A stretch of 64,000 nucleotides of DNA, taken from NCBI GenBank assembly GCA_020348985.1, contig CP070761.1, forward strand, positions 1,305,747-1,369,746, read 5' to 3'. The notes under the pieces were generated by a model. It had not been told where the DNA came from and made no database searches. It worked only from the letters and a program-made list of their open reading frames with translations. A program made the position numbers and the translations under genes. How positions within the stretch are numbered: position 1 is the first letter of the stretch; the number at the start of each line of letters is the position of its first letter. The DNA comes from Candidatus Thorarchaeota archaeon. Lineage in GTDB: Archaea > Asgardarchaeota > Thorarchaeia > Thorarchaeales > Thorarchaeaceae. This document shows, piece by piece, positions 1 through 64,000 of this stretch.

Positions 1-74
1 TGAAGCAGTTCGGCAAGTCCAGAAGACGTGGCAGGGGAGGCATACCGGGAATCCCCGGGTTGCCGGGAATGTGA
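1..74 (+). CDS. 3' end of a gene truncated by the window edge, probably SRP54
   Basis: Frame reads ..KQFGKSRRRGRGGGIPGIPGLPGM*, typical of the SRP54 M-domain tail; srp54 next to trmY is a common archaeal arrangement. Confidence 0.55.
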   Translation, partial: KQFGKSRRRGRGGIPGIPGLPGM

Positions 75-101
75 GTTCTCACTCTAGTGTGAGGAGAAGA
101 C

Positions 102-689
102 ATGACAATCAGACGCTTTCTCGTCTGCTTCAATGACTTTTCAATTGATGAGGCGCATGTGAAGTCCGGAAGAAACCTGCCCAATGTGGTGGTATCATGT
201 CGGTGCGTGAATGTAGGGCTCTTCCTGTCGGGCGATATGAGGCGGGATGTGGAAGTCAGCATAGCAGCAGGGTCGCCCTCTGGCATGACTGTCTTCTCCT
301 TCCCCGGTAGAACGCTAAGACGTGTGTCTCCTGACGAGCGATCAATATCCTTCTTTTTGTGGAAAGCAAACATGATAGCAGAAAACCTCCGTCATGGCGA
401 AGAGTCTGTACTTCCTAATGGAATCATAGTCCGTAAATCAGACCTAGAAACGTTGATGGCACAATGGAATCCAGAGAAAGTCTATCTTTCCACAAGAGAT
501 GATTCAAAGGTCGTGAAATCCGGGAAGATCCATCACTATGGCCTTTTCATCTACGATCAGGGAGGTTGGGGCCTATCTGAAGTACCCGTCCTAAAGCAAG
601 CTGTGAAGCTTCATGGTTCACATTCTCCCGAACGCTTCATTCTTGAAGTGAATCTGGATGCGGATTATGCTCGCAAAGAACCGGTGTAG
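102..689 (+). CDS. TrmY-like (DUF358) SPOUT protein, divergent
   Basis: RRFLV N-terminus, CRCVNVGLFLSGDMRRDV, PDERSI and PNGIIV match the TrmY family; the C-terminal knot motif is degenerate. Confidence 0.65.
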   Translation: MTIRRFLVCFNDFSIDEAHVKSGRNLPNVVVSCRCVNVGLFLSGDMRRDVEVSIAAGSPSGMTVFSFPGRTLRRVSPDERSISFFLWKANMIAENLRHGEESVLPNGIIVRKSDLETLMAQWNPEKVYLSTRDDSKVVKSGKIHHYGLFIYDQGGWGLSEVPVLKQAVKLHGSHSPERFILEVNLDADYARKEPV

Positions 690-756
690 ATTGACAAGGT
701 TCATAATGACTTCAATCGAGAAGAAAGTGACACTAACATCTCTAGAGTGAATCCAC

Positions 757-1932
757 TTGCCGACCAACGTTTCTCCCGAGTTTGACAGGCAAAGACAAGT
801 CTATGAAGATACTGAAGATATGGCACAGAGGATAGTAGAGCTTGAGAAGCTACTTTCTCTTGCGCCCAGACATAAGGGTGCTGAGAGAATGGTTGGGGAC
901 TATAGAAAGAAGCTCGCTGTGCTCAAGGCCAAATTGGAAAAGAAAGAGGAACAAGAACGCGCGCGGCGCAGGGGCGGTTCCGAAGAAGGTGTCATCAGAA
1001 AAGAAGGCGCAGGACAAATCTGCCTCGTCGGAGTGACGAACAGCGGCAAATCATCTTTGATAAACGCCGTTACAAATGCGGACTTCGCTGTGGGAGAATA
1101 TCCGTTTACCACGACCATTCCTACACCTGCGATGATGACGCTTGAAGATATTAACATACAACTAGTCGAGCTCCCAGGCATCTTTGAAGGAAGCCATGAA
1201 GCAGGCATAGGAAGACAGGCGCTTTCAGTGGCGCGGAATACTGATTGCATAGCAATCATTGTCGATCTTTCCAAAGACATAGAATCACAAATGTCAGTCA
1301 TCCTTTCAGAACTTGACGCAGCACGAATTCGTCTTAATCGTGAGAAGACTGCTGTCAGAATAGAAAGAGTCGGTCTAGGCGGATTGCAGGTGTTTGGAAT
1401 ACAGAACTTCGAGGGGAGTAAGGAAGAGGTCCTTGAATACTTGAAGGCTCGGAAGGTTAGCAATATCATTGTTCGATTCCAGAAACCTGCCACATTTCAA
1501 CAGCTTGCAGATGCTATGGACGCCAGTGTTGCGTACGTGCGGGCAATGATTGTTGCAACGAAAGGCGATACGAATGGGTCAATGGAAAGGTTCGAGGAAC
1601 TAGAATCTAGATACGGTGGCCGGTTTGACATAGTTCCCACATCAGTGGCACGAAACGAGAATCTTGACGGGATGAGTTGGGCCCTGTACAATCATCTAGA
1701 CATCCTTAGGGTCTACACGAAGATTCCTGGGAAGAAGAAAGAGGACAGGCCTATTGTCTTGCCTGAAGGTTCTATCGTAGAAGACGCTGCCAGCAAAGTG
1801 CACAAGGAGCTGTTTGTGGAAAGATTTCGTGCGGCCGTCATACTTCGCAAGGATGACAAGATCAAGCGAAGACAGGTTGGGCTTAACTACCCGTTGCAGG
1901 ACGGCGATGTTCTGCAGCTGATGACCAGATAG
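757..1932 (+). CDS. DRG/Rbg-family Obg-like GTPase with TGS domain
   Basis: GVTNSGKSS, YPFTT, IQLVELPG, HKGAE, C-terminal RVYTK..L.DGDVL. Confidence 0.9.
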   Translation: MPTNVSPEFDRQRQVYEDTEDMAQRIVELEKLLSLAPRHKGAERMVGDYRKKLAVLKAKLEKKEEQERARRRGGSEEGVIRKEGAGQICLVGVTNSGKSSLINAVTNADFAVGEYPFTTTIPTPAMMTLEDINIQLVELPGIFEGSHEAGIGRQALSVARNTDCIAIIVDLSKDIESQMSVILSELDAARIRLNREKTAVRIERVGLGGLQVFGIQNFEGSKEEVLEYLKARKVSNIIVRFQKPATFQQLADAMDASVAYVRAMIVATKGDTNGSMERFEELESRYGGRFDIVPTSVARNENLDGMSWALYNHLDILRVYTKIPGKKKEDRPIVLPEGSIVEDAASKVHKELFVERFRAAVILRKDDKIKRRQVGLNYPLQDGDVLQLMTR

Positions 1933-1964
1933 TTGGTTAATGTGACGCAGTTGAGGTGTCCTAA

Positions 1965-2702
1965 ATGACTGAGTTCCCGAATCTATCTGTCATTTTGGTG
2001 GAACCGGAGAGCCCCGGCAATATTGGATTCACTGCGAGAGTTCTTGCGAATTTCGGTGTCTCTGACCTGAGAATTGTTGGTAAGGATCTCAGGCATGAAC
2101 AGCAAGCTCAGATGTTCTCGGCAAATGCTAAGAACATTCTAGATAGTGCTCTCATTTTCTCGGACCTCAAGACTGCCCTTAACGGTATCGAAATGGCATG
2201 GGCAGCCACTGCAAGAACAGGCAGAAATCACAGTGTAACTAGAGCTGCAGTGCCCCTGGGTGAGCTTCCTGATCCAGCATCACGGGAAGGAAGGGTTGCC
2301 CTTGTCTTTGGCCGGGAATCTGCAGGTCTGACAAATGACGAGATAGAATGTTGCGACCTCATACTTACAATTCCAACCTCAGGGAGCTATAGGAGCATGA
2401 ACTTGAGTCATGCAGTTGCAGTCGTCTTGTATAGTCTGTTTGAAAGATACGCTCCGGAAGAGCCACGGACTCCTACAGAGCCGAGAGCGGCCACTTTCGA
2501 GGAGCGGGAGCAGGCCATAACCTTCTTCGACGAGCTTGTTGACCAGGCAAGAATAAGGGACTTTAGAAGACCGATTGCAAAGCAGGTTTTCCGTAATCTT
2601 GTGGGACGCGCGTATGTCACTGGACGTGAGATTACGACCCTTACCGGCACTATAAGGAAGATAAAGGAGCTAGTTGAAGAGCAGGAACGTGAGCAGGACT
2701 AG
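1965..2702 (+). CDS. trmJ: tRNA (cytidine32/uridine32-2'-O)-methyltransferase
   Basis: VILVEPESPGNIG, LVFGRESAGLTNDE, SMNLSHAV. Confidence 0.9.
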   Translation: MTEFPNLSVILVEPESPGNIGFTARVLANFGVSDLRIVGKDLRHEQQAQMFSANAKNILDSALIFSDLKTALNGIEMAWAATARTGRNHSVTRAAVPLGELPDPASREGRVALVFGRESAGLTNDEIECCDLILTIPTSGSYRSMNLSHAVAVVLYSLFERYAPEEPRTPTEPRAATFEEREQAITFFDELVDQARIRDFRRPIAKQVFRNLVGRAYVTGREITTLTGTIRKIKELVEEQEREQD

Positions 2703-3238
2703 GATCCGTACCCCAGCTTGCGTTTCAACTCGGGATCAATCTTGTCGAAGACAACCTTGCAAGGAGTCGGCATTTTTGGGGCCGCCTTCTTCAGAGCCCT
2801 TTGCGCCTCAGCGATGTGCTGTCTGTTGCATCGGATTGTAATTAGAGCTTGATTCGGCTTCACTCTTGCCGCCACACCAATGACCTTGCCCCACGCCTTT
2901 CTCATACCATCCTGCACTCTGTCTGCACCTGCGCCAGAGATCATCTTGTTCTCACGCAGATAGTGATATGGCTTGACACGAATCCTCAGATGGTAGTTTC
3001 GACGTCCTACCGTCTTCGTCATATGCCTGTTAGAGGCTATTCGAGCGGCCTCCAGGGCTTGATGACGGATTTGACATCTCTCAAGACCAACCAACGACAG
3101 CTGAACCTCGAAGTCTCCTCCAGCAGCACCCATGTCAAAGCTGACAATTCTGCTGGCTGGCTGACGGTGTATGTACTTCTTTCTGACAAAAGGAGGTCGG
3201 TCTGCTAATCTGTAGCAGTGTCCTGGACGCTTTCCCAT
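2699..3238 (-). CDS. rpl10e: 50S ribosomal protein uL16 (L10e)
   Basis: MGKRPGHCYR, ALEAARI, RENKM..AGADR.QDGMR; start placed at MGKRP. Confidence 0.95.
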   Translation of the reverse strand: MGKRPGHCYRLADRPPFVRKKYIHRQPASRIVSFDMGAAGGDFEVQLSLVGLERCQIRHQALEAARIASNRHMTKTVGRRNYHLRIRVKPYHYLRENKMISGAGADRVQDGMRKAWGKVIGVAARVKPNQALITIRCNRQHIAEAQRALKKAAPKMPTPCKVVFDKIDPELKRKLGYGS

Positions 3239-3341
3239 GATTATTCCGCCTGAGAATCCTAGATAGTCTGAACTGACCAGATTCATTCGAGAGCCCCGGG
3301 CTTTGAATAAAAGGATTATGGCCTAGCCTGACTTTCTAGAC

Positions 3342-3395
3342 AGCCTGATGCTCTGTATCAGGGTACATGAACATGCATGCAGTGCTTCTCAGGCT
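3342..3395 (-). terminator. Long imperfect hairpin at the DHS stop codon
   Basis: AGCCTGA..TCAGGCT outer stem with nested CTGTA/TGCAG and CATG-AA-CATG pairings. Confidence 0.35.
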
Positions 3396-4320
3396 ATGCG
3401 ATTCCTGAGAGAACTAGCAGCGGAAAGATAATTGTGGCATCTCCAATGACAGTCTCGTAGTTCGCCTCAGTCTGAACCTTCTGCCATGAAACTCCTTCCT
3501 CTAGTGGAGCCCCCCCAAGGCTTCCTCCCTCGGGTCTGTCCATCGTTATCTGGACTGCCAAATCCAGACCGCCGCGCAAGATTGTGCTCCCCATTGTGAA
3601 ATGCTTTGTGAGACCTCCGCCCAGCATGAGGGCACCTGTCAGAGTAGTCTCATTGACTATATCACCTAGGATTCGCATATCCTTGACAAAGTCCAGAGAG
3701 ATATTGCGAGAGGTACTGTATGTATAGAGATGGAACCCTAACATAGAGTCCATCATTCCTGGAGAGAAAATCGGGACGTCCATGATGGAAGCCTGCTTCA
3801 AGATTGAAAGCTCATCAGATAGGGTTGAGCCCAGCTCTCTCAAGAACTCACTGGGTGCAAAGGAGGCCATTTGCTCGTCGGGAAGGTCGTCAAGGAACTC
3901 ATAGATTCTCTTCTCAAAGACCTCGAAGTCTTTCTCGCTTACGAAAATGTCTGCGATTCGGCCCATGCCTTGATTCCTCAATTCATGATCGTCCATGTTC
4001 TCTGGTACTCTATGATGTGCGCCGCCATATGCCTCAACGAGATCATGGACAATGTTGGCCCCGCTAGTCACAATTGCATCAATGTAGCCTCTATGAACTA
4101 GATCAGATATAGTGGTTCGAAGTCCTCCGGGAACCATTGGGCCTGAAATTGAGAGAAACGTGAAACATTTGGGATCTTCAAATATTCTGCGCACAATGTT
4201 TGCAGCCCTTCCAAGCCTCCCAGCTCCGAGAACTCCTACACCATTCATTGCCTTAACGAAATCTTGGACAGTCATGGGGCTGCTTGGCACAAAATGCTTT
4301 ACGCGGTCCATTATCGCCAC
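3394..4320 (-). CDS. dys: Deoxyhypusine synthase
   Basis: SGPMVPGGLR, GANIVHD, GGGLTKH, GSLGGA..EEGVSWQKV, DATI.FPL. Confidence 0.92.
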   Translation of the reverse strand: MAIMDRVKHFVPSSPMTVQDFVKAMNGVGVLGAGRLGRAANIVRRIFEDPKCFTFLSISGPMVPGGLRTTISDLVHRGYIDAIVTSGANIVHDLVEAYGGAHHRVPENMDDHELRNQGMGRIADIFVSEKDFEVFEKRIYEFLDDLPDEQMASFAPSEFLRELGSTLSDELSILKQASIMDVPIFSPGMMDSMLGFHLYTYSTSRNISLDFVKDMRILGDIVNETTLTGALMLGGGLTKHFTMGSTILRGGLDLAVQITMDRPEGGSLGGAPLEEGVSWQKVQTEANYETVIGDATIIFPLLVLSGIA

Positions 4321-4577
4321 ATGCGACAGGCCTTGTGCATGCGAGATAAGTCATTCCATAGTGAAAAGTTGACGCGGGACCGAATCGGTTCCGGGAGGGC
4401 TTGACTCGGCCCGCGTAATTCAGAATGAATCGAATCAATGTAGGTGTCAATTATGTTGAGGCTTTCTGGTGTTTGAGATCGCTCTCCTAGGATAATCTCG
4501 TTGTGGAGACTTATCCGAAAGTAATGACCAAGCAGTGTAGAGATAGGCTTAAACGGGTCATTCGTGGCGACATTCTC

Positions 4578-5201
4578 ATGCAACAAGCCCCAGTGATGAT
4601 GTACTACATCGTTTTTGGACTAGGACTACTGGTTCAATTCGTTTGGATAGTCATTGGAAGAGGGGCACGCAACTCGTACTTGAGGTCCGTCACTCACTTC
4701 AGTAGACCAAGCTCCACGTTAGGCAGATTCTATACTTGGAGAATTAGTAGGGTATATCATGTCTTGCTGGAGGGGATTGCACTTGACTTGGGCATTCTGG
4801 CTGCAATGGTTGTACTTGTTTTTCCCTCAGTCAGCCTAGTTGAGATCATAGACACATTACCAATACTGGCTCTTGTGCTAGTCCTGACATTCATGAGTGC
4901 CGTTCAGGAGGCGAATCGTATTAGAGCAGTCCTGCGCGCTGAACAACATCTTCTGAGAGACATTAGCTCTGACACGGACAAAGTAGGCAGAGTCGAATTG
5001 ATTGTCGAAAGTCTTCTCTCTCAAGGCAAAATGGCTGATGGAAGTGTCTGGATGGCTCTCTTTAACATTTCACTCGTACAGAATCCAATAGGTTATGCTG
5101 TTCGGGACGTCCTTATGGAGAAGCGGAGTGAGTTTCCTCGAGCTCGCGGACCAGGAAAAGAGCCGTCAGTCAGTCCTGATAATGGCCCAGGAATCACCTA
5201 G
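4578..5201 (+). CDS. Hypothetical membrane protein (about 3 TM)
   Basis: Three hydrophobic segments; start chosen at MQQAP. Confidence 0.65.
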   Translation: MQQAPVMMYYIVFGLGLLVQFVWIVIGRGARNSYLRSVTHFSRPSSTLGRFYTWRISRVYHVLLEGIALDLGILAAMVVLVFPSVSLVEIIDTLPILALVLVLTFMSAVQEANRIRAVLRAEQHLLRDISSDTDKVGRVELIVESLLSQGKMADGSVWMALFNISLVQNPIGYAVRDVLMEKRSEFPRARGPGKEPSVSPDNGPGIT

Positions 5202-5286
5202 CACATTTCTTCTAGGATTCATTCAGTTATACTTATATGAAGACCCAAGGGCGTCAACCAGAATCCACTGGATTGAGGGACTCCTA

Positions 5287-5571
5287 GTGTCAAAGAAAGA
5301 TGTCTTGAAAGGCCGAAAGGGCGTTGTGACAAGCTATCGCAGAGGCAAGCATCTGCAGAATCCAAACCAGGTCCTCCTAATCTTTGAGGATATCGAGTCT
5401 AGGGCAGAGGCTGCAACACTAGTCGGCAGGAAGGTCAGATGGACGTCTGCTGAAGGTCGCGAGTTCTTGGGCAAAGTGCTTGGAGTCCATGGCAACAGTG
5501 GCGTTGTAAGAGCCAAGTTCAGAACAAACCTGCCGGGTCAGGCTATTGGAACTCCTGTCGTGCTTCAGTGA
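5287..5571 (+). CDS. rpl35ae: 50S ribosomal protein eL33 (L35Ae)
   Basis: SYRRGKHLQNPNQ, GVHGNSGVVRAKFRTNLPGQAIG; GTG start inferred. Confidence 0.93.
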   Translation: MSKKDVLKGRKGVVTSYRRGKHLQNPNQVLLIFEDIESRAEAATLVGRKVRWTSAEGREFLGKVLGVHGNSGVVRAKFRTNLPGQAIGTPVVLQ

Positions 5572-5612
5572 TACCTTCATCACTTTTATCAGAAGACTCC
5601 AGCTATTTCAGA

Positions 5613-5686
5613 TGGCTCCAATGATGTTTTTTGGCTATCTGAGGGCAAAGCGCCCAGCGACGAGTCATAGTTAGACTGAGGAGCCA
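5613..5686 (+). ncRNA. Box C/D guide sRNA targeting LSU rRNA H69-H71
   Basis: 7-bp terminal stem TGGCTCC/GGAGCCA, C box ATGATG, D' CTGA, C'-like GCGACGA, D CTGA; guides complementary to UAACUAUGAC(UC) and GUAGCCAAA; TATA-like CTTTTATC about 25 nt upstream. Confidence 0.85.
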
Positions 5687-5724
5687 CCTCCCGAACAGCC
5701 TCAAATCATGGATAGATTGCTGAA

Positions 5725-6321
5725 ATGATCGAGTTGGTTGCCTATCTACTTGTTTACTTCGGGGCCGGTTTTATGCTGAAGCTAGGAGATGACCTACTCG
5801 ATGAGCTTGATCGACCGGATCTTGCGTGGTATCCATTGGCCGTGTCAGGAATTTTCTTCGGTATACTGATGACAACATCAGAATGGGACCTTGTACTCCT
5901 GACCGCGATTATCATAGGCGTTCTGGCGTCAGGTAAGGTCAACAGAGCTCAGTTTCTGATTGGATTCGCATTTATCGGGTTGGTCTTTGTTCTTAGATTC
6001 ATTATCACAGACTGGACGTTAGTAGTGACCAGTTGGCTTGATTGGATGGCTCTTCTAGTATCACTGTTTCTTGCAGCTGTTCTCGACGAACTGGGAAATG
6101 ACTGGACAAATCCTGAGCTTAACCCAACAGCGTACCTGTTCTTCAAGTATCGATTTAGTCTCAAGTGCTCCGTTCTTCTGCTTGCTATCTTCTGGCCCGC
6201 ATTCCTCTTAGCTGCAATAGGACTGTGGTCATTTGACCTTGGTTATGAAACAACAGGTTGGACTTTAAGAGTCAAAGTCAAGATAGAGCTTGATAGGCAA
6301 GACTACAGCAAACGTCCATGA
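5725..6321 (+). CDS. Hypothetical multi-pass membrane protein
   Basis: About 6 TM segments, KLGDDLLDE motif. Confidence 0.7.
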   Translation: MIELVAYLLVYFGAGFMLKLGDDLLDELDRPDLAWYPLAVSGIFFGILMTTSEWDLVLLTAIIIGVLASGKVNRAQFLIGFAFIGLVFVLRFIITDWTLVVTSWLDWMALLVSLFLAAVLDELGNDWTNPELNPTAYLFFKYRFSLKCSVLLLAIFWPAFLLAAIGLWSFDLGYETTGWTLRVKVKIELDRQDYSKRP

Positions 6322-7384
6322 ATACAGGTTTGAGCCCCTTCTCTCGTGCGAAGTCCACTCCTTCTTGACTGATAAGAGCAATTCCGTTTGCCCCCGATCT
6401 GATTGCGTACATGTCAGATTCGACCTTGTGCGGGCCCAGGGGTCTGGCACATCCTAAGAGCAGTGGAACCTTCGGAATTCCGAGCCGTGCGATGGTAATG
6501 ACTCGACCTATATCAATTGGTGCAGGAGGAGTAATGTCTTCCATCGATGTCTTTCTGACAGGACTCAGGGCTATTATGACAACAGCAGTTGGAGACATCC
6601 GGGATACAATATCCAGGGCCTCAACTTCTCCGCAAAGACGACCATGGTCCAGACCCACAAGAATGTGTGGAACTGTTGGCACTTGAGCCGAATGCAGAAT
6701 CTCAAGAGATTGCTCCATTTGCCGTGGTCCGTCGCTGATATGGTAGACCTCCCTCGACACGCGTTCATCGCCAATTACGTCCAACATGGCGGCATCAACC
6801 CCTGCATTTGCGAGGATTCTTGCCGTTTGCACATCAACAAGACCAGTGTGCACGACCACCTGAAGGCCAATGTCTTCCTTGACAATTCTTATTGCCTCTG
6901 CAAATCTGCGGAGAGGTACATGACCCCTTGAATCTGAACCCCCGCTGATTAGAACACCCTCTCCACCTGCACTTGCTATCTCCTGACATCTTTGAACTAG
7001 TGACTCTGGCGTGACCAAGGGTTCCATGCCCTTCAGCAACCGGCCTCCACAGTGCTCACAATTCAGGGAGCATGATTCACCTGTCACGCTGATTGATATG
7101 AAGTTCAGCGAACTACGCTGCTTGTGATCTCGGATGCTATATGGATAGGCTGTAGGACTGTAACAAAGAAGCTCGCTTCCAAATGATTCACGTCTAGCTC
7201 TGAATCCGTCTTCCATCCATTGGTCTAGGTCCTCCAACTTCGAATGAATGATCTGATGACCGTCTGAAAGGATGTCGAAGCTCAATTTACTGCCTCTGTG
7301 CCCAAACGGAGGACAGGGGCTATTAGCCTTATGATAGAGAAAAGCGACTCGGCCTGTTCTGACAATCCATAAATAGTAGACCAT
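6278..7384 (-). CDS. Radical SAM protein, biotin/archaeal lipoyl synthase (LipS1-like); start uncertain
   Basis: CSLNCEHC, LISGG, LGCARP, C-terminal CCS. Confidence 0.8.
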   Translation of the reverse strand: MVYYLWIVRTGRVAFLYHKANSPCPPFGHRGSKLSFDILSDGHQIIHSKLEDLDQWMEDGFRARRESFGSELLCYSPTAYPYSIRDHKQRSSLNFISISVTGESCSLNCEHCGGRLLKGMEPLVTPESLVQRCQEIASAGGEGVLISGGSDSRGHVPLRRFAEAIRIVKEDIGLQVVVHTGLVDVQTARILANAGVDAAMLDVIGDERVSREVYHISDGPRQMEQSLEILHSAQVPTVPHILVGLDHGRLCGEVEALDIVSRMSPTAVVIIALSPVRKTSMEDITPPAPIDIGRVITIARLGIPKVPLLLGCARPLGPHKVESDMYAIRSGANGIALISQEGVDFAREKGLKPVFMDVCCSLAYQALS

Positions 7385-7417
7385 TCAGCAATAGAATCGA
7401 ATGAGGTCTGACTGGGA

Positions 7418-8161
7418 ATGAAAGCTGCAAAGAAAATCTTCGAGAGCGCCCTAGAAGAGGGCAGGACCTTTGTCCTCGAACATGAGGCAAAGGACATCAT
7501 GAAGAGCTATGACATACCGATTCCAAAGTATGAAACTGCAGCAAGCCCAGATGAAGCGGCAGAAAAGTCAAAGAAGATTGGATTTCCAGTTGTCCTGAAG
7601 ATTCTCTCCAAAGATATCCTCCACAAATCTGATGCAGGTGGGGTCAAGCTCAATCTCAAGAATGAAGACGAGGTCAAGACTGCTTTCAGCGAAATCATGG
7701 AAAATGCCAAGGGCTACGGAAAAGAGAAAGGAATAGACGTAGATCTCAGCCGTGGTGTCTTTATCACAGAATTCGTGGAAATGGGTACTGAAGTCATAGT
7801 AGGAGTGACCAAGGACGCACAGTTTGGTCACGCGCTGATGTTTGGACTGGGAGGAATATTTGTAGAGGTACTAAAGGATGTGACATTCAGGCTCATCCCC
7901 TTACGAGAGATAGATGCAAGAGAGATGGTCAGTGAAATCAAGGCTGCTAAGATTCTGGAAGGTGTTCGTGGAGAAAATCCTCGAGACGTTGAAGCTCTGA
8001 TCGATGTCATAATGAAGGTCTCTAAGATGGTTGAGGAGAATCCTGACATCATTGAGCTTGACTGTAACCCGACTTTCATCTACGAAAAAGGTAAAGGCGC
8101 TCTTGTTGTTGATGCTAGGATTCTGATAGAAGGTGAAGATACAGCACAGTCTAGTCACTGA
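7418..8161 (+). CDS. acdB: ADP-forming acyl-CoA synthetase beta subunit (ATP-grasp)
   Basis: GFPVVLKI.S.DILHKSDAGGV, MFGLGGIFVE, ELDCNP, VDARI. Confidence 0.9.
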   Translation: MKAAKKIFESALEEGRTFVLEHEAKDIMKSYDIPIPKYETAASPDEAAEKSKKIGFPVVLKILSKDILHKSDAGGVKLNLKNEDEVKTAFSEIMENAKGYGKEKGIDVDLSRGVFITEFVEMGTEVIVGVTKDAQFGHALMFGLGGIFVEVLKDVTFRLIPLREIDAREMVSEIKAAKILEGVRGENPRDVEALIDVIMKVSKMVEENPDIIELDCNPTFIYEKGKGALVVDARILIEGEDTAQSSH

Positions 8162-9344
8162 GTAGTTCGTTCATTGCTATTAGGCCACTCTTGATGTCAG
8201 GGTCGCTCATGCCTTCAGTCTCGGATGTTGCAGCTGATAGTAGAAGCAGCAATGAGATGAGTCGAGGAACAAGTCTTGAGTAGCGGAGAAGGAAATCTCT
8301 GTTACCAGTTGAGTCAACTATGAGAGATTCGAGTCTTCTGGATATCAAACCGAGACGCTCATCAACGCCTTCTGCCGGGTTCATACGTCTGAAGAGAGCG
8401 AGAACAGAGGCCTCATCCTGTAGGTTGCCCGCAGAGATTCCCATAGATTCGAGCTGCTCCAACGCTTCTGATGTCAGTGGTGTGTAGTGTTCTTCTTCTA
8501 CTCTATCAAGTCCTTGTTTCGCCGCTTGGAGCTGGACTAGGAACCGAAGCGAGTTGGTCAAAACCATTCGAAAAGAACCTGGAACCGTTGCAACCAACTT
8601 TGATAGAGCTTCCCCATTTACTCGTTCCAGGCGAGCAGCTAGTGAGGATTCCAATAGACTCTCAAAACCAGGTGAGAAAGCCACTTCGGCAATCTGTGGA
8701 AGACGAGTGTTCGTGGCGAATCTTCTGATCGCAATCAACGCCTTGTAGTCTGAGGGGGGTATGTAGAAGAGAAGAATCCGAACTATGTCGTATGCTGACT
8801 CGAAATCACCCTCGGTAGTGGAATTCCGTCCTTGATTTCTGCAGAGCAATCCGCTCACTAGTGCCCAGGCTGCGACCACGATTTCGCAGAGCTGGGCAAT
8901 CTCTTCGGAACTGCCGGCCTGCTGATCCTCCAAGAATTGAGATAGCCGTTCAACTCCTGCCGAAATGCGGCTGAGTGTATCCCCCCCAACTTGAACATTC
9001 GAGAGTGAAAGGATGAATTCTCTTGGATCGTGAGAGGCAGGTCTAATCGCAAAGGAAGGATTCTCTCTTGTCATTGTCCACCACTTGGTGGTTGACGCGA
9101 AGTAATCCAGAATGTCTATTGCAGTTGTGAGATCATTGAGGTCAGCGGCTGTTCTAGAGTCAAGAAAAGCCATCATTTTGGTAAGAAGACTTACAAAACG
9201 GGATAGATGAGCGGCTAATGGCTGTCCAGCATAGATGTGATCGGAATAACGGCCAATGACTGTCTCTGCTTGCCTTCCAGCGTCCTCACTAATCTGTGTC
9301 TGGATGAGTCCTCGGTAGACATCTATCGGCTTTCTGGACAACAC
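8151..9344 (-). CDS. Hypothetical all-helical protein with about 4 AAA-lid-like repeats
   Basis: 397-aa ORF with repeated helix-R/x-T-x-x-D-x-x-x-A pattern; no P-loop. Confidence 0.65.
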   Translation of the reverse strand: MLSRKPIDVYRGLIQTQISEDAGRQAETVIGRYSDHIYAGQPLAAHLSRFVSLLTKMMAFLDSRTAADLNDLTTAIDILDYFASTTKWWTMTRENPSFAIRPASHDPREFILSLSNVQVGGDTLSRISAGVERLSQFLEDQQAGSSEEIAQLCEIVVAAWALVSGLLCRNQGRNSTTEGDFESAYDIVRILLFYIPPSDYKALIAIRRFATNTRLPQIAEVAFSPGFESLLESSLAARLERVNGEALSKLVATVPGSFRMVLTNSLRFLVQLQAAKQGLDRVEEEHYTPLTSEALEQLESMGISAGNLQDEASVLALFRRMNPAEGVDERLGLISRRLESLIVDSTGNRDFLLRYSRLVPRLISLLLLLSAATSETEGMSDPDIKSGLIAMNELLSD

Positions 9345-9458
9345 CTGTCTCTCCTACATGACTGATCCCGCATTGCATAATGCCTGGTTGGTTCTTGCAG
9401 GATGGTCTTTTAGAACTGACAATATAAACCAGTGTCACACCGTTTCTACAAGGGTGCC

Positions 9459-10226
9459 TCAGCTTCCAAAACGCCGAGACCTTCGTTCGTAGGAACGCAG
9501 GGCACGCCAAATGTCAATCCTTCTGACTGCAGGCCAATAAATCTGGGCAAAGTAGAGTTCAGAGTATGCAGACTGCCAGAGGAGAAAGCCCGAGAGGCGC
9601 TCTTCGCCAGATGTTCGAATGATGAGATCTGGATCAGGAGTACCATTAGTGTATAGATGTCGTTCGATTATCTGCTCATCTATCTGTTTAGGGTTTAATT
9701 GCCCGTTTGACACTTTTTGTCCTATCGCACGAACTGCATCTACAAGTTCGGTTCTTCCTGAATACCCGATTGCCACATTTAGGATGTGCTCTTCATAGCC
9801 TCCAGTCTCAGCCTCTGCAGCAGCAATTGCTTCTTGTACGTCCTTTGGGAGCAAGTCCACTCTTCCAATAGCCCTTATTCTCACTCTGTGTCGGTGGACG
9901 TCAGGATTGTCAACAACTTCAGAGAACTTCTCTTTGGCGATCCCCATGATTTCCCGCACTTCATCTTCGTTTCGCTGAAAGTTCTCAATGGAGAAAGCGT
10001 AGAGAGTGCACACCTTAACGCCGGCCTCCCAGAGTATACGGAGGACTTCCATGACCTTCTGTGCGCCCCTATGGTGCCCAAACCACGGCGAGTCAGCACC
10101 GTGCTCGCGAGCGTAACGTCGGTTCCCATCAAGTACAAGTCCAACATGTCGCGGGGCATTGTCTTTGTTCAGTTGCCTGAAGAGCCACCACTCGTATAAC
10201 CTGTACACAGGTCCAGCGAAGTTCAA
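9459..10226 (-). CDS. uppS: cis-prenyltransferase (UppS family)
   Basis: PRHVGLVLDGNRR, YAFSIENF, PDLIIRTSGEERLSGFLLWQ, RRFG. Confidence 0.95.
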   Translation of the reverse strand: MNFAGPVYRLYEWWLFRQLNKDNAPRHVGLVLDGNRRYAREHGADSPWFGHHRGAQKVMEVLRILWEAGVKVCTLYAFSIENFQRNEDEVREIMGIAKEKFSEVVDNPDVHRHRVRIRAIGRVDLLPKDVQEAIAAAEAETGGYEEHILNVAIGYSGRTELVDAVRAIGQKVSNGQLNPKQIDEQIIERHLYTNGTPDPDLIIRTSGEERLSGFLLWQSAYSELYFAQIYWPAVRRIDIWRALRSYERRSRRFGS

Positions 10227-10309
10227 TCTCTCACACGTTCTCCTATATCATCGTCTACTTGGTTTGACATTTAGGCTTGCTGAATGATGGACAACTGAAC
10301 GGTACAAGA

Positions 10310-10681
10310 CTAGATCAGTTTCGCTATCTTATCAGCAGCGCGTTTCATGTCCAAGAATATGAGTCCAAGCTTTGCATTGGCCGTTGTTGACACGGTGATA
10401 CAGGCATTCATTCCTGCCTGTACAACGATTAGCCAACCGTCGGCGCCCTTTACATTCACCTGCTCAAGGTTCCCTTTGCCGAGCTCTATAGCTGCCTTCT
10501 CTCCAAGAGTCAACATGGCCGCAGTCATCGCAGCGACCTTTGCTTCATCGACATCTGTCGGCAGGGCAGATACAATTGGAAGTCCCTCAACGCTGACTAT
10601 TGCAGCGGCCTCAATCTCAGGTATACTTCCCTGGAGTTCGTTCAGAACGCCTTCAAGTGTGTCTCCACGGGTCTCGGACAT
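10310..10681 (-). CDS. Roadblock/LC7 (MglB-like) protein
   Basis: AAAIVSVEGLPIVSALP, VAAMTAAML, LGLIFLDMKR. Confidence 0.9.
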   Translation of the reverse strand: MSETRGDTLEGVLNELQGSIPEIEAAAIVSVEGLPIVSALPTDVDEAKVAAMTAAMLTLGEKAAIELGKGNLEQVNVKGADGWLIVVQAGMNACITVSTTANAKLGLIFLDMKRAADKIAKLI

Positions 10682-10691
10682 CAGGCCTCAC

Positions 10692-11255
10692 CTACTTGTA
10701 CATTCTTTTTAGGATTACCTCTCGCGCTATGGCTTGAAAGGCTCGTTTTACTCCCACACCTTGAACAGCTATTGTCTCATAAATGGGAACATTGCCTCCA
10801 AGGCCGAGAAGATCTAGCATTTCATCGCGCGACATCCTGTTAGGCAAGTCACGCTTGTTGAGCATGACCACGATTGGAATCTCTCGCCCAAGGGCGTCAC
10901 CCAAAAAGAGCTTGAGCTCCTCAAAGCTTTCGGTATTCTCTTCTCGCTGATCTGGAGAGGAATCTGCAACGAAGAGAATCCCGTCAGTTCCCTGAAGCAC
11001 TACTTTCCTCTGGTGCCTGTGCCTCTTCTGACCAGCTACTGTGAAGACATCAAAGAGCACTCGACCCCCGGCGCTCATTGGAACATAGTCAAAGAACAGC
11101 GTACGGTTGGTTTCGTCCTCGATAGCCGTGAATTCTCCTTTCTGTAGTCCCTCAACCTTTCCGTACAGCCAGCGGAGTGCAGTGGTCTTGCCGCCTAATG
11201 AGGGTCCGTAGAAGACTAGCTTCAGATGGATTCGTCCCTTGTCATCTTTCCTCAA
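10692..11255 (-). CDS. MglA-family small GTPase
   Basis: GPSLGGKTT, RTLFFD, TVAGQ, NKRD, ETIA. Confidence 0.9.
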   Translation of the reverse strand: MRKDDKGRIHLKLVFYGPSLGGKTTALRWLYGKVEGLQKGEFTAIEDETNRTLFFDYVPMSAGGRVLFDVFTVAGQKRHRHQRKVVLQGTDGILFVADSSPDQREENTESFEELKLFLGDALGREIPIVVMLNKRDLPNRMSRDEMLDLLGLGGNVPIYETIAVQGVGVKRAFQAIAREVILKRMYK

Positions 11256-11384
11256 TACTGCACCTCATTGTGTCGTTGCTGTTCGAATTCATTACGGAAT
11301 GAGCCAAAACCTAGGCTCCACTCCCGGAGGCAAGCAGTTTAGGATTTCAGTCCAATAAAAGCCTTTGTGGAATGGGAAGTGTGT

Positions 11385-11612
11385 TCAGAGGTCTGAGACG
11401 GCTGCGGCGCAAGTTCTCTTAATGAGAAAGACTAGGTGGATTCTCAGAGAGAGCATCTTTTGGGCAGCGCCTCGAACAATCGGTCTCTTGCTGTTGATCC
11501 TCAGTTCCATTCTGTAGTGATCAAGTGATCTTTGTCTCGCAAGCATTGCCTCAGTGTCGTTGAAGCTCTCTGTATCGCCAGTGCTTGATCGCAAGTAGAC
11601 CACATTGGTCAT
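11385..11612 (-). CDS. Small hypothetical protein divergent from the micro-ORF cluster
   Basis: 75-aa ORF starting at the edge of an AT-rich intergenic region; contains DTEAMLARQRS. Confidence 0.4.
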   Translation of the reverse strand: MTNVVYLRSSTGDTESFNDTEAMLARQRSLDHYRMELRINSKRPIVRGAAQKMLSLRIHLVFLIKRTCAAAVSDL

Positions 11613-11660
11613 GAATCTTATGGAAGTGTTTGTAAATTACGTTAAGAGTTAAGCTTGAAT

Positions 11661-11681
11661 TAAAAACAAAAAATATTTAAG
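11661..11681 (+). promoter_or_regulatory. BRE/TATA promoter of the micro-ORF cluster
   Basis: TAAAAACAAAAAATATTTAAG, about 23 nt before a 9-bp hairpin at 11704. Confidence 0.6.
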
Positions 11682-11744
11682 ATGTCAGATGTAATACTAT
11701 TAGCATGCGAGGGAGGAAACTTCGCATGAAGAGAAGGTGTTTGC

Positions 11745-11852
11745 GTGACAAACTCGGAAGAAAAACTAACCTCCCGATGGAAGGAGATGAATAGGCGTCT
11801 CAAGACGAGTGAGAGCCTATACTTGGACTTCAAGGAAGGAGGTGAGCAGTAG
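11745..11852 (+). CDS. Micro-ORF A, 35 aa (MTNSEEKLTSRWKEMNRRLKTSESLYLDFKEGGEQ)
   Basis: GTG start after AAGGTG; stop overlaps the next start (TAGTG). Confidence 0.5.
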   Translation: MTNSEEKLTSRWKEMNRRLKTSESLYLDFKEGGEQ

Positions 11853-11962
11853 TGGCTCTAGCCAAGGACGCTAAGGAAGCGTCAAACGAGAAGATGAAGA
11901 AAGTGGCCAAGGTTCAGTCGACCGAGGCTCTAGCAAATGCATACCTGTACAAAAGAAGGTAG
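11852..11962 (+). CDS. Micro-ORF B, 36 aa (MALAKDAKEASNEKMKKVAKVQSTEALANAYLYKRR)
   Basis: Canonical SD GGAGGTGA at 11838-11845, GTG start, similar to ORF C. Confidence 0.7.
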   Translation: MALAKDAKEASNEKMKKVAKVQSTEALANAYLYKRR

Positions 11963-11980
11963 TAACGGAGGTGCATAAAA

Positions 11981-12076
11981 CTGGCAATTGCAAAGAACAA
12001 GAAGATAAAGCGACGCAATGCCAACCGTAGAGAAATCTCTACGAGGGCCATTGCTGACGCTTATTTCCGAAATTGA
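11981..12076 (+). CDS. Micro-ORF C, 31 aa (MAIAKNKKIKRRNANRREISTRAIADAYFRN), CTG start
   Basis: SD GGAGGTG at 11967-11973, 7 nt before CTG; shares MA[LI]AK and STxA[LI]AxAY with ORF B. Confidence 0.65.
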   Translation: MAIAKNKKIKRRNANRREISTRAIADAYFRN

Positions 12077-12092
12077 TCATAGGTAGATCAGG

Positions 12093-12221
12093 ATGGCTAA
12101 CATAGGCACAATGATTTCAGAGAACCTTGCCAATCAAAGGAGCCCTGAGCAAGGCAAGAATCATCAAGTTTTCTTCGACAAGTGTGCTCGTGTTGGCGAC
12201 AATATGAGCACACCCTTCTGA
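12093..12221 (+). CDS. Micro-ORF D, 42 aa (MANIGTMISENLANQRSPEQGKNHQVFFDKCARVGDNMSTPF)
   Basis: ATG 16 nt after the ORF C stop, weak AGGT SD, ISENLAN motif. Confidence 0.45.
   Translation: MANIGTMISENLANQRSPEQGKNHQVFFDKCARVGDNMSTPF
12182..12213 (+). terminator. 14-bp hairpin with GCGA (GNRA) tetraloop
   Basis: GTGTGCTCGTGTTG-GCGA-CAATATGAGCACAC; its two G.U pairs form only on the + strand. Confidence 0.55.
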
Positions 12222-12725
12222 CATCTACACAGAGCTTGTTTTCGTCAAGGTGTCAACCTTGATTCTCATTCTTGTCTTCGTAACGCCTGGTGCTAGAGGG
12301 GTCAACAACAGTTGACTTAATTCTGCTTGGGAGAGAAAAAGCATACGAGATTTGCTGGAAGACTTTTCCAAAGGCATAGAACCTAACTTCATTCTGTAGT
12401 TCATCTCGGGCCTATTCTTGGGAAGAACTGTAAGGACGAATATCTGGATCAGTGCTCCGAAGTGATTGGCAACAGGCATCCTCACACCCACTGTCTTGAT
12501 TGCAATCTCATACCTCATGGGCTACTAGAGTGAGAGAAAATGAAACTGGGACATCCAAGTACATGATTAGAACTGCTGCCTAGTTTAGCCACCTTCACAT
12601 TGACCAGAGTTATTATGATTAACATACCCGGATTCAAATCACTAATGGAATATACAAAATATCAAACGAATAATGAAAAACCTTAAGTTGCGCTTGAGCA
12701 GCGCACTTCAGAGTCAAGGGCAGAG

Positions 12726-12809
12726 ATGAAGACAAAGCCCAAATCTGGACCAAGAGGCCAAAGAATCACTGAAGACATTTACGTCTTACTCAACAGTTCT
12801 TTCCGATAG
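12726..12809 (+). CDS. Micro-ORF E, 27 aa (MKTKPKSGPRGQRITEDIYVLLNSSFR)
   Basis: Preceded by BRE/TATA-like GAAAAACCTTAAG (12675-12687); basic N-terminus plus ITEDIY. Confidence 0.35.
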   Translation: MKTKPKSGPRGQRITEDIYVLLNSSFR

Positions 12810-12959
12810 CTGTGTTCTTTACATCAAACATTAACAGCGGAGGAATTTCATGAATCCAAGGTACAATAATGCTGATTGTTTCTTAAGCCGCGATTCATGA
12901 GAAGGCCTGATTGCTTGTCCAGTCTCGTGAATTCATAGTTTCCGAGAGGCAGATTACAC

Positions 12960-14762
12960 ATGTTGGAGAAAGAAGTGAGAAACCAAAGAATAAGATTGTA
13001 CACGCTAGCAGCGTTGGTCGGAGTAATATCTGGTGTGACAGCCATTGCTTTCAGAGGACTCATTTTGGTTGTGAGCCTAGTTTTCGTATCTCTGCCTGTG
13101 TATCTTGGATCCTGGGGGTGGCTTATCGCGCCAGCTATTGGTGGACTTCTAGTGTCAATAATTGTGAAACGATTCGCACACGAGGCAAAGGGACATGGGG
13201 TTCCCGAACTCATCGATGCCTATGCACTTCGTGGAGGAATGATACGGGCCAGGGTTCCTCTTTTGAAGAGTCTAGCCTCAGCCATCTGCATAGGATCTGG
13301 TGGATCCTGTGGACGGGAGGGGCCCATAGCACAGATTGGTGGTGGTGCGGGCTCTGCTCTAGCCAGTTTCCTTGGACTTAATCGCAGGATGACAAAGACA
13401 CTTCTTGTATGCGGAACAGCGTCAGGGATTGCAGCAACCTTCAACGCCCCACTAGGAGGAGCCCTCTTTGGGATTGAAATTGTGGCTGGAGGAATCGCAG
13501 GGTTCCCTATAGTTCCTATAATCTTGTCCTCCGTGATCGCAACTGCACTGGCCGATGCCGTTCTTGGTACACAGCCATCATTTCAGGCGCCTTTGTTCTA
13601 TCTTGACAATTACATGGAGCTGGCATTCTATTTGACATTGGGCCTGATTCTTGGGATAATGAGTGTTCTTTGGTCACGGGGTTTCTACCAAATAGAAGAT
13701 ATATTGGAGAGAATGAAGGGCTCGAAACATGCGCTCACTGCTTTTGGTGGACTTCTGGTTGGCGCATTGGCACTGTTGGCTCTCAACATTGAGGCCGCAT
13801 TCGGATACACAGGGGTCATGAAACCAGGAGAACCATACTTCCCAGCTATCATGGGGGTAGGGTATGCCTTTGTGGATGCCACTTTGCTTGGACTGGTCGG
13901 AGTCAGTGTTCTTGTTATGTTTGGTCTACTGAAGTTCTTTGCCACATCAATCACTCTAGGCTCTGGAGGGTCTGGAGGCGTCTTCGCGCCGACACTCTTC
14001 ATAGGTGCGGCATTTGGAGGAGCGTTTGGTCTTGTCATAAACATTGCATTCCCAGAAATCGTTTCTCAGCCAATGGCTTATGCCTTGGTGGGTATGGCAG
14101 CTCTGTTTGCAGGTTCGGGCAGGGCTCCAATAACATGCATCGTGATGCTCATGGAAATGACAAACGACTACTCACTGATACTTCCACTCATGGCTGCAGT
14201 CTCTATGTCGTATCTTGTTTCTTCTTCAATTGAGGTTGAGAGTATCTACACTTTGAAACTGGCTCGTAGAGGCATCGACATCAAACGAAGTCAATACGTG
14301 GGGGCTTTGAGGGAAGTGAAGGCATCTCAAGTGATGACTGCTAGCCCCACAATTCTGAAACCTGACATGACAGTTCCGCAAGTTCTGAGAATAGTGGATG
14401 ATACCCATCATACCAAGTTTCCTGTAGTAGATTCTGACAACAAGATAGTTGGCACATTGATCACAGAGAACTTATTCGGTGGGCCTGAGGGAGGCTGCCC
14501 GGAGTGTCTAGTGCGGGACTTGATGAACGTAGAGGTTCTGATAGTCAGTTCTGAAGCTACAATGGACAGCGTTCTACACGGGATGCTAGAACGAGACGAA
14601 GGGCATGCTGTTGTGGTCGATCCTTTGAAACCAGAGAGGATGATAGGTTTTCTGACGAAGGCCGATGTTCTCAGTGCCTATGAGCTAGCCATTCTAAGGC
14701 TGAGGGAGGACGGAGAAGATGTTCATGAGATTGATCCACTGGACATGATTGCTTTCAGATAG
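12960..14762 (+). CDS. CLC chloride channel/H+-Cl- antiporter with CBS pair
   Basis: GHGVPE, GREGP, FNAPLGG, GGVFAP, SIYT, C-terminal CBS domains. Confidence 0.93.
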   Translation: MLEKEVRNQRIRLYTLAALVGVISGVTAIAFRGLILVVSLVFVSLPVYLGSWGWLIAPAIGGLLVSIIVKRFAHEAKGHGVPELIDAYALRGGMIRARVPLLKSLASAICIGSGGSCGREGPIAQIGGGAGSALASFLGLNRRMTKTLLVCGTASGIAATFNAPLGGALFGIEIVAGGIAGFPIVPIILSSVIATALADAVLGTQPSFQAPLFYLDNYMELAFYLTLGLILGIMSVLWSRGFYQIEDILERMKGSKHALTAFGGLLVGALALLALNIEAAFGYTGVMKPGEPYFPAIMGVGYAFVDATLLGLVGVSVLVMFGLLKFFATSITLGSGGSGGVFAPTLFIGAAFGGAFGLVINIAFPEIVSQPMAYALVGMAALFAGSGRAPITCIVMLMEMTNDYSLILPLMAAVSMSYLVSSSIEVESIYTLKLARRGIDIKRSQYVGALREVKASQVMTASPTILKPDMTVPQVLRIVDDTHHTKFPVVDSDNKIVGTLITENLFGGPEGGCPECLVRDLMNVEVLIVSSEATMDSVLHGMLERDEGHAVVVDPLKPERMIGFLTKADVLSAYELAILRLREDGEDVHEIDPLDMIAFR

Positions 14763-14880
14763 ATCTCCTGACGAAGACTAGGAAAGTGGGTTCTGGTGGG
14801 AGTCTGAATGATTACTGGTGTTGCATCTGCATCCATGACCAGATTCAATAGCGTATCCGAGTTAACCATAGTGAACCAGA

Positions 14881-15215
14881 TTGCAGGTATTGGCATATGT
14901 ACACACTGACAAAAAGGATTCTAGATGGAAACCCCGGAACTACAATCATGTAAAGGGACTGATTTCCAGCTATTTGGTCAATGTCGATTCTTCAGAGAGG
15001 ACCGGAGAGGTGTTTTTCTTCGATACGAGAGAGAACCTCGATGCCTTCAAAAACTCCAAACTGGGGAAGAGCATTGGAAAAGCTTTGGAGCTTGTTCAGC
15101 TCGAATTCGAGTGATTGGTATTTTTGCGAAACTGAGAACCCACTATGGGCTAGTTACTACGGATGGAAGTTTTAGTCTGTCTACACTCTTTCAAGCTCAG
15201 CCAGTGCAGACTTGA
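14881..15215 (+). pseudogene. Frameshifted YdhR/ABM-like monooxygenase remnant
   Basis: VKGLISSY..GEVFFFDTRENLDAFKNS in one frame, continuing as RIRVIGIFAKLR in another. Confidence 0.45.
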
Positions 15216-15654
15216 GATCTTCTTCGTCAAGCTCATCCTTGGTTGGCGCAGTTGGTTCTACTGCTAGGAATTTGTTGAGCTCATCAGCTAGCTGCACGCC
15301 CTGCTTCTTCATGACAAGTCGGATGAGACCGATGTTTACCTCAGGACCGGAAACGACACAGAGGACTCCCTTTCCACAGGCTGATGCGAAGATCTTACCT
15401 TCCGAAAACTCTGATGTGACAATCTCAAGTTCACCGATCTGAAGGTTCTTCCCCTGCTCTTCACTCGCACAGAAGACCGCGCTTGCGATTGCACCTATGG
15501 AATCCACGTCCACGGGGTAGTATGAGAGCTTGCTCACGTTGGCAATTGTAAGTCCGGTTTTGTCAACCAGTATGACCTTTGAGATTCCCTTGTCTTGACG
15601 GATTATCTCTGTTAGGATTCTGTCGAAAGCTTTTGGATCGCTCATTGATTCCAC
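15181..15654 (-). CDS. Roadblock/LC7 protein with acidic C-terminal helix
   Basis: ILVDKTGLTIA, IGAIASAVF, VNIGLIRL. Confidence 0.85.
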   Translation of the reverse strand: MESMSDPKAFDRILTEIIRQDKGISKVILVDKTGLTIANVSKLSYYPVDVDSIGAIASAVFCASEEQGKNLQIGELEIVTSEFSEGKIFASACGKGVLCVVSGPEVNIGLIRLVMKKQGVQLADELNKFLAVEPTAPTKDELDEEDLKSALAELERV

Positions 15655-15655
15655 C

Positions 15656-15949
15656 TCATTTCTTGAGGACCACCAGTATTAGTCCTTCACCTGGTTCAGG
15701 TGCGATGTTAATCTCGCCCTTTTCAGTGTCGAGAGTAAGGAACGAGAGCTTGCCCTCGTCTAGTTCGTCGACAGCATCAAGGGCTTTGCCTACAAGCGAC
15801 GTTATGATTGCAGCGACGTTCTCGGTTGTATCTGGGTCCAAGTCACTGCTCAGAGGTAGTCCTTCCATGGTAGTGACAACCACGCCACGGACGCCCTCCT
15901 GGGATTTTAGCTGTGCAATGACTGTATCAAGTTTCTCTTGACTTATCAA
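15656..15949 (-). CDS. Roadblock/LC7 (DYNLRB-like) protein
   Basis: GVRGVVVTTMEGLPLSS, EINIAP..LILVVL; TTG start inferred. Confidence 0.85.
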   Translation of the reverse strand: MISQEKLDTVIAQLKSQEGVRGVVVTTMEGLPLSSDLDPDTTENVAAIITSLVGKALDAVDELDEGKLSFLTLDTEKGEINIAPEPGEGLILVVLKK

Positions 15950-16108
15950 TATCTGGAAGCCCCACTGCATCAATTGTGCATTTCGTAGTCTGTACCCCAA
16001 TCTTGGGTATTTCAGACTTGTGGTTACGTGTACCGTCTTGAGTGCGTGTTTTGCGCAAAATGATATAACCTTGTATTACTTTGCGCACTACTTCCGAAAT
16101 AAAAAGAT

Positions 16109-16134
16109 GTGACGAGGCTTGCTGTCCTCGTCAC
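16109..16134 (-). terminator. Hairpin plus T-tract after the vWA gene
   Basis: GTGACGAGG..CCTCGTCAC 9-bp stem followed by ATCTTTTT on the - strand. Confidence 0.6.
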
Positions 16135-16142
16135 CTAAACCT

Positions 16143-17789
16143 CTAATCCTCCTCCTCTTCGAAGAGTTCCTTGGAAGCTTTTCTCATTTGTTTGAGCTGA
16201 GCAGTAGACATCTGATCTGCCATTGCTGAAGGTGCACCCGCTGACGCAGCCATCTCCATCTCTTCGAGCCGCTCCATACTCTCCTCTTCTGAGGCAAGAA
16301 CTTCGTCAGCCCTGTCAAGAGATTTTGCTACTGGCTTAGGAGCGCCTTTTGCTGTCTTCTTGAGCGCAGCTCTAAAACTAGAGATTCGTTCCTTGCCCTT
16401 CTTTGTGTCACCACGAAGCGATTCTTCACCCGCCTTTTGAGCGACAAATGTGGCGCCAACGGTTGGGTCAAGTGTTTCTACAATCTCTTCTTCCTTCTTC
16501 GCCACCTTGAGCTTCTTTGTCACCGCTCTGACTCGTCGAGCTCCTTCTGCATCTGTGTACTCGACTTGAACTTGGATGGGAACTTCAGGGGTTTCAATCT
16601 TGCCGTCTGGCTCGACCTCGAAGTAGAGTTCGTGGTCTTCACCAACTACGCCAATCCTTCCTTCGGCCTTCTCTTTGAGCTCCTCAACAACCGCTCTTGA
16701 TACACCAGATGCATCCTTGACTTTCATTCCAGGCGGGGTGACCAATCGGACCTCCACATCACGTCCAAGCAGACTTGCACCAGCCAGCTCTGACAGACTT
16801 CTATCAAGCTCGTTGGGCTGGACATAGTACATCTGCCCACCGGTTGCCTCTGGCAATAGACCTAGAGTCCTTAGCTCCATGCCTGACCCAGAAGCGATTC
16901 CAACGACATCAAGCGAAGTACCAATCTTGCGGTACATGCCACCCATCTTCTCGTAGTATTCATTGGCGGGCGTCACCTGATATCCTTCAAGAGCTCCGAT
17001 TCCTTCATTGGCAAGACCGTCGGTGAGTAATACAACTCTGTCTACATTTCTGTGCTTGGCAACCACATAGCCCATGGCTACTGCCGGTCCAAGTGCAGTT
17101 CCACCTTGATCTCGAAGTGCCTGAACGTGCTTCTTCAGCTTTGCAGCGTTGGGTCCAACGTTGACCATCTTTACTCTGTCCAAGAGCTTCTTGGTGGCAT
17201 CCAAGATTTGGTCCAGACTCGGATAGGTCTCGCGAGGAAGCTCGAATCCCTCTCCTGTTTCCATGTTCCGTGCGACTACTCCGCTTTCAAACTCGATAAG
17301 TCCGAATAGCGTATCAGGCGAATTCGCAGCCAGACTATCGATTGATGTGCTGAGGCTTCTCTTGACGGCCGCCAGATTGGCTCCTGCCATCGAGCCAGAA
17401 ACATCAATTAGAGCAAGAAATGCTCTTCCTGCCGCAGATTCTATACCCGTAGTCTCATCTATGGTCTCAGGTGGGGGAGTGATTTCAAAATCGGCCTCGT
17501 CTCCAGCCACAACAACCTCACCTTCGATTACATTGAGGGTGCCACAGAAAGTGCAATTGAAATGCTTGCCGACTTTGGGGTCTTCCTTTATCTCTTCTAC
17601 ACTGAGGAGAAAGCCATTGCATTTGTGGCATGCTATAGGCTTGCCCACAATCTTTGTCGTTTCGCGCGCAAGATCTCCAAATTCAACACGCACGACATAT
17701 GGTATATCGCTCATGACTCGTTTCGACTCTGGAAACGCATCAGAGCTGGTTCTCAGCATTTGGATCAATCCTCGAGTTGTGAGCGACAC
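16143..17789 (-). CDS. Sec23/Sec24-like protein (Zn finger + vWA + beta-sandwich + helical); likely start 17714
   Basis: CHKC..CTFC zinc finger, DVSGSM MIDAS, GGTALGPA, LLTDGLAN.G.G, IQVQVEYT..G.RRVR. Confidence 0.8.
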   Translation of the reverse strand: MSLTTRGLIQMLRTSSDAFPESKRVMSDIPYVVRVEFGDLARETTKIVGKPIACHKCNGFLLSVEEIKEDPKVGKHFNCTFCGTLNVIEGEVVVAGDEADFEITPPPETIDETTGIESAAGRAFLALIDVSGSMAGANLAAVKRSLSTSIDSLAANSPDTLFGLIEFESGVVARNMETGEGFELPRETYPSLDQILDATKKLLDRVKMVNVGPNAAKLKKHVQALRDQGGTALGPAVAMGYVVAKHRNVDRVVLLTDGLANEGIGALEGYQVTPANEYYEKMGGMYRKIGTSLDVVGIASGSGMELRTLGLLPEATGGQMYYVQPNELDRSLSELAGASLLGRDVEVRLVTPPGMKVKDASGVSRAVVEELKEKAEGRIGVVGEDHELYFEVEPDGKIETPEVPIQVQVEYTDAEGARRVRAVTKKLKVAKKEEEIVETLDPTVGATFVAQKAGEESLRGDTKKGKERISSFRAALKKTAKGAPKPVAKSLDRADEVLASEEESMERLEEMEMAASAGAPSAMADQMSTAQLKQMRKASKELFEEEED

Positions 17790-18086
17790 TCAACTACAAG
17801 AGCTTTCCGTGTCTCAGCCTCCTTCTCCGGATTCGCCACAGTCTTTGCACAAGCGGGGTCATCATCCCGCAATCCAGATTCATCACTGAAACTAGAGAGG
17901 TCACCATGCATGCCAAAGGAGCAGGGACTCCAATGGAGTGATTCATCTCTAAGTAGTGGATTGGAATTGGTACTTCCGTGCATACTATATTGGTATTGGG
18001 AGAAAGGATGACTGGGCGGCTGATTGGAATCTCGTTGCGGAATTGTGTTCTTTACAAATCACAATTGTGGGTGTGGGGTACACATC

Positions 18087-18449
18087 TTAAGGCCACAGCC
18101 ATACAGTGTCGAAGAAGGTCACGTTCCGGAGGTAGCTCTCTGAAGTCACCGTTCCTCTCACCACAACAATAGAATACAACCATGAAAATGTCAATCTCTC
18201 ATCAGAGAACATTAGACTGCCTGTTCCATCTGACAAGGTGGCAATGTAAGTACCACCCATCTGCTCCTGAAGGACTTGAGTAATGTTTCCTTTGACTGTG
18301 ACAGCAGTACCAATTGCAATAGTTCCATCGTTGATGTCGGAGATACTGGTTAGCTGGCCGATGCCATCATGCCACGCGACTACTGCTGCCGCCGAAACAA
18401 TTGAGACTAGCGAAAGAAGTGATACTACAAGTAGAATCCGTCTCCTCAA
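18087..18449 (-). CDS. Secreted/membrane-anchored OB-fold protein
   Basis: Signal-like N-terminus, VTVKGNIT..LSDGTGSL..VVVRGTV. Confidence 0.65.
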   Translation of the reverse strand: MRRRILLVVSLLSLVSIVSAAAVVAWHDGIGQLTSISDINDGTIAIGTAVTVKGNITQVLQEQMGGTYIATLSDGTGSLMFSDERLTFSWLYSIVVVRGTVTSESYLRNVTFFDTVWLWP

Positions 18450-18747
18450 GCCAATCCTCCTCTGAACAACAATGCTCCTTGATTGTGTTAAGGTTTGTGA
18501 CAGTATAGGTTCTGTACTCGTAAACTGGTTGTTCAGAGCTTCTGTTCAGTTGAACTCTATGTCACAACATAGGCAATAATGACCTCTCCAGAAGGTATAC
18601 GGCCTCCTCGCCATTTGCGGTTTTAAGTAAATCGCATTCGGAGCGGTTCATCTAATCAAAAAGAATAAACCGATTGTCACAACGCGTAAGATTTAAACTG
18701 GAGAGCAGTCTGAGCAACTAAGAGAGCCTGTAAGGAGAGTTGTTGGA

Positions 18748-19116
18748 ATGGTTGACAAGGCCAAGATTGAGAGTATTGTTGCAGATACGATGGCAGCAAA
18801 TGCTGACATTGAAGGGGTTGTTGTCTGTGATTCAAAGGCCAAGGTGATCTTTGGGCACACTGTGATGGCAGGTGTTAAGCACTCAGAAGTTGCGGATTTG
18901 GCAGTCAAGATTGCCACCAACTCCTCTGGGCTAGCTGGAAAGCTTGACAAGGGTGGACTTAACGAGGTCAGCATCGCTTCAGAGAAAGGCTTCATAATTG
19001 TACTCGGCGATGTGAAGATGGTTCTTGCAGGCATAGCAGGGGAGGGCGCTAGAGAATCTCTAGGGCTACTGAGAATGGCCCTCAGGCGTGCCCTCAGAGC
19101 GATGGTCGCTGACTAG
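18748..19116 (+). CDS. Roadblock/LC7-like protein
   Basis: IEGVVVCD, EVSIASEKGFII, SLGLLRMAL. Confidence 0.75.
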   Translation: MVDKAKIESIVADTMAANADIEGVVVCDSKAKVIFGHTVMAGVKHSEVADLAVKIATNSSGLAGKLDKGGLNEVSIASEKGFIIVLGDVKMVLAGIAGEGARESLGLLRMALRRALRAMVAD

Positions 19117-19317
19117 AATCAAAGCGCGCTGTTAGGGGTATCTTTTTCTGTGCATATAGTGTAGACCGCGCAACCGTGAGATGTATATCCAGATATACTG
19201 GCAGTATTACGGGTGTGTTACCAACCGCTAAGATGGGATATATTCCCTTGATAATCGGGGTAGACACGCCAAAAGGCATGCGAAAACGACACTCATAACA
19301 CCGGAAGGGAACGGATC

Positions 19318-22300
19318 TTGGTCTTCATTGACAAGCTTGTTTGCAAAGGCTTCAAGTCATTTGGCCGAGAGACCGTTACTATAAGATTGAACCCCGGTTT
19401 CACTTGCATTGTTGGCCCGAATGGTTCCGGAAAATCAAACGTTGTCGATGCAGTGTTGTTCGTCCTAGGCCAGTTAAGCGCCAAAACACTTCGAGCAAAC
19501 GTGTTCTCTGATCTCTTGTACTCTCCGCCGAAGCCTGATATGCCCCCAAGGGCCAAAGCCGCCTCTGTGGAGCTTCATTTCAACAACACCGATAGAAAGC
19601 TCCAGATAGAAGCAGACAAGGTCGTAATTGAAAGGGAGCTGGACGAATCAGGAAAGTCTGTTTGTAGGATAAACGGCAAGACAGTCACAAGAACCCAAGT
19701 CTTGGAGGTTCTTGGCAGCATCGGCGTCGATCCTAATGGGTACAATCTCGTGCTTCAGGGAGAGATAGCACAGATTGTCAAGGTAAGCCCAAATGACAGA
19801 AGGAAGCTCATCGAAGAAATCGCAGGGATATCTGCATATGATGAGCAAAAGGAGCGCGCCATGAAGAAACTTGCAGAGAGCGAGGCCAATCTTGGCAAAG
19901 TAGACATGCAGCTTCAGGAACGACGACGACAACTTGAGAGGCTAGAGCTCGAGAGAACCGATGCGCTACGCTACAATAGCATTCAAGACCAAATCAGGCA
20001 AATCAAGATTGACAATACTGCATGGAATCTAATCAAACAGAAACGACGAATAGAGGCAATCGATCATACTCTTCAACAGCGTGCCGTTGAGGCAGAGAAT
20101 CTGCAAAATCAGACCAAAGAGATCGAGAAGGGGATACTAGAAAGCGAGGCAGAGATAGAGGACATTGACGCTGAAGTCGATAGAATTGCCGGTGCAGATG
20201 CAAAGCTTGTTTCTGAGCAATACGGTCTAGTATCAGCTGCTCAGGACCATGCCGCCGCTGACCTCGATCGTGCAAAGAGTGAGTTCGATAGAACTTGGCA
20301 AGAACGTGAGAGCCTTGAGGGAGAGCTAAGGTCCGTAAAGGATGAGATAGAGCAATCAGAACAACAGATAGAGGAACAGGAAAAGAAGCTCTCTAGATTG
20401 GATGTTGAGATTGAGGAGACCTCTAAGGAGGTTGCTAGATTGGAGTCCAGACTGGAGAATGAACAGTCTTCGCTTCTCGAAGCAACTCACAGACTTCAGG
20501 ACCTCAACAAACAGATGGCTGCTTTGGATGAAGGAGTGTCAGAGGTACGGTCAGCCCTCAAGTCCGACAGGCGCGAACTTGGCCTTGTATACGAAGAACT
20601 CCAAGATACTGAGGAAGGATTGAGAAAGACGTTAGCCGAGCTTGAGGAGCTAGATGATATCTATCCTGCCAAGAGGACCAAGCTCGAGGAGGCAGAGGAA
20701 ACAGAGAAAGCTAAGCGCGCCGAGCTATATGACATTGAGGAGCGTCTAAAGACTGTTGATGCAGAAGTAAGAGAATCATCAAAAGTAGTTGGCTCGGCAC
20801 GGGATGAGCTCATTAGATTGGAGGCCCGGAAAGAGGCACTCCGGGAAGCCGAGGAGGCATTTCTGAAGAGGAGACGGGCCATTGCGAAAGTGCTGGAATT
20901 GAGGGATTCTGGAACAGTTGCAGGCATTTTGGGCACTGTAGCAGAACTTGGTACGATAAACCCGGATTATGCAGTGGCTTTAGAAGTTGCGGCCGGAAAC
21001 AGGCTTTCTCACATTGTTGTGGAAGATGAACACGTAGCAACTGAATGTGTAAACACTCTCAAGCGAGAACGGGTCGGTCGATCTTCTTTCATTCCTCTGA
21101 GTAAGATAAAGACACGCGCTCCCGGAAAGCCAGTCAAGGAAGAGGGTGTTGTCGGCTACGCACTGGACCTTGTGAGTTTCGATTCCAAAGTGCGGCCTGC
21201 TTTCGAGTTTGTATTCACAGACACTGTTGTGACTGAAGACTTTGAATCCGCAAAGCGGCTTGGGTTTAAAGGCAGAAGAGCAGTTTCGCTTGATGGAGAT
21301 CTTGTCGAAAGATCCGGATTAATCACCGGGGGACATTATCAGAGAGTAGCTACAGGGTTGTCGTTGCAGGAAGAGGATAGAAGTCCTGATGTAGCAGAGC
21401 GATTGGGCGGACTTGAGGAGATACTGGAATCTCTCAAGACTCAACAAGAAGACCTTAGAAAGCAGAAATCGGTTCTTGATCGCGAGCTTCAGGACCTTTC
21501 GAAGAAGAACTACAGAGACAGAATGGACCTCGAGAGGATTGAGGAGAGCCTTGAAGAAAAGAAAACCAGGGTCGTCACCCTGGAAGAGAAGCTTGAAAGT
21601 TCGAAAGCGTTGACGAAAGCACTTGAACAGCAAATATCGGAACTCCAGGAACGTGATACGGAATTAACGGCTCATCGAGAGGACGTACGCTCCAGACGAG
21701 ACGGCGTCAATGAAACTCTTGTCAAGTCTGATGTAGCGAACATCACTCAAGAGGGCAAAGATCTGAAGGAAATCCTTGAACACTATAAGCGTGAGAGAGA
21801 GACTCTTCTCGGTGAGATTACTGGATTGAGAGTTGGCTTGGATGAACGACTGAGACCCCGCATGGACGACTTGGATGGTCGGCTCAAGAAATTCAACGAT
21901 TTGCTGCCGACATTGGAGAAAGATGTCAAAGATCTCGAAGGCAGGCTAGCGGAGAAACAGAAACAGTTCGAGGATTTGAAACTCGAAAGGGAACGGATTG
22001 ACGGAGCAGTCAAAGACAAACGTGTCTACCAGTTGGAATTGAAGGAGAAACTCCGGAATCTAAGACTCGAACTCGAGGAGACAAGAGAAAATCAGACCAA
22101 CAATGAGAAGGCTGTCTATAGGCTCACAAGCGAGAGAGGGCGATTGGAGACAGACTCCGTAGCATTGTTTGCTGAACTGGATTCATTCTGTGAGGCGCAG
22201 GAAGAAGTCAGCAAGAGAGAGCAAAAGGAGGAGCCTACTCGTAGAGAAATTGACAACATGGATGAGAAGATTCTCGAGCTACAAAGAGAGCTTGAAGCGA

Positions 22301-22908
22301 TGGGACTTGTCAACCTGAAATCAATTGCTGATTACGAAATAGAGCGTGAGAAGTACGACGAAATAGTGGACAAGAAGAGGCGATTAGAAGACGAACACAA
22401 GGAGATTCTTGCATTCATGGAAGAAATTGAGGCTGAGAAAACGCGTAAGTTCCTGCAAGTATACAACGACATTGCAGACAACTTCTCGTCTGTCTTTGCG
22501 AAGCTATCCCCCGGAGGTGAAGCCAGCCTTATGCTTGAGAATCCGGAACATCCTTTGATGGGAGGCATAACGGTGCGGTCAAAGCCTCGCGGCAAGGATC
22601 TGGTCACGCTGGATGCAATGAGCGGCGGCGAGAAAACACTGACCGGCCTCGCACTGATCTTTGCTATCCAATTATACAGTCCGGCCAGCTTCTACGTATT
22701 CGATGAGATTGACGCCGCGCTAGATGATGTCAATGCCCACAACGTAGCTCTGTTGATCTCTGAAATGGCGAAATCGTCACAATTCGTAGTTGTGTCTTTG
22801 AGAGATACAACAGTTAGAAAGGCAGACTTGCTGATTGGCGTATCTAACCAAGATGGAATTTCAAGAATCGTTTCCGTGGACCTAGAGGAGGTGGGAGCTA
22901 CCGCATGA
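19318..22908 (+). CDS. smc: Chromosome segregation protein SMC
   Basis: GFKSF, GPNGSGKSN, coiled coils, hinge (G.ITGG), MSGGEK, FDEIDAALD. Confidence 0.97.
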   Translation: MVFIDKLVCKGFKSFGRETVTIRLNPGFTCIVGPNGSGKSNVVDAVLFVLGQLSAKTLRANVFSDLLYSPPKPDMPPRAKAASVELHFNNTDRKLQIEADKVVIERELDESGKSVCRINGKTVTRTQVLEVLGSIGVDPNGYNLVLQGEIAQIVKVSPNDRRKLIEEIAGISAYDEQKERAMKKLAESEANLGKVDMQLQERRRQLERLELERTDALRYNSIQDQIRQIKIDNTAWNLIKQKRRIEAIDHTLQQRAVEAENLQNQTKEIEKGILESEAEIEDIDAEVDRIAGADAKLVSEQYGLVSAAQDHAAADLDRAKSEFDRTWQERESLEGELRSVKDEIEQSEQQIEEQEKKLSRLDVEIEETSKEVARLESRLENEQSSLLEATHRLQDLNKQMAALDEGVSEVRSALKSDRRELGLVYEELQDTEEGLRKTLAELEELDDIYPAKRTKLEEAEETEKAKRAELYDIEERLKTVDAEVRESSKVVGSARDELIRLEARKEALREAEEAFLKRRRAIAKVLELRDSGTVAGILGTVAELGTINPDYAVALEVAAGNRLSHIVVEDEHVATECVNTLKRERVGRSSFIPLSKIKTRAPGKPVKEEGVVGYALDLVSFDSKVRPAFEFVFTDTVVTEDFESAKRLGFKGRRAVSLDGDLVERSGLITGGHYQRVATGLSLQEEDRSPDVAERLGGLEEILESLKTQQEDLRKQKSVLDRELQDLSKKNYRDRMDLERIEESLEEKKTRVVTLEEKLESSKALTKALEQQISELQERDTELTAHREDVRSRRDGVNETLVKSDVANITQEGKDLKEILEHYKRERETLLGEITGLRVGLDERLRPRMDDLDGRLKKFNDLLPTLEKDVKDLEGRLAEKQKQFEDLKLERERIDGAVKDKRVYQLELKEKLRNLRLELEETRENQTNNEKAVYRLTSERGRLETDSVALFAELDSFCEAQEEVSKREQKEEPTRREIDNMDEKILELQRELEAMGLVNLKSIADYEIEREKYDEIVDKKRRLEDEHKEILAFMEEIEAEKTRKFLQVYNDIADNFSSVFAKLSPGGEASLMLENPEHPLMGGITVRSKPRGKDLVTLDAMSGGEKTLTGLALIFAIQLYSPASFYVFDEIDAALDDVNAHNVALLISEMAKSSQFVVVSLRDTTVRKADLLIGVSNQDGISRIVSVDLEEVGATA

Positions 22909-23621
22909 GTGATGAAGAAGGCTCGCCTTTCTGGGCAGGACCTCCATATATTCTCCTGACTGATGTTCTTCAACTTGACAAGGTGAAACCATGGAATGTC
23001 GATGTTGGGAAGCTTGTCGCAGGCTTCCTTCGTGAAATGAGACGGCTGGGAGACATTGATTTCAGAATATCGGGAAATGCACTCTATTCCGCCTCAGTGA
23101 TTTTCATGAAAAAGACAAGGGAACTTGTCGAGCTGGGTCTATTACCCCCTGAGGAAGATGATGAGGACGAGGAACTAGAGATTCCTCTGATTAGGCCTCC
23201 CTTTAGAGTCACGAATCAACGCGTAACGCTTCAAGAACTACTAATCGCAATGGACAGAGTGTTGAGCAAGGGTGTAAGAAGACGTTCACCACCCACGAAA
23301 AGGAGACTAAGAGGTAGAGCGGACCCGTTGGCCTTCAAGATGGATTCTGCGAGAGCCAACGTTGAGGAGAATATTGCTCAGGTATACGGAGACCTTTGTG
23401 AGATAATGGAGATTGATGAAGTTGTCAAGTTTGTAGATATTCTTGTGAATAACAGCAGGATTGAGATTGTTAGAGTGCTCTTTGCACTCCTTCATCTTTT
23501 CGCACGCTCCTACATCGATATATGGATGGATGAGAGTGAGGAGATCTGGGTACAGCTTCTAAGCCCTCCACCGGAAGAAGATTCTGAAGAAGTCATAGAG
23601 CAGCAGGTCAGCCAGAGGTGA
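22905..23621 (+). CDS. scpA: Kleisin ScpA
   Basis: PWNVDV, VTLQELL, LFALLHL; directly after smc. Confidence 0.85.
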   Translation: MSDEEGSPFWAGPPYILLTDVLQLDKVKPWNVDVGKLVAGFLREMRRLGDIDFRISGNALYSASVIFMKKTRELVELGLLPPEEDDEDEELEIPLIRPPFRVTNQRVTLQELLIAMDRVLSKGVRRRSPPTKRRLRGRADPLAFKMDSARANVEENIAQVYGDLCEIMEIDEVVKFVDILVNNSRIEIVRVLFALLHLFARSYIDIWMDESEEIWVQLLSPPPEEDSEEVIEQQVSQR

Positions 23622-24181
23622 TTCCTGTGGAAGAAGACTTGGTCACTTTGGAGGCGGCATTATATGTCTCAGGTAGGCCCCTAACGATTGAGGAGCTAGC
23701 CGCGCTAATCGGAAAAGGGCAGTCTTCGACCAAGAAAATGCTTGAGGAGCTTGGTTTTGAGTATCGGAAGCGTGGCGGAGCACTCGAGGTGGTCGAGCTG
23801 CCGAGAGAAAGATATGTACTGCAACTTGTCCCGGAACTCACACCTCGTGTGAGCCGACTAATCCCCGGAGGTCTTCTGTCCTTTGCAACCCTTCAAACAT
23901 TGGTATACGTTGCCTTGAAACAGCCGATTCTCCAATCAGATGTAGTGGCCCAGCGAGGAACACATTGCTACGACCACATAAAGGAGCTAATGGAGAAGAA
24001 GTTCGTAGTAGCGACACCAGAAGGAAGGAGCAAGCTTCTTAGAACAACTCCACTCTTCGCAGATTACTTTGGACTCGACCCTGATATGGTTAAGATGAAG
24101 GCTCAGCTCAAGTTCAAGATGCGAAGAATGGTTGAAGATCAACAGATGACTGAAGAGCCTTCAAGTCCTGATATGCTCTAG
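23618..24181 (+). CDS. scpB: ScpB
   Basis: LEAALYVSGRPL, LQTL..VA.KQPI, TT..FADYFG. Confidence 0.92.
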   Translation: MIPVEEDLVTLEAALYVSGRPLTIEELAALIGKGQSSTKKMLEELGFEYRKRGGALEVVELPRERYVLQLVPELTPRVSRLIPGGLLSFATLQTLVYVALKQPILQSDVVAQRGTHCYDHIKELMEKKFVVATPEGRSKLLRTTPLFADYFGLDPDMVKMKAQLKFKMRRMVEDQQMTEEPSSPDML

Positions 24182-25191
24182 CAGACTCTTGGAATCGGCT
24201 CCCCGTAGGGCACCTGGATTATCTTTCGTCCACCCACTGCAGTCTTCATCACAACTCGTGTCTTACCCTCTCGGAGTTTCCCAATGACTTTCGCATCCCT
24301 GGTTTGTGGGGCTCTTCCGAGAGCAGCAAGGATACCCTTGGTTGAGGATGGATCAACAGCCATCAAAGCAGTACCCTCACAGCTCATATGAAGTGGATTC
24401 AAACCGAGGATTTCGCATAGTGAATTCACAGCTTTACGTACTGGAATGAGATTCTCGTCTATCTCCATTTCGAGTCCTGACTTTGAGGCGATCTCGTTCA
24501 GTGCGACAGCAGTTCCACCACGAGTAGGATCCTTCATTGCATGGACGCCACCAACATCAAGACACTCCTTGATTGGACTCCATAGAGGGGCAACGTCACT
24601 AACAAGGTCTGTCTTGAACTTCAGACCCTCCCGATGGGCGAGAAGCGCTGTGCCGTGGTCTCCTATTGGACCAGTTATGATCACATCGTCCCCTGCTTTG
24701 GCACCGCCATCTGTGATGGGTTCATCGAGATAACAGATGCCGATACCAGTTGTGGACATTATGAGCCCATCGAGTGTGCCCTTTGGCATGACTTTCGTAT
24801 CACCCGCGATCATTGCCACTCCCAAAGGCTCTATGATTTCATTGAGAGACGTCAGAACTTTCTTCAGTTCCGCTATCTCAAATCCCTCTTCAACTATCAC
24901 TGTGTTTGTCATAGCAAGTGGTTTTGCGCCCATTACAGCAAGATCATTGATTGTTCCGCAGGCTGCGAGAGTTCCAAGATCACCACCTGGGAAGAATACG
25001 GGATGTATTGTGTGCGCATCTGTGCATACTAGCAAATCTATGTCTTCAGTCTGGATAGTGGCGCCATCGTCCATCTCTTCGAGACCTATGGTACCAATCT
25101 TCTTTCGACCAAATGAGGGGATTATGACTCCCTCAAGCAGACGCTGCATTACTCTTCCACCAGCACCATGTGCCGATTCAATCTGGGTCAT
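24178..25191 (-). CDS. hypE: Hydrogenase maturation carbamoyl dehydratase
   Basis: HGAGG, FFPGGD.G, GDTKV, DPTRGG, C-terminal PRVC. Confidence 0.95.
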   Translation of the reverse strand: MTQIESAHGAGGRVMQRLLEGVIIPSFGRKKIGTIGLEEMDDGATIQTEDIDLLVCTDAHTIHPVFFPGGDLGTLAACGTINDLAVMGAKPLAMTNTVIVEEGFEIAELKKVLTSLNEIIEPLGVAMIAGDTKVMPKGTLDGLIMSTTGIGICYLDEPITDGGAKAGDDVIITGPIGDHGTALLAHREGLKFKTDLVSDVAPLWSPIKECLDVGGVHAMKDPTRGGTAVALNEIASKSGLEMEIDENLIPVRKAVNSLCEILGLNPLHMSCEGTALMAVDPSSTKGILAALGRAPQTRDAKVIGKLREGKTRVVMKTAVGGRKIIQVPYGEPIPRVC

Positions 25192-25342
25192 TGAGATTCC
25201 TCCGACAACCTGAGAGCAGGACAATCATCTATCTTTATGAACGAGGCGGTGACCAATAGTCCAATGCTGCCGGTAGCCACGAAGCAACATTTAAAACAAC
25301 ACTTCGGAGTGCGTCAGTGACCCTTACTAGAGGTAGTCAGAA

Positions 25343-25720
25343 ATGGGCGTATGGCATCGACGTTCTGGACGAATATCCACAGGAGCTAGACGGAAGCGTT
25401 TCATGAGCAAGAGAAAGCATGAGATGGGCAGAACTCCGACAGAGACCCTGATGGGAGAACCTAAGCGTAGAATAATCGATAGTAGGGGAATAAGGAAGAA
25501 AACGCCCGCATTGGCCTTGATACAGGTCAACGTTACGGATCCGAAGAAGAACGAAACCGTCAGGGCAGAGCTCGAGGATGTTGAAGAAAACTCTGCGAAC
25601 ATGGACTACCAGCGCCGAAAGGTCATTACAAGAGGAACAATAATCAGGACCTCAAAGGGCAGAGCTCGAGTCACAAGCAGACCAGGTCAAGATGGTATTC
25701 TGAACGCCGTTTTAATTTGA
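25343..25720 (+). CDS. rps8e: 30S ribosomal protein eS8
   Basis: KRKHEMGR, VITRGTII, VTSRPGQDG. Confidence 0.95.
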   Translation: MGVWHRRSGRISTGARRKRFMSKRKHEMGRTPTETLMGEPKRRIIDSRGIRKKTPALALIQVNVTDPKKNETVRAELEDVEENSANMDYQRRKVITRGTIIRTSKGRARVTSRPGQDGILNAVLI

Positions 25721-26107
25721 TTGTCCGGGAGCAATCTCGACCTCAATGTTGGTTATTACAAAATCCTTGCCGCCAGTTATGTCGGTGGCACTGCTTCCAC
25801 ATTCAGAGCATTTCATCGGAGAGAACATAGCAATCTGTGGAGCTATTTCTGTATCCACCTTCGTCTCACCCTCATGTCCACACTTTTGACATTTAACTCT
25901 CCCCTGAACTGTGGTTATGTTCAGACTTGCCCCCTCCATAATTGTGTCTCTGCTAGCAATCTCAAAGTTGAATTCAAGCTGTTCTGGTACAAGGAAAGTG
26001 AACTCGCCAACCTCAACATTGACCGCTGTGATTCTCTTCACTCTATGGCCTTTGGCCCCCTCAAGGGCTGCTTCGACGATTGAACAAGCGGCTGAGAACT
26101 CGTGCAT
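25712..26107 (-). CDS. hypA: Hydrogenase nickel metallochaperone
   Basis: MHE start, VGEFT, CQKC..CSEC. Confidence 0.93.
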   Translation of the reverse strand: MHEFSAACSIVEAALEGAKGHRVKRITAVNVEVGEFTFLVPEQLEFNFEIASRDTIMEGASLNITTVQGRVKCQKCGHEGETKVDTEIAPQIAMFSPMKCSECGSSATDITGGKDFVITNIEVEIAPGQSN

Positions 26108-26242
26108 GAGACACCGTCCTATGCGGCCAACAATAGCCGCTGTTAAGTTGTTTTTGTTCTGTCCGCCTTCTTTAAGACCACTTATTAGAAAGAGTTGGGT
26201 CTGGCACTGTGGCCAACCACAGGGATTCCGGGAGGTAGCGTA

Positions 26243-26872
26243 GTGTCAAAGTCTTCGAAGAGAAGTGGAAAGAAAACAGTGAGCAAGGCAGCGAAAGCTT
26301 CTTCGAAGAAACCTAAGAAAACATCAGCGATGACCACCAAGAAGGCAGACACCAAGGCCAAGGAACCAGCAAAGAAGCCAAGCAAACCGAAGAAAGCAAC
26401 TCCCAAGAAGCCCAAGAAGAAGAAGGTCGCTAAGAAGAGTACACAAATGAAGGTGGCGAAGAAGAAAACCCCTCCGAAGAAAAAGGCGGCCAAGAAAGAG
26501 GTAAGCGAAATTGATGACTTGTTGGTTGAGCTGCAGAGTGATGATGAGCAGGTCGTATTAGGAGCGGTAGATAGACTCGGAGAAGTTGATGATCCCAATG
26601 CAACAGGCCACCTGATAGCCTGTCTGAGGGACACAAGACATATTGTTAGACTCTATGCAGCAGTTCAGCTCGGTGAACGACAAGACCAGAAAGCTGTGGA
26701 TTCGTTGATTGAGGCTCTAGGTGACAGCTCACTTTTCGTGAGACAGACAGTTGCAGGGGCATTGGAGAACATCGGTAGTAAGAAAGCTCTCAAGGCTATC
26801 GAAAAAGCTGAGAGTGAGGGACTCTTGCTTGACGAACTTCCAGAAGGGATTCGACTGCGTCAGCGCCCTTGA
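26243..26872 (+). CDS. Lys/Ala/Pro-rich histone H1-like tail fused to HEAT repeats
   Basis: About 85 aa K-rich low-complexity region, then three PBS-lyase-type HEAT repeats; SD GGAGGT before GTG. Confidence 0.8.
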   Translation: MSKSSKRSGKKTVSKAAKASSKKPKKTSAMTTKKADTKAKEPAKKPSKPKKATPKKPKKKKVAKKSTQMKVAKKKTPPKKKAAKKEVSEIDDLLVELQSDDEQVVLGAVDRLGEVDDPNATGHLIACLRDTRHIVRLYAAVQLGERQDQKAVDSLIEALGDSSLFVRQTVAGALENIGSKKALKAIEKAESEGLLLDELPEGIRLRQRP

Positions 26873-26948
26873 GAGCTGTATGTGCAACAACTGCTTATAT
26901 TGCAGGCTGCGTTCAGCAAACTACCAATCGCTGGAGACTGGACATAGT

Positions 26949-27479
26949 ATGGGCGATGAAATCGGAGAGGTCGAAGCCGCCATTAAGGATCTTGACTTGG
27001 ATTACATGCGTGGATTGGTTTCTGAGGATGAGTATCAGCTGAGAATGGCTCAGCTTAGATCGAAGCTTGAAGCGGTTGGTGGCAAAGTCGAGGTTTTGTC
27101 CTCAGTGGCGGATTCGTCGAGCACAGCGGGTGGGGAGACCATCGCTGGACAGCCTTCCAAGGCCGCAATGACTGACCCAGTCACAGCCGTCAAGAACGTG
27201 ATTCACGCCTTTCGGAGAATTCCGATTGAAAGAATCTCCCAAGAGTCTGGAGTCAATGCGCCGTATGTAGCGAAAATTCTTAGTGATCTATTGGATGGTC
27301 GCGAACTCTCTGGTCATGTTGATCATGACGCCGGGGATTTCATCCTTGGAACTGGCACGGGTCCAGCACCAAAGTCGATTTCGGCCTGTCCATACTGCAA
27401 AAATGAACAGAAACGCGTTGCAGTCAGAGGTGAGACTGTTACATGCGGCGTGTGCAAGGAATCGTTTATTGTCACCTAA
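26949..27479 (+). CDS. SHOCT-like + PCI-like winged helix + Zn ribbon protein
   Basis: GLVSEDEY; RRIPIERIS..VAKILSDLLDGRELSGHVD; CPYC..CGVC. Confidence 0.65.
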   Translation: MGDEIGEVEAAIKDLDLDYMRGLVSEDEYQLRMAQLRSKLEAVGGKVEVLSSVADSSSTAGGETIAGQPSKAAMTDPVTAVKNVIHAFRRIPIERISQESGVNAPYVAKILSDLLDGRELSGHVDHDAGDFILGTGTGPAPKSISACPYCKNEQKRVAVRGETVTCGVCKESFIVT

Positions 27480-27553
27480 TACAGACCGATTATCAAGAGA
27501 TATATCGAAGTGAGCTACCTTTTGGTGCCAAGATAGGCATGGTGGTTCTTTAG

Positions 27554-28813
27554 GTGGACCTTCTCAAGGCATGTCTCAATCATGATGGGGCCGCAGCTTC
27601 GGAAACAGTTGCAGAAATGGTAGCCAATGCTCAGCCATCGGCAACATGGGCGGTCTTGATGCATGCGGCTGCTTGGAATGAACAACGCGAGTTTGATACT
27701 CCACATTCCACAATTCTCACGTTCTCCATACATCGAATGATTGAGGACTTAGGTCAAAATGCAAGAATCCTGAATGGTGAAACTGGATCAGGACTGAATG
27801 CACTGCCAAGGAAATTCAGGGAATCACTTCAGTCAACTCTAATCGAACGTTTGGCATACCATTTGGCCGACGTGGATCACTGGGTAACAGAAGCAGGTCC
27901 CAGATATGACATTGATATTCCAATGGACTCTCTGGACAATGCACTTGGACGGTACACTGGCGCTATAAGAGAACGGAGACAGATTCGAGCTGCAGAATCG
28001 GCGCTCAGGCTCGCTTCGAGGGAGAATCCGATCAGACTTCTGCGCTCGACGGCATCCATGGCAGCAGAAGAGCCGGACAAACTCGGTCATGCCTTCATAA
28101 TGCCTCTTTCTCTGCTCTTGGAACTTCCTCAGTCTCGGTTTACTCGTCCTATTCAGGCATCCATATGGCATCTTACGGAGTACCTGGTGAGGAAGATTCC
28201 TCGCAAACGAGAGAAAGAATTCGTCGTAGATGAGAGAATGGACCAGATGGCTGAACCAACAGACCTTTCGGCACACAAAGTCCATTTCATGAACTCAATA
28301 GTGCAGTATGGCATCCTAGGTCACAATGGGATATTCGCTCACAGGATTGCAGAAGCAGCGGAACAGGGAATCGTGAATAGCAGCACAGTTGAGTGGCTGC
28401 TGAGCATGCTGAAACGCAATATAGGTGAAAAGAGAAGTCAGAAGCAATTGGATGCAAGGAAACTCTCAGTGAGCGAGAACGGAACTGATTGGAAAGAGAT
28501 ACCGAGCAGAATCGATTTGCCACATTCTGATGACGTCCGGGAATGGCTTGATGTTTCGGAGTATTGGGGTGCAATGATGAACCTGGAGTCGAATGTCTTT
28601 GAGCAATTGGTCCCTAGCATTGATGAATCAGAGTGGCCTGTGATCCGTGCAGCCCAGTACGCAATGGCGTCTATTAACGGCGAGCCAAGAGCCTCTCATG
28701 TTATGCTTTTCACCCATGCTGCGTGGTCGTTGGCAGACAAGGGACTGGTGCCACAATCACTTGCTGCATTGCAGGTCCACAGAATGCTTAGACAGTATCT
28801 CGAGAGGCGATGA
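27554..28813 (+). CDS. Helical-repeat protein with four His motifs (questin oxidase-like?)
   Basis: PHSTIL, GHAFIM, GHNGIF, SHVMLF. Confidence 0.6.
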   Translation: MDLLKACLNHDGAAASETVAEMVANAQPSATWAVLMHAAAWNEQREFDTPHSTILTFSIHRMIEDLGQNARILNGETGSGLNALPRKFRESLQSTLIERLAYHLADVDHWVTEAGPRYDIDIPMDSLDNALGRYTGAIRERRQIRAAESALRLASRENPIRLLRSTASMAAEEPDKLGHAFIMPLSLLLELPQSRFTRPIQASIWHLTEYLVRKIPRKREKEFVVDERMDQMAEPTDLSAHKVHFMNSIVQYGILGHNGIFAHRIAEAAEQGIVNSSTVEWLLSMLKRNIGEKRSQKQLDARKLSVSENGTDWKEIPSRIDLPHSDDVREWLDVSEYWGAMMNLESNVFEQLVPSIDESEWPVIRAAQYAMASINGEPRASHVMLFTHAAWSLADKGLVPQSLAALQVHRMLRQYLERR

Positions 28814-28814
28814 C

Positions 28815-29360
28815 TTACTCGAACTTCTCGTACCTCAGCACGTTTTCATCCTGTGAAATGAATCGGAATAAGCCAGATGCAGCCACAGTATTCTTGCAGT
28901 CTTCAGGTGAAACATGGTCTATAAGGAAGACAAGCTTTCCGGAAGGCTTCAGGACCCTGTGCATCTCTGCGATCAACTCCTCCTTGTCTGGCACCCATGT
29001 ATAGACATCGATAAGAAGAGTGAAATCAAGATGCTCGTTTGGTAGGCCAGTCTCTAAACCAGATAGAATGGTCTCTACGTTCGTAATTCCAGTTTTCTTC
29101 GTTCTTTTACGAACTCGTTCAAGGGCCAAAGGATGGATATCCAAAGCATAGACAGTCCCGCCTTCGCCCACAAGCTCGGCCACCGGCATTGTGTAGCTTC
29201 CTATTCCACATCCGTAGTCCAAGACTCTGTGTCCTTCTTTGATTCCAAGATTCTTAGCAAACTCCTGAGGCTTCCTGAAACGTTCACGAGCTCGCAGGTA
29301 CAGTGCCATTATTCTGTAGCTTGTGTTTGACATTGTTCGTTGCTCTGTGTGTGTGGTCAT
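28815..29360 (-). CDS. Class I SAM-dependent methyltransferase
   Basis: VLDYGCGIG, VYALDI, RVLKPSG. Confidence 0.9.
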   Translation of the reverse strand: MTTHTEQRTMSNTSYRIMALYLRARERFRKPQEFAKNLGIKEGHRVLDYGCGIGSYTMPVAELVGEGGTVYALDIHPLALERVRKRTKKTGITNVETILSGLETGLPNEHLDFTLLIDVYTWVPDKEELIAEMHRVLKPSGKLVFLIDHVSPEDCKNTVAASGLFRFISQDENVLRYEKFE

Positions 29361-29374
29361 GATCTAGTCACCTA

Positions 29375-29443
29375 TACTTCAGAATGTAAAGTATTTAAAC
29401 TTCCAAGAGTGAAGCAATGAAGGAACTTCAGTCAAGTGAAGTA
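29375..29443. promoter_or_regulatory. Three candidate HxlR-type operators in a divergent promoter
   Basis: ACTTC-N7-AAAGT, ACTTC-N7-GAAGC, ACTTC-N8-GAAGT around a TATTTAAA box. Confidence 0.5.
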
Positions 29444-29457
29444 ATGGGTGACAGCTC

Positions 29458-29847
29458 TTGGCTCAATCAAATCAACAGGAAGAATTCGACGTTCGCTATT
29501 GCAGACATGATCAGACAATCCTTTGCGATGACAGATGCTTCTACCGCAGGATACTGGCAGTTATTGGTAAGAAGTATACTCTGAACATACTCCGGATTCT
29601 GGTCCGAGTCGAATCGGCCAGGTTCAGTACACTCGCCAAGGGAGTTGGTGGCAGTCCCAAGACTCTTACAGATCGGCTCAACGAGTTGGTAGACCTTGGT
29701 ATTCTGAATAGAGAGGCCTATGCAGAGATTCCCCCGAGGGTTGAGTATTCCCTGAATGATATGGGAAGAGACCTTGCACCCGTTCTAGATGCCATCAGAG
29801 ATTGGACGTTGAAATGGTGGTCTCACCATATGCCCCCACAAGGATAG
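29458..29847 (+). CDS. HxlR-family transcriptional regulator
   Basis: IGKKYTL.IL, SPKTLTDRL.EL, EIPPRVEYSL. Confidence 0.92.
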   Translation: MAQSNQQEEFDVRYCRHDQTILCDDRCFYRRILAVIGKKYTLNILRILVRVESARFSTLAKGVGGSPKTLTDRLNELVDLGILNREAYAEIPPRVEYSLNDMGRDLAPVLDAIRDWTLKWWSHHMPPQG

Positions 29848-29873
29848 GTAGTACTGAAGCTGAGATGCAGATA

Positions 29874-31433
29874 CTACTTGTCACCCTTTCTATAGGACTC
29901 GGCCAACAGGTCAGGTATGTATCGCGTTTCTATTTCTGACCCTTCCAGGATGTCACTAATCTGGATAGTACAGAATGGACATTCAGTAGTAATCATAGAG
30001 GCGCCAGTTGCCTCGATGTACTCTCTCTTGGTAGTTGCTATCTTCTGAGAAAGTTCACGCTTCCCGGCGCGAACTCCACCTCCAGCACCACAACAACGAT
30101 TCCTGTATGGATCCTCAATATACTCTACACCAGGAATCATCTTCAGAAGCTCTACAGGTTGGTCAACAACGCCCTGACCTCTACCAAGATGGCATGGTTC
30201 ATGGTAGGTGATTTTGAGCTTTATCTCACCTTTTGGCAGAACCAGGTTCTCCTTGCCTATGACATCAAGCATGTATTCTGCTAGGTCATGCACCTTGAAC
30301 TTGGGCGGCTCTCCACGCTTTTCAGTAATGACTGGACGGTGATCCTCGCGAAGTGTCTTTCCACAGCCAGCACATGCTACGACCACAGTATCGAAACCAT
30401 GTTTATCCATAGCATTCTCGAATATCTCGGTAACTCTTTCGACTGCAGCATGAGCCGTGTGCAAATCACCTGTTCTGAAAGCAGGACTAGCACAACACCA
30501 TTGCTCCTTTGGTACTATAACATCGACGCCATTGCGGTTCAAAACCTCGATGAGCGCCTTCCCAGTGTTCTGCATTCTGTAGTCAATCAAACACCCGGTG
30601 AAGAAGCCAACTCGTCCACGGGAATTCTCGACCGTGAATTCCTCGGTCTCTAATGCCTTCAGCAGTGGTGCGTCCTTCTCAGGAACTGCTCTCCCGGTGG
30701 CATTTATCTGGTCGATAAAGCCTTGTTGCCCCTCGGCCAATGGATAGCCAGCCTCAACAGCCTTCGCACGTAGAAGCTCAACTGCCAGTGCTGGGACATC
30801 GATTTTCTTCGGGCAGATGTCAGTGCACATCTTACACGTCGTACAGCTGTAGACCGATTCGTCTATTGCCATCCCTACACGGTCTTCGACGTCTCTCGGG
30901 TCGAGTTCCAGACGGGCAATCTGTCTGATAATCATTGGTCCAGGATACTCCCAGGTTTCATGGACAATCGGGCAGTTGGACAGACACGCGGCACATTCAA
31001 TGCACTTGCGAATCTCACGAACCTTCTCTATTTCCTCAGCATGAATGATTTCGGGTCTCTCAGGCTTCTTGTCACGCGCAACATAGGGCCGGATTCGTCG
31101 AATCCGATACTCGGTCTGAGCCATATCGACCACAAGGTCTTTGATAATTGGCATCTTATCCAATGGTTCTAGAACTAGTGACTCCTCTGGATCTACCTTG
31201 GTTCGGCAGGCTATTCTTGCGGTTCCGTTCACCTTCACTGCACAAGACCCGCATTGACCACCTCGGCACTCCCATCGGAAAGCAAGACTGGAATCAAACT
31301 TGTCTTGAACATAGAGTAAGGCGTCTAATACTGTCATTCCTACTTCGTATTCAACTTCAAAGTCTTGGAGGTATGGAGCATCGTCGTTGTCAGGGTTGTA
31401 TCGCTGCACACTTGTTTTGATTGTCTCAGCCAT
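29874..31433 (-). CDS. tfrB: Thiol:fumarate reductase subunit B (Fe-S + CCG domains)
   Basis: CRGGQCGSC, CIECAAC, CTTCKMC, WCCASP and RCCGAGGG. Confidence 0.88.
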   Translation of the reverse strand: MAETIKTSVQRYNPDNDDAPYLQDFEVEYEVGMTVLDALLYVQDKFDSSLAFRWECRGGQCGSCAVKVNGTARIACRTKVDPEESLVLEPLDKMPIIKDLVVDMAQTEYRIRRIRPYVARDKKPERPEIIHAEEIEKVREIRKCIECAACLSNCPIVHETWEYPGPMIIRQIARLELDPRDVEDRVGMAIDESVYSCTTCKMCTDICPKKIDVPALAVELLRAKAVEAGYPLAEGQQGFIDQINATGRAVPEKDAPLLKALETEEFTVENSRGRVGFFTGCLIDYRMQNTGKALIEVLNRNGVDVIVPKEQWCCASPAFRTGDLHTAHAAVERVTEIFENAMDKHGFDTVVVACAGCGKTLREDHRPVITEKRGEPPKFKVHDLAEYMLDVIGKENLVLPKGEIKLKITYHEPCHLGRGQGVVDQPVELLKMIPGVEYIEDPYRNRCCGAGGGVRAGKRELSQKIATTKREYIEATGASMITTECPFCTIQISDILEGSEIETRYIPDLLAESYRKGDK

Positions 31434-31445
31434 CTTCTTGCCTCC

Positions 31446-33149
31446 TCATGGCGGGGTAATCTTTGTAATGATGAGCTCCTGTTTCGTCAATTCCATGTCC
31501 CCATTCGCTCCTTTGCGAACCACGATGTTATAGTAGCCGTCATCTTCCGGGTCTGCATCCACTCTATAGTGTGCGCCTCTGCTCCCCTTTCTGATTAGAG
31601 CAGCCTCAGCTACCATTCGAGCTGTAGTGACCATGTGACCGAATTCAATTGCCTGATGCCAGCCAGGGTTGAATCGCTTCTCAGCAACGTCTACCTTGAT
31701 CTTAGGGACTACTTCATTCTCGATACGTCTGAGTTCCTTGACAGCAAAGGCCATCTCTTCTTCCTTACGGAATATCTGCACTTTAGTCCACATTAGATCG
31801 GTGAGCTCCTTTCTGGCGTCTGCTGGTGAGATTCCTTTCTCACGCTTCAACATAGCTTCTAGTTTCAGGAATTCTTTCATTGCTTTTTCTTTTGGCAGTC
31901 CAGTCATTTCATGCTCCTTGGCAAATTTCGCTGCACTCTCTCCAGACAATGCGCCAAATACCTGAGTATCTGCCAACGCGTTCCCACCCAGCCTATTGCC
32001 GCCATGAACACCGCCTGTGCACTCACCCGCCGCGAAGAGGCCAGGTATGTTTGTTCCGGCTTCCTCGTCTATCTTGATACCACCCATAAAATGGTGACAG
32101 GTCGGGGATACTTGCATTGGTTCATCACGAATGTCAACGCCTGCATCTTCGAATTGCTCAATCATGCTCTCTAGTCGAAACTCGATTATTGATCTGGGCA
32201 GGTGAGAGATGCTGAGGTAGACTCCGCCATCTGGCGATCCACGGCCCTCACGGACTTCGGTCATTATGGAACGTGCAACTTGGTCACGACCAGCCAGCTC
32301 CATGACTCCCGGATAGTATCTGTGCATGAAGCGTTCGCCCTCGCTGTTGAGAAGTATTCCGCCCTCGCCTCTGACAGCCTCTGTTACTAGTCTGCCGCGT
32401 GCGGATTCCGGTTTCACCATTCCTGTGGGATGGAATTGAACCATTTCCATGTCAATGAGGTCACAACCAGCCTCGTAGGCCATCGCATATCCATCACCGA
32501 CGTCAAGCTGCGCATTGCTTGTAACCGTGTAGACACGGCCTGCACCACCAGTGGCCATTACAACCGCCTTGGCCCGGAAGATCATGTAGTCGCCGTACTT
32601 CAGATCGATTGCTGTCACACCTGCAATCCTACCATCATGAAGCAGAAGCTTGGTGGCAAATATCTCATCGTAGACTCTAACTGCGCTCTTTCTGACGGCC
32701 TCTACGAGAGTAACCATGATTTCGGATCCTGTTCTATCAGAAGCATAGGCAGTTCTGCGCCAGCTTTGCTTTCCGAAAGGCCTCTGTGCAATCTTGCCTT
32801 CAGGCGTCCGATCAAATACTGCGCCCATCTCTTCAAGATCGAAGACTCTTTCCGAAGCATCTCGGACGAGTATTTCCGCAAGTGCCTGATCATTGAGATA
32901 GTTTCCGCCTACTATCGTGTCCTTGAAATGAGTTTCCGGATTGTCGTCCGGATCGACATTTCCAAGTGATACGTTGTATCCCCCTTCGGCCATGGCCGTG
33001 TGCGCCTTGCCCAGAAGTTCCTTACTTAGCATGATTACATCGAGATTGTATTTTGTGGCTTCGATTGCTGCTCTACAACCAGCACCGCCGGCACCTACGA
33101 CCAATACATCACACAGGATAGTTCGGTATGGGAGTTCCTCCAAGTGCAA
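31446..33149 (-). CDS. tfrA: Fumarate reductase flavoprotein subunit A
   Basis: GAGGAG, HTAMAEGG, QFHPT, HHFMGG, HGGNRLGGN, SRGAH. Confidence 0.9.
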   Translation of the reverse strand: MHLEELPYRTILCDVLVVGAGGAGCRAAIEATKYNLDVIMLSKELLGKAHTAMAEGGYNVSLGNVDPDDNPETHFKDTIVGGNYLNDQALAEILVRDASERVFDLEEMGAVFDRTPEGKIAQRPFGKQSWRRTAYASDRTGSEIMVTLVEAVRKSAVRVYDEIFATKLLLHDGRIAGVTAIDLKYGDYMIFRAKAVVMATGGAGRVYTVTSNAQLDVGDGYAMAYEAGCDLIDMEMVQFHPTGMVKPESARGRLVTEAVRGEGGILLNSEGERFMHRYYPGVMELAGRDQVARSIMTEVREGRGSPDGGVYLSISHLPRSIIEFRLESMIEQFEDAGVDIRDEPMQVSPTCHHFMGGIKIDEEAGTNIPGLFAAGECTGGVHGGNRLGGNALADTQVFGALSGESAAKFAKEHEMTGLPKEKAMKEFLKLEAMLKREKGISPADARKELTDLMWTKVQIFRKEEEMAFAVKELRRIENEVVPKIKVDVAEKRFNPGWHQAIEFGHMVTTARMVAEAALIRKGSRGAHYRVDADPEDDGYYNIVVRKGANGDMELTKQELIITKITPP

Positions 33150-33385
33150 TCCTCCGGGGAGATTTCATTCCTCTGATGTTCGGGTCGGGCTTAGTGTGCC
33201 ATATTATACTTACTGTTCGAGGTCAGCGATTTTAGCACAAGATGTAGACTTTGAGAAACTAGTGAGAACGAAGTATCGAAGCAGGAAACATGTTTGGCGC
33301 CATTCTGAAGTGCTGAAATCTACCTCAACCGATGAACTAATAGCGCCAGTTATGGCTATTCTACAAAATAAGCTGGGGGTTGAAG

Positions 33386-33487
33386 ATGGAGTTAGAAAAC
33401 ACCCTGCTTGTGCTGGCAATCGTAGTGCTGGTGCTCATGATCGCCTATGGAGTAACTATACCGTTTTTGCATACTCTTGGAGGGTAG
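33386..33487 (+). CDS. Candidate 33-aa single-TM peptide
   Basis: MELENTLLVLAIVVLVLMIAYGVTIPFLHTLGG with GGGGGTTGA upstream. Confidence 0.4.
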   Translation: MELENTLLVLAIVVLVLMIAYGVTIPFLHTLGG

Positions 33488-33553
33488 GCGAGCAAGGCAG
33501 TAAATACACTGAAGCAGGGCAGCTGAGTGGGTCTACAGTCAGCATTCTATTTC

Positions 33554-34162
33554 CTACTCTTTGATGCCAATTATCGAATAGACCTCTGCTTTCCGGGAGG
33601 CTACTTTCTCATCCATTTCATCATGAAGACTGCTGCCATGGCTATCCATTGTGACAAGAAGTGGACCGAATTTCTCAGCGGTAATTACCCAGAGTGCTTC
33701 AGGCATTCCCAAATCTTGCCATTCATAGGCGCGCACCTCTTTCAGTCCCTTCGCTGCGAGAGCTCCACACCCTCCGGTGAAACTGCAGTAGACGGCACCC
33801 ACTTGCTTCAATGCATCAAGCGTCTTTTCAGCCATTCCACCTTTGCCGATGATGATTCTTGCCTTGTATTTTCGTAGGAACTCGTCCTCGAAGAGCTCCA
33901 TCCTTATGCTTGTAGTTGGTCCCGCAGACACTATCTTCCATTTGCCATCTTTCTGCCAAGCGACAGGGCCAACATGATACACGACACTGCCTTCAAAGTC
34001 TACAGGAGGTTTTTCCCCTTTCTCAAACATCTCTAGTGCTCGCTGGTGTGCCTCGTCTCGTGCAGTATACACATGTTCTCCCGACACATACACCACATCA
34101 CCGACTTTCAGCTTGCGAGCATCTTCCTCCGAGATTGGCGTTGTAAAGTGGTACTCCGTCAT
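33554..34162 (-). CDS. Class I fumarate hydratase beta subunit
   Basis: TARDEAH, AGPTTS.RM, IGKGGM, LGMPEA. Confidence 0.92.
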   Translation of the reverse strand: MTEYHFTTPISEEDARKLKVGDVVYVSGEHVYTARDEAHQRALEMFEKGEKPPVDFEGSVVYHVGPVAWQKDGKWKIVSAGPTTSIRMELFEDEFLRKYKARIIIGKGGMAEKTLDALKQVGAVYCSFTGGCGALAAKGLKEVRAYEWQDLGMPEALWVITAEKFGPLLVTMDSHGSSLHDEMDEKVASRKAEVYSIIGIKE

Positions 34163-34163
34163 T

Positions 34164-35051
34164 CTATGCCACCTCCGATGGATGAGTAACATAAGTTACA
34201 TCCAGGTTGCTTGAAATCACAGCTGTGCTCCTTCTCGCAGCCCAGCACTGCACAGCCACTCCAACAGGAAGACTTGCTGGATGTCGCATCGCATAGTCAA
34301 CTTTCACTCCAAGAACTGTCGTCTTCCCGCCAAGACCCATGGGACCAATGCCTGTAGCATTGATAGCCTTCATTAATTCCTCCTCAATCTGAGCAACTTC
34401 AGGTTCAGGATGTCGATCTTCAAGCGGCCGAAGAAGCTGTTGCTTGGCGATCTTTATCGCAATGTCTATGCCGCCGCCAATTCCAACACCAATTATGTTT
34501 GGAGAACAGGCCTTTCCCATATAGCTCATAGCATTGTCGACAACGAGTTTCTTGACCCCCGTGAGGCCGACACCGGGTTTGAGCATACCAACGATACTAA
34601 CATTCTCACTGCCGCCGCCCTTCGGAAAGACAGTAATCTCAAGAGAATCACCAGGCACAACTTCCCAGTTGATCCAGGGTATGAATCGGCCTGTGTTATC
34701 ACCTGAGTTGCCACCAACGATAGGATTGACAGCATTTGGTCTGAGCGGAGTCTGTTCAGTGGCCTTTCGTGTGGCTTTCAAGAGCGCGTCTCTAATCTCT
34801 CCAAGAAACGGGAATCTTTCACCAACTTTCGTGTAGAATGATATGATGCCTGTGTCTTGACACATGGGAATTCCAGTTGACGCAATCTCGATATTTGTAA
34901 GAATAGCCTCCATCTGAGTCTTTGCGGTGCTTTCAGTTTCTCGATCGTAGGCTTTCTTGATTGCATCTTCGACGTCTTTCGGGAGTTTCGCTGTTGATTC
35001 TTTCAGAAGACGATATGCTGTGTCGTGAATTACTTGACTTGGATCCTTCAT
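34164..35051 (-). CDS. Class I fumarate hydratase alpha subunit
   Basis: PMCQDTG, KGGGSEN, GIGPMGLGG, QCWA.R. Confidence 0.92.
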   Translation of the reverse strand: MKDPSQVIHDTAYRLLKESTAKLPKDVEDAIKKAYDRETESTAKTQMEAILTNIEIASTGIPMCQDTGIISFYTKVGERFPFLGEIRDALLKATRKATEQTPLRPNAVNPIVGGNSGDNTGRFIPWINWEVVPGDSLEITVFPKGGGSENVSIVGMLKPGVGLTGVKKLVVDNAMSYMGKACSPNIIGVGIGGGIDIAIKIAKQQLLRPLEDRHPEPEVAQIEEELMKAINATGIGPMGLGGKTTVLGVKVDYAMRHPASLPVGVAVQCWAARRSTAVISSNLDVTYVTHPSEVA

Positions 35052-35208
35052 GATTGAGCTGCATCCTGTGATTTGGTGATTAATGGAAGGAGCAATCTGC
35101 TCTTTTCGGGCTGGCTGCGCAGACCTCCTCTTAATCTGTCTTCCTATGCTTCAGGTCAATCTGGAGCACTATGTAGGACAGCAGCCTAAATACCCAAGCT
35201 CATATTAA

Positions 35209-35727
35209 TTGCTGAAGTCAGAGGAGAGGCTCTTGCGGCTATTCGATTCGCTAACGTTGTCGGTCATATCATTCTCAGTAGGCATCATACTCCTGCTCAT
35301 CTACAGTTTGTACGATGTGCGAAACCGGTCAGTTCCAAACATGGTTTCATACGTTGGAATTGTGCTTGTCATGGGACTGGTGTTAGTTGACGGCCAGCTT
35401 CTTTCGGAAATCGAACTTCATGTGACCGCCATACTGTTTTCACTAGTGCTTTCGTACGTCTTGTATAGAATGGGAGCCGTAGGTGGAGCTGATGTGAAAG
35501 CCCTGGTTGCTCTGGCAATAGTGAGTCCTGGAGCCGCCTTCGTAGTCTGGGAAAACCCGTTTCTTGAAGCAGTAATCAACATGGGAATAGTCACAGGTTT
35601 GATGTTGCTATTTGGGTTTCTCTACTGGAGATTGGCAATAGATTCTGACAACTGGAATACGAAGCCCCCTCTAATTCCATTCCTTCTGTTATCCTTCATA
35701 ATCATCCAGTGCATCTTTCTTGTATGA
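35209..35727 (+). CDS. Prepilin/preflagellin peptidase (A24)
   Basis: YD...R.VPN, GGADVK, P.IPFL. Confidence 0.85.
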   Translation: MLKSEERLLRLFDSLTLSVISFSVGIILLLIYSLYDVRNRSVPNMVSYVGIVLVMGLVLVDGQLLSEIELHVTAILFSLVLSYVLYRMGAVGGADVKALVALAIVSPGAAFVVWENPFLEAVINMGIVTGLMLLFGFLYWRLAIDSDNWNTKPPLIPFLLLSFIIIQCIFLV

Positions 35728-35732
35728 GTTGC

Positions 35733-36080
35733 TCAAGAAAGGGTCCCAAGAATGGATTCTGGAAGAGTGAAGGCGAATATCAATGTCCAGAGAAGGACCC
35801 ATAGTAGCAGGTAAGAAGGTAAAGAGTTTGTAATCAGTTTCTGCTGTCCACCCATGACCTCTGGATCAACCTCTAAGAGATAGACGATGACAAAGAGTGA
35901 AAGAATGTAGAGTAGCACACCAAACATTAGTCCTCGAAGTCCAGAAAAGACAGGACCTGCCAAGCCACAGACAACCGCAGAGATTATTGCGAAAGTGATC
36001 TTGACATAATAGGTCTGGTCTTTGGGTTCGTTTGCCCACCTACCGTAGAGCCGCTGGAAGATGTTCTGAAGTGACTCCAT
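35733..36080 (-). CDS. EMC6/Rab5-interacting-like 3-TM protein
   Basis: YYVK...AIISAVVCGL, GLRGLMFG, SYLLLWVLLWTL. Confidence 0.65.
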   Translation of the reverse strand: MESLQNIFQRLYGRWANEPKDQTYYVKITFAIISAVVCGLAGPVFSGLRGLMFGVLLYILSLFVIVYLLEVDPEVMGGQQKLITNSLPSYLLLWVLLWTLIFAFTLPESILGTLS

Positions 36081-36155
36081 TCTCTATCACCAAGTGGCTT
36101 GGACCCTCGTCAATCGACCATGTTAAAAAGTCCTCGGTCTGATGGGAAGAACAGC

Positions 36156-38171
36156 ATGAAGGAAACAATGAGCAACATCGACATCCGGATGATTCTTCCG
36201 GAGCTCAAGTTGGCTACTGAAGGGGCTTTCATCAAGAATGTCTATCAGTATGGAGACGTCTTTGTACTGAAGCTCTACCAGCCTGCTGGAGGTACATCCC
36301 AATTACTCATCCAGCCAGGCCGCCGTATCCATCTGACTGAGTTTCGTCGTGCTGCTCCTAGAATCCCACCAAAGTTCTGTACAGTCCTGCGCAAGTACCT
36401 TCGCGACAGGCGCATCGTTTCAGTTGAACAGCATGATTTGGATCGGATACTAGTTATCGAAGTGGGGGGAGAGGAGAGTTCGTACAAGCTTGTAGCAGAA
36501 CTTTTTGGCAACGGGAATCTACTCCTTCTAGACCCTGAAGATTCTATCTTCATTGCCATGAAGTACAGGAAGATGAGAGACCGTGACGTTGTTCCGAAGG
36601 CAACGTATCTCTTTCCGCCTCCAAGAGGCGAGGATATCTTCGGACGCCCAGAGGGCTCAGTTGAGGCGATTCTGTCGGATTCAAACGCCAATGTGGTCAG
36701 GACTCTTGCCAGTCGGCTCAATCTTGATTCGCTCAGTTGTGAGGAAATATGTGCGTTGTCCGGCGTGGAGCCTACTATGAAGGTAACAGAGATAGAGGAT
36801 CAAACTCGAAGAGACCTTGAGATGGGTCTGGATCTATTCATTGAAAAACTACGAACGGGTGTCAATGCGCCGTTGGTTGTTCTAGAGGATGCAGAAGAGG
36901 ACGAAGAAGAGAGAACTCAGATTGCATTCTTACCGTTTCAATTTGAAGTCTATAGCGGCAACGACTCTGATATCTTTGAGACATTCAGCCAGGCAATTGA
37001 CGATTTCTTCGGAGTGTCAGTGGCTGAGGAAGAGGATGAGAAACTGGATGCAGTGACTAAAGAGACACAAAGGCTTCAACGAATTGTCGATAAACAACAA
37101 GAGAGCATATCACGACTTGAGGAGAAGACTGAGAAACTGAAGACTGAAGGTGAACTGATCTATGTTCATTTTCAGATCGTTCAGGACGTACTAGATACGA
37201 TTCGTGATGCTAGAGCACGGGGTTTGCCTTGGACTAGGATTCTCGAGACCGTGGAAGATGGAAAAGAGAAAGGCAATCAAACCGCACTTCTAATCCAGAG
37301 AATAGTCCCGTCGCAGGGTCAGGTAATCGTAAGACTTGGGGATATGGATGTAAACCTAGATATCAGGCTCAGTGCACAAGACAACGCCTCGTTGGCCTAT
37401 GAGAACTCAAAGAAAGCGAAACGCAAGGCAGAAGGAGCGCGAAAGCAAATAGAGAAGACTCGAATCAAGCTTCAAAGCATTGTCATCGATGAAGTGGAAA
37501 CAGATGATGAGCGTAGACCCATGAAGATTAGAAAGAGGCGATGGTATGAGAAGTTTCGATGGTTCATTTCATCCGAAGGCCTCCTTGTCTTGGGTGGCCG
37601 AGATGCTAAAAGTAACGAGAGGCTAGCAAAACGACACCTTGGCGCCAATGATGTGTTCTTACATGCATCGCTTCATGGAGCACCGTACGTAGTTGTTAAG
37701 GTTCAGGACAATCCGCCGAGCAATCAAACCCTCGAAGAGGCTGCACAGTTTGCAGTCACATTCTCTCGGGCTTGGCAGGATGGTGTATCCAGTGGAGACG
37801 CATATTGGGTTACGCCAGAGCAGGTGAGCTTCACTCCACCGACAGGTGAGTTCCTCCCAGCAGGCTCTGTTATGATCTATGGGACAAAGAACTACATACG
37901 GCGTGTCCCGATTGAAGTCTCAGTGGGACTGATAATAGACGAGGGCAACGCGATTCCGATGTCAGGCCCGCCCTCTGCGGTCTCAGCACAGACTGAGTTT
38001 CACGTGGGTATCAGGCCTGGGGACACAAAGAAGGGACAATTGGTTAAGGAGATCGTTAGCCACTTCCGAAGACTAGTACCAGATGATGCAAGGCATCTCA
38101 TTGCCGAAATCCCTCAAGAGGATTTTATGAGAGTACTTCCTTCAGGCGGCGGTAAGCTGATAAATCCCTAG
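36156..38171 (+). CDS. rqcH: Ribosome quality control factor Rqc2/NEMF
   Basis: MSNIDI, LVAELFGNGN, WYEKFRWFISS, GGRDA.SNE, FLHA..HGAP. Confidence 0.93.
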   Translation: MKETMSNIDIRMILPELKLATEGAFIKNVYQYGDVFVLKLYQPAGGTSQLLIQPGRRIHLTEFRRAAPRIPPKFCTVLRKYLRDRRIVSVEQHDLDRILVIEVGGEESSYKLVAELFGNGNLLLLDPEDSIFIAMKYRKMRDRDVVPKATYLFPPPRGEDIFGRPEGSVEAILSDSNANVVRTLASRLNLDSLSCEEICALSGVEPTMKVTEIEDQTRRDLEMGLDLFIEKLRTGVNAPLVVLEDAEEDEEERTQIAFLPFQFEVYSGNDSDIFETFSQAIDDFFGVSVAEEEDEKLDAVTKETQRLQRIVDKQQESISRLEEKTEKLKTEGELIYVHFQIVQDVLDTIRDARARGLPWTRILETVEDGKEKGNQTALLIQRIVPSQGQVIVRLGDMDVNLDIRLSAQDNASLAYENSKKAKRKAEGARKQIEKTRIKLQSIVIDEVETDDERRPMKIRKRRWYEKFRWFISSEGLLVLGGRDAKSNERLAKRHLGANDVFLHASLHGAPYVVVKVQDNPPSNQTLEEAAQFAVTFSRAWQDGVSSGDAYWVTPEQVSFTPPTGEFLPAGSVMIYGTKNYIRRVPIEVSVGLIIDEGNAIPMSGPPSAVSAQTEFHVGIRPGDTKKGQLVKEIVSHFRRLVPDDARHLIAEIPQEDFMRVLPSGGGKLINP

Positions 38172-38311
38172 CCCGTTCGTCAGCTTCAAGTGACACGACT
38201 TAACGGAGCCCTATCCAATACTAACGAGACTCGACAAGTTTAAAACAAAGGTCAAGACGGGGGAGCCGACAGAACCACTTGAACAAGTGTTTCTGACTGA
38301 TTTCGTAGGGC

Positions 38312-38890
38312 TTGTGGTTGAATATGGCTGAAAACTCTCATTCAATGATTGTGAAGGACATTATGACCGTAAATGTAGTCACTATGCCGCCTGATGCCAC
38401 CGTGCTTGAAGTCGCTCAGGCAATGACTGAGATGGATATTGGCTCGATCGTTATTGTTGAGAGTCAGAAACCGATTGGGATTATTACGGAATCAGACATA
38501 GTCCGTAGAGTCACAGCGGAGCGAAAAGATGCAAGTCTGACAAGTGCCAAGGAGATAATGAGCACTCCACTTGTCCATGTAACTCCCAATACAGCTCTTA
38601 CGGAAGCAATGCGAGTTATGGCGCGAAGTGGTATAAGAAGAGTTGCCGTTCTGAAGAAGGACTCTCTGGCAGGGATTATCACATCAAGGGATCTCCTTCA
38701 ATGGTCTCCTGAACTCATAGACATTCTTGTGGAGTCCCTTCGGCTGAAAGATAGTGAGAATGCCGCACAAGGAGAGGAGCTGGAAGACGAGCTGTCTGAG
38801 CTTGGTGGAGTATGTGACAGCTGTGGAGAGTACTCTACGGAACTTGAACTCGAAGACGGCAGGTATTTGTGTGAGGCCTGCCGGGAATAG
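38312..38890 (+). CDS. CBS-pair protein with C-terminal Zn ribbon
   Basis: VKDIMT, GIITESD, CDSC..CEAC. Confidence 0.88.
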   Translation: MWLNMAENSHSMIVKDIMTVNVVTMPPDATVLEVAQAMTEMDIGSIVIVESQKPIGIITESDIVRRVTAERKDASLTSAKEIMSTPLVHVTPNTALTEAMRVMARSGIRRVAVLKKDSLAGIITSRDLLQWSPELIDILVESLRLKDSENAAQGEELEDELSELGGVCDSCGEYSTELELEDGRYLCEACRE

Positions 38891-38952
38891 CCGGTAGGGA
38901 ATCTTTCATTATTGGGTTGTGACTAGTAGTAATCAGTCATGGAGGAATATCA

Positions 38953-39768
38953 TTGAAAGTGAGTGCAATAATGGTAGAACCGGTTACCATCGACAAAGAC
39001 CAGAGGTTATCAAATGCCCTGGATATTCTTGACAAGAAGAAAGTCGACCGGCTGATTGTTACTAGAAATGGTAAGGTGCAGGGAATCATTACCTATGCTG
39101 ACATAGCAGACAGGCTAGGTGTGAGCAAAGTTGTAGCGGTTTCAATTAAGAGATTGCATGTTTCGAGTGCAATGACTGACACTGTGATCACTGTCTCAGC
39201 TGATGATGTTGTTGTTGATGTTGCTAAACTCATGATTGAGCGTGGAATGAGTGGTTGTCCAGTTGTTGATGAGGAGGGCAAGCTGATTGGGGTGATCACA
39301 AAGAGAGAAACCACGGAGCTTGTCAAGAAATTTGATAATGTCAAGGTCGAGGATTTGATGACGTCAGCTGACATCTTGCAGGTTAACCCTGTTGAACGCC
39401 TGGTCAAGGCCAGAATGGAGATGCTCACTGCGGGATATTCAGGATTGCCGGTCACCGATGCTGGACGGGTACTTGGCTTGCTGACTGAGAAGATGGTAGC
39501 GGAAGCCATGGCACGGTTCAGCGAAGAAGTCCCAGACAAATATAGAGCCAGCCAAGTACGACAGATTCGCGTCGTTGATGCGATGATGAGGGGACCTCCG
39601 CTGGCGTCTCCAGATATGTCTCTTTCAGAGGCAGCCACGCTGATGCTTGACGCCAACTTGAACACAATCCCGGTAGTAGGTTCCGGGAACAAACTAATGG
39701 GAATGATCAGCGCGACGGACTTTACTCGTTTCGTTGCAAACAGATTCAAACTGACAGAGGAAGAGTGA
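38953..39768 (+). CDS. Four-CBS-domain protein
   Basis: Repeated GIIT..D, PVV, V.D.M motifs. Confidence 0.88.
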   Translation: MKVSAIMVEPVTIDKDQRLSNALDILDKKKVDRLIVTRNGKVQGIITYADIADRLGVSKVVAVSIKRLHVSSAMTDTVITVSADDVVVDVAKLMIERGMSGCPVVDEEGKLIGVITKRETTELVKKFDNVKVEDLMTSADILQVNPVERLVKARMEMLTAGYSGLPVTDAGRVLGLLTEKMVAEAMARFSEEVPDKYRASQVRQIRVVDAMMRGPPLASPDMSLSEAATLMLDANLNTIPVVGSGNKLMGMISATDFTRFVANRFKLTEEE

Positions 39769-39810
39769 ATCCGGCATATGGAGCCTCTTCTCTAGAGGGG
39801 CTGAAATCAA

Positions 39811-41121
39811 ATGACAATCGATCTCCTGCTCGCGAACGGATTTGTGATTCTGGAGGGCAGAGAGGTCGTCCGTTCGGTTGGAATTGATGCTGGCAGGATT
39901 GAAGGGATTTACGAGTCGGGAGCCAAACCCAAATCGGCTGAATCGATAGACTGCGCGCAGAAGTACATACTTCCGGGCACAATAGATACACATGTGCATC
40001 TGAGAGACCTGAATCTAGAGTACAAGGAAGATTTCCTAACTGGCACAATGGCTGCAGCAGCTGGTGGCGTGACGACCGTCGTGGATATGCCAAATTCAGA
40101 CCCACCAACTTTGACGAGGTCGACGTTAGACAAGAAGATTAGTGAGGCAGAGGAAAAGCGATACGTAAACATTGGATTCTTCGCCGGAATTCAATGGGGA
40201 AAACAAGGATTCGATGTGAGCTTAAGCCACGATATCTTGGGCGTGAAGGTGTATCCACATTCGCCTCTGAAAGAGGAAGTCTCCTACACGCCGTCCAGAA
40301 TAAGAGAATGCATGAAAATCTCAGTTGAGCACGACCTTCCCATACTTATTCATCCAGATTCATCTGATGCCAAGAAGAAGCCTGCAGATGCCGACGAGTT
40401 CTTTCAGCAGCATAGTTGTGAGAGTGAGGTAGAAAGCCTGAGACGGTTCCTACTGGGACAGAGTGTTGTTGGCGGACGACTACATGTTTGTCATGTGAGC
40501 TGCGCGACGACAGTTCGAACGATTGAAGAAAACAGAGCGGAAATGAGTCTCACTGCAGAAGTGTGCCCCCATCACATGTTCCTATCAAGTGGAGAATTCA
40601 CACACAACGACGGAAGAGCGAAAGCGCTACCCCCATTACGTTCGCCTTATGATGCCTCGATTCTACGAAATGCCTTGAAAATGTGTACCATCGACATTGT
40701 GGTTTCAGATCATGCTCCACACACTGTTGAAGAGAAAAAACTGCCATTCATGGAAGCCCCGTCGGGAATCGCTGGCCTTGAGACAACTGTCCCAATCCTG
40801 TTGACAGAAGTTTTTGAAGGCAGAATGTCGTGGGTCGAATATCTGCGATGTTGCTGCTCTGGACCAGCCCGGGTGTTTGGCATTGCCAACAAGGGTGTGT
40901 TGAGCAAGGGATTCGATGCGGACATTACTGTCGTTAGTCGAGAAGAGTATTCTCTATCTAGCAATTCATTCTTGTCAAAAGCCAAGATGACTCCATTTGA
41001 GGGCAGAAGAGTCCAGGCCAAGCCGGTCCTTACTATCGTTGGAGGAGAAGTCGTCTACGACAATGGAAAAATCGTGATGGCCCGGGGAACAGCGGGTCGA
41101 GTACCTGTGCGAAAGACATAA
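39811..41121 (+). CDS. pyrC: Dihydroorotase-family amidohydrolase
   Basis: PGTIDTHVHLRD, DMPN, EVCPHH, SDHAPH. Confidence 0.85.
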   Translation: MTIDLLLANGFVILEGREVVRSVGIDAGRIEGIYESGAKPKSAESIDCAQKYILPGTIDTHVHLRDLNLEYKEDFLTGTMAAAAGGVTTVVDMPNSDPPTLTRSTLDKKISEAEEKRYVNIGFFAGIQWGKQGFDVSLSHDILGVKVYPHSPLKEEVSYTPSRIRECMKISVEHDLPILIHPDSSDAKKKPADADEFFQQHSCESEVESLRRFLLGQSVVGGRLHVCHVSCATTVRTIEENRAEMSLTAEVCPHHMFLSSGEFTHNDGRAKALPPLRSPYDASILRNALKMCTIDIVVSDHAPHTVEEKKLPFMEAPSGIAGLETTVPILLTEVFEGRMSWVEYLRCCCSGPARVFGIANKGVLSKGFDADITVVSREEYSLSSNSFLSKAKMTPFEGRRVQAKPVLTIVGGEVVYDNGKIVMARGTAGRVPVRKT

Positions 41122-41158
41122 CCGCTTACCTTCTGTCTGTTTGTTAGGTTAATACCGC

Positions 41159-41788
41159 TTGTCTCACGAATACTCTGATGAAGAAGGAATCCTCCTGGTA
41201 AAGCTGGCTAGAGACGCTGTGGAGAACTTCGTAAAGACTGGTGTCAAGATAGATGTTCCACAGGATATCTCGATGAAGCTTAAAGAGATGTCAGGAGTAT
41301 TTGTGACACTGAACAGCGTTAACGCAGATGGGGTCTCCCTCAGAGGTTGTATAGGTCGTCCATATCCTAATCAACCACTTGTCGAGGCGACAGTAGATTC
41401 TGCTCTTGATGCTGCAGTTAATGATCCGAGATTTCCTCCCGTTACAGGAAAGGAGCTTGACGCAATCTTGGTTGACCTGAGTGTTCTTACACCTCCAAAG
41501 AAGATTGAATATTCAAATCCTGAAGAGCTCCTGTCTCTCGTTAAGATCGGTCGTGACGGGCTCATTGTCTCAAAAGGAAAAGCAAGGGGGCTCCTACTTC
41601 CTCAGGTACCGGTGGACTGGGGATGGAGTGTACAGGAGTTCTTGGAGCACACATGTAACAAGGCTTGGCTTCCCAAGGATGCTTGGAGAGATCCGGACAC
41701 TGAATTCATGTCTTTCCAGGCCGAAATCTTCGGAGAAGAGAGTCCTGGAGGTAACATAATCAGAAATCCAAAGCATCCAAGGTGCTAG
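41159..41788 (+). CDS. AMMECR1-family protein
   Basis: GVFVTL, LRGCIG, DPRF, GLLLPQV. Confidence 0.93.
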   Translation: MSHEYSDEEGILLVKLARDAVENFVKTGVKIDVPQDISMKLKEMSGVFVTLNSVNADGVSLRGCIGRPYPNQPLVEATVDSALDAAVNDPRFPPVTGKELDAILVDLSVLTPPKKIEYSNPEELLSLVKIGRDGLIVSKGKARGLLLPQVPVDWGWSVQEFLEHTCNKAWLPKDAWRDPDTEFMSFQAEIFGEESPGGNIIRNPKHPRC

Positions 41789-42663
41789 ATAAGGAGAGAC
41801 TTGTCATGCGCGAACCGCCTCCACACATAATTGAGAGCCTCAAGAGATTTCTGGATGAAGACGTCAGATCGGGAGACCTGACAACCAAAGCCATGGGCGA
41901 GCTTGCAGCGCCTGCTGTAGCAACAATCTTCTCAAGATCCAACACAATACTCGCTGGAATTGAAGAGGTAGTGGCCCTTGCAGAGATTGCGGGAGTAAAG
42001 CATGAGGTTCTTGCATTTGAGGGCAATTGGATTGAACCCGGTACGGCGGTCATGCGACTGAATGGAACTGCAAGATCTCTATTGGCTATTGAGAGAGTCT
42101 GTCTAAACATAATACAGCGTATGAGTGGAATTGCTTCGAAAACATACAATCTGGTACAGATCGCTAAGAAAGTGAATGCTTCAGTGATTGTTGCGGCTAC
42201 TCGAAAGACAACACCTGGTTTCAGGTACTTTGAGAAACGAGCAGTCCAAATCGGCGGCGGCGACCCACATCGATATGCTTTGGATGACATGGTGCTAATC
42301 AAGAACAACCACATAGCACTCGTTGGGACTGTAGGCCAGGCAGTGAGAATGGCTAAGGAGTCTGTTTCGTACACGAAGAAAGTCTCTTGTGAGGTTAGAA
42401 GCCTGGCAGAGGCACTGGAAGCGGTCTCTGCCGGAGCGGATATCATCCTTCTAGACAATCTAGGTCCGAAGGATATCGAAGAAATACATGCTGCACTTGT
42501 TGATAGTGGGACGCGTGACAGAGTACTGCTTGAGGCATCAGGCGGAATCGATGAGCAAACAATCAAAGAATACGCCAGTTCCGGAGTTGATGTCATATCC
42601 TGTGGTGCATTGACACATTCGTACGATTCTTCCAACTTCAACATGAGCATCTCGTTGAGATAG
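41782..42663 (+). CDS. nadC: Quinolinate phosphoribosyltransferase (NadC/ModD family)
   Basis: TRKTTPG, HR..LDD..LIKNNH, ILLDN, EASGGI. Confidence 0.88.
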   Translation: MLDKERLVMREPPPHIIESLKRFLDEDVRSGDLTTKAMGELAAPAVATIFSRSNTILAGIEEVVALAEIAGVKHEVLAFEGNWIEPGTAVMRLNGTARSLLAIERVCLNIIQRMSGIASKTYNLVQIAKKVNASVIVAATRKTTPGFRYFEKRAVQIGGGDPHRYALDDMVLIKNNHIALVGTVGQAVRMAKESVSYTKKVSCEVRSLAEALEAVSAGADIILLDNLGPKDIEEIHAALVDSGTRDRVLLEASGGIDEQTIKEYASSGVDVISCGALTHSYDSSNFNMSISLR

Positions 42664-42672
42664 TAGAATTAA

Positions 42673-42697
42673 TGTTGCCCCGGCCGGGATTGAACCC
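42673..42697 (-). repeat. Degenerate copy of the tRNA-Glu 3' end (att-like)
   Basis: TGTTGCCCCGGCCGGGATT-GAACCC vs TGGTGCCCCGGCCGGGATTCGAACCC at 43928-43953. Confidence 0.8.
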
Positions 42698-42749
42698 TCA
42701 CATACTTAATTCAGGCTCAAATCTAGCAGTGTACAATAGATTCCATGGT

Positions 42750-43823
42750 CTAAATGGTCCAGAATGCCCATTCGTTGTCCACTTTCTCACCCATCAGTTT
42801 CCCCTTGTCGAAACGTCTCTTTACAGTCGTATAGATCATCCTATCTCTATTCCTAGCTCTGGGGTCTGCTTCCTTGAGAGCCGCGATTACTTCAGACATG
42901 GTTCTTCTATTGGGCAACTTGAAGTATCCGATTTTGATGAGGTCATTGATAGCCTTTGCTGGTGACCAAGGGTCTGGTTTCGATGCTATCTCTGAATCAA
43001 GTGACCTTCTTGCCTCTCCAAACTTGAGCTCGAGCTTGTCCACAGGTATGCCAACAATGTCTATCTTGTCAAGGTCGCCAATCCCTAGCCCTTTCTCAAC
43101 AAAAGCTTGTATCACCTGGGCCTTTTGCGGTTTAATACCAGCGAGATGGAGTCCGACGGTCTCTACTGCTACAGCATCTCGTCCAACAAAGAGAATGTCA
43201 GTCTGAGTTCTCGCTCCCTTCCCCTTGAAGAACTTCGAGAAGTAAGTAGCATCCAAAACAGCTAGGTCGACTCCTCCGACAGCCTCATAGAGGGATGTGA
43301 GGAGATTGAAGAATATCTCACTCTTGTGATACTGCACCTTCTTTCTTGTGGGCGGGAGACCAAAGAGGTTCTTGAGGATGCTTCCCCTCTCATAGGTCCT
43401 CATGACATGGGTGTTGACAAAGACATGCGGTTTCAAGACGAGTTTCGCGAGGTCAATGACGACTTCCCGTATTGGATTCGCAACCTCAACTGGGATAGTT
43501 TCCTTTTCGGTGGAGAGATTCACTGGCACAACATTATCTGAGAATAGCGACTCCCAAACCTTTAGTCGGTCAGTACCTGTTCCTTGAGAGTTGTCAGTTT
43601 CAACCAGGTACTTCTTTGGCGCCTGTGAGAATGCTTTGATAATACTACTGACGGTTTCCACGGTAGAATACCATCCGGTCTCAGGGTAGAAAACACCTAC
43701 TTTGATTACGACCTCACGATCTGAAGCATTGATGTCGTCGATTCCGCCTATGAGATCGCAAGCATACTTCACTGCGTCCTGCTTTTCCTTTCTCAGGTCG
43801 ACTGCTGCCACAACTGCATTCAA
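42750..43823 (-). CDS. DUF362-like protein with C-terminal winged helix
   Basis: VVIK, ILKNLFG, D.VAVE, GLGIGDL..I; no ferredoxin module. Confidence 0.7.
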   Translation of the reverse strand: MNAVVAAVDLRKEKQDAVKYACDLIGGIDDINASDREVVIKVGVFYPETGWYSTVETVSSIIKAFSQAPKKYLVETDNSQGTGTDRLKVWESLFSDNVVPVNLSTEKETIPVEVANPIREVVIDLAKLVLKPHVFVNTHVMRTYERGSILKNLFGLPPTRKKVQYHKSEIFFNLLTSLYEAVGGVDLAVLDATYFSKFFKGKGARTQTDILFVGRDAVAVETVGLHLAGIKPQKAQVIQAFVEKGLGIGDLDKIDIVGIPVDKLELKFGEARRSLDSEIASKPDPWSPAKAINDLIKIGYFKLPNRRTMSEVIAALKEADPRARNRDRMIYTTVKRRFDKGKLMGEKVDNEWAFWTI

Positions 43824-43927
43824 ACTACAATCTCACCCGATGATACACGCTCTGCCTCTTGCAGATATGTTTTCGACTCAAACATTCCGAGCTACAGGGA
43901 TTATGGTTTCTGCTTAGAGAAAGAGAA

Positions 43928-44005
43928 TGGTGCCCCGGCCGGGATTCGAACCCGGGTCATAGGGTCGAAAACCCTAGATGCTGGGCCGGGCTACACTACC
44001 GGGGC
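43928..44005 (-). tRNA. tRNA-Glu(UUC), CCA encoded
   Basis: GCCCCGG acceptor, TAGGG-TTTTCGA-CCCTA anticodon arm, GGTTCGAATCC T arm. Confidence 0.95.
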
Positions 44006-44215
44006 TAGCTTATCGCGAAGCACCTGTTTCTGTTTTTTAAGGTTTGGTAAACGCCTCGGGTCTTGAGAGGTCAAAAAGGCTTACTCCTTGTGTCGTAAGT
44101 GAACTACAAGAAACTCAGCATTCCGCCTTTCTTGTGACAGCTGTAATCACATGTGTAGGAAACCAAACAAGAACTGGTATAACCAAATGATTGGATATAC
44201 ACTGGGGCCATTCCA

Positions 44216-46600
44216 GTGATTGTAGAGAGGAGAATAGGCTGTGCTTTCATCATCATCCTCCTAACAACAGGCTTCTCCTCTCTCATTCTTCCGGGCGAGG
44301 TATTTGGTGGAAACCGGAGTGACATCTCGGTCTCGTCGCCTTTTGAGGCATTGCCGGCCTCGTCTCACATTGACAGCTTGGTGGACCATGATCCGATAGA
44401 AATCAATGGTAATGACGACTTTGTACTTCAAGGCTGGCCAGGCTCGGGGACAAGGGAGAATCCATTTGTCATCAACAACCTTGAGATTGCTTCAGACGAC
44501 GTCAACATCAGAATCACCAACACTACCGATTTCTTTGTGATTCGCAACTGCAATCTTACCTCAATGGGAGATTGGTCGTATGAGGATGCGATTCTGTTCG
44601 AGAACGTCACGAATGGTTCTGTGGAGGACTGCCACATAGGGCTCAGGGGAACTGGCACTAGAATTGTAAGGTCATCAAATTGTACGATCAAGAGGAGCGA
44701 GATCGTAAGCATCGTGATTGGCGTCAAACTGGAGAACTCGGAAAACATCGTTGTTAGGAAGAACACACTCTATCACAACTACGCTGGAATCTACTTGAGT
44801 TCCGTTACCAATTCCATGATCGTCTCGAATACAATCCATGACAATCTAATTGGGGTTATTGTAAGATCGTCAGTATCGTGCCTAATTGACCGGAACACCA
44901 TCTATCGTAACACAGTGGAGGAAAACGTAATTGTGGACGAGCATCCAGGTGGTGTTGACCTTTATGACTCCAACAGTTGTGTGGTTTCTGATAATTCGGT
45001 GTTTGACAATCTTGGCGGAATCTATCTCAATTCTTCCCCTAATTGCACGGTTATCAGCAACCTCATTTACGACAATATCCGAGGTGGACTGACTCTTATC
45101 AGCTCGCCAAATGGCAGGGTAATAGAGAACGTCTTTGATTCAAATGGTGTCTATGTCAGCGGAGAATTGGATAGCTGGCATCACACATTCGTTGGCAACA
45201 CAATCAACCGCAAGATGCTTGGTTATTACCATAATGACTCTGATTTGATTGTTGACGGCAGTACAATTGGCCAAGTGATACTAGCCGAATGCGTCAACGT
45301 GACAGTTGTGAATTGCGACTTTAGCGATACGAATGTCGGCGCGTTTTTCGGGTTCTCATTGAACTGTTCTCTTCGCGACAGTGTCATTGCTGACAGTTCC
45401 GGTTACGGGATCCATGTTGTGAATTCCACGAACTCATCTGTAGAGAATGTCACCTTTCACACCAATCGTCACGGAATTCGAGTGTTCGGATCCAGCAACA
45501 CCAATCTTCACAACAATAGCATCAGCGGCAATAGCTTCTGGAGCGTCAACATACGCTGCTCTCCGTTTAGCACAGTTTCAGCCAATCGTATCCATGACGT
45601 TATGTATGGGATTTGGATGCAGGAGTCGTCGAATTCTACAATTCAAGAGAATACAATCACCAATCTTGTGGATTCTGCCATCCACGTTCATACCTCGAAT
45701 TCTACAAGGGTGAACGACAACACAGTGGAAGATTGCTATGCAGGAATCTGGATGAACTTCTGCAGTGGGTCAATCGTGGAGAATAATCACATTCGAGATG
45801 GCTACGGCAGCGGAATCGTAGTTAAGGGTCTCGAATGTGTTGTGCGACATAACACAGTTCACGGTAAAGAAGAGAGCGGCATCTGGATTGCGAACGTTGA
45901 CGGAGCCGAAGTTCAGAATAACAGTGCTACAGGTAATCGACATGGAATCTACGTTTGGCGTTCAATGAATAGCAGAATTACCAACAATAGCATTCTATTC
46001 AACAAAGAGATTGGAGTCTGGGTGGACTCTGATAGCCGCTACACCCATATCATGTACAACGACGTGGGCTGGAATCTACAGGCAAATGCCCAAGATGATG
46101 GAAGATTCAGTATCTGGGATGACGGAGAAGAACATGGAAATAGATGGGGAGACTACGATGGTCCGGGGCATTACAGGATTTCTGGTGAGTCGGAGAGCGT
46201 CGATAGATTCCCTCTGAAGCTGCACGACCCATACCCTCCCATCATTAACCATCCAAAGGACAAAGAGTATGGTGAAGGAGCTACTGGCCAATTCATCCTT
46301 TGGATGATAAGTGAGGCAGAACCGGGCACGTATCGAATTTTGAGGGATGGGATTGTCATCGAATCAGGTGAATGGATTGAGCTAATGTTCTCATTTCCCA
46401 TCGATGATCTATTGCCTGGAGTCTACAACTTCACCATTGTCGTGACTGATGAAGACGGCAATTCCGCACATGATATCGTCATAGTAAGAGTTCGCCCTTC
46501 AATCCTTACTGCCAGGAGGTCTGTCGTCCTTGTGTGGCTGTCTATTGCGGTGATTTCGATTGTTTCAGTGGTCGTATATAGGAGAAAGAAGAAACCCTAG
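44216..46600 (+). CDS. Membrane-anchored parallel beta-helix (NosD/CASH) surface protein
   Basis: Signal peptide, GWPGSGT.ENPF, many GI...S.N..I.NN repeats, Ig-like domain, C-terminal TM plus RRKKK. Confidence 0.88.
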   Translation: MIVERRIGCAFIIILLTTGFSSLILPGEVFGGNRSDISVSSPFEALPASSHIDSLVDHDPIEINGNDDFVLQGWPGSGTRENPFVINNLEIASDDVNIRITNTTDFFVIRNCNLTSMGDWSYEDAILFENVTNGSVEDCHIGLRGTGTRIVRSSNCTIKRSEIVSIVIGVKLENSENIVVRKNTLYHNYAGIYLSSVTNSMIVSNTIHDNLIGVIVRSSVSCLIDRNTIYRNTVEENVIVDEHPGGVDLYDSNSCVVSDNSVFDNLGGIYLNSSPNCTVISNLIYDNIRGGLTLISSPNGRVIENVFDSNGVYVSGELDSWHHTFVGNTINRKMLGYYHNDSDLIVDGSTIGQVILAECVNVTVVNCDFSDTNVGAFFGFSLNCSLRDSVIADSSGYGIHVVNSTNSSVENVTFHTNRHGIRVFGSSNTNLHNNSISGNSFWSVNIRCSPFSTVSANRIHDVMYGIWMQESSNSTIQENTITNLVDSAIHVHTSNSTRVNDNTVEDCYAGIWMNFCSGSIVENNHIRDGYGSGIVVKGLECVVRHNTVHGKEESGIWIANVDGAEVQNNSATGNRHGIYVWRSMNSRITNNSILFNKEIGVWVDSDSRYTHIMYNDVGWNLQANAQDDGRFSIWDDGEEHGNRWGDYDGPGHYRISGESESVDRFPLKLHDPYPPIINHPKDKEYGEGATGQFILWMISEAEPGTYRILRDGIVIESGEWIELMFSFPIDDLLPGVYNFTIVVTDEDGNSAHDIVIVRVRPSILTARRSVVLVWLSIAVISIVSVVVYRRKKKP

Positions 46601-46631
46601 ATGCTGGGCCGGGCTACACTACCGGGGCTAG
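46592..46631 (-). repeat. Exact 40-bp copy of the tRNA-Glu 5' half (att-like)
   Basis: AAACCCTAGATGCTGGGCCGGGCTACACTACCGGGGCTAG identical to 43969-44008. Confidence 0.92.
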
Positions 46632-46693
46632 TTCGCATCGGACTTCTCTGAGTAGTTGTTAACATTATGTACTTGCCCCTGTGCTGACAGCCA

Positions 46694-47173
46694 TCACTGA
46701 GCTTTGGACTGACCTCCGCTCCTTTCGCAGACCTTCTCGCGGGGGGCTTCTTCTCTAGGTCTGCAGGATGTATTCTTGACTCCCATCATGTCCAACATTC
46801 TTGACTCAACCATGGTCAGTCTCGATGGGACATCAACTTGTTTACGTGACTTCATGATGGCCTGAATTTTCAGCTTGACATCCGACCCGGATTGGCTTGA
46901 AACTGATTGAAGCATAAAGGACCTGAGGTCTGATTCGGAAGGGACTCCTGATATGACTGTGCGACCGGAGACTAGTGTAGGAACAACCAATACATTGTAC
47001 AAACTCGCGAATGTCGGATATTCCTCAACATTCACCTCAAAGACGGAAGCTTCACTTGCGATATTTTCATTCTCGTCTTCTACCATCTTCCTGACAACAT
47101 CGCACCAGGTGCAATGATATGATGTGAATAGCAGAATCATGCATGAATCCCTTCGAGGATATTGGTTTGTCAC
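46694..47173 (-). CDS. Thioredoxin-family protein
   Basis: CTWC, VPTL cis-Pro loop. Confidence 0.8.
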   Translation of the reverse strand: MTNQYPRRDSCMILLFTSYHCTWCDVVRKMVEDENENIASEASVFEVNVEEYPTFASLYNVLVVPTLVSGRTVISGVPSESDLRSFMLQSVSSQSGSDVKLKIQAIMKSRKQVDVPSRLTMVESRMLDMMGVKNTSCRPREEAPREKVCERSGGQSKAQ

Positions 47174-47357
47174 GATTCAGAGATTTAAGGTCGGATGAGT
47201 CAACTAGTATTGCAAACCAAACGAAGGGTTTCTTTTGTAACTACGAAGGTAGATTGGCGGTGAATGGATGAATGATTACAGTGGCACTGGCTAACTCTGT
47301 TTGTCGTAACCTTAATATCACAACCACCGGCTGGTGTTTGTGGTCTGATAGTTCAGA

Positions 47358-47434
47358 GGGCCCGTAGCTCAGCTTGGTAGAGCAGCAGGCTCATAACCTG
47401 TCGGTCGTGAGTTCAAATCTCGCCGGGCCCACCA
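47358..47434 (+). tRNA. tRNA with CAU anticodon, probably Ile2 (agmatidine) rather than Met
   Basis: Cloverleaf with GCAGG-CTCATAA-CCTGT; GGGCCC acceptor stem typical of archaeal tRNA-Ile; CCA encoded. Confidence 0.9.
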
Positions 47435-47507
47435 CTCTTCAGCAGATTGTCTTCTAGCCAGTCGACTTATACGCAGCTCTAGCATCCCACTCGGTGGAGG
47501 ACCTTGT

Positions 47508-48269
47508 TTGCAGCTCATTCCAGAAGTTGTGATGTGGGGAGCGTTGGCCAGCCTGGCGGCGGGTACTGCAACTGGGATCGGTGCAATACCTGTCCTCTTC
47601 GGTCGTGACTATGGACGGCGTTCCCTTGACCTTATGTTGGGATTCGCTGCCGGTGTGATGCTTGCGGCATCAGCTTTCAGTCTACTTGTGCCAGCGCTAG
47701 AACATGAATTCGGGGGCGTGTGGGTCACCGCATTGGGATTTGGTTTAGGTGGTGTCTTCCTTGTTCTTGCAGACAAGCTCATTCCGCACGATCATTTCAT
47801 GAAAGGTCACGAAGGGCCTTCGTCCGGAATGGAGAGGATATGGCTTCTTGTTCTCGCAATAACCATACATAATTTCCCAGAAGGGTTAGCGGTGGGTGTG
47901 GCGTTTGGGTCTGCAGACGCGGCCACTGGGACGGCTATTGCGATAGCAATAGGAATGCAAAACATACCGGAAGGACTGGCTGTGGCAATGCCTCTTGTAA
48001 GAGAAGGTTGGACTCGTGCAAGGGCTGCAGGTCTGGCGTTGATGACAGGCCTCGTAGAACCAGTAGGAGGGCTGCTTGGGGTTTCAGTCGTTTCAATCTC
48101 AACATTTCTACTGCCGTATGGCCTAGCCTTTGCCGCTGGAGCAATGGTATATGTTGTGAGTTCTGAGATGATCCCTGAGAGCCACTCCGGCGGTTATGAG
48201 AGATTCGCCACTGTTGGGGTAATGATTGGTTTCATCATTATGATGGTCTTGGACAATGTATTCGGATGA
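47508..48269 (+). CDS. ZIP-family (GufA/ZupT) metal transporter
   Basis: AITIHNFPEG, QNIPEG, EMIPE. Confidence 0.93.
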   Translation: MQLIPEVVMWGALASLAAGTATGIGAIPVLFGRDYGRRSLDLMLGFAAGVMLAASAFSLLVPALEHEFGGVWVTALGFGLGGVFLVLADKLIPHDHFMKGHEGPSSGMERIWLLVLAITIHNFPEGLAVGVAFGSADAATGTAIAIAIGMQNIPEGLAVAMPLVREGWTRARAAGLALMTGLVEPVGGLLGVSVVSISTFLLPYGLAFAAGAMVYVVSSEMIPESHSGGYERFATVGVMIGFIIMMVLDNVFG

Positions 48270-48332
48270 GAACTGCGCTCGAATATCGATGCTCTTGGAA
48301 GATGGGTTGCATAATCATTTAATATCCCCTAC

Positions 48333-48830
48333 TTGGAAGAGGCGCGAGTAGTGACGATAATGTCTAGACGTATGCACTTCGACCGTCGTGCTCTTGGAGC
48401 AATTGCCATTGTGTTAATAGCTGTGGGTTTCATGTCTTTCACACCAGTGAACATTAGTGGCCAGGCAACACTGTCGCTTTCACTGGACCGCAATGTGGGG
48501 ATGGCTTTGGGGAGTATCATCCAAGGAGTCTTTACATTACGCGGAAGCGGACCGGACACGATTGTCAGTTTGGCTGTGTTCTTCAACGGTGTTGAGGTGC
48601 ATTCGGTTACTGGAAACAGCATTGCTTGGCAATTTGACACTGCAGAATACGCTTCGGGCTCCACCAACATTACATTGGTGGGATGGGACTCGATGAATGA
48701 AACATCCCAGACAACTCTGGAAGTCTATTTTCTCGGCGGAATCATGAGTACCATAATCACTGTGGGGATAGTTGGACTTGTAATTGTACTCATTATAGTA
48801 AGATATCTGCCGAAACTCAGACGAGAATAA
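48333..48830 (+). CDS. Membrane protein with Ig-like extracellular domain
   Basis: N- and C-terminal TM segments flanking a beta-rich region. Confidence 0.65.
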   Translation: MEEARVVTIMSRRMHFDRRALGAIAIVLIAVGFMSFTPVNISGQATLSLSLDRNVGMALGSIIQGVFTLRGSGPDTIVSLAVFFNGVEVHSVTGNSIAWQFDTAEYASGSTNITLVGWDSMNETSQTTLEVYFLGGIMSTIITVGIVGLVIVLIIVRYLPKLRRE

Positions 48831-48951
48831 GACGCGAAACCAACTTGATAGGATGAACTGATAGGTTCTTCGTGAGTTGGATGCCGTCTAAGATACATTG
48901 GCCTACAGCAATGTTAATATTCCAAACCGAAGGTGAAAGCGCTACGAGCAA

Positions 48952-49056
48952 GCCGCCGTGGCTCAGTAGGTAGAGCGACAGCCTGTTATCGTACGGGCTT
49001 TTGCTTGAACGACAGAGAGTTGTTGGTCGCAGGTTCGAGCCCTGCCGGCGGCGCCA
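48952..49056 (+). tRNA. tRNA-Asn(GUU) with 29-nt intron at 37/38 (48989-49017)
   Basis: ACAGC-CTGTTA|intron|A-GTTGT; BHB with CTGT/ACAG central helix; CCA encoded. Confidence 0.93.
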
Positions 49057-49101
49057 TCCTTCATTCTATTCAGGACCAAGCTTGCAACTGTTTCCTAGGT
49101 A

Positions 49102-49476
49102 CTAGTCTCCTGTTGGTTTGACGGTACTGCCCTCTACCATCAGTATTGCAGTCCGTTCTGGGGCTCTTGTGCGGTGTTTGATTCCTCTTGGAACCATGAA
49201 TCCCTGTCGGGAATTCAACTCAACAGTTTTGTCTTCTAGGTCAATGAGAAGGGAACCGCTGACCACATAGAAGAATTCATCTTCTCGGTCATGCTTGTGC
49301 CAATGGAAATCTCCTTCTATGACACCGAGTCGGATGACACAATCATTGACATTCGACAGTGGTAGATTCTGCCACTGCTTCTCGCAAGCATCAATTATGC
49401 CAGGAATATCAATGAGTTCCAAAGGGCCGAACTCAACATCTGTACTGATCGAGTATTTAGAATCGTTATCCATCAT
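49102..49476 (-). CDS. Cupin-domain protein
   Basis: GDFHWHKH..EDEFFYV, VPRG..HRT. Confidence 0.9.
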   Translation of the reverse strand: MMDNDSKYSISTDVEFGPLELIDIPGIIDACEKQWQNLPLSNVNDCVIRLGVIEGDFHWHKHDREDEFFYVVSGSLLIDLEDKTVELNSRQGFMVPRGIKHRTRAPERTAILMVEGSTVKPTGD

Positions 49477-49501
49477 GCTACACCCCAGTTGAAGATTGGG
49501 A

Positions 49502-49810
49502 CTATTCCTCGATTACTCTTCTGGTTATCTTGAAAACGACCTGATGTGTGTAGTCACTACATCCTAGCGTGATACTGTCGTCTTCCATCCAGGAAAACTT
49601 GCCTCCTGACAACATAACTAGAATCCAAGGATACATGACATGAAACGCACTAGGACACATTTTTCCTCGGTCCTCTGGATACTCGTATGCGTCACCGGCT
49701 TTCTGACCCATGGAGCATTTTCCGTTTCCGAGAACGTCAATCACTTCAATCTTCAACTTGTATCGGACCATGACTGCCACATCGACTGTTTTCCTTAATG
49801 CGAAATCCAT
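49502..49810 (-). CDS. TIGR04076-like Cys protein
   Basis: GKC..G..GD, MCPSAF, GCSD, VVFKI. Confidence 0.75.
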   Translation of the reverse strand: MDFALRKTVDVAVMVRYKLKIEVIDVLGNGKCSMGQKAGDAYEYPEDRGKMCPSAFHVMYPWILVMLSGGKFSWMEDDSITLGCSDYTHQVVFKITRRVIEE

Positions 49811-49919
49811 TAGAAAGGGCTCGACTCACGCAATATGAATATTAATCGCTGCTAGGTCAAATGACTAGCTTAGATGTTCAATGTGTAATACTCAAAAACA
49901 ATAGGTTTGGCGTCAGATT

Positions 49920-50456
49920 ATGCCCTCCAAGAATGACCACGTATCCATGACTGTTTGGTGCCCACTGATCCCACTGGAGGACATTGGCAAGTTGGTCGGC
50001 CACGAAAACGAGCTGTCAAGAATCAACGGAGCCTACGATGATTGGCGAGTCTCAATGAGAAGCAAGCCATTAGTTGGCGTTGATATGGGTGTGCTCCTAG
50101 ACAGAATCAGAATGCTTATGATAAATGTGGGGATTGCAGGCGGTCAAGACCGAATATTGGCTAGTAGGGTACAAAGCATTCTTTCTGATGCGCTAAGGAA
50201 CAATGCCCTAATCTTGATTGAGAGAATGTTTCCCGCATCAGAAGGACTCGATCAATTCAGAGTAGTCTTGAATGATTTCTTCACTAAGTTGAAGTTCACA
50301 CGGGACATCTTCCCTGAAGAAGAGATGGAGAAGGCGGTTTCGAAGAATGTCATGGGAAGTGGCAGTGGTGCTGTGAAGGAATTGCTCTTACAGGGTACCA
50401 AAGTTGTGAAGAACTTGTATATTCGCCTACTGAGTCCCGATCCATGGGGCTGGTAA
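49920..50456 (+). CDS. Hypothetical protein
   Basis: 178-aa ORF filling the gap; no motif recognised. Confidence 0.65.
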   Translation: MPSKNDHVSMTVWCPLIPLEDIGKLVGHENELSRINGAYDDWRVSMRSKPLVGVDMGVLLDRIRMLMINVGIAGGQDRILASRVQSILSDALRNNALILIERMFPASEGLDQFRVVLNDFFTKLKFTRDIFPEEEMEKAVSKNVMGSGSGAVKELLLQGTKVVKNLYIRLLSPDPWGW

Positions 50457-50469
50457 CGAAAGTACAAAC

Positions 50470-51042
50470 TTAGATTCGTGTAATTTTATCGTCTCGTTTC
50501 TGGAATCTAGCTTCTGATTTCTTTACGACATGCCAGTCAGTGTAATGAAGCGTCACTAGAAGCTCGCTGCCCGAAACCTCGAGTTCTATGAAACTGGCAT
50601 CTGTCTTCCCAGCCCAGCCCCCAGTAGCACCTGAAACCGTCCCCGGGTTGAGAAGAAGCTTGTTTCTATGAAGTTCGATTGCAGGCTTGTGTGTATGCCC
50701 GTGAACTGCAATATCAACGCCAGAGTCAGTGAGCATCTCCCAGAGTTGTTTGGCATTGCCGCGAGGTCTGAGTTGGGTTCCATGAAACAGCAAAAACTTG
50801 TATTCCTCAATCTGGACCAACTCATGATGATTGTAGCTAGAACCATAGTCCATGTTGCCAATAACAAAATGTGATTTGGGGAGAGTCGGCATTGCATCTC
50901 TCATAGCCTGCTCCCGCACTAAGTCCCCCGTTACCAGTGCAAGGTCATAATCTGTGCGTTCGATGTGTTCATAGAACTCCTCTGGAATTGAGTCCCTTCT
51001 CGAGGGAATGTGGGCATCTCCAAATACGAGTACTCGTTTCAA
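50470..51042 (-). CDS. Vps29/YfcE-like metallophosphoesterase
   Basis: GDAHIP, TGD, GNMD, HG, GHTH, NPG. Confidence 0.88.
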   Translation of the reverse strand: MKRVLVFGDAHIPSRRDSIPEEFYEHIERTDYDLALVTGDLVREQAMRDAMPTLPKSHFVIGNMDYGSSYNHHELVQIEEYKFLLFHGTQLRPRGNAKQLWEMLTDSGVDIAVHGHTHKPAIELHRNKLLLNPGTVSGATGGWAGKTDASFIELEVSGSELLVTLHYTDWHVVKKSEARFQKRDDKITRI

Positions 51043-51052
51043 TCACGGGCCC

Positions 51053-53302
51053 TCAGGACCTTCCTTTTGAAAGGTTTTGAAGTATTTTGGCGTAGACTTC
51101 TTGTTTCTTCCCTTTTGTAAGCTTTGTAAGCCTCTCGACAATGAGTTCAGGTGTGCTCCTAGCAAGATGTCCAAAACGTGGTGTTCTATCAACAATCAAC
51201 TCAAGCTCTTCGTCGAGTCCACGCGCTTCAATGCCATCAATCCTAACTGAGGCTGAACACACTTCTGCAATCTCTTTTGCAAGGTGGCTGCATAGGACTG
51301 TGGACGTCTGTGGATCGCTCTGTAGAATCTCTATCAGACCAGCAATCACATTGGCTGCACTTCCGGGCTCAGTTATTGCTTCAACCTCGTCAAAGAGTGC
51401 CAGTTTGGACTTGTCCGATACGACTATGTCTGCAAACTGCTTTAGAGTTGTTTCGAAGGCACCTGCACTGACCATGCCACGGCTTTTGTAGAAGAAGTAA
51501 ATCTCCTCGAACACCTTTAGATGGGATTTCCTGGCGGGAACTGGGAAACCAGTCTGAGCCAATGTCACGATTTGAGCAAGAGTCTGAATTGTCGTTGTCT
51601 TCCCGCCACTGTTGGCACCTGACAGAATGGCACAGTTCTCACCTTTCGTGCCTTCAGGAACAAAGGGGGTGGTTCCAATCGCATAGTCAATCGGCTGAAC
51701 TGGCCCGTGCTTTCCCTTTAGCATGCTTTCTGTCAGGAACAGATTGCTGGCCCCCTCTACGCCAACGCCTTCATAGTCCAGCGAGACTTCTGGAGTATGA
51801 AGATCATAGTCAGTAGCAAACAATCCAACAGCAAGGAAAAGATCAAACTCAAGAAGCGTCTGGACGGCTTGGGTGACTGTCTCTTTCAGTTCCTCAAGCT
51901 CTCCGGCATTCTTCTTTATGAGTCGGAACTGTCTGTCAGCGTAGAGTCTCCGCAGTCTATCTTCGAGGTCATTGACTCTTTGAGAAACCATGACGACTGG
52001 CAGGGCAATTTCCTCGCTGATCACACCAACGACCCAATCTGATTCTCGAGCTGAGAGGCCCAGCATCTTGGTCAGCTTGTCCTCTGCCTCTTGTACGGTA
52101 CCAGTGAATGTTTCAATAATCTCAGGCGGGAGCATGTTCCTCATGGCACTTCCGTCAACGCCATCAACATCAGCTGATTGGAGAATGCTGATAATCTGTT
52201 GACCTCCAAGCGTGACTTCACTTTTCACAATTCGGGACTTGATCTCCTCGTTAAGCCAAGCCTCGCTTTCAGCGACTGCGGTCGGAAACGCCTTTACCGC
52301 AGCCCTGAATCTATCTAGTTCGGAGTCCACTCCATCGACAATATCGCCTTCTTCATCGAGACCCCTCAAGATTGCTCCAACCTTGTTAAGAGCATCTGCA
52401 TCAAGTCCACTCACAAATCCTTGAACTGATGGGTTTGAGGGTAGTGTGGACAAAACTTCTACAAGTTCACAGGAAGCTTCAATCACCCGATAATTCCGTG
52501 AGTAGAATACAATGGTTCGCTCAGGAAGAATATCTCCAGGCGACCAATTCTTGCCAAGAATCTCAACATTGTCCAGCATATCTATGGAGTCATCCAGAAC
52601 ACCCAATGGGGATACATACATGACCATGTCATAACCACGGGCATAATCCGCTGCAGATTCGCCTTCTGAAATCAGATAGACAGGGCACCATTTGTCTAGA
52701 CCATCGACAATAATCTTGTCGAAGGTCTTCTCATCATCTGTTATTATGACGCGGCCCGGGATTCGTTTTGCTCGAGTACGTCTGTAGAGTCCTCTCACTT
52801 GAGTGAGTAGTGACCGGAGCTTCTCACGTTGCTCATCACTCAGTCGCCTTGCCATGTCAGCCGCATCGGCAAAATGCTGTTGTCGTTCCAAAATCACGTC
52901 GAGCTTTGACGGAGGAAGAGGAAAGTAGAGCAGGAGTTTATCCCGTCCATAGGTTGTGTTCGCATAGCCTTGAATGATCTCCAGTGTTGACTCGAATATC
53001 TTCCTCACGTCTGTACTTCGGAGAATGGCACTTGAGCTGGCACCAAACTCAACTTCATACGCAGACTTGACAATATTCACTGCCTGCCTTGAACCAATCC
53101 CCGGAACTGCGGCAACAAGATCCACTCTTGAATCGACTATCACTTTGAGCGCGACAGCCTCGCTTCCGAAGTGATCGACAAGGGCCTTTCGTACCTTGTC
53201 GCCTACACCTGGAATATCAGATAGACTCTCTAGATTCAATCTTGCATCCTCATTTTCGACGTAGTCATCTGCCAACACCAATGTCGCCCTTATAGTCTTC
53301 AC
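51053..53302 (-). CDS. Archaeal MutS-like ATPase with N-terminal HhH (MutS5-type)
   Basis: IPGVG/VPGIG HhH, SGANSGGKTT, AGAFE, FDEVEAITEPG. Confidence 0.85.
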   Translation of the reverse strand: MKTIRATLVLADDYVENEDARLNLESLSDIPGVGDKVRKALVDHFGSEAVALKVIVDSRVDLVAAVPGIGSRQAVNIVKSAYEVEFGASSSAILRSTDVRKIFESTLEIIQGYANTTYGRDKLLLYFPLPPSKLDVILERQQHFADAADMARRLSDEQREKLRSLLTQVRGLYRRTRAKRIPGRVIITDDEKTFDKIIVDGLDKWCPVYLISEGESAADYARGYDMVMYVSPLGVLDDSIDMLDNVEILGKNWSPGDILPERTIVFYSRNYRVIEASCELVEVLSTLPSNPSVQGFVSGLDADALNKVGAILRGLDEEGDIVDGVDSELDRFRAAVKAFPTAVAESEAWLNEEIKSRIVKSEVTLGGQQIISILQSADVDGVDGSAMRNMLPPEIIETFTGTVQEAEDKLTKMLGLSARESDWVVGVISEEIALPVVMVSQRVNDLEDRLRRLYADRQFRLIKKNAGELEELKETVTQAVQTLLEFDLFLAVGLFATDYDLHTPEVSLDYEGVGVEGASNLFLTESMLKGKHGPVQPIDYAIGTTPFVPEGTKGENCAILSGANSGGKTTTIQTLAQIVTLAQTGFPVPARKSHLKVFEEIYFFYKSRGMVSAGAFETTLKQFADIVVSDKSKLALFDEVEAITEPGSAANVIAGLIEILQSDPQTSTVLCSHLAKEIAEVCSASVRIDGIEARGLDEELELIVDRTPRFGHLARSTPELIVERLTKLTKGKKQEVYAKILQNLSKGRS

Positions 53303-53423
53303 TCTCCGTCAAGTAGACATAGACAGCAGTGGTTCCGTTCTTTATTCCCAGACATCGACATCCCTAGTCAAATGTCATGATCAACAGTACATATTCCCGT
53401 ACAAAACTGAAATCTTCGTTCAA

Positions 53424-54434
53424 TTAGTATCCGAGCTGAAGGTCAACTATGTTCTGAAGTTCATCTCCGCGGCTGAATCTGAGGATATTCTCCACCACGA
53501 ATCTCAGAGCGCCATCTTGAATGTCCTCTGTGAATCCAGCTCGGTGGGGAGAGATAACAACATTGTCCAATTCGTGGAAAGGAAAAGCCTCTGACGGAAA
53601 TTGGCCAGAACCACCCCACTTTGGAGGATAGTCCCACCAAACATCCAACGCCGCGGCCCTGACCGAACCACCTTTCAAGGCCTGATAGAGAGCCTCCTCT
53701 TCAACGATCTTCCCTCTTGAGATGTTGACCAAGATTGACGTTGGTCTCATCCAAGAAATGAATTCCTTGTCGACCAAGCATTGTGACTCTCTAGTCAATG
53801 GCAGTGCAAGAATGACAAAGTCTGCAGTTTCGACAAGAGGTTTGACCGAGTCAATGCTCACTAGCTGATCTGCCAGACTACTATTCAAGGACTTTCCGGA
53901 CCTTGTTGCGGCAGTAATCTTGACTTCAAAGCCCTTCAGTCGTTTGGCTATTTCTGATCCAATGTGTCCAAGCCCTATCATCAGGCACGTCTTTCCTCTT
54001 ATCTCAGTGTTCGGACTTGGACCTCCGAACGCATGAATCCAATCACCCTTTCGAAATTCTCTGTCGCTGATGATTATGTTCTTCGCGGCAGCCAATAGAA
54101 GAGAAATCGCGTATTCGGCCACTTCTGCAGCGTGAACGTGTGAGTTGCAGACTATGATATCACCTCTTTCACGTACTGCATCAAGATCAATTCTATCAAT
54201 TCCTGTCCCCATTGTCTGTATCATCCTGAGATTTGGAGCGTCATGTATGTACTCGACTGGCACTCGCATGGAAACGAGAACGTCTGCGTCGCGCCCCTTT
54301 TCGAGCATGTCGCCTAGATTTCCCCCGGACTGAACAACCTCGAAACTAGGACCAAAGAGTGTGCGCATGACTTCAATCCGTTTGGTGTCTGGATGTGGAA
54401 CTAGAACCTTCACTGCGTTGTTCTCCCTGGCCAC
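53424..54434 (-). CDS. D-2-hydroxyacid dehydrogenase
   Basis: GLGHIG, VNISRG, ALDVW, SPHRAG. Confidence 0.92.
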   Translation of the reverse strand: MARENNAVKVLVPHPDTKRIEVMRTLFGPSFEVVQSGGNLGDMLEKGRDADVLVSMRVPVEYIHDAPNLRMIQTMGTGIDRIDLDAVRERGDIIVCNSHVHAAEVAEYAISLLLAAAKNIIISDREFRKGDWIHAFGGPSPNTEIRGKTCLMIGLGHIGSEIAKRLKGFEVKITAATRSGKSLNSSLADQLVSIDSVKPLVETADFVILALPLTRESQCLVDKEFISWMRPTSILVNISRGKIVEEEALYQALKGGSVRAAALDVWWDYPPKWGGSGQFPSEAFPFHELDNVVISPHRAGFTEDIQDGALRFVVENILRFSRGDELQNIVDLQLGY

Positions 54435-54534
54435 CTTCTCAGAACCAAGATTTAAGGAGCTGTCTACAGTTGGCTGCCTTCCAAAGAATATGAAGGAACG
54501 GACCTGAACAAACAGGCCCGCGAACGGTCTGAGT

Positions 54535-56019
54535 CTAGTAGGAGCGAGCTATGTAGACGATTTCCTGGGCGGGCTTTCCACAAACTAGACAGATTCCTTC
54601 CGGTTTGTCTTCGACATCAATGCGTGTACCGCGAATCTCGCCTCGGGTCTTGTCCTTGAGCTCTTCTGCGCAACTAGCTCCATCCATTTCAGTGGTGCAG
54701 AATGGCACTCTCGCAATCTTGCCTTTATTCAGGGCATCGTCGACACCACCTATTGTGTCTGCATCGATTGTTAGACCTTCAAACTTGGCCTCTGCGTTGG
54801 ATCGTAGAGTGCGATCTATCTCATCACCCAGTTCTGAGATTCGTTTGCCAAGTTTGTCGATTTTCACGGTCTCGCGCTCCATAGAGTCTCTTCTAAACAG
54901 AACAGCCTGTTTCGACTTGAGATCTCTGGGCCCGGCCTCCAGTCGAATGGGCACTCCTTTCATTTCCCAGTAGTTGTACTTCCATCCTGGCGTGGCATCA
55001 AAATCATCCAAATGTACTCGGAATCCTTCTGCACGGAGTGTGTCTTCTATCTCCCGGCAGTACTTCATGATCTTATCCTCGTTATCTGTCGTGAAGATAG
55101 GTACGACAACCACTTGGTACGGAGCGATTTTGAAAGGTAATCTGAGACCTTTGTTATCTCCATGCACAGATATCAAAGCGCCATAAATTCGTGAAACTGC
55201 TGGTCCATAGCATGTCTGATAGGCATACTTCTTCTCGTTGTTCTCATCCAGGTATTGTATGTTGAATGCTCTTGCGAAGTTGTCGCCCAAGTCATGCGTG
55301 GATGGTAGCTGAATCACTTTCCCGTCTGGCATCAAAGTGTCAGCGGCAAAAGTGTCCACTCCACCTGGAAACTTATCCCATTGAGTTCGTCGAAATACCA
55401 TTACAGGAATCAGATAGTTGTCTGTAACAACCTCTTTGGTTGTTTCCAAATCCTCCATTACCTGTGCACGGGCGCCATCATGAGTCTTGAATACATTGTG
55501 ACTCTCAATCCAGAGAAACTCCCGTCCTCTTAGGAATGGCCGAGTGCTCTTGACCTCGGAACGGAAAACAGAACATCTCTGATATCTTTTCATGGGTAGA
55601 TCTCGCCAGCTCCGAACCCACAATGAATAGAGTGGGTAGATTGCGGTTTCACTTGTTGGTCTTAGTGCCAGTCTTTCTTCGAGCTTAACACCATCACCGA
55701 TGCTCTCTATCCAAAACACATCAGGAGAAAACCCCTCAACATGTTCCTCTTCCTTTGTCAGATTACTTTCTGGTATCACAGTGGGAAACAACATTGGCAG
55801 ATGCTTTTTGCGCTGCAGCGCATCCTCCAGGATGTCATACATGAGTTCCATGCTCATGACAGACCAAGGCAGAAACGGAGTGAATCCTTTGACACCATAT
55901 CTGATGTCAGCCAATTCTGCAACCTTGACGATCTCTCCAAACCAGTCGGGAAAACTGTCCTCCTTGCTTATGTTGAAAATCACTTGTCGACTATGATTTG
56001 TGTTATCTTCGTTACTCAT
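54535..56019 (-). CDS. proS: Prolyl-tRNA synthetase (archaeal/eukaryotic type)
   Basis: LRPTSET, R.REFLW, WEMKGVP.R, C-terminal ARSY. Confidence 0.96.
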   Translation of the reverse strand: MSNEDNTNHSRQVIFNISKEDSFPDWFGEIVKVAELADIRYGVKGFTPFLPWSVMSMELMYDILEDALQRKKHLPMLFPTVIPESNLTKEEEHVEGFSPDVFWIESIGDGVKLEERLALRPTSETAIYPLYSLWVRSWRDLPMKRYQRCSVFRSEVKSTRPFLRGREFLWIESHNVFKTHDGARAQVMEDLETTKEVVTDNYLIPVMVFRRTQWDKFPGGVDTFAADTLMPDGKVIQLPSTHDLGDNFARAFNIQYLDENNEKKYAYQTCYGPAVSRIYGALISVHGDNKGLRLPFKIAPYQVVVVPIFTTDNEDKIMKYCREIEDTLRAEGFRVHLDDFDATPGWKYNYWEMKGVPIRLEAGPRDLKSKQAVLFRRDSMERETVKIDKLGKRISELGDEIDRTLRSNAEAKFEGLTIDADTIGGVDDALNKGKIARVPFCTTEMDGASCAEELKDKTRGEIRGTRIDVEDKPEGICLVCGKPAQEIVYIARSY

Positions 56020-56175
56020 ATTGTCACCTCACTGTGAACGATTAGTGCTATAGAGAATCGGCTAGGACAGAGAATCAGCTTCTTAGATGTTCTTCGGAAC
56101 GCCTTCACCTAGCATCAGTCGTCCACCGTCTTCTAGTCCATCATGGTTGCTATTTAAAGACTGCCTTGAGGTGTA

Positions 56176-56700
56176 CTAGCGTTTGGTCCGGACTTGCCCA
56201 ATTTCACGCATTCTTTCAGGCATCTTGTGTCTCTTCATTAGCTTGACCACGCCGGGTGGCAACAAGGATTCCCAGTCGGAACTCCCGGTACGAATTAGCT
56301 CCCTGATGTGCTTTGCACTTAGCGAATCTCGATCATGTAGTGAAGTCTCTTCGACCTTGACGCCTGCATCTCTGAGAAGCCTTTGTACAAGTGGATTGTG
56401 GGAGTAGGCTTTGTCAAAGTAAGGGACCAATGACTTGAGATGTGCCGCCCATATTGGGTGTATGTTGATATCTGGAACAGGAACGATTTGAATTCTGTCA
56501 AAAGGAAGATCCTCATCAATGAACGCCTGTCGAAGAAGCATAACTCGCTCCCCACCGGTCAGCGGATTATCAGGGGTATGTGAGTATTGGGCGCTGCCGA
56601 CTGCTATGATGAGATTCTCGCCTTTATCTAGTATCTGTCTGATTGTGTGAATATGGCCCCTGTGCACAGGCTGGAACCTACCGATGAAGATGGAGCTCAT
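56176..56700 (-). CDS. nadM: Nicotinamide-nucleotide adenylyltransferase
   Basis: IGRFQPVHRGH, GSAQ, NP.T.GER. Confidence 0.92.
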   Translation of the reverse strand: MSSIFIGRFQPVHRGHIHTIRQILDKGENLIIAVGSAQYSHTPDNPLTGGERVMLLRQAFIDEDLPFDRIQIVPVPDINIHPIWAAHLKSLVPYFDKAYSHNPLVQRLLRDAGVKVEETSLHDRDSLSAKHIRELIRTGSSDWESLLPPGVVKLMKRHKMPERMREIGQVRTKR

Positions 56701-56795
56701 CAGAATCATTGTGCAGAGTAGCGGGATGGCAAATAAGCATTGACCAACACTTGTATTCATATCTGGGTAGGGACAGACACTGTTTGGTAGTCACT

Positions 56796-57854
56796 ATGAT
56801 CAAGATTGATGGCTCGCATGGCGAAGGCGGCGGGCAGATTCTCCGAACTTCAGTCGCGCTCTCAGCTCTCACTATGGAGCCTGTTCAGATTCATAACATA
56901 AGAGCTGGTCGGCCAAACCCAGGTCTACGGAACCAACACATTGGTGGGATCAACCTAACAGGTCAGTTGGTAAGTGCCGAGATTGAGGGATTGGAGGTTG
57001 GTAGCAAAGAGGTGACATTCAGACCTCAAGAGCGTCGAGGTGGAATGTTTCGTCATGATGTGGGGACAGCAGGATCAATCTCTCTGGTTCTTCAGGCCGT
57101 TCTGCCAGCCGCAGTCCTCTCACCAGAACCAGTGTCCTTTGTTCTAAGAGGAGGAACTGATGTTGCATGGAGTCCGCCGGTCGATTACATGAGGGAGGTA
57201 TTCATTCCTATCCTGCATAAGATGGGGCCCGAGATTGAGATCCTTCAGAAGAAGAGAGGGCACTATCCGAGAGGTGGAGGGATTGTCGAATGCAGAGTGA
57301 ATCCTGTTGAGGTACTAGCACCGCTGTCTCTTTTTGAGTTTGGGAATCTGAAACAAATTGGAGGTATATCACATTGTGTACGTCTACCTGGACATATTGC
57401 GGAAAGACAGGCCAGCACTGCGGAGAAGATCCTTTCTGAAAGACCCAGGGCAGTGGAAATCAGGAGAGTCTTCTATCCTAGGAACGACGATCCACATCTA
57501 GGACCAGGCAGTGGAATTGTACTCTGGGCTGAATCTGATGAGGGTGCAATTATTGGGTCCGATGCTCTCGGCGAGAGAAGAAAACGCGCTGAAGAAGTAG
57601 GTGCGGAGGCTGCCGGAAAGCTCCTCGAAGAACTGGCAACGGGAAGAGCTCTGGACTCTCATCTTTGTGATATGCTGGTGCCATATCTTGCCGCGGCAAG
57701 AGGTACGAGTATCGTTGGAATGACCAAGATAACCTCGCATCTTGAGACTAACATATGGGCAGCTCATCAGATCCTTGGTGTTGAAGCAACACTAGAAGGA
57801 ACCAGAGGAAATCCTGGGAAGCTAATCGTCAATGGAATGGAAATCTCTCTGTGA
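56796..57854 (+). CDS. rtcA: RNA 3'-terminal phosphate cyclase
   Basis: DGSHGEGGGQILR, GGTDV.WSP, G.YPRGGG, H..TN. Confidence 0.95.
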   Translation: MIKIDGSHGEGGGQILRTSVALSALTMEPVQIHNIRAGRPNPGLRNQHIGGINLTGQLVSAEIEGLEVGSKEVTFRPQERRGGMFRHDVGTAGSISLVLQAVLPAAVLSPEPVSFVLRGGTDVAWSPPVDYMREVFIPILHKMGPEIEILQKKRGHYPRGGGIVECRVNPVEVLAPLSLFEFGNLKQIGGISHCVRLPGHIAERQASTAEKILSERPRAVEIRRVFYPRNDDPHLGPGSGIVLWAESDEGAIIGSDALGERRKRAEEVGAEAAGKLLEELATGRALDSHLCDMLVPYLAAARGTSIVGMTKITSHLETNIWAAHQILGVEATLEGTRGNPGKLIVNGMEISL

Positions 57855-58898
57855 AATCTCTGATAGGAACTCCTTAACAGATTCTTCCATTGATGTAAGA
57901 TCGACTGCCTCTATGGCTTGCTCCATGATCTCATGAACACCTACGCCCTCAATTGCAACCATCTCGTGAGCTTCAGGCATTCTCTTCTTTGCTTCCTCAA
58001 GCTGCTCTGGGGGAGTGATGTCGACCTTATTGAAAACAACAAGAATGGGGTTGAGTACGAACATGCGCCTGACTTCATTGTATAGGTTGATCTGTTCGTC
58101 TAGTGTCCACCCACATGCCTCTGATGGGTCAATCATGAATATGATCACGTGGGCCAAGTACTTGAGCGCCGCTATAGCCTCTCTTTCGATTTCGTTGCGC
58201 TTCGACATCGGACGATCTAGAATTCCCGGTGTATCGACAATTTGGACACGATTGTCTTCCACAGTCAAGTGACCAACAATGACACTCTTAGTTGTGAAGG
58301 GATAGTAGGCAATCTCTGGCTCTGCCGTGGAAACTGCCTTTACGAGAGTAGACTTACCGACATTTGGAAAACCCGCGCAGACAATGGTTGGCGAGTTCGG
58401 TACTATTCCCGGGAGTTTCGCCATCGTCTTCTTTGCCTCAATGATGAAATCAATGTTGTTAGCAGTCGCTCGCAGTATAGAGGATATTCTGCCTTTTGCA
58501 GCTCGACGAGTTCGTTTCATCTGATGGAAATCTTCGGCAAGTCTTAGGGCTTCAAGGTGCTTATTGGTGATATCATCTATGGGAGGAATGGAATTGTGTA
58601 CTGCACCCAGAGCCTGTTTGAGTTTGTCTGTTCCGATAAGAATCTCAGTCAATTCAAGGTAGAAAGGATGTAGGCGGTCTAGAGAAGGGAATCCCTCAAC
58701 TATCCCTTTAAGCTTGGTTTTCACATTCTTCGTGAATTCCTGAAGTCTCGTTATCTCTCTAATTCGACTACGTTCCAAGCGCTTCAATCTTAGAGAACTC
58801 TTCATGCTTATTCTGACAGACTTGTTATGCGCGAACTCGATAATCTCTTCTGCAGTCATCATTGTGGGAATGTTGCTGAAGGGATTGAGTCGTCGCAA
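57822..58898 (-). CDS. NOG1-family GTPase
   Basis: LHPFY, GFPNVGKS, YPFTT, DTPGILDRP, NKVD. Confidence 0.93.
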   Translation of the reverse strand: MRRLNPFSNIPTMMTAEEIIEFAHNKSVRISMKSSLRLKRLERSRIREITRLQEFTKNVKTKLKGIVEGFPSLDRLHPFYLELTEILIGTDKLKQALGAVHNSIPPIDDITNKHLEALRLAEDFHQMKRTRRAAKGRISSILRATANNIDFIIEAKKTMAKLPGIVPNSPTIVCAGFPNVGKSTLVKAVSTAEPEIAYYPFTTKSVIVGHLTVEDNRVQIVDTPGILDRPMSKRNEIEREAIAALKYLAHVIIFMIDPSEACGWTLDEQINLYNEVRRMFVLNPILVVFNKVDITPPEQLEEAKKRMPEAHEMVAIEGVGVHEIMEQAIEAVDLTSMEESVKEFLSEISQRDFHSIDD

Positions 58899-59011
58899 AT
58901 CTGCACCATCCTTTTTTGTTGTATCTCTTAGTCTTTGAACCCTTCAAAAACGTTTTAAAAAGAGCGGAGCTGTCACAATCTGAGTTCAGCGAGCCCAGAG
59001 AGGTTCTTCTT

Positions 59012-59602
59012 ATGTCACTTCCAACAGGCGCAACAGTTGTAGGTATAAAGTGCAGTGATGGTGCCGTAGTAGCTACTGATTCAATGATTAGCTGGGGCAC
59101 GACAGTCTTGAGTGAGAAAGGTATCAAAGCATTCAAGCTGACGGATACAATCGTCTTGGCTTCAGCAGGATTGACTTCTGACTATCAGATGCTCGTGAAC
59201 AGGCTCAAGGCGCAGATCAAGCTATACGAGCTTAACCAAAAGAAGGAGATCTCTGTGAAGTCGCTCTCAAAGATTATTGCAAACACTCTCTATGCGAGAC
59301 GGATGGCTCCTCTGTACGTGCAGACAGTTGTAGTAGGAATTGATGAAGACGGCCCTGCCTTGTTTACACTTGACATGGGTGGTTCACTAATTCCGGATAC
59401 CTTTACTGCGGCAGGCAGTGGAATTAGGACTGCTTATGGTGTTCTTGAGCATGAATATTCACCCGAGATTACCGTGAAGGAAGCCGAAGAGACTGCGATC
59501 AGGGCTGTCAAGGCCGGCATTGCCAGGGATATTCAGTCAGGTGGACCAATTCGTGTCATGTCAGTAACAAAGGATGGCGTGACAGAAAGAGAAGCTAACT
59601 AG
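59012..59602 (+). CDS. psmB: Proteasome beta subunit, probably non-catalytic (Thr1 replaced by Ala)
   Basis: TGATVVGIK, AG..SD.Q, AGSG, RD..SG. Confidence 0.9.
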   Translation: MSLPTGATVVGIKCSDGAVVATDSMISWGTTVLSEKGIKAFKLTDTIVLASAGLTSDYQMLVNRLKAQIKLYELNQKKEISVKSLSKIIANTLYARRMAPLYVQTVVVGIDEDGPALFTLDMGGSLIPDTFTAAGSGIRTAYGVLEHEYSPEITVKEAEETAIRAVKAGIARDIQSGGPIRVMSVTKDGVTEREAN

Positions 59603-60870
59603 TGCGTGTGCAATGCTTGAGCCTCACTTCTCTAGTTTTCAGAGCACATCCCACATCCAGATATAGCGTGGCGGCACTACTTGGTGCGATACAATCTGAT
59701 TCCCGACTCTCTGAATTGATTTTGAAAGCCCCACTACGAAACTTCGAGAGTGTAGTCAGGAATCATTTCAAAGCCGGAAGAACTGCTGCTGCCTTCTCCG
59801 TCATGAGTACTCATCAGGCCAGAGTCCAAGAGGAAGTCCGCAGACTTAGAGAAATCTGCGGAGAAGATTTGATACTGATTGCAGGAGGTCCACACGCAAG
59901 CGCGAGACCGAAGGATCTCTTGGATTGCGGATTCGATTACGTCATCATAGGAGAGGGTGAGCAATCTCTCAACGATCTTCTGGTTAAGTTGATGAATGAT
60001 GCAGATCCGGAGAGAGTTCAGGGTGTTGTGTCGAAGAGGACCACGGAGTATCCGCTCCCTCGTTCTCTTCCAAGAATATTACTAGATGACTACCCGCCAT
60101 TCGCCCTAGACATGAATGTAGTGGGACCTGTCGAAGTCACGAGAGGCTGTCCTTATGCATGCAAGTTTTGCAGCACACCCTTTTTGACCGGTGGCCGTGT
60201 CAGACATAGGTCAACGAAGACAGTAGTGCATTGGCTGAAGAGGGCTGTCGAAGAGAGAGGATTCATGAGAACCTGGTTCTTGTCACCAAATGCTCTATGC
60301 TACGGCGGGAAGGGGCGCACCCTAGAGGTAGAGAAACTTGAGGGTCTACTATCTGCATCGACTGCAATAGAGGGGCTTGAAGAGGTCTTCTTTGGCTCGT
60401 TCCCCTCGGAGGTGCGTCCGGACTTTGTTACCAAGACAGTACTTGAGATGATTAGACAGTATGTAGCAAACGATAGCCTACAGATTGGTATGCAAGCCGG
60501 AAGTGATCACGTTCTCGAGTTGTCCAATAGAGGTCATTCTGTTGAGGAGGGGATGAATGCAGTTCGTCTTGCTCTTGATAGCGGTTTCATTCCCCATGTT
60601 GATATGATATTTGGGCTCCCAGGAGAACGAGACTCAGATCTTAGGGCAAGCCTAGATCTCTGCCATTCCTTGGATGAAATGGGTGCTAGTGTGCATGGAC
60701 ACGTGTTCATGCCCCTGCCGGGAAGTGCCTTCGAGAACATGCCTGCAGGGGTCTTGAACCAAGAAACTCGAAAGGAGTTGGGAGAGATGTCGAGAAGAGG
60801 GGTCTTGACTGGGTCTTGGTCCAATCAGGAGAAGCTTGCCAGAGATCTCGAGTCCAAGCAGGAGAGATAA
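59602..60870 (+). CDS. B12-binding radical SAM protein (TIGR04013-like)
   Basis: AGGPHAS, GEGE, RGCPYACKFC, FPSEVRP, FMPLPG. Confidence 0.88.
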   Translation: MRVQCLSLTSLVFRAHPTSRYSVAALLGAIQSDSRLSELILKAPLRNFESVVRNHFKAGRTAAAFSVMSTHQARVQEEVRRLREICGEDLILIAGGPHASARPKDLLDCGFDYVIIGEGEQSLNDLLVKLMNDADPERVQGVVSKRTTEYPLPRSLPRILLDDYPPFALDMNVVGPVEVTRGCPYACKFCSTPFLTGGRVRHRSTKTVVHWLKRAVEERGFMRTWFLSPNALCYGGKGRTLEVEKLEGLLSASTAIEGLEEVFFGSFPSEVRPDFVTKTVLEMIRQYVANDSLQIGMQAGSDHVLELSNRGHSVEEGMNAVRLALDSGFIPHVDMIFGLPGERDSDLRASLDLCHSLDEMGASVHGHVFMPLPGSAFENMPAGVLNQETRKELGEMSRRGVLTGSWSNQEKLARDLESKQER

Positions 60871-60934
60871 GAAAAAGCCTCACAATGGCAAATCTTGATA
60901 AGAGTGCCTAGAGGCAATCGCCCTGATTGAGAAG

Positions 60935-61900
60935 TTGCCCGAAGACATGCCAGAGACCCTCAGAAGCAAGCTCCTCAGCCAGGGCTATCATTTGCTTGGA
61001 TCAAGGGGCGCTTTCAAGGCATGCCAGTGGCAGAAGAAGAGTCTACTAAATGATGATGTCTGTTACAAACAGCGTTTCTATGGAATTGAGTCCCATCGAT
61101 GTCTGCAGATGACACCTGTGGTTGATAAGTGCAGTCAGAGCTGCGAGTTCTGCTGGCGAGTTACTCCTGCAGACATTGGCTCTGCATGGGATCAGGTAGA
61201 AGTCACCGAGGATGAGGTGCTGGAACCACGGGCACTCATGGATGCCGTGCTGACGGCCAACCTAAGGTCTCTTGGCGGGTATAATCCTCAAGCTGGAGCA
61301 ATTGTGTCAGAAAAGAAGTATAGGGAGGCTAGAGAGCCAAAACATATGGCCATCTCCCTAGCAGGGGAACCGACTCTCTACCCTTTTCTTAGTGAGTTCA
61401 TAGAGGAGGTCCACAGCAGAGGAATGACATCATTTCTTGTCACGAATGGTTTACATCCATCGGTCCTGGGAGAGATAGCATTGCCCACTCAATTGTATGT
61501 GACTTTGGCTGCACCGGACAGGAAGACGCATAGGGAGCTATGTCGGCCAAGTTCTTCAAACGCATGGAGTCAACTCCAACAGACTCAGGAACTCTTAGGG
61601 TCTCTTTCATGTCGACGTGCCAATAGACTCACGATGGTAGAAGGGAAGAATATGTTCAGACCGAGAGCATATGCTGACTTGATTCTTAGTGGAGAACCAG
61701 ACTTCATCGAGGTCAAGGGATACATGTTTTTGGGCTCCTCCAGGGGGCGGCTAAGTCCCCAGAACGCCCCATCTCACCGTGCAATCAGGTCGTTCTCGGA
61801 AAAGCTGGCAGCATTGACAGGATACTATTTGCAGGATGAACAGGCGGAAAGCAGAGTGACGCTGCTGTCACGGAGCAAACAAATTAAGAAGATTCAGTAA
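60935..61900 (+). CDS. taw1: 4-demethylwyosine synthase
   Basis: CYKQRFYGIESHRC, CSQSCEFCWR, AISLAGEPTLY, EVKGY. Confidence 0.94.
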   Translation: MPEDMPETLRSKLLSQGYHLLGSRGAFKACQWQKKSLLNDDVCYKQRFYGIESHRCLQMTPVVDKCSQSCEFCWRVTPADIGSAWDQVEVTEDEVLEPRALMDAVLTANLRSLGGYNPQAGAIVSEKKYREAREPKHMAISLAGEPTLYPFLSEFIEEVHSRGMTSFLVTNGLHPSVLGEIALPTQLYVTLAAPDRKTHRELCRPSSSNAWSQLQQTQELLGSLSCRRANRLTMVEGKNMFRPRAYADLILSGEPDFIEVKGYMFLGSSRGRLSPQNAPSHRAIRSFSEKLAALTGYYLQDEQAESRVTLLSRSKQIKKIQ

Positions 61901-61920
61901 AGTGGACGAGGGCGAGAGCA

Positions 61921-62550
61921 ATGGGATTATCTGAGATTCTGCAGGAAATTACCAGAGAAATTGAATTGGATGATGAGGTGCGAGAGAAGGTCCTACCTCT
62001 TGCACGAAGTGCAGTACGGCTCTGTGGGGAGTCCATCAAGAAGAGCCACAGAGGACAGTTTGATGAAGCTAGAAGACTGATTCAGGAAGCACAAAACACA
62101 ATCATGGATGCAGAGAAAGAGCTATCAAGAAGCAGATTCCTAAGTCAATCGAGGCCGCTGGACACATCATACCAGGAACTGGCCGAGGCAGCGAATCTGT
62201 TATCCATTCTAGACAATGGTTCATTCACAGAGCCGAGCAAGCATGACATTCCATCACGTCCATATTTGACTGGATTGGCCGACACAATCGGTGAATTGAG
62301 AAGAGCGACGTTGGATTGTCTTCGTAGCGACAATGTGAGGAAAGCAGAGAACCTCCTGAGCACTATGGAAGAGATCTTGGAGGGGCTCGGTGCAATTGAC
62401 TACCCTCATGCATTGGTGCCAGAACTCAGAAGAAAGTGTGACATTGGGAGAGGTGTTGTGGAAAGAACCAGAGGAGATGTGACAACGGCCGTCAGACAAG
62501 AGAAGCTCGTGGGAGAGCTAAGCAAGTTTGAGCGTAAGAAAGAAGACTAG
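61921..62550 (+). CDS. Translin/Trax-like protein
   Basis: YQELAEA, YLTGLADTIGELRR, LRRKCD. Confidence 0.88.
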   Translation: MGLSEILQEITREIELDDEVREKVLPLARSAVRLCGESIKKSHRGQFDEARRLIQEAQNTIMDAEKELSRSRFLSQSRPLDTSYQELAEAANLLSILDNGSFTEPSKHDIPSRPYLTGLADTIGELRRATLDCLRSDNVRKAENLLSTMEEILEGLGAIDYPHALVPELRRKCDIGRGVVERTRGDVTTAVRQEKLVGELSKFERKKED

Positions 62551-62563
62551 AGGAGCTAGGAGA

Positions 62564-63244
62564 ATGACAACACCCGATATCTGGTTCACATTGTACTCGC
62601 TGGCACGAAAGGGAGCTCTCCACAGAAGTATTACAATAACGACTAGTGAGCTTGGTGGTGTGCTGGGCATCAGTCAACAGACAGCATCCAGACGAATCTC
62701 ATATTGTGTTGATGAGGGCTTCGTTGCAAGAACACATACAGCTGCAGGAATGCTGCTTCAGATAACTGAGAGAGGAAGACGAGAACTCTCCGAAGTTCTT
62801 GGGGAGCTCGAGATTGCATTCGTCCCGCCGGGAGACGAGATTGTGATCAGGGGTAGTGTGACACATGGCCTAGGAGAGGGTGCTTACTACGTTGAGGTCT
62901 ATGCTACAAGATTCAGAGAAGCACTTGGCTTTCTCCCGTTCTCTGGAACGCTGAACGTGATTATCAGAGAAGAGGAGTCAAGGAAAGCAACCACAAGAAT
63001 GCGACAAAGTCCCCCTCTCATCGTACATGGGTTCAGTTATGAAGGACGAACCTTTGGTGACGTGATTTGCTATAGAGTGAAAGTGGACAATGCCGTAGAG
63101 GGGGCAGTCGTAATTGCGCAACGTACGCATCATAGTGAGAATACATTGGAAGTAATTGCACCATATGATCTCCGTGAAAAACTCGGACTTGAAGATGAAG
63201 ACATTGTTGAGCTGACTGTTATCCCATTGCATATGGCTACTTAG
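62564..63244 (+). CDS. ribK: CTP-dependent riboflavin kinase with N-terminal HTH
   Basis: SQQTASR, GLGEGAYY, PFSGTLN, RTHH..EVIAP. Confidence 0.92.
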   Translation: MTTPDIWFTLYSLARKGALHRSITITTSELGGVLGISQQTASRRISYCVDEGFVARTHTAAGMLLQITERGRRELSEVLGELEIAFVPPGDEIVIRGSVTHGLGEGAYYVEVYATRFREALGFLPFSGTLNVIIREEESRKATTRMRQSPPLIVHGFSYEGRTFGDVICYRVKVDNAVEGAVVIAQRTHHSENTLEVIAPYDLREKLGLEDEDIVELTVIPLHMAT

Positions 63245-63245
63245 A

Positions 63246-63923
63246 CTAGTGACCGTACTCGCCTGTTAGTGGCACAAACGCAACACCGCCCCATCGCCTT
63301 GAAGATATCCTTCCATCCTGTTCCTTCTTGACAAGAAGCAGTTCTTGATAGAACCCCCTAGACCCCACTGGAATAAGCATGATGCCGCCTGGTTTGAGCT
63401 GCTCGACTAGTGGTGGAGGGATATCGGGAGCAGCCGCTGCAACTAGGATTCGATCAAAAGGGGCATATTCGGGAAGACCGATCCCGCCATCTCCTTGTAT
63501 CAGCTTGACTATATCGGAGTATCCAGTACGCTCCAGATTTCCTTTAGCAAAGTCGATCAGCGCCTCAACGATTTCGACTGTGTAGACAGTGCCGCTTTCA
63601 GATGGCTCAATTCCCTTCACCAACTCCCCACATAGAGCCGCGTGATATCCTGACCCAGCGCCTACCTCCAACACTTTCATTCCTGGTGCAAGGTCTAGAC
63701 CTTCACACATGATTGCGCACATATGAGGAGCCGAAATCGTTTGGCCGTGTCCTATAGGAAGAGGCGTGTCTCTGTAGGCTTCGTCTACTGCGCTTGGAAG
63801 CACAAATTCCTCCCTTGGAACTACTCTGAAGGCGGCCTCAACTCGACTTGATGTTATGTAGCCTCTGTCCTTGAGGCGCTGAATAAGTCGTTCGCGTTCT
63901 CTGTCGAGTCGACTATCGGTCAT
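63246..63923 (-). CDS. pcm: Protein-L-isoaspartate O-methyltransferase
   Basis: VPREEF, GQTISAPHM, VLEVGAGSGY, APFDRI, V.FVPL. Confidence 0.95.
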   Translation of the reverse strand: MTDSRLDRERERLIQRLKDRGYITSSRVEAAFRVVPREEFVLPSAVDEAYRDTPLPIGHGQTISAPHMCAIMCEGLDLAPGMKVLEVGAGSGYHAALCGELVKGIEPSESGTVYTVEIVEALIDFAKGNLERTGYSDIVKLIQGDGGIGLPEYAPFDRILVAAAAPDIPPPLVEQLKPGGIMLIPVGSRGFYQELLLVKKEQDGRISSRRWGGVAFVPLTGEYGH

Positions 63924-64000
63924 GCCAATCGAGCACCCCAATGAACGCGCATTGATAAAAGGGCTTGTGGCAAGTGAAAGAGTCAATGGAACGCATTGCT

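Follow-up and report, generated by a model that had tools for sequence, protein, structure and literature searches.

Archaeal C/D sRNAs of the dual-guide type (Omer 2000, Gaspin 2000, Dennis 2015, Lui 2018) carry four boxes and two guides of about 12 nt, which select the nucleotide to be methylated by the N+5 rule, and are closed by a terminal stem. Their two targets often lie less than 100 nt apart and have a hotspot in helices H68–H71 of the large-subunit rRNA; helices 68, 69 and 71 have been described as a hotspot of predicted archaeal 2'-O-methylation, "around E. coli position A1912". Close targets of this kind are common, about 45% of the Pyrobaculum sRNAs having both guides aimed within 100 nt of each other, and they have been taken as evidence for a chaperone role. 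The guides themselves evolve and reshuffle fast. TATA-like motifs precede only about 20% of the archaeal C/D sRNA genes covered by a published survey.

One of the described RNAs shares the register of its D guide with the element treated here. This is Sac-sR113 of Sulfolobus acidocaldarius (Dennis et al. 2015, Additional file 1), whose D guide, CUCAGAGUUACU, is followed by CUGA and pairs with helix 69, GUAACUCUGA, of the Sulfolobus 23S rRNA; read by the N+5 rule, its predicted target would be the equivalent of the same A1913, and the alignment of Dennis et al. 2015 places the label S113 over the H69 region. In Methanococcus maripaludis, a mesophile, sRNAs such as MmasR105 and MmasR102 have a self-complementary insert between the D' and C' boxes (for example GGAA...UUCC). 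Among eukaryotes, the yeast 25S rRNA carries in this region Am2256 (guided by snR63), m5C2278, Am2280 and Am2281 (snR13) and Gm2288 (guided by snR75).

Asgard archaea are the closest known prokaryotic relatives of eukaryotes. Targets in helix 69 lie at the intersubunit bridge B2a, and A1913 contacts the decoding centre. A literature search of limited scope found no catalogue of Asgard C/D sRNAs, which is absence of evidence only; the DNA studied here comes from a mesophilic Asgard lineage, the Thorarchaeota. The window, that is, the whole stretch of 64,000 nt that was analysed, contains at positions 5613–5686 a previously unannotated element which is very probably a dual-guide box C/D sRNA, with a probable promoter of its own, and which would work with L7Ae, Nop5 and fibrillarin on A1913 and C1934 of the 23S rRNA (E. 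coli numbering). RNAs of this kind are ordinary in archaea. A sequence-only reading had proposed a box C/D guide RNA at this place, and anatomy, conservation, covariation and rRNA pairing agree in bearing it out for this Asgard genome; the terminal stem, C box, D' box, hairpin, C' box and D box that it listed all lie where it had put them (Table 1).

Table 1. Coordinates of the element, its parts and its upstream neighbours in the window, and of two homologues in other Asgard families (the latter in the numbering of their own loci).
Feature	Position	Strand	Remarks
rpl35ae (L35Ae/eL33)	5305-5571	+	Pfam PF01247, 75.9 bits; TTG at 5305 probably the start codon, TGA at 5569-5571 the stop codon
BRE/TATA-like box, CATCAC + TTTTATCA	5578-5591	+	some 22-35 nt ahead of the 5' stem
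Whole C/D sRNA element	5613-5686	+	74 nt; guides of 11 and 12 nt
5' half of terminal stem, TGGCTCC	5613-5619	+	pairs with 5680-5686
C box, ATGATGT (AUGAUGU)	5621-5627	+	seventh base U, consensus A
D' guide, UUUUUGGCUAU (DNA TTTTTGGCTAT)	5628-5638	+	11 nt; N+5 is G5634, predicted to face 23S C1934
D' box, CTGA (CUGA)	5639-5642	+	
Internal hairpin, GGGC, loop AAAGC, GCCC	5643-5655	+	4 bp
C' box, GCGACGA	5657-5663	+	G·A/A·G core, and G pairing with the C of the D' box, retained
D guide, GUCAUAGUUAGA (DNA GTCATAGTTAGA)	5664-5675	+	12 nt; N+5 is U5671, predicted to face 23S A1913
D box, CTGA (CUGA)	5676-5679	+	
3' half of terminal stem, GGAGCCA	5680-5686	+	pairs with 5613-5619
Homologue in family f18	L147 (G064) 778-857		D guide to A1913, D' guide to G1945 (predicted)
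Homologue in family f9	L142 (G077) 790-865		D guide to A1913, D' guide to G1945 (predicted)

The element has the parts by which archaeal C/D sRNAs are recognised: C and D boxes at its ends, joined to a terminal stem able to form a K-turn, internal D' and C' boxes suited to a second K-turn or K-loop, and two spacers close to 12 nt whose lengths are kept in the homologues. A single A separates the 5' half of the stem from the C box, and another one the internal hairpin from the C' box. The geometry of the C/D motif fits a K-turn, in which the stem leads into a 3-nt loop, AAU, and then into the tandem pairs G·A and A·G, followed by U·U and G-C. The C'/D' motif follows the same plan on the 4-bp hairpin, a C·U replacing the U·U. 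Typical archaeal C/D sRNAs have a short K-loop linker at this position, whereas the Thorarchaeota RNA has a covarying hairpin that would serve as the canonical stem of the C'/D' motif, so that a K-turn would form there and not a K-loop. The architecture had been called eukaryote-like, a description that is not supported, since symmetric dual guides of 11–12 nt are an archaeal hallmark and the D'-C' inserts of M. maripaludis mean that an internal hairpin is not a eukaryotic trait; in their guides, targets and sequences the M. maripaludis RNAs are otherwise different and unrelated. The minimum free energy fold of the naked RNA barely beats those of shuffled sequences (z = -1.66), which is expected because the guides must stay single-stranded, and this value is therefore counted neither for nor against a guide RNA.

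Conservation delimits the element sharply. A BLAST search of 40 related genomes with a 121-nt query gave matches of 72–90% identity in the genomes of 14 other members of the family, and these begin and end at the borders of the element, the flanks showing no conservation. In an alignment of 55 distinct Thorarchaeota copies, a 9-nt core of the D guide, UCAUAGUUA, and the cores of the boxes are invariant, while the hairpin, the base pairs of the outer stem and the flanks all vary; in a single Thorarchaeota genome (G009), one A of this core is replaced by G, and there the pairing with the rRNA is kept as a G·U. The sequence-only reading had named a lack of box conservation as a possible refutation. 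The alignment shows the boxes to be conserved: the UGAUG of the C box is near-invariant with a variable seventh position, the GA core of the C' box does not change, and the D box is CUGA in 44 of the 55 homologues. The D' box is more relaxed (CUGA in 38, CCGA or AUGA in 9, degenerate in 8).

The stems are maintained by compensatory change. Both sides have changed together in 8 of the 11 stem pairs, with 92% of the alignment cells paired; this includes 5 of the 7 pairs of the terminal stem and 3 of the 4 pairs of the internal hairpin, where 95% of the cells are paired. The covariation score was reached by none of 500 shuffles, and shifting the partner by one column lowers pairing to 48–49%. The internal hairpin is missing in the homologue from the sister family (L016). 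A covariance model built from the 55 copies, R1, finds exactly one copy in 25 of 26 genomes of the family, in the genome of the window, which gives no second match, and in the one sister-family genome (1/1). Beyond these, it gives weaker but significant matches in further Asgard families (12/13 genomes of f5, 5/5 of f17, 1/1 of f18 and 4/25 of f9), and the matches are C/D sRNAs with the same D guide. The sRNA is thus conserved across the Thorarchaeota and, through its D guide, in several Asgard families.

The copies within the genus of the window are not all alike. That of G001 (L120 1501–1573) has clearly diverged, with another terminal stem and a degenerate D' box, CUUA, while that of G002 is close to the copy in the window; either the genus grouping or the function of the D' half may not be uniform.

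The 23S rRNA gene was not found in a search of the whole host genome (G000), a MAG that consists of 131 scaffolds joined by 100-N spacers and is 86% complete; a few short words resembling H69 occur in it, all within unrelated sequence. Pairing of the guides was therefore tested on the 23S rRNA of a congener and of 19 relatives from the family. In all 20 the H69–H71 region reads GGGACUAACUAUGAGUCUCUUAAGGUAGCCAAAUGCC, with three minor variants, and helix 69 reads GACUAACUAUGAGUC, closed by the pair C1910-G1920. The sequence-only reading had worked from the eukaryotic helix 69, GUAACUAUGACUC, which departs from the family sequence at the closing pair. On the family rRNA, the D guide forms 10 contiguous Watson-Crick pairs (UCAUAGUUAG of the guide with CUAACUAUGA of the rRNA), its 5' G staying unpaired; the 10-bp length foreseen by that reading stands, although the register in which the duplex had been drawn is off by one. 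The N+5 position nevertheless falls, as had been proposed, on A1913, which comes second among the A residues in the loop of helix 69 and is the counterpart of yeast Am2256. For the D' guide, whose partner is GUAGCCAAA, in the family 23S (G)UAGCCAAA, the duplex has 8 Watson-Crick pairs and a G·U at its end, and here too the proposed target, C1934, is the one reached by the N+5 rule, 21 nt downstream of the D target. Both guides have their complementarity, fifth nucleotide included, in the congener and in the 19 relatives.

Such pairings are seldom reached by chance. Only 57 of 20000 shuffled D guides attain 10 Watson-Crick pairs on the 23S rRNA, and of the shuffled D' guides only 36 of 20000 attain 8 pairs at a distance of no more than 100 nt from the D target. 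An alternative target of the D guide, at position 2308 of the congener 23S (9 Watson-Crick pairs and 2 G·U), was rejected because that site is variable or deleted among the relatives while the guide stays invariant. Predicted targeting of A1913 is well supported, whereas methylation of C1934 is probable only.

The lower grade of the second target has its reason in the D' half, which is weaker than the D half within the Thorarchaeota. It is possible, if rather unlikely, that the RNA is a functional single guide, in which only the D guide directs methylation, at A1913, while the D' half is structural, acts as a chaperone or is decaying, and C1934 goes unmethylated. Several observations would fit this. 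At least 7 Watson-Crick pairs of the D' guide are retained in 42 of the 55 homologues, but most homologues have just 7 and one G·U, and the 5' part of the guide drifts. The degenerate D' boxes (CCUA, CUUA, UAAU and similar) occur in homologues that include the same-genus G001. Changes in the rRNA are left uncompensated by the D' guide in, for example, G011 (A1937U) and G021. Yeast, moreover, has no Nm at the equivalent of C1934, position 2277, and has m5C at 2278 instead. On the other side, the copy in the window has a perfect CUGA as its D' box together with its 8 Watson-Crick pairs and one G·U, and its D' guide has the GGCUA core, whose conservation is at least 90%. In the genus g12, where the rRNA has AUA, the guide has UAU or AAU and 7–8 Watson-Crick pairs are kept. 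A compensation of A1937U by the D' guide of g12 was considered and downgraded, as the same guide base is found in G021, whose rRNA is unchanged in this respect, and the change in G011 is not compensated. The core, as GGCUAU, is also able to pair with AUAGUU of the D guide, and its conservation could be partly intramolecular.

The homologues from other Asgard families bear on both guides. In f18, where the sRNA lies directly behind rpl35ae, the rRNA reads GAGUAACUAUAAC and the guide AUUAUAGUUACA, with the paired cores GUAACUAUAA and UUAUAGUUAC. This duplex differs from that of the Thorarchaeota at 1910 and 1918, and at both positions the guide compensates for the change; the N+5 position of the f18 D guide is still A1913. 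The predicted target of the D' guide, by contrast, shifts between families, from C1934 in the Thorarchaeota to about G1940 in f5 and to G1945 in f9 and f18; this variation could again be read in favour of a single functional guide. The f5 target was assigned on the Thorarchaeota rRNA as a proxy, the 23S rRNA of the f5 genome G107 being unrecovered at H69. The D' guides of f9 and f18, however, match the lineage-specific helix 71 sequences UUGUCUAGU and CUUGCCGG of their own families, which argues that the D' half is selected for pairing with the rRNA at some place in the H70–H71 region. Guide and target thus evolve together in the D guide of f18, in the D' guides of f9 and f18 and in the G·U of G009. 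This family of RNAs offers a concrete case in which one guide stays fixed while its partner slides along H70–H71.

It has been proposed, in the sequence-only reading, that the element could be ancestral to a eukaryotic snoRNA, and its target does invite the comparison with snR63 and SNORD46, the guides for Am2256 and Am3739. For the E. coli and yeast numberings a constant offset of 343 was used, worked out by hand from an alignment of this ungapped stretch; by it, A1913 corresponds to 2256, C1934 to 2277, which carries no Nm in yeast, and G1945 to 2288. A direct evolutionary relative of snR63/SNORD46, orthologous or ancestor-like, would share with the element the target nucleotide and the guide next to the D box, GUCAUAGUUA in the SNORD46 consensus, and both are indeed shared, in the same register, Am2256 being assigned to snR63. 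The conservation of the sRNA in several Asgard families would suit such a relationship. So would the second guide of f9 and f18, since its G1945 is the Gm2288 of yeast that snR75 guides; the RNA of these families is predicted to cover A1913 and G1945, sites that are served in yeast by two snoRNAs, snR63 and snR75. In human, SNORD15 is presumably the guide for the site equivalent to G1945/Gm2288. Descent of the Asgard-wide sRNA, represented here by its Thorarchaeota form, from the same ancestral guide as snR63/SNORD46, with a compact archaeal dual guide split into single-guide snoRNAs during eukaryogenesis, is nonetheless unlikely, and a direct relative of the eukaryotic snoRNA is an improbable reading of the element itself.

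In Rfam at gathering score, the whole window gives three tRNAs only and no family at the element, and in E-value mode the element gives sub-threshold snoRNA families only, and no archaeal sR family. SNORD46 (RF00218, clan CL00061) scores 16.1 bits where its gathering score is 40, with E = 0.73 for a search of 301 nt, and the matches in the cmscan alignment are confined to the stem, the two boxes C and D and the guide. SNORD83 (RF00137) reaches 27.9 bits, also below its gathering score of 35, and the columns it matches are generic C/D features and the internal hairpin; its guides differ. The SNORD46 model has 104 positions and the element 74 nt, with no similarity detected outside the boxes and the guide, and the Thorarchaeota RNA is a compact, symmetric dual guide with an archaeal-type promoter, unlike snR63 or SNORD46. 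The identity and register of the guide are set by the target and the N+5 rule and so carry no independent phylogenetic signal. The crenarchaeal Sac-sR113 addresses the same A, as predicted, in the same register, which means that the site is older or more widespread than an Asgard-eukaryote link, or that the guides are convergent; its D' guide, CAUAAAAUAG, is unrelated, it has no internal hairpin, it comes from a different phylum, and it has no sequence similarity to the element beyond the boxes and the target-dictated guide. The fast evolution and reshuffling of archaeal guides speaks against direct relationship as well. A direct link of descent to the eukaryotic helix 69 snoRNAs therefore does not follow from the data and cannot be shown, since a universally conserved target prescribes both the guide and its register, and the guide recurs in a crenarchaeon. 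The distribution suggests that methylation of this A of helix 69 is common to Asgard archaea and Sulfolobus, where it is predicted, and to eukaryotes, where it has been measured.

The genomic setting of the element is conserved as well. The rpl35ae stop codon lies 41 nt before it, and 38 nt separate it from the next ORF, which is unannotated and encodes 198 aa. A guide-motif scan of 65 Thorarchaeota loci places it downstream of rpl35ae in at least 58 of them, within 100 nt to 1.1 kb; the adjacency to this ribosomal protein gene, which the sequence-only reading had pointed out, is conserved, rpl35ae lying upstream in all loci of the family and the sister family and in one further Asgard family. 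Upstream of the element, a box of the TTTTATC type, of the form (A/C)A(G/C)TTTTATCA, is present in 47 of the 55 homologues, in 38 of which the spacing of 27 nt is identical, unlike the majority of archaeal C/D sRNA genes in the survey mentioned above. This TATA-like box is retained where the sRNA is no longer directly behind rpl35ae. Because it keeps a fixed spacing and persists away from rpl35ae, the sRNA probably has its own promoter, with a predicted start near 5611–5614, and would not be a passenger of the rpl35ae 3' UTR; the promoter function of the box is itself read from the archaeal consensus. No oligo-T terminator follows directly after the element, so that read-through into the next gene would be possible.

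It could also be argued that the element is an L7Ae-binding K-turn that regulates the translation or stability of an mRNA, either from the 3' UTR of rpl35ae or from the 5' leader of the downstream gene for a membrane protein. Its position between the two genes, with no obvious terminator, would allow this, and one report describes L7Ae-mediated regulation of mRNAs in archaea (PMC5539422). Such an element would not need two stretches of 9–10 nt complementary to neighbouring sites of the rRNA, an invariant core or covariation of this core with the rRNA, and it would hardly keep a TATA box of its own even away from rpl35ae; regulation of an mRNA is thus very improbable as its function.

As a dual-guide C/D sRNA, the element has the proteins it would require in the same MAG, where the genes for fibrillarin (PF01269, 296 bits) and Nop5 (PF01798, 226 bits) adjoin each other in one operon and two genes belong to the L7Ae family (PF01248). 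The proposed model is that the sRNA would be transcribed from its own BRE/TATA promoter just 3' of rpl35ae and would fold with two K-turns, one of them C/D, terminal and closed by the 7-bp stem, the other C'/D', internal and built on the 4-bp hairpin. Both would be bound by L7Ae, which would bring in Nop5 and fibrillarin. In the assembled RNP, the 12-nt D guide would pair with the loop and the 5' strand of helix 69, placing the ribose of A1913 (yeast A2256) in the active site of fibrillarin for 2'-O-methylation, and the 11-nt D' guide would pair 21 nt downstream, with GUAGCCAAA, and direct methylation of C1934. As the two targets are so close, the sRNA may also act as a folding chaperone, holding H69–H71 in place during assembly of the 50S subunit. 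The known working of C/D RNAs is not changed by this element, which adds a well-supported family of C/D sRNAs for the Asgard archaea, together with its covariance model (R1), a predicted promoter and a defined pair of predicted targets at bridge B2a, of use for a census of sRNAs and for the interpretation of Asgard ribosome structures.

That short box-like motifs have merely come together by chance between two genes is effectively refuted by the conservation, the stem covariation, the invariance of the guide and the shuffle tests, even though the boxes are short and partly degenerate (a C box ending in U, a C' box reading GCGACGA) and a crude genome scan gives about as many control matches as real ones (17 real, 12 control). 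That scan looked for a box, 10–13 nt, CUGA and a 9-mer antisense to rRNA, with reversed or complemented sequences as controls; it misses the element because the C' box is degenerate, and is therefore silent on the size of the sRNA repertoire.

Some further observations concern the surroundings of the element and single homologues. The flanking ORFs, 5725–6321 (+) and 4503–5201 (+), have no Pfam family; the former resembles a multi-pass membrane protein, and in many relatives, too, an ORF seems to lie 3' of the sRNA. One of the tRNA matches in the window, at 48952–49053 (+), scores 58.2 bits in Rfam and is 102 nt long, compared with the usual 71–76 nt, and is probably an intron-containing tRNA gene. 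In two Thorarchaeota loci, L093 1820–1915 and L099 1820–1915, the D box and the 3' half of the stem occur twice in tandem, as CTGAGG..., a spacer of about 5 nt and then CTGAGGAG..., next to a degenerate D' box; this arrangement may be a small duplication of the 3' end.

Follow-up and report, generated by a model that had tools for sequence, protein, structure and literature searches.

In the leaderless bacteriocin operons aurABCD (aureocin A70) and enterocin L50A/B, cationic peptides of 30-44 aa are encoded that are hydrophobic, Trp-rich and amphipathic, with an ABC exporter and immunity genes alongside. Arginine-rich-motif peptides such as lambda/P22 N, which binds boxB, and HIV Tat, which binds TAR, recognize RNA hairpins. 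The Rgg/SHP pairs of Firmicutes consist of a small peptide gene that is divergent from the gene of a DNA-binding regulator, and bacterial attenuator leader ORFs overlap terminator hairpins, with TnaC as a stop-codon arrest peptide; we know of no attenuator or arrest mechanism of that kind in archaea.

The Thorarchaeota belong to the archaea that are related to eukaryotes, and only metagenomes have so far provided their genomes. A 64,000-nucleotide stretch of one such genome (Candidatus Thorarchaeota archaeon, contig CP070761.1; hereafter the window) contains an operon of four small genes, A to D, of which B and C, as judged from sequence, belong to an unannotated and undescribed family of microproteins that is protein-coding and restricted to Thorarchaeota. 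As in the leaderless bacteriocins, tandem paralogous cationic peptides are encoded without leaders, and their N-terminus recalls the MGAIAK of enterocin L50; however, the Thorarchaeota peptides are strongly hydrophilic, share no sequence similarity with the bacteriocins and have no adjacent exporter or immunity gene, and the window copy, whose neighbours encode an MglA-like GTPase and a CLC channel, does not have the make-up of a leaderless multi-peptide bacteriocin operon. Arginine-rich-motif peptides are similarly short, helical and basic (~15-30 residues), and here, too, the transcript carries a hairpin, with a GNRA loop in the window. In contrast to that likeness, there is no homology, the hairpin loop of the other copies is GAAG or AGAAGC rather than a conserved GNRA, and stand-alone C genes are hairpin-free. 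The resemblance to Rgg/SHP lies in a divergent regulator gene and in a conservation concentrated in the C-terminal 8 residues of a peptide, here D. Yet this regulator is a winged helix-turn-helix (wHTH) protein in which Pfam recognises no peptide-binding repeat domain, D is hydrophilic, export or import genes are missing, and the regulator, which is seen at a conserved locus of the family, is absent at the window. With attenuators and TnaC the family has in common a short ORF that runs at its end into a terminator-like hairpin and is conserved only in its last codons, but D closes its unit instead of leading it, and no downstream gene that would be regulated is apparent.

The preliminary description of this DNA had reported four tandem small ORFs on the + strand behind a strong promoter, with Shine-Dalgarno (SD) sites, a TAGTG stop/start overlap, a 5' hairpin and a 3' GNRA hairpin, and the positional check confirmed all of these elements (Table 1).

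Table 1. Features of the microprotein operon (positions in the window).
Feature	Position	Strand	Basis
BRE-like purine/A-rich stretch, then TATA box AAATATTTAA at 11671-11680	11662..11680	+	read directly
Promoter-proximal conserved element AGATGTCAGATGTAATACTATTA, from TATA box to predicted transcript start	11680..11702	+	>85% identity
5' UTR stem-loop, 9 bp, loop GAGGAAA, at or near predicted mRNA 5' end	11704..11728	+	-20.7 kcal/mol in context
Gene A, 35 aa, GTG start, net charge 0	11745..11852	+	orthologues and dN/dS
SD site GGAGGTGA for B, within the last codons of A	11838..11845	+	read directly
Gene B, 36 aa, GTG start, net charge +5, long type, ends QSTEALANAYLYKRR	11852..11962	+	profile match
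SD site GGAGGTG for C, 7 nt upstream of CTG	11967..11973	+	read directly
Gene C, 31 codons, net charge +8, short type ISTRAIADAYFRN, CTG at start position	11981..12076	+	profile match
ORF D, 42 aa, ATG start, degenerate member of third-gene family	12093..12221	+	N-terminal resemblance to L002 D
Remnant of ancestral D frame, ends ...SVLVLATI at TGA 12205-12207 in hairpin 3' arm	12127..12207	+	
3' stem-loop, 14 bp, GCGA loop; core 12184-12211	12182..12213	+	-22.7 kcal/mol
Weak T-tract TTGTTTT, 23 nt past hairpin	12236..12242	+	read directly

The start of B overlaps the TAG stop of A by one base, and owing to such short or overlapping junctions and the linking SD sites the genes of a unit are probably made together, from a transcript whose probable end is the TTGTTTT tract. 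Both SD sites are retained in the orthologous operons, which we denote L002, L044, L045 and so on: the GGAG core before B is present in all five, and in L002, L044 and L045 GGAGGTG recurs at equal spacing upstream of C, which starts there with ATG or TTG. When the orthologous operons of three other genomes are aligned with the window, the promoter sequence GATAAATAT[AT]TAAG is near-identical. The promoter-proximal element is a candidate initiator or operator; it is conserved among the window, L002, L044 and L045 and is unlike the palindromic operator that the genome's other copies carry. A counterpart of the 5' hairpin occupies the equivalent position in L002, L044 and L045, with a GCG...CGC base and an inner sequence that is different in each. 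A search of positions 10500-13500 with Rfam (E-value mode) gave no match. A 10-nt inverted repeat, AGATGTCAGA/TCTGACATCT (11680-11689 and 12217-12226), brackets the operon; it was rejected as a mobile-element end, since chance alone should yield ~1.5 such pairs per 1.8 kb.

B and C share the motif MA[LI]AK, a basic linker and ST.A[IL]..AY.[YF]RR, and retain every invariant residue of the family, whose members, more broadly defined, have 28-38 aa that begin with MA[LI][AV]K, continue with a basic linker and carry [ST]T.A[ILM]..[AS]Y.[YF][RK] towards the C-terminus. Among the 93,571 stop-to-stop frames of the genome, a profile built from this genome's own copies, B and C themselves included, finds nine at E <= 5e-10 (B 4.7e-10, C 1.7e-11), with the next best at E = 2.5. 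The paralogy of B and C that had been proposed is thus upheld by profile and alignment, whereas the looser kinship that had been suggested for A and D is not, hhalign giving them probabilities of just 0.5% and 0.1%. Likewise, the description of the peptides as basic holds for B (+5) and C (+8) but not for A and D, the net charge of which is 0.

Codon-level comparison indicates that B and C are under purifying selection. Across the orthologous operons dN/dS amounts to 0.13-0.31 for B and 0.15-0.39 for C (0.14 and 0.20 between the window and L002, whose B is 64% identical), and of all six frames that of B has the lowest pN/pS (0.30) in the window-L002 pair. The frames and SD sites, the lack of which in relatives the preliminary description had named as a refutation, are kept in relatives, with a dN/dS of 0.13-0.39 for B and C over all pairs. 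Its counter-proposal, fragments of one decayed larger gene, does not apply, the only long database relatives being a spurious repeat protein and a natural C-D fusion that is present in public data. A single read-through protein B-TAG-TAA-C was also rejected, because L044 and L045 have B and C in different frames, unlike the window and L002, where the frame is common to both.

C-type peptides have a net charge of +7 to +9, a pI of 10.7-11.9, a low hydrophobic moment and a GRAVY of -0.5 to -1.2; the peptides that were compared with the bacteriocins are hydrophilic, with GRAVY values of -0.4 to -1.2. The AlphaFold2 model of B', an orthologue of B, is one helix (pLDDT 72). A predicted complex of B', C' and D', with D as partner, is neutral regarding binding (score 0.08, mark 0.32), and the model of the C-D fusion P0011, made without an alignment, is uninformative (pLDDT 59). 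The peptides matched nothing in Pfam, NCBIfam or the sequences of the PDB at E <= 10, in PHROGs or in PADLOC, and no known ribosomal or nucleic-acid-binding small protein family at a significant profile score; the ESM Atlas held nothing usable. A reading of the C-terminus as a PIP-box, HbYX, MIM or LIR-type motif was rejected for unsuitable spacing. No paper describing the microproteins was found in the literature searched either, in keeping with the initial view of an undescribed system without a recognised family.

By profile search, 78/86 genomes of the source's GTDB family contain the peptides, in all 16 genera (16/16), while the 224 genomes of the phylum's other families gave no hit (0/224). 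Three genomes that score none or weakly possess diverged copies at the conserved locus. Copy number, which had been singled out as worth checking across relatives, varies from 1 to 12 per genome. The canonical unit comprises a strong archaeal promoter, a B type of 34-38 aa, a C type of 28-31 aa (+7 to +9) and a D of 30-42 aa. Some copies are isolated, without B or D, and stand-alone C genes without D occur in this genome (at 572k, 574k and 1706k) and in G001, a genome of the same genus; together with the range of copy numbers this means that no one fixed complex is required.

The window represents a rarer form, the four-gene variant A-B-C-D, which was found in 6/86 genomes of 3 genera. Here gene A lies upstream of B, the promoter reads AAATAT[AT]TAAGATGT...ACTATTA and the 5' UTR folds into a hairpin; compared with the other copies, gene A is added, the palindromic operator and an adjoining regulator are absent and the 5' UTR hairpin is a further difference. 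The four-gene operons L002, L044, L045 and L046 keep the promoter, the position of the 5' hairpin and the SD sites. Orthologues of gene A occur at 5 loci in 3 genera, with 8 invariant residues, the motif SRWK..LN[KR]RL.T.E.L..F..GG and a dN/dS of 0.20-0.58. When only the window and L002 are compared, its frame does not stand out in the six-frame test, and hhalign detects no profile similarity between A and B/C.

Alignment and motif comparison indicate that D represents a separate third-gene family, unrelated to B and C. Canonical D peptides have a variable N-terminal part, with a dN/dS of 0.4-1.0, and an invariant last octapeptide [DE]VL.LEAT; across the 30-42 aa family the end reads [DE]VL.[LW][ED]A[TS] and the TGA falls in the 3' arm of a hairpin. 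This frame is open up to the hairpin TGA in 27/28 and ~60/60 other archaeal loci that were located by the hairpin alone, the chance of an open frame per locus being ~0.1-0.4 from composition alone. The 12-bp hairpin GTGCTCGCGTTG/CAACGTGAGCAC around the D stop covaries: pairing holds in 90.5% of the cells of a 16-sequence alignment, versus 18-49% with the partner slid, compensatory change is seen at 3 pairs and none of 500 shuffles (0/500) matches the observed score. Peptide changes (A to M, L to W, A to G) are accompanied by second-site changes that re-establish the hairpin. A T5-T7 tract lies within ~5-12 nt of the hairpin in the other copies. Scanning 185,579 species genomes for the hairpin pattern returned 60 archaeal loci, all in Thorarchaeota, Promethearchaeota or unnamed-archaeon MAGs, and 6 bacterial loci inside long ORFs that look like chance matches. 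The 3' stem-loop of the window is homologous to this family terminator hairpin; it is lengthened to 14 bp and its pair 8/21 has changed from C-G to U-A in a compensatory manner.

One peptide locus is syntenic across many genera, in the order profilin-profilin-regulator, peptides, methyltransferase. The regulator is the divergently transcribed wHTH protein, ArsR/PadR-like with weak Pfam hits only, and the convergent Zn-ribbon class I methyltransferase is the sole recurrent enzyme neighbour. As had been noted, no RiPP maturase (rSAM, YcaO, lanthipeptide synthetase and the like) or transporter adjoins the operon in the window flanks, nor was one found among the recurrent neighbours. By tblastn the window flanks hold no remnants of the regulator or the methyltransferase, nor was a peptide operon seen next to the two paralogues of the regulator, at 1074k and 1621k of this genome. 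Presence of the regulator is not correlated with that of profile-detected peptides, the apparent absences of peptides being diverged copies. A palindrome, AGTCACAT.ATGTGACT, and AGATGT repeats in the window are candidate binding sites of the wHTH proteins; in three paralogous peptide promoters of this genome, palindromic operator and core promoter are near-identical to those of one other gene only, which encodes a bactofilin. The flanks differ among all orthologous loci of the four-gene operon.

The comparisons show these loci to be self-contained, protein-coding microprotein operons; the reading as a whole, in which B and C would act as intracellular polyanion-binding helical peptides, we consider probable, if by no wide measure. 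Inside the cell, B and C would be helical and highly cationic, and their basic linker, to go by its composition only, may attach to a polyanion, in the first place RNA or DNA, while the conserved C-terminal helix (an N-cap ST, then A..xA-Y..Y) could offer a packing or docking surface. D might be an accessory partner or modulator, and the two hairpins could stabilise and delimit the transcript, such that the peptides are made in large amounts. These inferred parts, namely polyanion binding, the accessory role of D and the stabilising hairpins, are put forward tentatively, as possible rather than expected.

An unlikely though not negligible alternative is peptide signalling, secretion of cationic peptides, or both: D would be a pro-peptide whose octapeptide is sensed by the wHTH regulator, and B and C would be leaderless archaeocins. 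Such roles would fit the variable N-terminus and invariant last 8 residues of D, the regulator divergent from the operon at the conserved locus and the similarity of tandem leaderless paralogous cationic peptides to the aureocin A70 and enterocin L50 operons. Against them, neither a signal peptide nor an exporter, importer or immunity gene was seen beside the inspected loci, B and C are hydrophilic and of low hydrophobic moment, unlike membrane-active bacteriocins, and much of the conservation of the D motif is shared with the RNA-level constraint of the hairpin. Moreover, the window copy has neither a nearby regulator nor the D motif.

The condition of the window copy gives rise to another explanation, in which the operon is a dying duplicate of a real family and at most B is still made. 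The frame of C contains no ATG, GTG or TTG anywhere, and at the homologous start position, where L002 and L046 have ATG and L044 and L045 TTG, it has CTG. Genes A and B begin with GTG in the window and with ATG in the orthologues; for B the GTG is acceptable. The N-terminal half of D is still like that of L002 (QR...QG.K..Q), but between 12150 and 12183 its ATG frame departs by one base from the ancestral frame, a candidate shift site being the TTTT run at 12169-12172. As a consequence, the frame traverses the hairpin out of register, loses the [DE]VL.LEAT ending and ends ...DKCARVGDNMSTPF at a stop 14 nt past the ancestral TGA; in the ancestral frame 4/7 of the last residues are altered, and pN between the window D and other D genes reaches 0.63-0.70. 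The T-tract is weaker and farther from the hairpin than in other copies, and the same-genus genomes G001 and G002 yielded no such operon. The window copy is a displaced, partly decayed four-gene variant with an intact B, and the CTG and GTG starts, together with the shifted frame of D and the weak T-tract, could indicate that it is decaying and only partly expressed. That it is a dying duplicate altogether nevertheless seems unlikely, to much the same degree as signalling: promoter, 5' hairpin, all SD sites and the conserved residues of B and C are intact, the 3' hairpin was retained via a compensatory change, and the TTG of C in L044 and L045 shows that weak starts are tolerated in this subfamily. 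The frameshift in D may be either a mutation or an assembly error in the T-run.

Rather less probable is a cis-acting device, in which D would be a leader- or arrest-type ORF and the ribosome at its stop codon would melt the hairpin, thereby tuning 3' end formation or decay of the B-C message, or read-through, with the conserved last residues of D acting in the ribosome tunnel. In essentially all copies the stop codon indeed lies in the 3' arm of the covarying hairpin, directly before the T-tract; the limitation of conservation to the last 8 codons of D is that of nascent-peptide regulators, and restoration of the hairpin where the peptide alters points in the same direction. However, the downstream genes are not conserved and often convergent, so that there is no obvious read-through target, and archaeal termination generally needs a T-tract alone. 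Synonymous changes that break the upper stem and keep L-E-A point to selection on the peptide, and the device would leave B and C unexplained.

A toxin-antitoxin-like or selfish cassette is quite improbable. In such a unit D would counteract B and C, which would do harm in free form, and addiction would let the unit spread and vary in copy number. Copies are dispersed and number 1-12 per genome, each unit is self-contained with its own promoter and terminator, the charges are opposed (C +7 to +9 versus D 0 to -4) and the window copy sits in a strain-specific insertion, all of which would suit such an element. But stand-alone C genes exist without D in this genome and in G001, and a broken D beside an intact B, as in the window, would be intolerable for a toxin-antitoxin pair. 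No toxin-antitoxin family of PADLOC or Pfam was matched, and the one locus syntenic across many genera speaks for old vertical inheritance.

Equally improbable, in our estimate, is that B, C and D are Asgard-specific modulators of the cytoskeleton, for example small peptides that would bind G-actin or a polymer in the manner of thymosin/WH2 peptides or of bactofilin regulators. The idea stems from the ancestral syntenic copy beside two profilin genes and from the operator and core promoter common to the peptide genes and the bactofilin only; the Pfam models of WH2 and thymosin did not match the peptides. The earlier suggestion that the roadblock (10310-10681) and MglA-type GTPase (10692-11255) proteins next to the operon have the peptides as their ligands or regulators, which has their physical closeness in this window in its favour, can be dismissed as very improbable, because the operon is part of a ~3.9-kb strain-specific segment (with the CLC channel gene) that is missing at the syntenic site of G001, where the MglA-roadblock block is present at 75-76% identity without it, and because the orthologous and paralogous copies all have other neighbours.

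Taken together with the favoured reading of a self-contained microprotein operon, these comparisons describe a promoter-to-terminator unit of two or three microproteins, in up to a dozen copies per genome, that is kept by selection across all genera searched in the family and that annotation programs skip since its genes are so small. For automatic gene finding, B/C motif and hairpin together have sufficient specificity, with 0 false hits in 224 out-group genomes, and the stop codon within a covarying terminator hairpin is a neat natural example of peptide and RNA constraints that overlap. RNA or DNA binding, if real, would make the peptides a new class of abundant archaeal nucleic-acid ligands; should the links to profilin and bactofilin prove functional, the peptides would be the first small regulators of an Asgard cytoskeleton that are specific to a lineage.

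The four tandem + strand frames of the window (A, B, C and D), with their promoter, SD sites, TAGTG overlap (the TAG stop of A running into the GTG start of B) and two hairpins, were found as the preliminary description had claimed (see table). The operon region is strongly purine-rich on the + strand, with an AT skew of up to 0.41, and no Rfam match was obtained in it. C had been counted as a plain ORF, which does not hold, since its frame contains no ATG, GTG or TTG and a CTG occupies the expected start position. Of the peptides, described as basic, only B and C are so (net charge +5 and +8), A and D each having a net charge of 0. The operon is flanked by a 75-aa ORF (11385-11612, - strand) and a 97-aa ORF (12225-12518, - strand), both lacking a Pfam match and any sign of conservation, and the intergenic spaces around it, about 490 and 740 nt, exceed what is usual in this genome. 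Just 3' of it lie two further 8-bp palindromic hairpins (TCAAGGT/ACCTTGA at 12244-12263 and GTCAAC/GTTGAC at 12299-12318), each followed by T-rich sequence; these hairpins may serve as additional terminators or as palindromes bound by a protein.

Features of the peptide operon and its flanks in the window, with dN/dS across orthologues where available
Feature	Position	Strand	dN/dS	Basis
Roadblock gene, flank of operon	10310-10681			
MglA-like GTPase gene, flank of operon	10692-11255			
TATA-like box AAATATTTAA, 3' of A-rich stretch, upstream of the four frames	11671-11680	+		sequence
9-bp hairpin (5' UTR)	11704-11728	+		folding
Gene A, 35 aa, GTG start	11745-11852	+	0.20-0.58	frame read in sequence
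GGAGGTGA, 5' of B	11838-11845	+		sequence
Gene B, 36 aa, GTG start	11852-11962	+	0.13-0.31	frame read in sequence
GGAGGTG, 7 nt 5' of C	11967-11973	+		sequence
Gene C, 31 codons	11981-12076	+	0.15-0.39	frame read in sequence
ORF D, 42 aa, ATG start	12093-12221	+	0.4-1.0	frame read in sequence
Remnant of ancestral D frame, ending SVLVLATI at the hairpin's TGA	12127-12207	+		frame comparison
14-bp hairpin, GCGA loop (3')	12182-12213	+		folding
CLC chloride-channel gene with CBS domains, flank of operon	12960-14762			

B and C are indeed paralogues: a profile of B/C-like frames finds exactly nine members, both included, among the 93,571 stop-to-stop frames of the 3.16-Mb genome (E <= 5e-10; next frame E = 2.5), and profile comparison lends no support to A and D as looser relatives. 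In each member a basic linker connects MA[LI][AV]K to [ST]T.A[ILM]..[AS]Y.[YF][RK]R, and members come in a long type of 34-38 aa (as B) and a short type of 28-31 aa (as C). Elsewhere this genome holds two full B-C-D sets (trios 1829k and 2128k, each with the third gene) and three stand-alone short genes (572k, 574k and 1706k). The 29-aa genes 572k and 574k (G000:C1:572218-573992; L006, L012) are about 80% identical and have near-identical promoters; the gene between them is read, from its ORF translation only, as an S41-type peptidase, and one of the two lies about 20 nt upstream of it.

The family is conserved and varies in copy number among related genomes: within the GTDB family of this archaeon the profile matches 78 of 86 genomes (all 16 genera, 1-12 copies per genome) and none of 224 genomes from the phylum's 29 other families. 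Since three genomes with a weak score or none (G021, G004 and G001) hold diverged members at the conserved locus described below, the family is probably close to universal in this lineage. Among 1.84 billion representative proteins 27 relatives were found, the few with source records being unnamed or labelled 'hypothetical protein'. All measure 29-46 aa except a spurious repeat protein and a 70-aa ENA metagenome protein (P0011), the only fused form, in which Gln replaces the stop codon between a short-type and a D-type peptide; with no other long relatives, descent of the peptides from one decayed larger gene was rejected. In one genus (L044, L045, L046) short-type genes encode Cys-Cys (KKICC[RE]AIAHAY) where other members of this type keep Ser-Thr. 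In G016, which belongs to another genus, a frame ending ...TNDALYYAYLYRRL (L002:2394-2576, - strand) lies upstream of the second trio; it has the family's C-terminal motif but no MALAK at its N-terminus, and may be one more diverged member.

A DNA search revealed a 71% identical stretch in G016 (locus L002), where A'-B'-C'-D' stand in the same order adjoining that trio, and the same four genes occur at L044, L045 and L046. Gene A is rare (6 of 86 genomes, 3 genera). The four-gene operons have near-identical promoters (GATAAATAT[AT]TAAGATGT...ACTATTA) and a 5' UTR hairpin at a common position, with a GCG...CGC base and an inner sequence that differs per genome; the GGAG-type SD sites 5' of B and C are kept, with AGGTAGA 5' of D. 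The start codon of C is ATG in L002 and L046 and TTG at L044 and L045, with CTG at the putative start in the window; this subfamily therefore tolerates weak starts. The dN/dS values across orthologues show purifying selection on B and C. When the window and L002 were compared in all six frames as a control, the lowest pN/pS of B (0.30) fell on the annotated frame, the annotated frame of C tied with the antisense frame having the same third codon positions, and for A the annotated frame was not singled out. A small Lys/Ala-rich basic protein gene beginning ...KADKIKESQKAWKAGVAA lies 3' of the operon at L045:2117-2200 and L046:761-982 (-), encoding 73 aa in L046 and being incomplete in sequence in L045; a frame with the motif ...ARDPENGDLG is present at L044 and at L046 as well.

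The peptides had been proposed as ligands or regulators of the neighbouring roadblock and MglA proteins, a link that the same-genus genome G001 does not bear out. The block of UPP synthase, roadblock and MglA genes (9464-11258 in the window), as well as the roadblock gene at window 15185-15645, has syntenic counterparts in G001 at 75-76% identity. The spacing between them is 3.9 kb in the window, where the segment 11259-15184 with the operon and the CLC gene interrupts the cluster, versus about 1 kb in G001, where a small-GTPase-like gene broken into two frames lies between them and no peptide operon is present. Because of this spacing, and because similarity to the orthologous operons starts at about 11662 and stops at about 12064, the operon is a strain-specific insertion, probably with the CLC gene included, and its proximity to roadblock/MglA is accidental.

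Across 37 non-redundant peptide loci a single neighbourhood recurs, at 14 loci in several genera: the peptide genes stand between a winged-helix regulator transcribed divergently from them and a Zn-ribbon class I methyltransferase that converges on them, and a TrmB-like gene often comes next after the methyltransferase. Sequences that extend far enough show two profilin genes past the regulator (best PDB match 7PBH, E = 4e-53). At this ancestral locus the order profilin, profilin-like, wHTH regulator (opposite strand), peptide operon, methyltransferase (convergent), TrmB-like regulator was seen at L120:575-3766 (G001), L118 (G021), L061, L074 and L078. In G016 a tandem of the four-gene operon and a trio occupies the locus, which suggests that the four-gene operon arose there by duplication. 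In the window's genome the locus is taken by the 2128k trio, and the window copy has moved away from it. The loci 572k, 574k and 1829k have about 60 nt of promoter in common (palindrome AGTCACAT.ATGTGACT, TGTGAC repeats and ATTATATA), and their palindromic operator is absent from the promoter of the window operon. The only other occurrence of this shared promoter in the genome precedes a bactofilin gene (L048:2095-3441, G000:C1:2787094-2788440; PF04519, E = 8e-12), with the operator and the core TAGTCACATCTTGTGACCCT...TGTGGTTCCGC...TTTAAATA; the gene immediately before the bactofilin gene encodes a wHTH protein (HTH_45).

D-type genes encode a hydrophilic N-terminal part that varies and an end that does not, [DE]VL.[LW][ED]A[TS], with the TGA stop inside the 3' arm of a 12-bp hairpin (consensus GTGCTCGCGTTG-GAAG-CAACGTGAGCAC) and a T-tract about 5-12 nt after it. 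Among 16 sequences standard pairs fill 90.5% of pair cells versus 18-49% with a slid partner, both sides have changed at three pairs, and the observed covariation score was reached by none of 500 shuffles. At one covarying position the third base of the Val codon pairs beyond the stop codon (GTG/CAC versus GTA/TAC), which can only reflect selection on the RNA, and some residue changes (Ala to Gly, Leu to Trp) come with restoring changes in the partner arm. These observations would suit a less likely alternative in which the unit is a translation-coupled 3'-end device with D at its centre. Synonymous changes that break upper-stem pairs keep Leu-Glu-Ala, and the loop is nearly invariant, so the end of the D peptide seems to be selected too. 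D is also a maintained ORF, because loci gathered by the hairpin alone have an open frame of at least 30 aa ending at its TGA in 27 of 28 archaeal cases of a first collection and about 60 of 60 of a second, versus a probability of only 0.09-0.39 in composition-matched shuffles of each locus. Scanning one genome per species (185,579 species) with a degenerate hairpin pattern gave 60 loci from archaea, every one under the name Candidatus Thorarchaeota, Promethearchaeota or uncultured archaeon, and 6 bacterial loci inside long ORFs that look like chance matches.

The window's D is exceptional among these genes: its ATG frame resembles D of L002 in the first half, then runs one base out of register through the hairpin and stops 14 nt later, and the ancestral frame has 4 of its last 7 residues off consensus. 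The frameshift lies between about 12150 and 12183, with the TTTT run at 12169-12172 as candidate site; it may be a mutation or an assembly error. The hairpin is kept and even lengthened, with a compensatory change from C-G to U-A, and the T-tract is weaker and farther from it than in other copies. In the window copy the RNA element is thus conserved and the D peptide is not. The copy is displaced and partly degenerate, with signs of decay, and decay of this copy itself is a further, less likely alternative, against which the kept hairpin speaks.

No relative of the peptides was found in Pfam, NCBIfam, PHROGs, PADLOC or PDB, and full-text literature searches returned no paper describing the B/C family, which is new to the public record, as the preliminary description had supposed. 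The closest known systems are functional analogies only. Leaderless multi-peptide bacteriocin operons differ in hydropathy, and the Thorarchaeota peptides have no adjacent exporter; arginine-rich RNA-binding peptides resemble them by analogy, RNA binding here being putative; regulator-peptide pairs have a regulator of another type, and none stands beside the window copy; leader ORFs overlapping terminators are alike in the overlap, whereas D is the last gene of its unit.

C-type peptides, about 29 residues long, carry a net charge of +7 to +9 (pI 10.7-11.9, negative GRAVY, low helical hydrophobic moment), and B' is modelled with moderate confidence as a single continuous helix. The C-terminal segment may be read as beginning with a helix N-cap (S/T-T-x-[DE/K]) and having small residues four apart (A...A/S-Y), a spacing that would suit helix packing. 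Signalling or secreted peptides are a less likely alternative; the sequences and their hydropathy reveal no signal peptides or hydrophobic segments. Exporters, maturases and immunity genes are absent near the window operon, in agreement with the initial remark on RiPP maturases and transporters, and from the recurrent neighbours of the inspected loci. A toxin-antitoxin-like cassette is another alternative of low probability. We tentatively favour, as a possibility rather than a likelihood, abundant intracellular cationic microproteins: the B and C peptides would bind a polyanion, most likely nucleic acid, D would be their accessory partner, and the two hairpins would stabilise the ends of the transcript.
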